DNA from: an uncultured delta proteobacterium
GTDB taxonomy: Bacteria > Desulfobacterota > Desulfomonilia > UBA1062
Reading direction: 5' to 3'
DNA: 19,544 nucleotides
Assembly: GCA_963798485.1 (NCBI GenBank)
Contig: CAWCTR010000011.1
Location: 1-19,544, forward strand
The notes beneath the pieces were generated by a model. The model did not search any database, was not told where the DNA came from, and worked only from the letters and a program-made list of their open reading frames with translations. Below, one piece after another: positions 1-19,544 of this stretch (position 1 is the first letter of the stretch; each line of letters begins with the position of its first letter). Made by a program: the position numbers and the translations under genes.

Positions 1-36
1 GGGGAACGGGGCGGTAACGCCCCCGACCTACCTGGT
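1..36 (+). mobile_element. Probable 3' end (domain VI) of a group II intron, truncated by the window edge
   Basis: GGGG-AAC-GGGGCG-GTAA-CGCCCC-CGA-CCTACC-TGGT: GNRA-capped stem with a bulged A (position 30) in CCT-A-CC a few nt before the putative end, typical of bacterial group II intron DVI. DV and the RT ORF would lie upstream of the window. Confidence 0.6.
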
Positions 37-54
37 CTTGCATATTCGCAAATA

Positions 55-83
55 TTGCATATTAATATGAAATAAGATATTTT
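55..83 (+). promoter_or_regulatory. Putative sigma70 promoter of hicBA-1 with a palindrome in the spacer
   Basis: TTGCAT (55-60), 17 bp, TATTTT (78-83); perfect palindrome CATATTAATATG at 58-69. Confidence 0.45.
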
Positions 84-101
84 CGGGTCGCGGAGGACAA
101 A

Positions 102-305
102 ATGAATCTCAAGGTAGTTCTCGAACCGAGTGATGAGGGCGGCTACACGGCATTTGTTCCTTCTCTGCCTGGTTGTATAAGTGAAGGTAACACTAAAGAA
201 GAGACTCTTAAAAATATCAGAGAGGCAATTGAACTGTATCTTGAAGAAGTCGAAGACGATTCAGTGATCGGCCCCAAAGCTGAAATAGTCAAAGTTGCAG
301 TATGA
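102..305 (+). CDS. hicB: HicB-family antitoxin (short form, no C-terminal DNA-binding domain)
   Basis: GGYTAFVPSLPGCISEGNTKEETLKNIREAIELYLE is the HicB partial RNase H fold signature; GGAGG RBS. Confidence 0.92.
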   Translation: MNLKVVLEPSDEGGYTAFVPSLPGCISEGNTKEETLKNIREAIELYLEEVEDDSVIGPKAEIVKVAV

Positions 306-529
306 CAAAGATACCCAGTGTATCTTACCAGGATCTCATACACGCTCTTCAAAGAGACGGTTGGGTTGTCGTCAGACAAAAGGGAAGTCACATCAGATTA
401 CAAAAACATACAGCTAGAGAAACTCTGAAAATCACAATCCCTGCTCATCATCCCATAAAAAGATCTACGCTCTCTCATATTCTTAAACAAGCTAATTTGA
501 CAGTTGAAGGTTTCAATAATCTATTATGA
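302..529 (+). CDS. hicA: HicA-family toxin (mRNA interferase)
   Basis: L...GW...RQKGSH motif and IP.H...IKRSTLSHILKQA; ATGA overlap with hicB. Confidence 0.92.
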   Translation: MTKIPSVSYQDLIHALQRDGWVVVRQKGSHIRLQKHTARETLKITIPAHHPIKRSTLSHILKQANLTVEGFNNLL

Positions 530-533
530 AACG

Positions 534-717
534 TGCCAACCAGCAAATCCAGCGGACCGCAAACAGCGTTCGGGCTTTCCGCAGTTCCAGCCCCGCTTCA
601 CATTGGGTGGCACATCTTGTCTTAGTGGCCCGCTATGTTTGCGCCCGCTGATCCGCACGATAAGCGGACCGCTCGCTAGCGCTCGCTTGACCTTCGGTCA
701 TCCGCTTATCGGTCGCC
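534..717 (+). repeat. attC-1 (long type) with a 52-bp hairpin inserted before a degenerate R' core
   Basis: R'' TGCCAAC 534-540; arms CAGCGGACCGCAAACAGCG / CGCTATGTTTGCGCCCGCTG; after CCGCAC comes GATAAGCGGA...TCCGCTTATC (659-710) instead of GTT. Confidence 0.85.
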
Positions 718-765
718 TCCATAAAATACATTTCATTCTAAAACCTTAATGACCAGTTGCACCCA

Positions 766-804
766 TTGACAGATAGACTAGTTATACGTATAGTGCACGT
801 ATAA
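766..804 (+). promoter_or_regulatory. sigma70 promoter and operator of the MazEF-like cassette
   Basis: TTGACA (766-771), 17 bp, TATAGT (789-794); inverted repeat TTATACGT (782-789)/ACGTATAA (797-804) straddles the -10; AAGGAGGT RBS follows. Confidence 0.8.
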
Positions 805-816
805 GGAGGTGCCGCC

Positions 817-1047
817 ATGCAGAAAAAACTGACCATAACGGTTGACGAGGAAGTTTACGAGGGACTCCGTAAAACAATAGGCCCTCGCAAAATAAGTAAA
901 TTCGTTCAAGAACTAGTCCGTCCACACGTAGTGCGCCCAAATCTCGATTCGGATTATGCTGAAATGGCAAAGGACAAAAAAAGGGAAAAGGAAGCCATGG
1001 AATGGGCCGAGACAACTTTCAAGGACATTGCCCATGAAACGGCGTGA
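817..1047 (+). CDS. Putative antitoxin (RHH/CopG-like N-terminus) of a PemK/MazF module
   Basis: KKLTITVDEEVYEGL...ISKFVQELV beta-helix-helix pattern with an acidic C-terminus; overlaps the toxin start. Confidence 0.8.
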   Translation: MQKKLTITVDEEVYEGLRKTIGPRKISKFVQELVRPHVVRPNLDSDYAEMAKDKKREKEAMEWAETTFKDIAHETA

Positions 1048-1357
1048 GGTCTGGTGGGTTAATTTTGATCCTTCCATAGGGGGAGAAATACAGAAAAAAC
1101 GTCCGGCTGTCATCGTCAGCAATGATGCATCAAACAAGTTCCTCAATCGAGTTCAAGTTGTCCCTCTGACGAGCAAGACTGATCGCCTCTATCCCAGTGA
1201 GGCATTGGTGGTCTTGGATGGTAAAGAGAGCAAGGCCATGACGGATCAGTTAGCGACTGTTAGTAAGCTGCGGCTTTTTAAACGAGTCGGAATTCTTTCT
1301 CAAGAAGATATGAGTAGAATTGAGGAGGCCATCAAGATACAGCTTGGTATTCATTAG
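1034..1357 (+). CDS. mazF: PemK/MazF-family endoribonuclease toxin
   Basis: RREVWWVNFDPSIGGEIQKKRPAVIVSND...VVPLTS...DQLATVSKLRL; start reassigned to ATG 1034 (107 aa). Confidence 0.93.
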   Translation: MKRREVWWVNFDPSIGGEIQKKRPAVIVSNDASNKFLNRVQVVPLTSKTDRLYPSEALVVLDGKESKAMTDQLATVSKLRLFKRVGILSQEDMSRIEEAIKIQLGIH

Positions 1358-1361
1358 AAAT

Positions 1362-1468
1362 AGGCCAAGCAAATCCAGCGGACGGCTTGCAGCCGCCGCT
1401 GATCCGCACGATAAGCGGACCGCTCGCTAGCGCTCGCTTGACCTTCGGTCATCCGCTTATCGGTCGCT
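1362..1468 (+). repeat. attC-2 with a damaged R'' and the same 52-bp hairpin insertion
   Basis: GCCAA-GCAAATCCAGCGGAC lacks 3 nt relative to GCCAACCAGCAAATCC of attC-1; 1396-1467 is identical to 645-716 (72 bp). Confidence 0.85.
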
Positions 1469-1492
1469 GTTGAGCTTCGCTCTAAATTGGAG

Positions 1493-1521
1493 GTGAAGCA
1501 ATTCTTCATTTATGTTATCAT
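1493..1521 (+). promoter_or_regulatory. Putative extended -10 promoter and operator of hicBA-2
   Basis: TGnTATCAT (1513-1521); palindrome TGAAG-CAATT-CTTCA at 1494-1508. Confidence 0.4.
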
Positions 1522-1542
1522 GTAATTTAGAGGGTTATAGAG

Positions 1543-1752
1543 ATGACTAGAGAGTTCAGCGTAGTTATTGAAAAAGATGAGGACGGGTACTTTGTTGCTT
1601 CTGTTCCCTCTTTGCGAGGGTGTCATACGCAAGCAAAATCACTTGATATACTCATGAAAAGAGTTAAAGAGGCAATTGAACTCTGTCTTGAAGTGGAAGA
1701 ACCAGCACAAACCGAATTCATCGGTGTTCAACGCGTGGCGGTCAATGCTTGA
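1543..1752 (+). CDS. hicB: HicB-family antitoxin (short form)
   Basis: FSVVIEKDEDGYFVASVPSLRGCHTQAKSLD.L..RVKEAIELCLE. Confidence 0.92.
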   Translation: MTREFSVVIEKDEDGYFVASVPSLRGCHTQAKSLDILMKRVKEAIELCLEVEEPAQTEFIGVQRVAVNA

Positions 1753-1973
1753 GTACCCTTCCTGCTGTAACAGGTAATCGTCTCATCAAAGCCCTTAAGA
1801 AATTGGGCTTTGATGTTGTTCGCACAAAGGGCAGCCATCATTTCCTCAAACACCCAGATGGCAGATGCACAGTAGTTCCTTTACACACAGGTGAGAATAT
1901 AGGTCGAGGGCTTATGGCTCAGATAATGCGTGATTGTGAGATAACCGCAGAAGATTTGAAGAAAGTCCTATAG
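1749..1973 (+). CDS. hicA: HicA-family toxin
   Basis: LIKALKKLGFDVVRTKGSHHFLKHPDGRCTVVPLH...IGRGL; TTG start overlapping the hicB stop. Confidence 0.92.
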   Translation: MSTLPAVTGNRLIKALKKLGFDVVRTKGSHHFLKHPDGRCTVVPLHTGENIGRGLMAQIMRDCEITAEDLKKVL

Positions 1974-2067
1974 CGATCAAGCCAATCAAGCGGACCACTG
2001 GGGCCGCTCGGCCTTGCATAACTTAACGCACACCTGTCCCCAGTGGCCGCTTATCCGCACGTTCAGT
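1972..2067 (+). repeat. attC-3 (R'' core ATC instead of AAC)
   Basis: AGCGATC...AAGCGGAC-CACTGGG / CCCAGTG-GCCGCTT-ATCCGCAC-GTTCAGT. Confidence 0.85.
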
Positions 2068-2122
2068 TTCAGCTTGTTACATATTGCAGAATGCATTTTG
2101 TTCGAGTAATCTAACATCCATC

Positions 2123-2377
2123 ATGAGCCAAATTGAGAAATTGATATTCCAGATTCTGAGCGGTGCATCTGATACGAACATAGCATTTAGAGATCTATGT
2201 CAGCTTCTTATTCATCTTGGTTTTGAAGAAAGAACAAAAGGAAGCCATCATATGTTTAGGAAGTCTGGTATTGAAGAGAAGATAAACCTACAAAAGGATG
2301 GGAATAAAGCAAAGCCTTATCAAGTTAAACAAGCCCGGGCCGTTATTCTTAAATATAAGCTTGGTGGAGAAAAGTGA
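2123..2377 (+). CDS. hicA: HicA-family toxin (HicA-before-HicB arrangement)
   Basis: NIAFRDLCQLLIHLGFEERTKGSHHMF...INLQKDGNKAKPYQVKQ; start reassigned to ATG 2123, downstream of a TTGCAG-17-TAATCT promoter (2084-2112). Confidence 0.88.
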   Translation: MSQIEKLIFQILSGASDTNIAFRDLCQLLIHLGFEERTKGSHHMFRKSGIEEKINLQKDGNKAKPYQVKQARAVILKYKLGGEK

Positions 2378-2589
2378 TGGACAGATACGAGGTAATTATC
2401 TATTGGAGCGATGAGGACCAGGCATATGTTGCAGAAGTACCTGAACTGCCAGGTTGCTCTGCGCATGGTGAAACGTACGAATCTGCTTTATCAAATGCCA
2501 AGCAAGCAATAGCTCTCTGGATTGAAACAGCAAAAGAATTCAATGATCCAATCCCTTCCCCAAAGGGTCGTCGTCTCGCCTACGCATAG
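2374..2589 (+). CDS. hicB: HicB-family antitoxin (short form)
   Basis: YEVIIYWSDEDQAYVAEVPELPGCSAHGETYESAL...AIALWIE...PIPSP; start is GTG 2374 or ATG 2377. Confidence 0.92.
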   Translation: MMDRYEVIIYWSDEDQAYVAEVPELPGCSAHGETYESALSNAKQAIALWIETAKEFNDPIPSPKGRRLAYA

Positions 2590-2596
2590 CTAAAAA

Positions 2597-2653
2597 ACCG
2601 AACCAGCAAATCCAGCGGACGGCTTTCAGCCGCCGGTGATGCCTACGTTGGCT
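2597..2653 (+). repeat. attC-4 (both cores intact)
   Basis: ACCGAAC-CAGCAAATCCAGCGGACGGCT-TTC-AGCCGCCGGTGATGCCTAC-GTTGGCT; near-identical to attC-2 without the insertion. Confidence 0.9.
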
Positions 2654-2667
2654 TCATGATGGAGTAA

Positions 2668-2928
2668 GTGATGAACAAATCAAAACACATACTAAAAGCG
2701 TCAATTCTTGAAATTGTTAACAAACAACTCAAGGCAGGTGATCCACCTGAAACAAGGCAAACCTTCAATCGTTTAATCGGTGAGGGAATATCAGAAGCAG
2801 ATGCAAAAATATATATTGGACAAGCCGTTGCCGTAGAAATATTCAACGTGATGAAACATAATGAGAGCTTTAATCTGGATAGGTATCGCAAAAACTTGTC
2901 GCGTCTTCCAGAAGAGCCATATGAGTAA
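2668..2928 (+). CDS. Small helical hypothetical protein (weak resemblance to DUF1841-like proteins)
   Basis: Single ORF filling the cassette, GGAG RBS; ILEIV..QL...DPPET..T..RL..EG motif. Confidence 0.75.
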   Translation: MMNKSKHILKASILEIVNKQLKAGDPPETRQTFNRLIGEGISEADAKIYIGQAVAVEIFNVMKHNESFNLDRYRKNLSRLPEEPYE

Positions 2929-2929
2929 C

Positions 2930-2989
2930 AGCCAACACATGCAGACCGACGCGGGCTGCCGCCCGCGCGGCTGATGCGCAGCGTTCGGC
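2930..2989 (+). repeat. attC-5
   Basis: AGCCAAC...CAGACCGACGCGGGC-TGCC-GCCCGCGCGGCTGATGCGCAGC-GTTCGGC; the R''-L'' spacer looks shortened. Confidence 0.85.
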
Positions 2990-3025
2990 TCTCAAGTTTA
3001 TGGATATGCAACAATAACATGACGG

Positions 3026-3054
3026 TTGTAAGATTACTTATTGAATAGTATAGT
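3026..3054 (+). promoter_or_regulatory. sigma70 promoter, probably giving a leaderless transcript
   Basis: TTGTAA (3026-31), 17 bp, TATAGT (3049-54); ATG 3062 lies 7 nt after the -10, with no SD sequence. Confidence 0.6.
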
Positions 3055-3061
3055 TTTTAAT

Positions 3062-3256
3062 ATGTATAGAACTGAAATTAAAAAAGCTGTAACCAAGGTA
3101 AGCTTAAAGAATCAGCCTAGCGATTTCGCATATTGGAATTCAAAACCATACTCAACACGACTCGACGCCCTTGAACAAATCCGGCAGGAGTACCATCGAT
3201 GGAGGTACGGTGCTGAACCGAGACTTCAAAGAGTTTATTCAGTCTTTAAACGATAA
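3062..3256 (+). CDS. Small protein (64 aa), putative antitoxin partner of the nucleotidyltransferase
   Basis: Paralogous to 4575-4757 (D..YW.S.P...R......R..Y...RLQRV..V..R); overlaps the NTase start by 47 nt. Confidence 0.75.
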   Translation: MYRTEIKKAVTKVSLKNQPSDFAYWNSKPYSTRLDALEQIRQEYHRWRYGAEPRLQRVYSVFKR

Positions 3257-3647
3257 CCAAGTTCGTTATTTGGTTGTGGGAGGCTATGCTGTAGCTTTCC
3301 ATGGACATCCTCGTTACACCAAAGATATTGATATCTGGGTTGAAATGACCCAAGAGAATGCAGAGAAAGTTGTCAAATCATTGGAGCAATTTGGCTTTGG
3401 TACTCTTGGATTGAGAGAAGAAGACTTTTTAATTCCTGATCAAATCATACAATTGGGGTATCCGCCCAGTCGTATTGATCTCATAAATACTCTTTCAGGC
3501 GTAGATTTCGCGACTTGCTATACATCACGCGTTCAGATCGATATAGAAGGAGTAATGGTTAATTTCATTGATCTGGAAAATCTCAAAAAGAATAAGCAGG
3601 CATCTGGTCGTCATCAAGATCTGGCAGATATTGAAAGCCTTAAATAA
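3210..3647 (+). CDS. Nucleotidyltransferase-fold protein (DUF6036/AbiEii-like superfamily), 145 aa
   Basis: YLVVGGYAVAFHGHPRYTKDIDIWV (GG...DxD), RID, and C-terminal K..SGR.QDLAD; GTG 3210 preceded by GGAGG. Confidence 0.85.
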   Translation: MLNRDFKEFIQSLNDNQVRYLVVGGYAVAFHGHPRYTKDIDIWVEMTQENAEKVVKSLEQFGFGTLGLREEDFLIPDQIIQLGYPPSRIDLINTLSGVDFATCYTSRVQIDIEGVMVNFIDLENLKKNKQASGRHQDLADIESLK

Positions 3648-3671
3648 CCATTATCAAATACAAGCCGAACA

Positions 3672-3893
3672 CTTCGATCATTCTAAGATCCACTTCCATG
3701 TTTTTCTGTACGCTGGGATCGTCGAACCGCTCTGCAACGCCTTTTCGGTTCTTCGGCTTGGCGATGCGGCCGAGAGGGTCCGGCAGGTTGTACTGGCTTT
3801 TTGTGTTCTGGATATGACCAAAGAGCTCTGCTCTTTTCCTCACCAGATGATTGCGCCGCCTGAGGAGATCTCTGGTGGCTCGCATCTTTGCCG
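3672..3893 (-). pseudogene. Internal fragment of an IS110-family transposase/recombinase
   Basis: MRATRDLLRRRNHLVRKRAELFGHIQNTKSQYNLP...GVAERFDDPSVQKNMEVDL matches the segment after the DEDD domain; no N-terminus or C-terminal domain. Confidence 0.75.
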
Positions 3894-3895
3894 AG

Positions 3896-3960
3896 AAAAA
3901 AGGGGACATCTTGCCTTTTGCCTGCCGGATTATGAAAAGCAAAAAACAAGACCCCTTTAT
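3896..3960. repeat. REP-like imperfect hairpin
   Basis: AAAGGGG-ACA-TCTTG-CC-TTTTGC ... GCAAAA-AA-CAAGA-CCCCTTT. Confidence 0.5.
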
Positions 3961-3993
3961 TTCCTGCGTTGGAGCAAAAAAAGGAGAAAAGAG

Positions 3994-4458
3994 ATGAATA
4001 ATGAGATGAGCAGTGAGAACGCGGCGGCTGTGGTTGATCCGAAACTCGTTGGAATTGGGGGATGGTTGATTTTCCTTTCGATTGGATTGGTGCTTGGCGG
4101 CATCCTATCCATCGTCGGGATAATCATGGGCGTTGCAACATTCGCCAAAGTTGCTGAAGCAGGATATGGCGGATACTTCGGTCTGAATATCGTCATCCAG
4201 ATTGGCATGTTCATTTACTTGATCGTCGCCGCCTCCCGATTTTTCGGAAAGAAGAAGTCCGCCCCCGGCACGATGATTGGGTTGATGGTCGCCGGAATTG
4301 CAACAGGAATCCTCACAACAATGGTCGCGTTTGGTGCAAACGCCGAGGCTTTCGAGGTTGAAGAGATCAAGGCATTGGTAAAACAAGTGATCGGTGCCGC
4401 GATCTGGATTCCATACTTTAGGACCTCCAAGCGTGTCGCCGCTACTTTCACGAACTAA
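3994..4458 (+). CDS. DUF2569-like membrane protein (154 aa)
   Basis: GIGGWLI N-terminal motif, about 4 TM segments, C-terminal IWIPYF..SKRV..TF; AAGGAG RBS at 3981. Confidence 0.85.
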   Translation: MNNEMSSENAAAVVDPKLVGIGGWLIFLSIGLVLGGILSIVGIIMGVATFAKVAEAGYGGYFGLNIVIQIGMFIYLIVAASRFFGKKKSAPGTMIGLMVAGIATGILTTMVAFGANAEAFEVEEIKALVKQVIGAAIWIPYFRTSKRVAATFTN

Positions 4459-4466
4459 ATGACCAA

Positions 4467-4529
4467 TTCCAACCGGGCATTAGAGGTTACGGCTCGCAAG
4501 CTTGCCGGACCTCAATGCCGACGTTCGGC
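4467..4529 (+). repeat. attC-7 (apparently intact)
   Basis: TTCCAAC-CGGGCATT(A)GAGGTTACGGC ... GCCGGACCTC-AATGCCGAC-GTTCGGC, with an extrahelical base in the left arm. Confidence 0.9.
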
Positions 4530-4574
4530 GAAAGAATTGTATCAATATGAATGAGTTCATGATAATCATTAGTT

Positions 4575-4757
4575 ATGATTAAAAAAGTTGTTCGTAAAAG
4601 CAGTCTTCATAATCTCCACTCTGCAAAAGACGATCTCTCGTACTGGTTGAGCCGTCCTGCGGAAGAACGTGTTGCAACCGTCGATTATCTGAGAAAACAA
4701 TATTATGGAAGTACAGAAAGACTTCAAAGAGTTGCTCGAGTTATTCAACGGCCATAA
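4575..4757 (+). CDS. Small protein (60 aa), putative antitoxin partner of the nucleotidyltransferase
   Basis: Paralogue of 3062-3256; preceded by TTGTAT (4537)...GATAAT (4561) with the ATG 8 nt later and no SD sequence. Confidence 0.75.
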   Translation: MIKKVVRKSSLHNLHSAKDDLSYWLSRPAEERVATVDYLRKQYYGSTERLQRVARVIQRP

Positions 4758-5151
4758 AGTTGAATACATGATTGTCGGGGCTTATGCCCTTGCATACTAT
4801 GGAGCTCCACGATTTACCGGTGATATTGATATCTTTGTTCATCCTTCGCCCGAGAACGCACAGAAAATCTTGTCAGCCTTGGCTGATTTTGGTTTTGGAT
4901 CACTAAACTTGAAAGTTGATGACTTTCAGACACCTGATTCTGTACTTCAGCTTGGCGTCCCACCTGTCCGCATTGACATCATTACTTCAATAACAGGAGT
5001 CTCATGGGAAGAAGCGGATAAAGGGAAGAGAGAAGGTCTGTATGGGGATGTCCCTGTGCATTTCCTTGGCCGCGAACAATACATAGCCAATAAACGGGCA
5101 ATCGGCCGGAAAAAAGATCTGGCTGACCTTGAATCACTTGGCGAAGAATAA
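4705..5151 (+). CDS. Nucleotidyltransferase-fold protein, paralogue of 3210-3647
   Basis: YMIVGAYALAYYGAPRFTGDIDIFV...QLGVPPVRIDII...NKRAIGRKKDLAD. Confidence 0.85.
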   Translation: MEVQKDFKELLELFNGHKVEYMIVGAYALAYYGAPRFTGDIDIFVHPSPENAQKILSALADFGFGSLNLKVDDFQTPDSVLQLGVPPVRIDIITSITGVSWEEADKGKREGLYGDVPVHFLGREQYIANKRAIGRKKDLADLESLGEE

Positions 5152-5161
5152 TATGCTGACC

Positions 5162-5215
5162 TTCCAACAAGGCGCTGCACCCGTGCAAGCGCCAGGTCGA
5201 TGGTTTGTGTTATGT
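5162..5215 (+). repeat. attC-8 (degenerate or chimeric)
   Basis: TTCCAAC-AAGGCGCTGCAC left arm and GTTATGT R' (5209); the arms do not pair with each other. Confidence 0.6.
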
Positions 5216-5232
5216 GAAGGAGATGATAAAGT

Positions 5233-5652
5233 ATGAGAGATGCGAGCAAGACAATCGGCAATCTGATCGACAAGGCAAGTGTTTCTATTATCAGTTCCGT
5301 TGATGAAGACGGCTTTCCTAATTCAAAGGCAATGCTTCCCCCTCGGAAAAGGGAAGGTATTAAGCATATCTTCTTCACGACCAATACATCCTCAATGAGG
5401 GTAAGACACTATCTCAATAACCCGAAGGCGTGCGTATATTTCTTTGATAAACGATTCTTCAAAGGCGTTATGCTCAGGGGCGCTATGGAAGTCCTTAATG
5501 ATAGCGCATCCAAGGAAATGATCTGGAAGTCCGGCGACGAAATGTATTATCCAAAGGGGGTAACCGATCCCGATTACTGCGTACTCAGGTTCACGGCTCA
5601 AGATGGAAGGTATTACAGCGATTTCAAATCCGAGAATTTTGACGTTGCATAG
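5233..5652 (+). CDS. Pyridoxamine 5'-phosphate oxidase-like / general stress protein 26 FMN-binding protein
   Basis: ISSVDEDGFPNSKAM...FFTTNTSSMRV....NPKACVYF...YYPKGVTDPDYCVLRF. Confidence 0.88.
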   Translation: MRDASKTIGNLIDKASVSIISSVDEDGFPNSKAMLPPRKREGIKHIFFTTNTSSMRVRHYLNNPKACVYFFDKRFFKGVMLRGAMEVLNDSASKEMIWKSGDEMYYPKGVTDPDYCVLRFTAQDGRYYSDFKSENFDVA

Positions 5653-5666
5653 AGAACCAAACCATC

Positions 5667-5730
5667 ACATAACCCGCGCGTCCGGGCGGACGAGGAGCGG
5701 GTGCCGCACCGCTTATGTTATACGTTGGTC
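5667..5730 (+). repeat. attC-9 (cores intact, arms poorly paired)
   Basis: ACATAAC...GGCGGAC...CCGCTTATGTTATAC-GTTGGTC. Confidence 0.7.
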
Positions 5731-5748
5731 GGCAATAAAGGGGATTAA

Positions 5749-6145
5749 ATGAAGGAGATCGTCTCAAACGCAGAATTGGTGGCATACTGCGGCTTGTATT
5801 GCGGCGCATGCGGATCTTATCTAAGGGACCGATGCCCGGGATGCCATGACAATAAGAAGGCTTCATGGTGCAAGGTTCGGACTCTGTTGTATGGAACATG
5901 ATTACTCTTCCTGCGCCGAATGTGAGGAGTGTATCGAGGCGCGATCATGCAAGAAGTTCAACAACATCATCTCCAAGGTCATCGGCTTTGTCCTTCGATC
6001 CGATCGCACCGCTTGCATTATGCAAATAAAGCAACTGGGAATTCAGGGCCATGCCGATACCATGACAAATCAAAAGAAACAGACAATCAAGAGAGGGACC
6101 GCCCGACAAGGCGCTCCGACGGATGACGGCAAGACGCGCCGCTGA
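5749..6145 (+). pseudogene. DUF3795-like Cys-rich protein, frameshifted near 5884
   Basis: ATG 5749 gives MKEIVSNAELVAYCGLYCGACGSYLRDRCPGCHDNKKASWCKVRT; one extra base, then CCMEHDYSSCAECEE continues in the 5846-6145 frame. Confidence 0.8.
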
Positions 6146-6160
6146 GCTTTGTCATTGATA
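6101..6160 (+). repeat. attC-10 (both cores mutated)
   Basis: GCCCGAC-AAGGCGCTCCGACGGA ... CGCCGCTGAGCTTTGTC-ATTGATA: attC-type arms, but AAC has become GAC and GTT has become ATT. Confidence 0.65.
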
Positions 6161-6600
6161 TGAAGAGCCTGCTTGCCATTGCTTTTGCAACAATAGCCGC
6201 TGTCGGGAATGCCCTGTTCGCCCTCGGACAAAAGAGGTCTGCCGGTGTAGAGAACGGCCTGTTGTTTATCAGCATGTCTGCTCTTGTCGCGGTCTTCCTC
6301 GCCCTTTTCTTTTCACCCCTGGTCGGGGCATTTGATGTAGGGAGCACGTGGAAAGGTAATGAGAGGGCCGTGGTCTTGAGCGGGGTCGGTCTCTTTCTTA
6401 CCTATCTAGGCTTCAATCTTCTCTATGCACGGTACGGCGTATCTCAGTATGTCCTCTATGCCGTGCTGTCCATCATCACAACAACAATTGTTGTAGGCAT
6501 CCTTTGGTTGAAAGAACCGGTCAATGTTTTTCACAAGGTTGCCATTGCATTTGCTATCGCTGCGGTTATCCTTTTTTCAATCGGACAGTCAAAGACATGA
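6160..6600 (+). CDS. DMT/EamA-superfamily small membrane transporter (last cassette, no attC after it)
   Basis: About 5 hydrophobic segments with G...LKEPVN......G/A motif; converges on ispH. Confidence 0.75.
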   Translation: MKSLLAIAFATIAAVGNALFALGQKRSAGVENGLLFISMSALVAVFLALFFSPLVGAFDVGSTWKGNERAVVLSGVGLFLTYLGFNLLYARYGVSQYVLYAVLSIITTTIVVGILWLKEPVNVFHKVAIAFAIAAVILFSIGQSKT

Positions 6601-6616
6601 CAAAAGCCGGCAAAGC

Positions 6617-8245
6617 CTACATCATGGTTGCCAACCACAGCAGGCCCATGGCCGGGACAATGGCCCACAGCCCCATCACGTAGATAGTGTACATCCTGTT
6701 GTCAAAGATGGTTTGCTCCGTATAGAAGTCTATGCCCTTGGCCAGGAAGAACAGCGGCGGCAACAAGCCATAGGCCAGCGCCGGGGCGACCTTCAGGGGG
6801 AAACTCAGAAAGAGCACCAGTGACAGGCCCATGATGGTATATTCCAGCAGCATGGCGGCCTTGTCCTCGTTGATGTACCTGGCAAGGCTCATGCGGCCCA
6901 TAATGGCGTCCTTCTCCATATTCTTGAGCCCCAGCAGGACCTCGGCCGTGAGGTAGTGGGTGGCCACATAGGCCGTAAGCAGGATAATATTGGGTTGGAC
7001 CACGGTGCGGGTGAGGATCAACGGCACCACGATTGCTATCAGGATGAAAATGGCAGCGCCCAAGATGCTCTTGAGGTAATCCTGCACCCCGGCTACATCC
7101 ACCAGGGGACGCAGCAGCGAGGCGCCGACGATTACAAGGGCTCCGGTCAATTCATTCGAGATAAGACTGATCGAAATGGCAATGCCCGTGGAAATGGCCC
7201 ATGTAGGCCACTGCCTCGGCCTCATGGTGCGCGCCGTTGATGAGAATGCCAGGAAGAAAACGGCAAGCAGCACGTCCCACCGGTATGTCTGGCCGCAGAA
7301 TACAAGCGCCACCATGGCTGCGCCGAGGCAACCCAGCGAGGGCATGAGCGGTGACTCGGCAAAGGCGTCCAGCATGGCGTTCTCGATGCCGGATGATGCG
7401 TGAATGCTCTTGAGCGCATCGATGCATTCCTCGATTACCCAGTGAGGCGTTGACGCGCCTGCTATGACCGCGATCTTGTTCATCCGGGAGCGGTTGATGT
7501 CCTTGAGCTGATCAGGTGATTCGATCTTGATGACATAGCGGTTTTCTTTGGCCGCGATCTCTGCCAGACGTTTGGTGTTGGCCGATGTCCTGCCGCCGAT
7601 GACGATGAAGGTGTCATGGTCTTTCGCGAGGTCCATCACCTCGCTCTGCCGGTCCACGGTGGAACGGCAGATGGTGTCCGACACGTCCAGGATCTCAGCC
7701 TTTTCGCGGAGTATATCGATGACTTCCTTATAAAGGGCCACATCAAAGGTGGTCTGCGCCACTACGGCAAGCCTCTTCACACGGGGGACCTTTTGTGCGT
7801 CGGCAACGGTCTGGATGATGACCCCCTTGCTGCCTGCCACACCCATATGGGCGTCCATCTCAGGGTGGTCCTTGTCACCCACTATGGCGATGAGATCTGC
7901 GGTCTTTGCGGCCTTCTTGATAACCGTATGCAGCTTGAGCACCATGGGGCATGCAGCGTCGATGACCTCCACGCCGCGGTCCGTCAGGGCCGCCTTCTTA
8001 TCGGGTGAGATGCCGTGGGCGCGCACGATGGCGATGTCGCCTGGCCTCAGCTTCGGGTCGTTGATGTCGTGGACGATCCCTATTCCCCGCTTGGTAAGCG
8101 CCTCAATGACCTGGGGGTTGTGGATGATCTGCCCGAGTGTGTATATCTTCTTACCGGGATCTTTCTGCCGCACCTTGAAGGTGATGTCGATGGCCCTGCG
8201 GACACCGAAGCAGAACCCTGCATGGCGCGCGATGGTTATCTTCAT
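6617..8245 (-). CDS. ispH: 4-hydroxy-3-methylbut-2-enyl diphosphate reductase fused to a C-terminal polytopic membrane (UbiA-like) domain
   Basis: AGFCFGV, IIHN, RAHG, DAACP, HPE, QTT, TIC, SANT and AGASTP within the first ~280 aa; the rest is multi-TM. Confidence 0.92.
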   Translation of the reverse strand: MKITIARHAGFCFGVRRAIDITFKVRQKDPGKKIYTLGQIIHNPQVIEALTKRGIGIVHDINDPKLRPGDIAIVRAHGISPDKKAALTDRGVEVIDAACPMVLKLHTVIKKAAKTADLIAIVGDKDHPEMDAHMGVAGSKGVIIQTVADAQKVPRVKRLAVVAQTTFDVALYKEVIDILREKAEILDVSDTICRSTVDRQSEVMDLAKDHDTFIVIGGRTSANTKRLAEIAAKENRYVIKIESPDQLKDINRSRMNKIAVIAGASTPHWVIEECIDALKSIHASSGIENAMLDAFAESPLMPSLGCLGAAMVALVFCGQTYRWDVLLAVFFLAFSSTARTMRPRQWPTWAISTGIAISISLISNELTGALVIVGASLLRPLVDVAGVQDYLKSILGAAIFILIAIVVPLILTRTVVQPNIILLTAYVATHYLTAEVLLGLKNMEKDAIMGRMSLARYINEDKAAMLLEYTIMGLSLVLFLSFPLKVAPALAYGLLPPLFFLAKGIDFYTEQTIFDNRMYTIYVMGLWAIVPAMGLLWLATMM

Positions 8246-8979
8246 TGCAAGGCCCTTTTCATTGCATGGATAAGATATTCCTGGTTTCCTTTAGCCCCCT
8301 TGACCGGAGAGGGGATAACCCCGTCCACGTCCAAGGCCAGGCCGGAAAGAAAGGAACCGATACCGGTGATGACCGATTCACGGACAACCGGGTCACGGAT
8401 CACGCCGCCCTTGCCCACCTGGTCCCGGCCGGCCTCGAACTGGGGCTTGATGAGCGCTATGAGGTGCGCATTGTCCTTCAGGAGGTTCAGCACCGGCGGT
8501 ATGACAAGCCTTAAAGAGATGAACGACACGTCAAAGGTAGCCATGTCGCACAGCTCGGGTACATGCCCGCGGCTGATCATGCGTGCATTGATGCCCTCCA
8601 GGCATATTACCCGCGGATCTTTCCTGAGCCTCCAGTGGAGCTGGCCGTGGCCGACATCCACGGCATACACCTTCTGTGCGCCCCTTTTCAGCATGAGCTC
8701 GGTGAAACCCCCGGTGGACGAGCCTACATCTAGGGCGACCATGCCCTGAACCTCCACGGAAAATGCATCCAGGGCGGCTTCCAACTTCAGTGCGCCCCTG
8801 CTTACGAAGGGGTTGCCGGCCTTTATGGATAGGGGGGAATCATCGTCGATAGCGCTCCCGGCCTTGGTCACGGGCTGTCCGTCCACCAGGACCTGGCCTG
8901 CCATGATGAGGCCAAGGGCCTTGGAGCGGGTCTCAACAAGCCCCTTGTCCACCAGAAGCTTGTCCAGGCGCACTTTCAT
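8242..8979 (-). CDS. tlyA: TlyA-family rRNA 2'-O-methyltransferase
   Basis: S4 domain RLDKLLV; FVSRGALKL; LDVGSSTGGFT; DVSFISL; LIKPQFE; GNQEY. Confidence 0.95.
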   Translation of the reverse strand: MKVRLDKLLVDKGLVETRSKALGLIMAGQVLVDGQPVTKAGSAIDDDSPLSIKAGNPFVSRGALKLEAALDAFSVEVQGMVALDVGSSTGGFTELMLKRGAQKVYAVDVGHGQLHWRLRKDPRVICLEGINARMISRGHVPELCDMATFDVSFISLRLVIPPVLNLLKDNAHLIALIKPQFEAGRDQVGKGGVIRDPVVRESVITGIGSFLSGLALDVDGVIPSPVKGAKGNQEYLIHAMKRALQ

Positions 8980-10823
8980 AGGATATCCCTGACTGCCTTG
9001 TGAATGCCTTGTGCATCCAGTCCCACGATCTTCTTGAGATCGCTCAATGATCCATGCTCGATGAACCTGTCGGGGATGCCTACGAGCCTGAACTTAAGGG
9101 GTATACCAATGTCCTGCAGCGCCTCGAGTATGGCAGAGCCGATGCCCCCATGGATACACCCGTCCTCCACCACGACAAACCTGCCACTACAGGAGATCAC
9201 CTGCTCCCTGATGGTTTTGACATCCATGGGTTTGGCAAAAATAAGGTCAACCACCGCCACATCATCCAGGTCGCTGGCAGCCTCCAGCGCCGTATAACAC
9301 AGCGGACCCGCGCAGAATACCACCGCGTGGCCGCCTTTTTTCAGAATCTCGGACCTTCCCAGCTTCAATCGCGCAGGCTTGATGGGATTGGGGACAATCT
9401 TATCCCTGGGGTACCTGATGGCTACAGGCCTGTGGAGGCTTAAGCCGTATTCGAGCATCTTCTCCAGCATGATCTGGTCCCGAGGCGCCATGATGGCCAT
9501 GTTGGGTATGCTCCGCAGGTAGGCAAGGTCAAAGGTGCCATGATGGGTGGGGCCGTCAGCGCCTACAAGACCTGCCCGGTCGACGGCAAAGATGACCGGT
9601 GCGTTCTGCAGTGCCACATCGTGGATGATGGAGTCAAAGCCGCGCTGAAGGAAGGTTGAATAGATAGCCACCACCGGCCTCAGTCCGAACAGGGCCATGG
9701 CTGCAGCCATGGTTACGGCATGGCCTTCTGCAATGCCGACATCATAGAAGCGTTCAGGGTAGCGCCTGGCGAATTCCTTCAGCCCTGTGCCCGTGGTCAT
9801 GGCCGCACTCAGTGCAATGATGCGCGGGTCCCTCTTGGCAAGCTTTATAAGCGAATCGCCAAAGACGTCCGAATAAGTCGGCTCAGCGGGAGCCTTGGGA
9901 CCGTCACCATTTTCAAGATCGAACTTGCCCACGCCATGGTAGTGCTCGGGGTCCTTCACTGCCGGATGGTATCCGCGCCCTTTCTGGGTGATAATGTGGA
10001 GAAAGATGGGCTCTTCCATAGTGGCGATATTCTGGAATGCCTCCACGAGGTGCGCCATGTTGTGCCCGTCGATGGGGCCCACATACCTGAATCCCATCTC
10101 CTCGAAGAGCAGCCCCTCCGTCACCACGCCTTTGAGGTTCCCCTCGATGAGCTTGGCTGCCCTGTAGATGGCGTTGCCCCCCATAGGAATGCGCTTCAAC
10201 GTGTGCTTGATCCCCTCCTTTACTTCCCGGACACGTTTTGAGGTCATGATCCTGCTCAAATAGTCCGCCACGGCGCCGACCCGCTTGGAGATGAACATGG
10301 TATTGTCGTTCAAGACCACGATGAGGTTCTGTTTCCTCATGCCCACAAAGTTCAGACCTTCGAAGGTGAGTCCGTTGGACAGTGACCCATCGCCGATAAC
10401 CGCTATCACGCGGTTTTTGCTCTCGGCCGTTCGGAGAGTCTCGCAGATGCCGCTGGCGGCAGGCAGGGCATTACCGGTATGGCCTGAGATGAAGGCATCA
10501 TAAGGGCTTTCGGCAGGATTCATGAATGGGCACAGGCCGCCATGCTGGCGCAGGGTGTGAAAGGCATCCCTCCTGCCCGTTATGATCTTATGCGTATACC
10601 CCTGATGACCCACGTCCCACAGGATCTTGTCCAGAGGCGAGTTGAACACATAGTGCATGGCAAGGGTGAGTTCCACGGTCCCGAGGCTTGATGCAAGGTG
10701 TCCCCCTGTTTTGCTCACGCTCTCGATTATAAACTCCCTTATCTCATGGGCCAGGGTCTCAAGCTGGCCGATGCCGAGCCCCTTAAGGTCTGTTGGTGAT
10801 GAGATGGTCTGAAGTATATCCAT
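8976..10823 (-). CDS. dxs: 1-deoxy-D-xylulose-5-phosphate synthase
   Basis: GGHLASSLG, WDVGHQGY.HK, GDG...N, DVGIAEGHAV, DGPTHHG, IRYPR; start reassigned to ATG 10823, just after the ispA stop. Confidence 0.97.
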   Translation of the reverse strand: MDILQTISSPTDLKGLGIGQLETLAHEIREFIIESVSKTGGHLASSLGTVELTLAMHYVFNSPLDKILWDVGHQGYTHKIITGRRDAFHTLRQHGGLCPFMNPAESPYDAFISGHTGNALPAASGICETLRTAESKNRVIAVIGDGSLSNGLTFEGLNFVGMRKQNLIVVLNDNTMFISKRVGAVADYLSRIMTSKRVREVKEGIKHTLKRIPMGGNAIYRAAKLIEGNLKGVVTEGLLFEEMGFRYVGPIDGHNMAHLVEAFQNIATMEEPIFLHIITQKGRGYHPAVKDPEHYHGVGKFDLENGDGPKAPAEPTYSDVFGDSLIKLAKRDPRIIALSAAMTTGTGLKEFARRYPERFYDVGIAEGHAVTMAAAMALFGLRPVVAIYSTFLQRGFDSIIHDVALQNAPVIFAVDRAGLVGADGPTHHGTFDLAYLRSIPNMAIMAPRDQIMLEKMLEYGLSLHRPVAIRYPRDKIVPNPIKPARLKLGRSEILKKGGHAVVFCAGPLCYTALEAASDLDDVAVVDLIFAKPMDVKTIREQVISCSGRFVVVEDGCIHGGIGSAILEALQDIGIPLKFRLVGIPDRFIEHGSLSDLKKIVGLDAQGIHKAVRDIL

Positions 10824-10825
10824 GG

Positions 10826-11704
10826 TCACATTACCCGCTTGAGCATCCACAAGGCCAGCCCTTTCAGGTTCTCCGCCTTATCCGGGCGTATGCCATCAAG
10901 CGACTCTATGGCCCTAAGGGTAGCGGCTTGCGCCCATGAGCGCGCTGCATCGATGCCAAGGGCCTTCACCACGGTAGCCTTGTTCTGGGCCAGGTCTTTC
11001 CCTGCGCTCTTGCCCAGTGTTTCTCTGTCGGATGTTATATCCAGGATGTCGTCAATGGCCTGGAATGCGAGTCCGAGGTGCGTGCCGAAACCGGCCAGGG
11101 ACTTGGTCAGGACGTCGTCATCGCAGGCAACCCTCGCACCTGCATACATGCACAGCTCGAAGAGGCGCGAGGTCTTCCGGGTATAGATCTCTTCAATCTT
11201 AGAGGGTGACAAGTCCTTGCCCTCGGCCATCACATCCTCATACTCCCCCTGTACCAGCCCCGATGTTCCGCAGATATCGGCAAACGCAGCGCACAGGTCT
11301 ACCTTGACCTGCGACGGATACCGGCTTGTGCAGATAACGGACAGGGCCTGGAAGATAAGTGCATCACCGGCCAGGATGGCCGTGGCCTCACCGAACTTCT
11401 TGTGGCACGTGGGCAAGCCCCGTCTCAAGTCGTCATTGTCAAGGGCCGGCAGGTCGTCATGGATGAGGCTGAAGGTGTGGATCATCTCGATGGCAAGCCC
11501 TACAGGCAGAGCGGTCCTATCGTGACCTCCTGCGGCCTCGGATGCGAGCATGGCAAGGATGGGTCTGATCCTCTTTCCGCCTGCCTTAAGGCTGTAGGAG
11601 AAGGCCTCGAAAACTCCCGAGCTGCTTTTCGTTTCAAGAAGGTAGCCGGCAAGGTATTCATCAAAGACCTCCTTCTTGGTCGTAATCAATAGGCCAATAT
11701 CCAC
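10826..11704 (-). CDS. ispA: Polyprenyl (farnesyl/geranylgeranyl) diphosphate synthase
   Basis: GGKRIRP, SLIHDDLPALDNDDLRRG (FARM), FQAIDDILD (SARM); canonical ispA-dxs-tlyA order. Confidence 0.95.
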   Translation of the reverse strand: MDIGLLITTKKEVFDEYLAGYLLETKSSSGVFEAFSYSLKAGGKRIRPILAMLASEAAGGHDRTALPVGLAIEMIHTFSLIHDDLPALDNDDLRRGLPTCHKKFGEATAILAGDALIFQALSVICTSRYPSQVKVDLCAAFADICGTSGLVQGEYEDVMAEGKDLSPSKIEEIYTRKTSRLFELCMYAGARVACDDDVLTKSLAGFGTHLGLAFQAIDDILDITSDRETLGKSAGKDLAQNKATVVKALGIDAARSWAQAATLRAIESLDGIRPDKAENLKGLALWMLKRVM

Positions 11705-11785
11705 GATTTTACCCCTTTAAAGGCAATACCACGGCCAAAAACAATCTTCAACAGCGTAAAAAGATAACGGAAAGGCTTTTACCCT

Positions 11786-12751
11786 CTATGTCTTTGAGAG
11801 TTCCTCATAGATCTTCATAACGGTGTTCACATAGACGTCGCTGTGGTTGTACAACCATATGGCGCTACGATTCTTTTTTTCATCCCCGTTTTCCCTCCAG
11901 CCTGATTTTGTAAGGAGATTCCCTATGCTGGCAATGGCATCCGACATACTGAAGGGATTTCTTACACCGTCATCATCGCCATCAGCACCCCATTTCATGA
12001 AGGTGGAAGGGATGAATTGCGCCGGACCCATTGCCCCCCCAACGGAGCCCTTGATCTCCTGGGGGTCCAGCCCTAAAGAATCGGCAAGCAGGATCAGGTT
12101 GTAAAGCTCACCTGCCGCCCATCTCCCCCGGGCAAGGGTCTTTTTCACTCCCTCCTCGTCATTAAGAGGGATATCATCCACCCCGGTAAAGTCTTTCATT
12201 TGTGCGAGGATATCCGGGTCGGACAGGAGAGAGATGTTTGCGTAAACATTAAATACGTAGTACTTCTGAGGGTATGTCCCCAACCTGGTTTCGATGATGA
12301 GGATCGCGGTAATGATCTCGGGGGAGATCCCATATTTTTCTTGAACCACGTCAAAGATATGCCTGTTTTCCTCGATGAAGGCCCTGCCCTTGATTATATA
12401 TTTCTTGTCATATTCCATGCATCCGGGGCTTTTAGCAGAGGCCTTTGGGCGTACGAAGTTGAGGTTTTTCTCGATGAATTTTTCATCAAAGACCACCCGG
12501 GGATCAGCAACCATGGCATGTGCCCGGCCCTTGTCAATGCCTTTACTCACCAGCAATTCCTCAACAAAACCTCTTGCATGGGCGTCATTTACCAACCCTT
12601 TACCCGGCAAAGGAGGTAACACGGGCTGTCCGTTTGCCTGGACTTCGGGCTTGGCGGCTGATTCTACCGGAGGCTCCTTGTGCGCGCATGAGCTCATCAG
12701 GCTTAATCCCATGACAAAGATCGTGATGATTATGAATCCATGAGCCTTCAT
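11786..12751 (-). CDS. mltB: MltB-like lytic murein transglycosylase lipoprotein
   Basis: Signal peptide with lipobox LMSSC; YGISPEIITAILIIETRLG; GSVGGAMGPAQFIPST; DGDDDG EF-hand; YNHSDVYV; start reassigned to ATG 12751. Confidence 0.88.
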   Translation of the reverse strand: MKAHGFIIITIFVMGLSLMSSCAHKEPPVESAAKPEVQANGQPVLPPLPGKGLVNDAHARGFVEELLVSKGIDKGRAHAMVADPRVVFDEKFIEKNLNFVRPKASAKSPGCMEYDKKYIIKGRAFIEENRHIFDVVQEKYGISPEIITAILIIETRLGTYPQKYYVFNVYANISLLSDPDILAQMKDFTGVDDIPLNDEEGVKKTLARGRWAAGELYNLILLADSLGLDPQEIKGSVGGAMGPAQFIPSTFMKWGADGDDDGVRNPFSMSDAIASIGNLLTKSGWRENGDEKKNRSAIWLYNHSDVYVNTVMKIYEELSKT

Positions 12752-12853
12752 TGCGAGGGATGCTATATCGATAAAAGATGATTTACAAGTAAAATGCCTC
12801 TGTCCCCAACGCCTGTCTTGACTTGTATGTAGCGGCATCATACAACCACTTCT

Positions 12854-14188
12854 ATGAAAAGGATCCTCATAGCCAACAGGGGCGAGGTGGTATTGCGGGT
12901 GCTCAGGACAGCCCGTGAGCTGGGCCTGGAAACCATCGTCGTCTACTCCGAGGCGGACAAAGACATGGAATATCTGAACTTCGCCGATGAGGCCGTAATG
13001 ATCGGGCCAGAGCAGGCCTCCAGGAGTTACCTCAACATCGATGCCATCATCTCTGCGGCCCTTGCCTGGAAGGCCAATGCCATCCATCCCGGCTACGGAT
13101 TCCTTTCAGAGAATCCCCAATTCGCATTTGTCTGCGAGCAGAACGGCATCGAATTCATCGGACCCACGAGCACGACCTTAAGGACCATCGGCAACAAGTC
13201 CCGGACAAAAGAGGTGGCCAGATCGCTGGGCATACCTACCATACCGGGCTCCTACGGGGTGGTTGCCGACATCAACCAGACAATCCTTTTGGCCCAGGAT
13301 CTCGGTTTCCCTGTGATCCTCAAGTCGCTCTACGGTGGAGGCGGCAGGGGGATGAAGGTCGCCTTCAGCGATGACCAACTCCGGCAGCACTTTGCCAGCG
13401 TGAGCAGCGAGGCCAGTGCTGCATTCGGTCGCGGCGAGGTCTACATCGAGCACTATATCACCTCTCCCCGTCATCTTGAGGTCCAGGTCCTGACCGATGC
13501 ATACGGAAACATCAGGATCTACTCAGACCGTGAGTGCTCCATCCAGAGGCGCCATCAGAAGATCATCGAGGAGGCGCCCATTCCCTCTATCGATGCAGTT
13601 CTCAGGCAGAGCCTGTGGGATTGGTCGAAAGAGATAATCCAGGCCATCGGCTTCAAAGGGCTCGGCACTGTGGAATTTCTCATGGATCAGGAAGGTGACA
13701 TCTATTTCCTTGAGATCAACGGCAGGCTCCAGGTGGAACATCCGGTCACGGAGATGATTTCCGGGGTAGATTTGATACGTGAGCAGATCATGGTTGCAGC
13801 GGGCGCCCACATTGAACCCTTACCTGTTATAACCACAGGGCATGCCATTGAATGCCGCATCAATGCGGAAAATCCATCCAAGAACTTCATGCCCACCACC
13901 GGGACCATAGCGAAGCTGAGGCTGCCGAGCGGTCCGGGTACCAGGGTGGACACACACCTATTCCCCGGATGTATCGTTACCCCGTTTTATGATCCCCTGC
14001 TGGTAAAGCTCATTGCCCACCACACCACCCGGGACGGGGCGCTCCGGCGGATGGGCAGGATGCTTGACGAGACCATCATCGACGGCCTGACAACGAACAA
14101 AGATCTGCTCTACAGGCTGCTCAACCATGACAGTTTCCTCTCCGGCAACGGAGACACATCCCTGGTTACCCAGCTCCTGAGTAAGTGA
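12854..14188 (+). CDS. accC: Biotin carboxylase
   Basis: ILIANRGE, IHPGYGFLSEN, GGGGRGM, RECSIQRRHQK, EINGRLQVEHPVTE, ECRINAE. Confidence 0.93.
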   Translation: MKRILIANRGEVVLRVLRTARELGLETIVVYSEADKDMEYLNFADEAVMIGPEQASRSYLNIDAIISAALAWKANAIHPGYGFLSENPQFAFVCEQNGIEFIGPTSTTLRTIGNKSRTKEVARSLGIPTIPGSYGVVADINQTILLAQDLGFPVILKSLYGGGGRGMKVAFSDDQLRQHFASVSSEASAAFGRGEVYIEHYITSPRHLEVQVLTDAYGNIRIYSDRECSIQRRHQKIIEEAPIPSIDAVLRQSLWDWSKEIIQAIGFKGLGTVEFLMDQEGDIYFLEINGRLQVEHPVTEMISGVDLIREQIMVAAGAHIEPLPVITTGHAIECRINAENPSKNFMPTTGTIAKLRLPSGPGTRVDTHLFPGCIVTPFYDPLLVKLIAHHTTRDGALRRMGRMLDETIIDGLTTNKDLLYRLLNHDSFLSGNGDTSLVTQLLSK

Positions 14189-14210
14189 ATATAGTTATCA
14201 CGACGAGAAT

Positions 14211-14243
14211 GTAGGTTGGGTTGTCCTGGGGCATAACTTAATA
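14211..14243 (+). repeat. Degenerate GTAG-type REP-like sequence
   Basis: GTAG-GTTGGGTTG...CATAACTTAAT, a weakly pairing stem after a GTAG tetranucleotide. Confidence 0.3.
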
Positions 14244-14251
14244 TTTTTTTA

Positions 14252-14438
14252 TGTACTTTCTTTTGGTGCCAAAAGAAAGTACCAAAGAAAAGGCACCCCG
14301 TGAACCCGCCCTAAAGGGTGCGTTCGCTCGCTTGAAAAATCCGGGCCGCGTCTAAACTCGCTCCGTTTCACTCCGCTCAGACAGACGACGCTTTCCCCCG
14401 GATTTTTCTGCGCTCGCTCACCGGGTTCAAGGGGGGGG
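14252..14438 (+). repeat. Structured ~185-bp repeat, copy 1 (MITE-like or ncRNA-like)
   Basis: GTACTTTCTTTTGG-TG-CCAAAAGAAAGTAC hairpin, CAAAGAAAAGGCACCCCG, long-range stems TGAACCCG/CGGGTTCA and AAAATCC/GGATTTT. Confidence 0.8.
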
Positions 14439-14459
14439 TCAAAGATGAGTCAGCAAACA

Positions 14460-14524
14460 CATTAAAGGCCAGTATCAGAGGTGCGGGCGGCAGCCCGCGG
14501 TCCGTCTGGATGGGCTGGTTGGCT
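14460..14524 (-). repeat. attC of the orphan cassette (R' mutated to TTT)
   Basis: Minus strand: AGCCAAC-CAGCCCATCCAGACGGAC-CGCGGGCTGCCGCCCGC-ACCTCTGATACTGGCC-TTTAATG; a 17-bp core is identical to attC-5 (2950-2966). Confidence 0.8.
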
Positions 14525-14526
14525 GT

Positions 14527-14931
14527 TCACCTTTTTTTCAATTCCTCAAGTCCTAGCTGGATGATCTCATGCAGCAGTTTTATTCTGCCCGCAATTTTAT
14601 CTTTTGATTCTGTCTTCCTATCTTCATTAAGACCTCGTTCTTTGACCTGAATTGCAAGTCTTAAAATATCATCCGGAAGGAATACAGGATTGTGAAGTAA
14701 TTCTTCGTGACAGTCATAGCAGAAGATTGCTGTCTGTCCCTCAACACCCCATGGGCATTTTTCAAATACTTTATCTCTCTGTGTTCCACGACGATTATTG
14801 GAGCGCCCGAAAAATCTCTCTGCGACAAAATGATGTTTTGATGCATGTGAACAGCCTTCAGCTGTAGGGAGAGCATATGTGTCCTTTGTTCTATGAAGCT
14901 CACAACCACAAATTACACACCTTTCAATCAT
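14527..14931 (-). CDS. HNH-like zinc-binding protein (cassette-borne)
   Basis: CVIC...KHH...CYDCHEELLH pattern of beta-beta-alpha-metal nucleases; AT-rich; AAGGA RBS. Confidence 0.65.
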   Translation of the reverse strand: MIERCVICGCELHRTKDTYALPTAEGCSHASKHHFVAERFFGRSNNRRGTQRDKVFEKCPWGVEGQTAIFCYDCHEELLHNPVFLPDDILRLAIQVKERGLNEDRKTESKDKIAGRIKLLHEIIQLGLEELKKR

Positions 14932-14942
14932 ACAGGTTCCTT

Positions 14943-14998
14943 AGACAACAATTACTATACCGAAACCACGAATATGGATATATGTGACTTCGGGATAA
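14943..14998 (-). other. attI-like recombination site
   Basis: Minus strand TTATCCCGAA...TTCGGTATAGTAATT-GTTGTCT; the core GTTGTCT matches 6/7 the complement of the cassette's R'' AGCCAAC; no attC palindrome upstream. Confidence 0.55.
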
Positions 14999-15158
14999 GG
15001 GACTAATAGGCACATAATGCAGAAAAGATATGGTGATATGACCATACCCTTTCAATTTATTGCATTTCATATATTGCAGTTTACATCATGGGATTGATGG
15101 TATCAAGGACATAAAATTTCATGAGGTTTTTCTCTTTTGTCTTTAAATTTTCTTTTCT

Positions 15159-15330
15159 CCCTTGAAACAGACGAGGAGCGGAGGAAAAATCCGTTAAGAA
15201 GCAGGCCATGTCTGAGCGAAGCGAGTTGCCTGCTTCAGGATTTTCCGAGCACCGCAGTGAACCCCGAAGGGGCTGTTTCATCGGGGTGCCTTTTCTTTGG
15301 TCCTTTCTTTTGGCACCAAAAGAAAGGACA
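15159..15330 (-). repeat. Structured repeat, copy 2 (inverted relative to copy 1)
   Basis: The reverse complement reads GTCCTTTCTTTTGGTGCCAAAAGAAAGGACCAAAGAAAAGGCACCCCGATGAAACAG...CTCGCTTCGCTCAGACA...GGATTTTTC...CTGTTTCAAGGG. Confidence 0.8.
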
Positions 15331-15407
15331 AAAAAATAACTGGTACAGTCTATAAACTTAGGGAACACTTTCCTGAAGGGACATAGGTAAAGTACATCCA
15401 AATGCAG

Positions 15408-16484
15408 TCAATCATCCCCCTCACCCTGTCCCTCTCCCGCAAGGGGAGAGGGGACTTGGGCAAGAATAGACGGGCTCAGGAGAAAAGGCCTTGGTGATCT
15501 CATCCGCTTTGAATTCCGGCAAAGGCCGGGTTTGCCATCCCGGTAGAGGACGAGCTCAGGCGATGAGGTCATGGTCCCGATGAGTGCGCCTATAATGCCG
15601 TCCTCCTCCCATGCTGTAAGTATGGCCTTGGCATTTTCGGGTTTGCAGCACACGATCAACGAGCCTGATGCCAGGGCGCCCAGCGGGTCGATAGAAAAGA
15701 CGCTCAAGATCCTCTCTGCACAATCGATAACAGGGATGTCCTCCAGGTGCACCTCCACACCGCAGCCGCTGGCGCCTGCAAGCTCGGAGAGCCCGGTGGC
15801 AAGGCCGCCCTCGGTAGGGTCATGCATGGCCGTAACACCGCCGGTCGAAAGCGCGATCCGTGCATCTTTCACCACGCTGATGCCCGGGGCATAAATAAGG
15901 TCCTGCGCCTGTTTCAGGGTATCTCCATCAAGGTCGAGCCTATGGGCAAACTCGCGCGCCAGGAGCGCAGTTGCCTCAAGGGGTATGCCCTTGCTCAACA
16001 GGATGGCATCCCCTGGTTTTGCACCACTGGAGCGGATGATGCCGTGCCTGGATATGGTGCCGATCATGAACCCGATGGCAATGGGCCGGTCGATCCCATG
16101 GGTGATCTCGGTGTGACCGCCCACCAGGGTGATGCCCCCTGCCGCGCATGCCTCTTTAAGCTGCGAAAAGATGGCTGAAGCGCTTTCGGGCGTCGTTGCG
16201 CCCTGGGGCAGGAGGAAGGTCGCCAGCAGGTATTTCGGGATGCCGCCCATGCAGGCAATGTCGTTGGCATTGATGGTGACGAGATACCAGGCGATGTCAT
16301 CCGTGGCAAAGGTGATGGGGTCGGTCTTGAAAACAAGCAGTTCATCTCCGAAGCGGATCACCGCTGCATCCATGCCGATGCCGGGCCCCACGATCACATC
16401 CGGATTAGTTGTGGTAAGCCCTTGAAGGAACCGCCTCAGAAGATCCACGGGGAGCTTGCCGACGGGCAGGACATCTTCAGCCAT
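15408..16484 (-). CDS. AIR synthase (PurM/HypE/ThiL)-family protein, with a probable frameshift near the C-terminus
   Basis: GKLP, VGPGIGMDAAV, KTDPITF, NANDIACMGG, VGGHTE, MHDPTEGG; the expected tail PLPEFKADEITKAF lies in another frame after ~15530. Confidence 0.85.
   Translation of the reverse strand: MAEDVLPVGKLPVDLLRRFLQGLTTTNPDVIVGPGIGMDAAVIRFGDELLVFKTDPITFATDDIAWYLVTINANDIACMGGIPKYLLATFLLPQGATTPESASAIFSQLKEACAAGGITLVGGHTEITHGIDRPIAIGFMIGTISRHGIIRSSGAKPGDAILLSKGIPLEATALLAREFAHRLDLDGDTLKQAQDLIYAPGISVVKDARIALSTGGVTAMHDPTEGGLATGLSELAGASGCGVEVHLEDIPVIDCAERILSVFSIDPLGALASGSLIVCCKPENAKAILTAWEEDGIIGALIGTMTSSPELVLYRDGKPGLCRNSKRMRSPRPFLLSPSILAQVPSPLAGEGQGEGDD
15416..15454. repeat. REP-like palindrome (CCCTCACCC..CCCTCTCCC-GCAA-GGGGAGAGGG family)
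   Basis: Stem CCCTCTCCC/GGGAGAGGG preceded by CCCTCACCC; lies at the 3' end of the queD-folE2 operon. Confidence 0.7.
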
Positions 16485-17253
16485 GTGTCTGTTCGCTCTC
16501 GATATATGCGTATGCGCTGTGGTTGTGGATGCTCTCGTAATTCTCCGCTTCCACCGAGAACCAGGAGAACTCGTCCCTGACGCTCAGGCTGGAGGCCACC
16601 TGCCGGACAACGTCTTCCACGAACTTGGGGTTCTGGTAGGCATGTTCCGTGACGAATTTTTCATCCGGCCGCTTGAGAACAGGGTAAACCGGGCTTGACC
16701 CGCAGCCCTCGATGAGCTCGATGAGGTCTTCCATCCAGAAGAACTTTACGTAACGCACCACCGTGGTTACGATGCCCCGCTGGTTATGGGCGCCGAAATC
16801 ACTGATCTCCTTCGAGCACGGGCAGAGCGTCTGGATGGGGACCTTCACGCGCACCTTGAACTCCCGCTTTGCACCGACCATGCCCATGAGCGAACACGTG
16901 TATTCCATAAGGCCTACGGCCCCGGTCACCGGGGCCTCCTTCTCGATGAAATAGGGAAACTCGATCTCCATGTGGGCGCTTTCGGCCTCAAGAGAACGCT
17001 TGATCTCGTTTAAAATATGCTCGAAGTTCTTGATATGGATCTCTTCCTTATGTTCGTTAAGCACCTCGATGAAACGGCTCATGTGCGTGCCCTTGAATTC
17101 CCGGGGCAGATCCACGGAAAGGCTGATGGAAGCCACCGTATGCTGGGAGCCTTTCTTCTTGTCGGAGACCACGATGGGGTAGCTGATGCCTTTGACCCCC
17201 ACCCTCTTGATGTACAGCGGGTTGTCCGGCCTCTGCTTCTGAACGTCCTTCAT
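16477..17253 (-). CDS. folE2: GTP cyclohydrolase I type 2 (FolE2)
   Basis: DVQ, KGTHMSRF, TLCPCSKEIS..GAHNQR, LKRPDEK.VTE.AY.NPKFVED, ESIHNH. Confidence 0.96.
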   Translation of the reverse strand: MKDVQKQRPDNPLYIKRVGVKGISYPIVVSDKKKGSQHTVASISLSVDLPREFKGTHMSRFIEVLNEHKEEIHIKNFEHILNEIKRSLEAESAHMEIEFPYFIEKEAPVTGAVGLMEYTCSLMGMVGAKREFKVRVKVPIQTLCPCSKEISDFGAHNQRGIVTTVVRYVKFFWMEDLIELIEGCGSSPVYPVLKRPDEKFVTEHAYQNPKFVEDVVRQVASSLSVRDEFSWFSVEAENYESIHNHSAYAYIESEQTHG

Positions 17254-17265
17254 CGCAGTACCTTC

Positions 17266-17631
17266 CTAACCTGAATAGGTCACGCAGCAGGAATCGTTCT
17301 CCCAGACCGTAACTCCTTTGAGTAATACCGGCGTCTTGATAGATCCTGAGACAGCGTGAAAAATATATTCCGCTATGTTCTCGGCCGAAGGGTTACTCTG
17401 TGTAAAGGGATCGAGATCGTTCAGATAATGGTGGTCGAGCCCCTTAAGCACATCCTTGAGGATCTGCTTGAGATCGCGAAAGTCCATGACAATACCTGCG
17501 GCATCAAGCTGCGGCGACTCCACGGCGACCTCCACGCGATAGTTGTGACCGTGCAGCCTCTCGCAGTCACCCTGGTAGCCCCTGAGGCGGTGGGCCGCGC
17601 TGAAGCCATCTATGACCTTTGCCGTAAACAT
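17266..17631 (-). CDS. queD: 6-carboxy-5,6,7,8-tetrahydropterin synthase
   Basis: FSAAH.L..Y.G.CERLHGHNY, DF, LDH..LN, NPSAENIA, VWE. Confidence 0.95.
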   Translation of the reverse strand: MFTAKVIDGFSAAHRLRGYQGDCERLHGHNYRVEVAVESPQLDAAGIVMDFRDLKQILKDVLKGLDHHYLNDLDPFTQSNPSAENIAEYIFHAVSGSIKTPVLLKGVTVWENDSCCVTYSG

Positions 17632-17752
17632 TTAGGAGTACATAGTACAACACATGCAGATCTGCAACACAGGAAATGACCTTGTAACACCAAAGGATTT
17701 GGTATATGCCGTGAATAATTTTCAGGGAGGGAAAAAGGCCACACACAACTAC

Positions 17753-18697
17753 ATGTCCACAATCGATTTCTCAGACACGTACATACTACGGCAGCTTGCC
17801 GGCGATAATTGTTCCCACCTGAAGATCCTTGAAGAATCTGTCGGGGTCAAGTGCTCGCTCAAGGGCAACACCATCGATCTTTCAGGCGAAAGCCTTGACG
17901 TGGAGCTTGCAGAGCACGCCCTCAAAGACCTCTATAAGCTCATAAAAGGCGGGTTCCCCATCTATCCTGATGATGTCTGGTACGCCGTGCGGATGATCGC
18001 CAAGGACCACAACGTGGACCTGGAGGAGGTGTTTAAGGACAACATCTATATTTCCTCCACGAAGAAGGTGATCTTCCCCAAGAGCCTGCAACAGAAGCGT
18101 TACATCGATGCCATGCGTTTCAAGGATATCCTCTTCGGCATCGGCCCGGCAGGGACAGGCAAGACCTACCTGGCCCTTGCCATGGGGGTGCACTATCTGC
18201 TGAAGAAAAAGGTGGAGCGCATCGTGCTCACCCGGCCCGCAGTGGAGGCAGGGGAACGGCTCGGCTTTCTGCCAGGCGATCTGCAGGAGAAGGTGAACCC
18301 ATACCTGAGGCCCCTGTATGACGCCCTGTACGATATGCTGGAGCGCGACCATGTCCTGAGGCTCATAGCCAGGGACCATATCGAGGTAGCGCCGCTGGCA
18401 TTCATGCGAGGCAGGACCTTGAATGACGCCTTCATCATCTTGGATGAGGCGCAGAACACCACATCCGAGCAGATGAAGATGTTCCTCACAAGGCTCGGGT
18501 TCAACTCCAAGGCGGTCATAACCGGTGATATCACCCAGATCGACCTGCCGCAGGGCACCATATCAGGCCTGGTGGAGGCCTCACAGATCCTCAAGGACAT
18601 CGACGAGCTTGGTTTCGTGTATTTCTCAGAGGATGACGTGGTCAGGCACAAGATAGTGGCCAAGATCATAAGGGCCTATGACAAAAGCGGCAGATGA
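17753..18697 (+). CDS. phoH: PhoH-family ATPase
   Basis: GPAGTGKT, RPAVEAGERLGFLPGD, PLAFMRGRTL, DEAQN, DVVRH; start uncertain (ATG 17753 chosen). Confidence 0.95.
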   Translation: MSTIDFSDTYILRQLAGDNCSHLKILEESVGVKCSLKGNTIDLSGESLDVELAEHALKDLYKLIKGGFPIYPDDVWYAVRMIAKDHNVDLEEVFKDNIYISSTKKVIFPKSLQQKRYIDAMRFKDILFGIGPAGTGKTYLALAMGVHYLLKKKVERIVLTRPAVEAGERLGFLPGDLQEKVNPYLRPLYDALYDMLERDHVLRLIARDHIEVAPLAFMRGRTLNDAFIILDEAQNTTSEQMKMFLTRLGFNSKAVITGDITQIDLPQGTISGLVEASQILKDIDELGFVYFSEDDVVRHKIVAKIIRAYDKSGR

Positions 18698-19140
18698 ACC
18701 TCATCGATATCATCAACGAACAGAAGATCATTGAGATCGATGTCGACCTCATAGGCCGGCTGGCGGTCAGGATCCTTGAAATCCTCGGCAGGCAGGGAGT
18801 GGAACTGTGCGTGGTCCTCACCGACAACCCCGATATCCAGGCCTTGAACCGGGAATACCTTGGCCGCGACATGCCCACCAACGTCATCTCCTTTCCCCAA
18901 CAGGAAGGAGTCGGCCCGCAGGGGAGCCACCTGGGTGATGTGGTCATTTCTGTGGAAAGGGCTGCAGAAGAGTCAGACGAAGCCGGCATGGAGACAATGG
19001 ACCGCATCAGGGCGCTGATGGTCCACGGTATCTGCCACCTCTGCGGGTATAATCATGAAGGTGTCTCCGAAGAGATGGTACGCGAGATGGAGGCCGTAGA
19101 AGAGCGGGTGCTTGCCTTGCTTGACGATTGCCAAGCCTAG
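18694..19140 (+). CDS. ybeY: rRNA maturation endoribonuclease YbeY
   Basis: LNREY.G.D.PTNVISF, LGDVVIS, HGICHLCGYNH; coupled to phoH. Confidence 0.95.
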   Translation: MNLIDIINEQKIIEIDVDLIGRLAVRILEILGRQGVELCVVLTDNPDIQALNREYLGRDMPTNVISFPQQEGVGPQGSHLGDVVISVERAAEESDEAGMETMDRIRALMVHGICHLCGYNHEGVSEEMVREMEAVEERVLALLDDCQA

Positions 19141-19206
19141 AGATCATGGAAGATTAATTGAATTAAATTAATAAGTTGCCTGTCATCTTCCCTGCGGAAA
19201 AAGTGC

Positions 19207-19236
19207 TTGCCTTGCCCTAAGACCCTCTGCTATAAG
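19207..19236 (+). promoter_or_regulatory. Putative tRNA operon promoter
   Basis: TTGCCT (19207-12), 18 bp, TATAAG (19231-36) with an extended TG, followed by a GC-rich stretch. Confidence 0.5.
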
Positions 19237-19245
19237 GCTCCACTA

Positions 19246-19323
<78 letters not shown>

Positions 19324-19340
19324 TAGCAGGGGCTAAGTGG

Positions 19341-19417
<77 letters not shown>

Positions 19418-19425
19418 GAGCATAT

Positions 19426-19502
19426 GGTGAGTGTAGCTCAGATGGTAGAGCGCAGGATTGTGGCTCCTGTGGCCGAGGGTTCGATCCCCTTCACTCACCC
19501 CA
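19426..19502 (+). tRNA. tRNA-His(GTG)
   Basis: G-1, CAGGA-TT-GTG-GC-TCCTG anticodon arm, GGTTCGATCCC, CCA end. Confidence 0.97.
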
Positions 19503-19514
19503 GTTTGAAGGGAA

Positions 19515-19544
19515 GCGCCCGTAGCTCAGTTGGATAGAGCGTCG
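19515..19544 (+). tRNA. 5' part of a tRNA (probably Arg), truncated by the window end
   Basis: GCGCCCGTAGCTCAGTTGGATAGAGC is nearly identical to the 5' end of the tRNA-Arg; the anticodon is outside the window. Confidence 0.75.

Follow-up and report, generated by a model that had tools for sequence, protein, structure and literature searches.

Twin hairpins at neighbouring integron attC sites as probable relics of a conserved gene-less cassette

Two hairpins in a toxin–antitoxin cassette array

The window (the whole 19,544-nucleotide stretch of DNA analysed) carries near its start an array of integron cassettes in which two segments, 645–716 and 1396–1467, are identical over 72 nt at a spacing of 751 (family D1), as originally predicted. 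Within them lies a 52-mer, at 659–710 and 1410–1461, with 0 mismatches between the copies; with as many as 3 mismatches allowed, the window contains no other copy, and 200 shuffles gave a mean of 0.00 matches. At both positions CCGCAC leads directly into GATAAGCGGA...TCCGCTTATC, the perfect 10-nt terminal inverted repeats of a hairpin that encloses an inner hairpin, TGACC-TTC-GGTCA, and is followed directly on its 3′ side by GGTCGC(C/T); this description in the original prediction can be read straight from the sequence, as can its reference, CCGCAC-GTT of attC-3, at 2055–2063. Folded as single-stranded DNA (ssDNA), the 52-nt hairpin reaches −18.9 kcal/mol on the top and −19.3 kcal/mol on the bottom strand (z ≈ −3.5).

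The attC sites, the hairpins, the short segments that follow them, the MazEF-type operon and the HicBA-type cassette all lie on the + strand. The attC-1 body (533–658), with R″ GTGCCAAC at 533–540, L″ from 547, and L′ plus spacer at 641–658 ending in CCGCAC, belongs to a HicB/HicA cassette at 102–529 (Pfam HicB_lk_antitox, 44.1 bits; HicA_toxin, 62.5 bits) and has no GTT behind it. Hairpin copy 1 (659–710), of which G659 is the shared crossover G, scores 73.6 bits with model R1, its pairing being backed by covariation, and is built of the basal stem GATAAGCGGA/TCCGCTTATC, the 19-nt loop CCGCTCGCTAGCGCTCGCT and the TGACC-TTC-GGTCA mini-hairpin. GGTCGC (711–716) is all that is left at copy 1 of a second helix, the 5′ arm of stem A described below.

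An antitoxin-like open reading frame (ORF), a PemK/MazF toxin and attC-2 separate the two hairpins. The first two form a MazEF-type toxin–antitoxin operon (766–1357) with its own promoter (TTGACA-17-TATAGT, 766–794, 11/12 match), in which the antitoxin-like ORF (817–1047) has no Pfam match and the toxin (1034–1357) matches PemK_toxin with 96.3 bits. The attC-2 body (1363–1409) has a damaged R″, GGCCAAG, and L′ plus spacer at 1392–1409, again ending in CCGCAC; in a contig of run X3, 3 additional bases (CAA) after position 1365 restore R″ to GGCCAAC. Hairpin copy 2 (1410–1461; G1410 is the crossover G) is identical to copy 1 and is followed by GGTCGCTGTTGAGC (1462–1475), the complete stem A 5′ arm of the intact unit, the pairing of which is seen in another copy, on contig C12 of the same genome. 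The HicBA-type cassette (1476–2061) starts natively with TTCGCTCTAAATTGG and contains a HicB-like gene (1543–1752) and HicA (1749–1973). Its attC-3 runs from 1972 to G2061, with R″ AGCGATC (1972–1978; ATC, not AAC) and the end CCGCAC-G|TT. The reference for the normal layout is attC-4 (2597–2653), an ordinary short attC with R″ ACCGAAC and R′ GTTGGCT, of which a paralogous attC on contig C12 folds with AAC and GTT paired. Logan contigs of run X1, the likely source run, bridge neither window hairpin, and neither confirm nor question the assembly there.

A structured unit at attI and attC junctions

The copy on contig C12 (C12:7693–7744, 2 mismatches) is the third hairpin in the window's genome and directly follows an attI, beside an integron integrase (IntI) scoring 437.4 bits against TIGR02249, for which a cut-off of 265 bits was used. 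Here and in other loci the hairpin is the beginning of a larger unit, in which a second helix (stem A, GGTCGCTGTTGAGC/GCTCAACAGCGACC), usually enclosing a branched domain, follows it directly; intact units measure 208–232 nt, and a short form measures 83 nt. The unit starts G|ATAAGC here and G|TTAAGT in one relative, and this start pairs with an internal inverse box, GCTTATC, forming the base of the hairpin. GGTCGCT behind the hairpin had been read as a broken R′, and it does match GATCGCT, the reverse complement of AGCGATC at 1972–1978, at 6 of 7 positions. In the intact unit, however, it is the start of a 14-nt helix arm paired with AGCGACC, and the next cassette natively begins with TTCGCTC at 1476, so the reading as a broken R′ is not supported.

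Across metagenome-assembled genomes (MAGs) and metagenomes, 13 distinct copies were collected, which disposes of the possibility that the 52-mer occurs only here. Exact-pattern scans found true copies in 3 of 9 stretches from species genomes and 11 of 27 from metagenomes, and model R1 added locus L059 and a second copy in L039; since the search pattern was drawn from the 19-nt loop, both the tallies and the apparent conservation of the loop are biased. Four copies lie directly after attI, six after an attC body and three elsewhere, that is, 10 of 13 at att junctions and 3 of 13 outside any recognisable integron. IntI genes above the TIGR02249 cut-off stand beside four copies (437.4, 430.7, 425.5 and 273.7 bits). 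The copy in genome G002, which has no IntI above that cut-off, adjoins a non-IntI tyrosine recombinase; the L059 copy sits between housekeeping genes, and the flank of the L021 copy is not an obvious attC. The distribution is patchy: the unit is present in 2 of 52 genomes of the order, and a loose pattern matched 13 of 401 genomes in the phylum, where the reversed control pattern matched too and the model confirmed G126 only.

The stems of the unit covary. Among eight aligned sequences, 98.4% of the cells pair and 7 of 16 stem pairs show compensatory changes, a score reached by 0 of 500 shuffles, and slid controls pair at 21–44%. The paired inverse boxes are ATC/GAT in seven of the eight and AAC/GTT in L034. 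The 19-nt loop is invariant across the aligned copies, which were found via the loop-derived pattern. Since the hairpins are 52, 54 or 55 nt long and differ by indels of 1–3 nt, a shared reading frame is excluded; no ORF is conserved, and only mechanical ORFs overlap the unit.

An unlikely reading of this conservation is that the unit is kept as a functional structured RNA or ssDNA signal for the host or the integron (it might act as a small RNA, or tune the expression of integrase or cassettes when beside attI), with the cassette as its vehicle and the window hairpins as dead fragments. In favour of it, the loop is fixed where the stems covary, and five aligned units of different lineages repeat CGCTC(C)GCT motifs at unpaired positions of the branched domain; the predicted RNA folds are very stable (−120 to −138 kcal/mol), and 4 of the 10 copies in integrons come first after attI. 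Cassettes lacking ORFs and carrying regulatory RNAs or promoters are on record in the excerpted text of PMC8876359. Against this, no Rfam family fits the unit: Clostridiales-1 (RF01699) reached 30.8 bits, below its gathering score of 48, and did so solely in the C12 copy, on the minus strand; a scan of seven further loci gave nothing on the unit at E<0.1. Scans of the C12 unit and both window hairpins brought up no sigma-70 promoter and no intrinsic terminator, within the unit or next to it; the sole promoter match (766–794) is that of the MazEF-type operon. Counts of G-U against A-C pairs (22/18 for the top and 32/17 for the bottom strand) pick no strand, nor do the minimum free energies, and outside integrons the unit has no consistent orientation to the downstream gene, all in a family of patchy distribution.

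Crossover junctions and the truncated copies

Contigs from four public runs agree with the window through attC-2 as far as base 1410; beyond it they read TT... and lead into differing sequences. The hairpin therefore begins exactly at the crossover, as G|AT instead of G|TT. At the attI on contig C12 the junction can be compared with a sister platform on contig C19, identical at 1271 of 1292 positions (98.4%), which has a plain GTT at the insertion position. The two part exactly after ...TTGCACTG, with ATAAGCGG in C12 versus TTGGTC in C19; in this MAG (G000, 6.96% contamination) the two contigs may represent strain variants instead of paralogues. The left junction also falls directly after the R-box G in L034, L036, L039 and L042, so that the left end lies at the IntI crossover in attI and attC alike. 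At the right end, intact or short units in the C12 copy, L021, L023, L034, L036 and L059 stop before GTT, and L038 and L043 have the unit in common and part right after G|TT. Judged from these junctions, the right end of the intact unit appears to be a live cassette boundary.

Such ends bear on a miniature non-autonomous element, an IS1111-attC- or IS200/IS605-type derivative that targets att sites with a transposase supplied in trans, which is hardly probable at all. The hairpin does have 10-nt terminal inverted repeats with a subterminal hairpin, and the window's genome encodes IS110-type DEDD (7 matches) and Y1 (8 matches) transposases. Yet target-site duplications are absent, the right end behaves as a cassette boundary, and insertion follows the IntI crossover to the nucleotide in attI and attC, sites that share little sequence. 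BLAST and model R1 found no further hairpin copy in the genome and none beside a transposase gene; nor did the genome yield an autonomous partner sharing the ends of the unit, which points to IntI and not to a transposase. Of the attC-targeting miniature element first proposed, the position stands, but the unit is also found at attI, at the IntI crossover nucleotide, in four integrons.

At the window copies the right-end G|TT is absent, copy 2 ending in C1475 where a G would be expected at a cassette end, and copy 1 having no GTT. For copy 2, eight loci with homologues of the HicBA-type cassette supply the empty alleles that had been sought, for the right side of the hairpin: four (L097, L099, L100 and L103) begin at G|TT(C/G)GCT..., L098 begins at A|TT, the alignment starts further in at the remaining three, and none of the eight has the hairpin. 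Because relatives begin at G|TT without it, the window carries a 65-nt relic at copy 2, from which the 3′ partner of stem A, GCTCAACAGCGACC, is missing. The 10-nt repeat TTCGCTCTAA occurs twice, inside the unit and at the start of the HicBA-type cassette, and a deletion between the two would account exactly for the present copy-2 sequence. A second crossover at 1469|1470 (G|TTGAGC), suggested by the loose end of an X5 alignment before 1480, turned out to come from a mis-alignment: the X5 sequence, G|TTGACTCTAAATTGG, has the boundary 1475|1476.

Copy 1 retains only 6 nt past the hairpin, and its border with the MazEF-type cassette lies somewhere in 711–722: a paralogous promoter region on contigs C29/C22 aligns with the window from about 715, and record 9 of X2 departs from it left of about 723. 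A search for the native start of the MazEF-type cassette returned relatives that match in the coding region only, together with two paralogous promoter copies in the same genome. Comparison with intact units shows that both window copies have lost the 3′ part of the unit, by which loss the relics became the 5′ ends of fused cassettes, 660–1410 and 1411–2061. With them in place, neither attC-1 nor attC-2 has a GTT to pair with. In attC-3, R″ has ATC in the window versus AAC in five of six relatives; ATC is the counterpart of the GAT with which the fused cassette now begins. A single base change underlies this match, and the cassette is 91% identical to its nearest relative.

A dedicated lock or insulator was another of the first suggestions; as a lock, GAT for GTT and a competing hairpin would block excision of neighbouring, here toxin–antitoxin, cassettes. 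The ssDNA fold indeed places an L-box hairpin of attC-2 beside the 52-nt hairpin without R-box pairing, in contrast to the AAC–GTT pairing of the ordinary C12 attC, both window copies precede toxin–antitoxin cassettes, and the attC-2 R″ is damaged as well. We consider a lock very improbable. It is unneeded and not directly supported: GAT for GTT is tolerated by IntI1 in the excerpted account of PMC2811028, intact units end in a working G|TT, and the window copies look like deletion relics and not like a designed form. Nor do copies always precede toxin–antitoxin cassettes, as had been asked; such genes lie downstream of only 2 of 13, and elsewhere the downstream genes encode an acyltransferase, an ETX/MTX2-like protein or products without a Pfam match.

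Possible origin and relation to known cassettes

The preferred reading, to which we assign a probability of about 0.57, is that the window hairpins are 3′-truncated relics of a conserved, gene-less structured cassette moved by IntI via a GAT/ATC core. The 52-nt hairpin would be the front module of this fully structured cassette, which would enter immediately after the G of a recipient R box, in attI or attC. The integron integrase presumably inserts the folded unit at G|TT sites, the GAT/ATC core replacing GTT/AAC, and the invariant loop with its mini-hairpin would be the sole 'cargo'; loss of the 3′ part would then have fused the relics to the MazEF-type and HicBA-type cassettes. The gene-less mini-cassette among the first suggestions comes nearest to this, except that the 52-mer is only the 5′ module of a 208–232-nt non-coding cassette. 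According to the excerpted text of PMC2811028, IntI1 tolerates changes at T2 of GTT, and T2→A2 with the complementary change raised attC × attI1 recombination. Against the IntI route count the three copies outside recognisable integrons and the structure of the unit, which does not have a canonical attC of its own: its helices are continuous and perfect, without the unpaired central spacer and extrahelical bases of a canonical attC. Movement by IntI is putative. The hairpin has the order 5′-G(A/T)T...A(T/A)C-3′ on both strands, so that the 52-mer alone reverses the canonical order 5′-RYYYAAC ... GTTRRRY-3′ (where the loop lies on the C/G side of the boxes). A canonical attC was also considered for hairpin B of the C12 unit (CTCTAAC...GTTAGAG) and rejected, other members having no AAC arm.

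The same features weigh on the distinctly unlikely explanation that the hairpin is the interior of an attC (L″-loop-L′) and that the window loci are double attC sites fused by illegitimate recombination. The arms AAGCGGACC and CCGCTTATC are each identical to the L boxes of attC-3 over 9 nt, and to this extent the idea of an ordinary attC interior is half true. When circularised, the unit reads GCTCAAC-7 nt-GATAAGC...GCTTATC-7 nt-GTTGAGC, the 1L-2L-2R-1R layout of an attC, and the circularised junction arm has a perfect 22–24-nt complement in four of six distinct units; AAC...GTT flanks the unit in L021 and L059, and the branched domain in L039 serves as the attC of a coding cassette. A contiguous 1L-2L-2R-1R copy was, however, never seen, the units of the C12 copy, L021, L023/L038/L043, L034/L051, L036 and L059 all being opened at the same place. 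The four copies directly after attI have no first attC to fuse with, and the absence of an unpaired spacer or extrahelical bases counts here too.

On this reading we regard the unit mainly as a self-propagating integron passenger, although pure selfishness leaves unexplained the unvarying 19-nt loop and the repeated CGCTC(C)GCT motifs. A tentative extension would make this gene-less, self-folding mini-cassette a dedicated parasite or regulator of integrons: its two stacked helices would offer a symmetric pair of integrase-binding boxes with the GAT/ATC core, and its invariant loop would recruit a factor, be it a host protein, the integrase or a function in priming. The unit would then re-insert preferentially at attI and could reshape arrays, neighbouring cassettes being fused or immobilised.

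A sizeable and unexplained part of chromosomal integron arrays consists of non-coding cassettes. The present family, small and strongly structured, is conserved across distant anaerobic lineages and recurs at attI, and so offers a tractable model for asking whether ORF-less cassettes are selfish passengers or working parts of the integron, whether non-GTT cores are usable by natural integrases and how cassette fusions originate. Pipelines that find attC sites may misplace cassette boundaries where such relics sit.

The family belongs to a known kind, the ORF-less integron cassettes, and is a new form among them; no published description of the element was found in open-access papers. Conserved paralogous non-coding cassettes of Vibrio, discussed as selfish for or useful to the integron in the excerpt of Boucher et al. 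2006 (PMC1382264), are likewise gene-less, occur several times within an array and are conserved from one species to another. Going by the description in that excerpt, the present family is set apart by its occurrence in Desulfomonilia- and Syntrophales-type MAGs, its far smaller size (83–232 nt; relics about 52–65 nt), its almost uninterrupted helix, its mostly GAT/ATC core, its invariant 19-nt loop and its frequent place first after attI. ORF-less promoter or regulatory-RNA cassettes, as outlined in part of PMC8876359, are also non-coding and may act in first position at attI; they have a classical 3′ attC, whereas here recombination site and cargo form one continuous structure, in which no promoter was detected.

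Among known systems, IS1111-attC elements (PMC11187229) and group IIC-attC introns (PMC3001079) are mobile and found specifically inside attC sites. In the excerpts of these two sources, both span kilobases and code for a DEDD transposase or a reverse transcriptase; the intron is placed on the bottom strand between a gene and its attC. The present unit, by contrast, spans 52–232 nt, encodes nothing, has the G|TT crossover as its site and is found at attI too. Like the fused gene cassettes in the excerpted text of PMC8876359, where loss of a boundary joins two cassettes, the relics are fused to MazEF-type and HicBA-type cassettes; unlike them, the lost partner here is non-coding, and the copy-2 break would be explained by the 10-nt direct repeat.

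Hairpin copies and the integrase crossover point

The window begins at base 1 of contig C11, already inside an integron cassette array of the source metagenome-assembled genome (4.3 Mb; completeness 97.5%, contamination 6.96%). The array carries a HicB/HicA cassette (102–529), a cassette of an antitoxin-like ORF and a PemK/MazF toxin (817–1357), and further HicB/HicA (1543–1973) and HicA/HicB (2123–2589) cassettes, separated by attC sites of the usual layout: R''(..AAC), spacer, L'', loop, L', spacer (CCGCAC) and R'(GTT..). Two more cassettes encode nucleotidyltransferase-like small proteins (3171–3647, DUF6036; 4705–5151, DUF2204, AbiEii-like), each with a short ORF upstream, and may be further toxin–antitoxin-type cassettes. 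A contig from public sequencing run X1 links window base 2985, where attC-5 ends, through an intervening GG to base 37; in that sample the first window cassette therefore occurs behind attC-5 too, a sign of cassette reshuffling.

Direct repeat comparison bore out the original prediction that 645–716 and 1396–1467 are identical over 72 nt. Within them lies a 52-nt hairpin (copy 1, 659–710; copy 2, 1410–1461), which a search allowing up to three mismatches found nowhere else in the window (chance expectation, 0.00 matches). Its predicted perfect 10-nt terminal inverted repeats (GATAAGCGGA/TCCGCTTATC) and inner hairpin (TGACC-TTC-GGTCA) are visible in the sequence, with a one-sided 19-nt loop between the two elements; as single-stranded DNA, either strand folds at about -19 kcal/mol.

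An ordinary attC of the window family reads ...CCGCTGATCCGCAC-GTT (contig C12 of the same genome, 9119–9136), and attC-1 and attC-2 read ...CCGCTGATCCGCAC-GAT AAGCGG. In four public runs, contigs match attC-2 through base 1410, beyond which TT... leads into a different sequence each time, four in all. The third hairpin copy of the genome (C12:7693–7744, two loop mismatches) lies immediately behind the attI of an integron whose integrase, IntI, matches TIGR02249 at 437.4 bits (cut-off 265). A sister platform on contig C19, identical to C12 at 1271 of 1292 positions, diverges exactly after ...CTGCTTATTGCACTG, where C12 continues with ATAAGCGG and C19 with TTGGTC; to judge by its sequence, C19 is an empty attI allele. 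At attI and attC alike, the unit to which the hairpin belongs is positioned on the crossover nucleotide.

Three integron integrases encoded in the genome (C5:12795–13733, C19:228–1175 and C12:6524–7471) exceed the TIGR02249 cut-off, with scores of 459.6, 442.1 and 437.4 bits, the last being that of C12. With 98.4% identity along 1292 nt and different sequence from the crossover on, the platforms on C12 and C19 may be paralogues or, given the MAG contamination of 6.96%, strain variants.

Distribution and architecture of the unit

That the hairpin might be a one-off, found only here, is contradicted by 13 distinct copies (identical loci merged), including the one on C12. Exact-pattern scans used the loop motif, and true matches were picked by judgement, the remainder being GC-rich coding DNA without the hairpin; 3 of 9 stretches in species genomes (L019, which is in genome G002, L021 and L023) and 11 of 27 in metagenomes (L033, L034, L036, L037, L038, L039, L042, L043, L047, L051 and L053) were judged true. 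R1, a model built from eight hairpins, matched three copies in the source genome and no more, and 2 of 52 genomes of the order; it also picked up L059 in genome G126 (58.5 bits) and, in L039, one more copy.

The idea that the hairpin always follows an attC holds for six copies, located after an attC L' and spacer (both window copies, L023/L038/L043, the second L039 copy, L042 and L053). Four others directly follow an attI, with IntI above the cut-off (C12; L034/L051, 273.7 bits; L036, 430.7; L039, 425.5), and three lie outside recognisable integrons (G002, L021 and L059). The G002 copy adjoins a 414-residue Phage_integrase protein without an NCBIfam match, and the G002 genome has no IntI above the cut-off; the L059 copy has a U32 peptidase gene on one side and an AIR-synthase-related gene on the other. 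The distribution is patchy, with more than one copy per array in the source genome and in L039. In L021, the unit is preceded by a c-di-GMP-I riboswitch (6866–6953, minus strand; 81.4 bits) and a cobalamin riboswitch (7093–7370, plus strand; 104.5 bits), and an ETX/MTX2- and aerolysin-like ORF (4812–5954, minus strand) begins about 30 nt past it.

In C12 the hairpin is adjoined, with no gap, by a second helix, GGTCGCTGTTGAGC...GCTCAACAGCGACC, which encloses two more hairpins; the unit is followed by G|TTCGAT and an ORF. Counted from after G up to G, units measure 208, 225, 232, 231/230 and 221 nt, and 83 nt in a short form with no branched interior; L059, too, is a short form. L038 and L043 have the upstream cassette and unit in common and part directly after G|TT, so the right end of the unit is a working cassette boundary.

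At L039:6840–6997 the branched domain, without the hairpin, constitutes the attC of a coding cassette (ORF 5961–6788; R'' GCCCAAC ... GCTCAACAGCCGCCG|TT), which indicates that the two modules are separable. The same array holds two copies of a 48-nt variant, G|ATAAGCGGAC...GGTCAGCCGCCG|TT, one at attI (4863–4911) and the other behind an attC (5871–5919), in which an internal deletion has kept both unit ends, like a miniature derivative.

Standard pairs fill 98.4% of cells in the eight-sequence hairpin alignment and 7 of 16 pairs show two-sided changes; the covariation score was reached by 0 of 500 shuffles, and sliding the partner columns lowered pairing to 21–44%. Hairpin lengths of 52, 54 and 55 nt leave no common reading frame. 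The basal stem starts with G-A-T in seven of eight copies and with G-T-T in one (L034), and its partner follows, as A-T-C or A-A-C, respectively. Unlike a canonical attC, the unit has no spacer bulge and no extrahelical bases. Unpaired stretches of the branched domain repeatedly contain CGCTC(C)GCT-related motifs. The 19-nt loop, CCGCTCGCT-NN-CGCTCGCT, varies only at NN, partly because copies were found by the loop motif; its invariance calls for an explanation beyond a purely selfish cassette and keeps a function of the unit as RNA or single-stranded DNA a live alternative, although Rfam has no family for it (C12 copy and seven further loci scanned), neither promoter nor terminator was found in the C12 unit or either window hairpin, and wobble counts prefer no strand.

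The window copies as probable relics

Of 122 genomes in the class, 12, the source genome among them, have homologues of the HicBA-type cassette behind copy 2. The hairpin is absent from all eight homologous loci inspected for the cassette start, and R1 had no match in their genomes in the scan of the order. The cassette starts with G|TT(C/G)GCT(C/T)TAAA... in four of the eight, immediately behind another attC in L097, L099 and L100 and behind a G in a non-attC context in L103; L098 has A|TT, and for the other three the alignment begins further in. The relatives' G|TT starts place the native cassette start at window position 1476. The copy 2 insert is then 1411–1475, comprising the hairpin and the complete 5' arm of the second helix, and its final base is C, not G. 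In C12 the unit has the sequence ...GTTGAGC-TTCGCTCTAAC..., the HicBA-type cassette starts with TTCGCTCTAAATTGG, and both contain the repeat TTCGCTCTAA; a deletion between these repeats, removing the 3' part of the unit and its terminal G, would give the exact window sequence. Copy 1 has kept GGTCGC alone beyond the hairpin. On sequence grounds, both window copies are relics of the unit.

The attC-2 R'' (1363–1369) has three bases fewer than a contig from run X3 (CAA behind 1365), with loss of the AAC triplet; the extra bases would restore GGCCAAC. The attC-3 R'' (1972–1978), AGCGATC, has ATC by a one-base change from the AAC (..GAAC) of five of six relatives, and this ATC complements the GAT that opens the fused cassette (1411–2061). 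The match is suggestive only: it depends on one substitution, and the cassette and its closest relative are 91% identical. Both changes fit decay and re-adaptation. Elsewhere in the genome, at two near-identical loci (C29:15560–15860 and C22:9300–9600), the MazEF-type promoter region (window 715–801) recurs with 77% identity, preceded by TTGCACT-CCGCTAATGCG, reminiscent of an att junction and hairpin 3' arm.

Proposed insertion and comparison with known elements

We infer that the local IntI would insert the folded unit through its GAT/ATC box. According to excerpts of work on IntI1, a changed second position of GTT is tolerated, attC x attI1 recombination rose when T2->A2 was combined with its complementary change, and the partner sites have to agree at the first nucleotide (PMC2811028). 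C1475 would now prevent the relic from separating from the HicBA-type cassette. No fitting second transposition system was identified: the hairpin shows no target duplication and a search of the source genome found no other copy near IS110-type or Y1 transposase genes.

No account of this hairpin-unit family turned up in searches of the open-access literature, supplementary files aside. The nearest published counterparts, as far as extracts of the sources go, are non-coding cassettes of Vibrio arrays, conserved and paralogous, which are debated as selfish or integron-serving (PMC1382264), and cassettes that lack an ORF but carry promoters or regulatory RNAs (PMC8876359). IS1111-attC elements, in contrast, are insertion sequences of full size, and group IIC-attC introns are located between a gene and its attC, again from extracts (PMC11187229, PMC3001079).

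Further along the window, 55-nt inverted repeats (14246–14300 and 15282–15336; 95% complementary, each arm itself a palindrome) stand about 1 kb apart and enclose a 134-residue ORF (14527–14931, minus strand) with no Pfam match; the segment 14246–15336 may be a small mobile element. The window ends (19246–19544) in a cluster of at least three tRNA genes, with a fourth apparently beginning at 19515.
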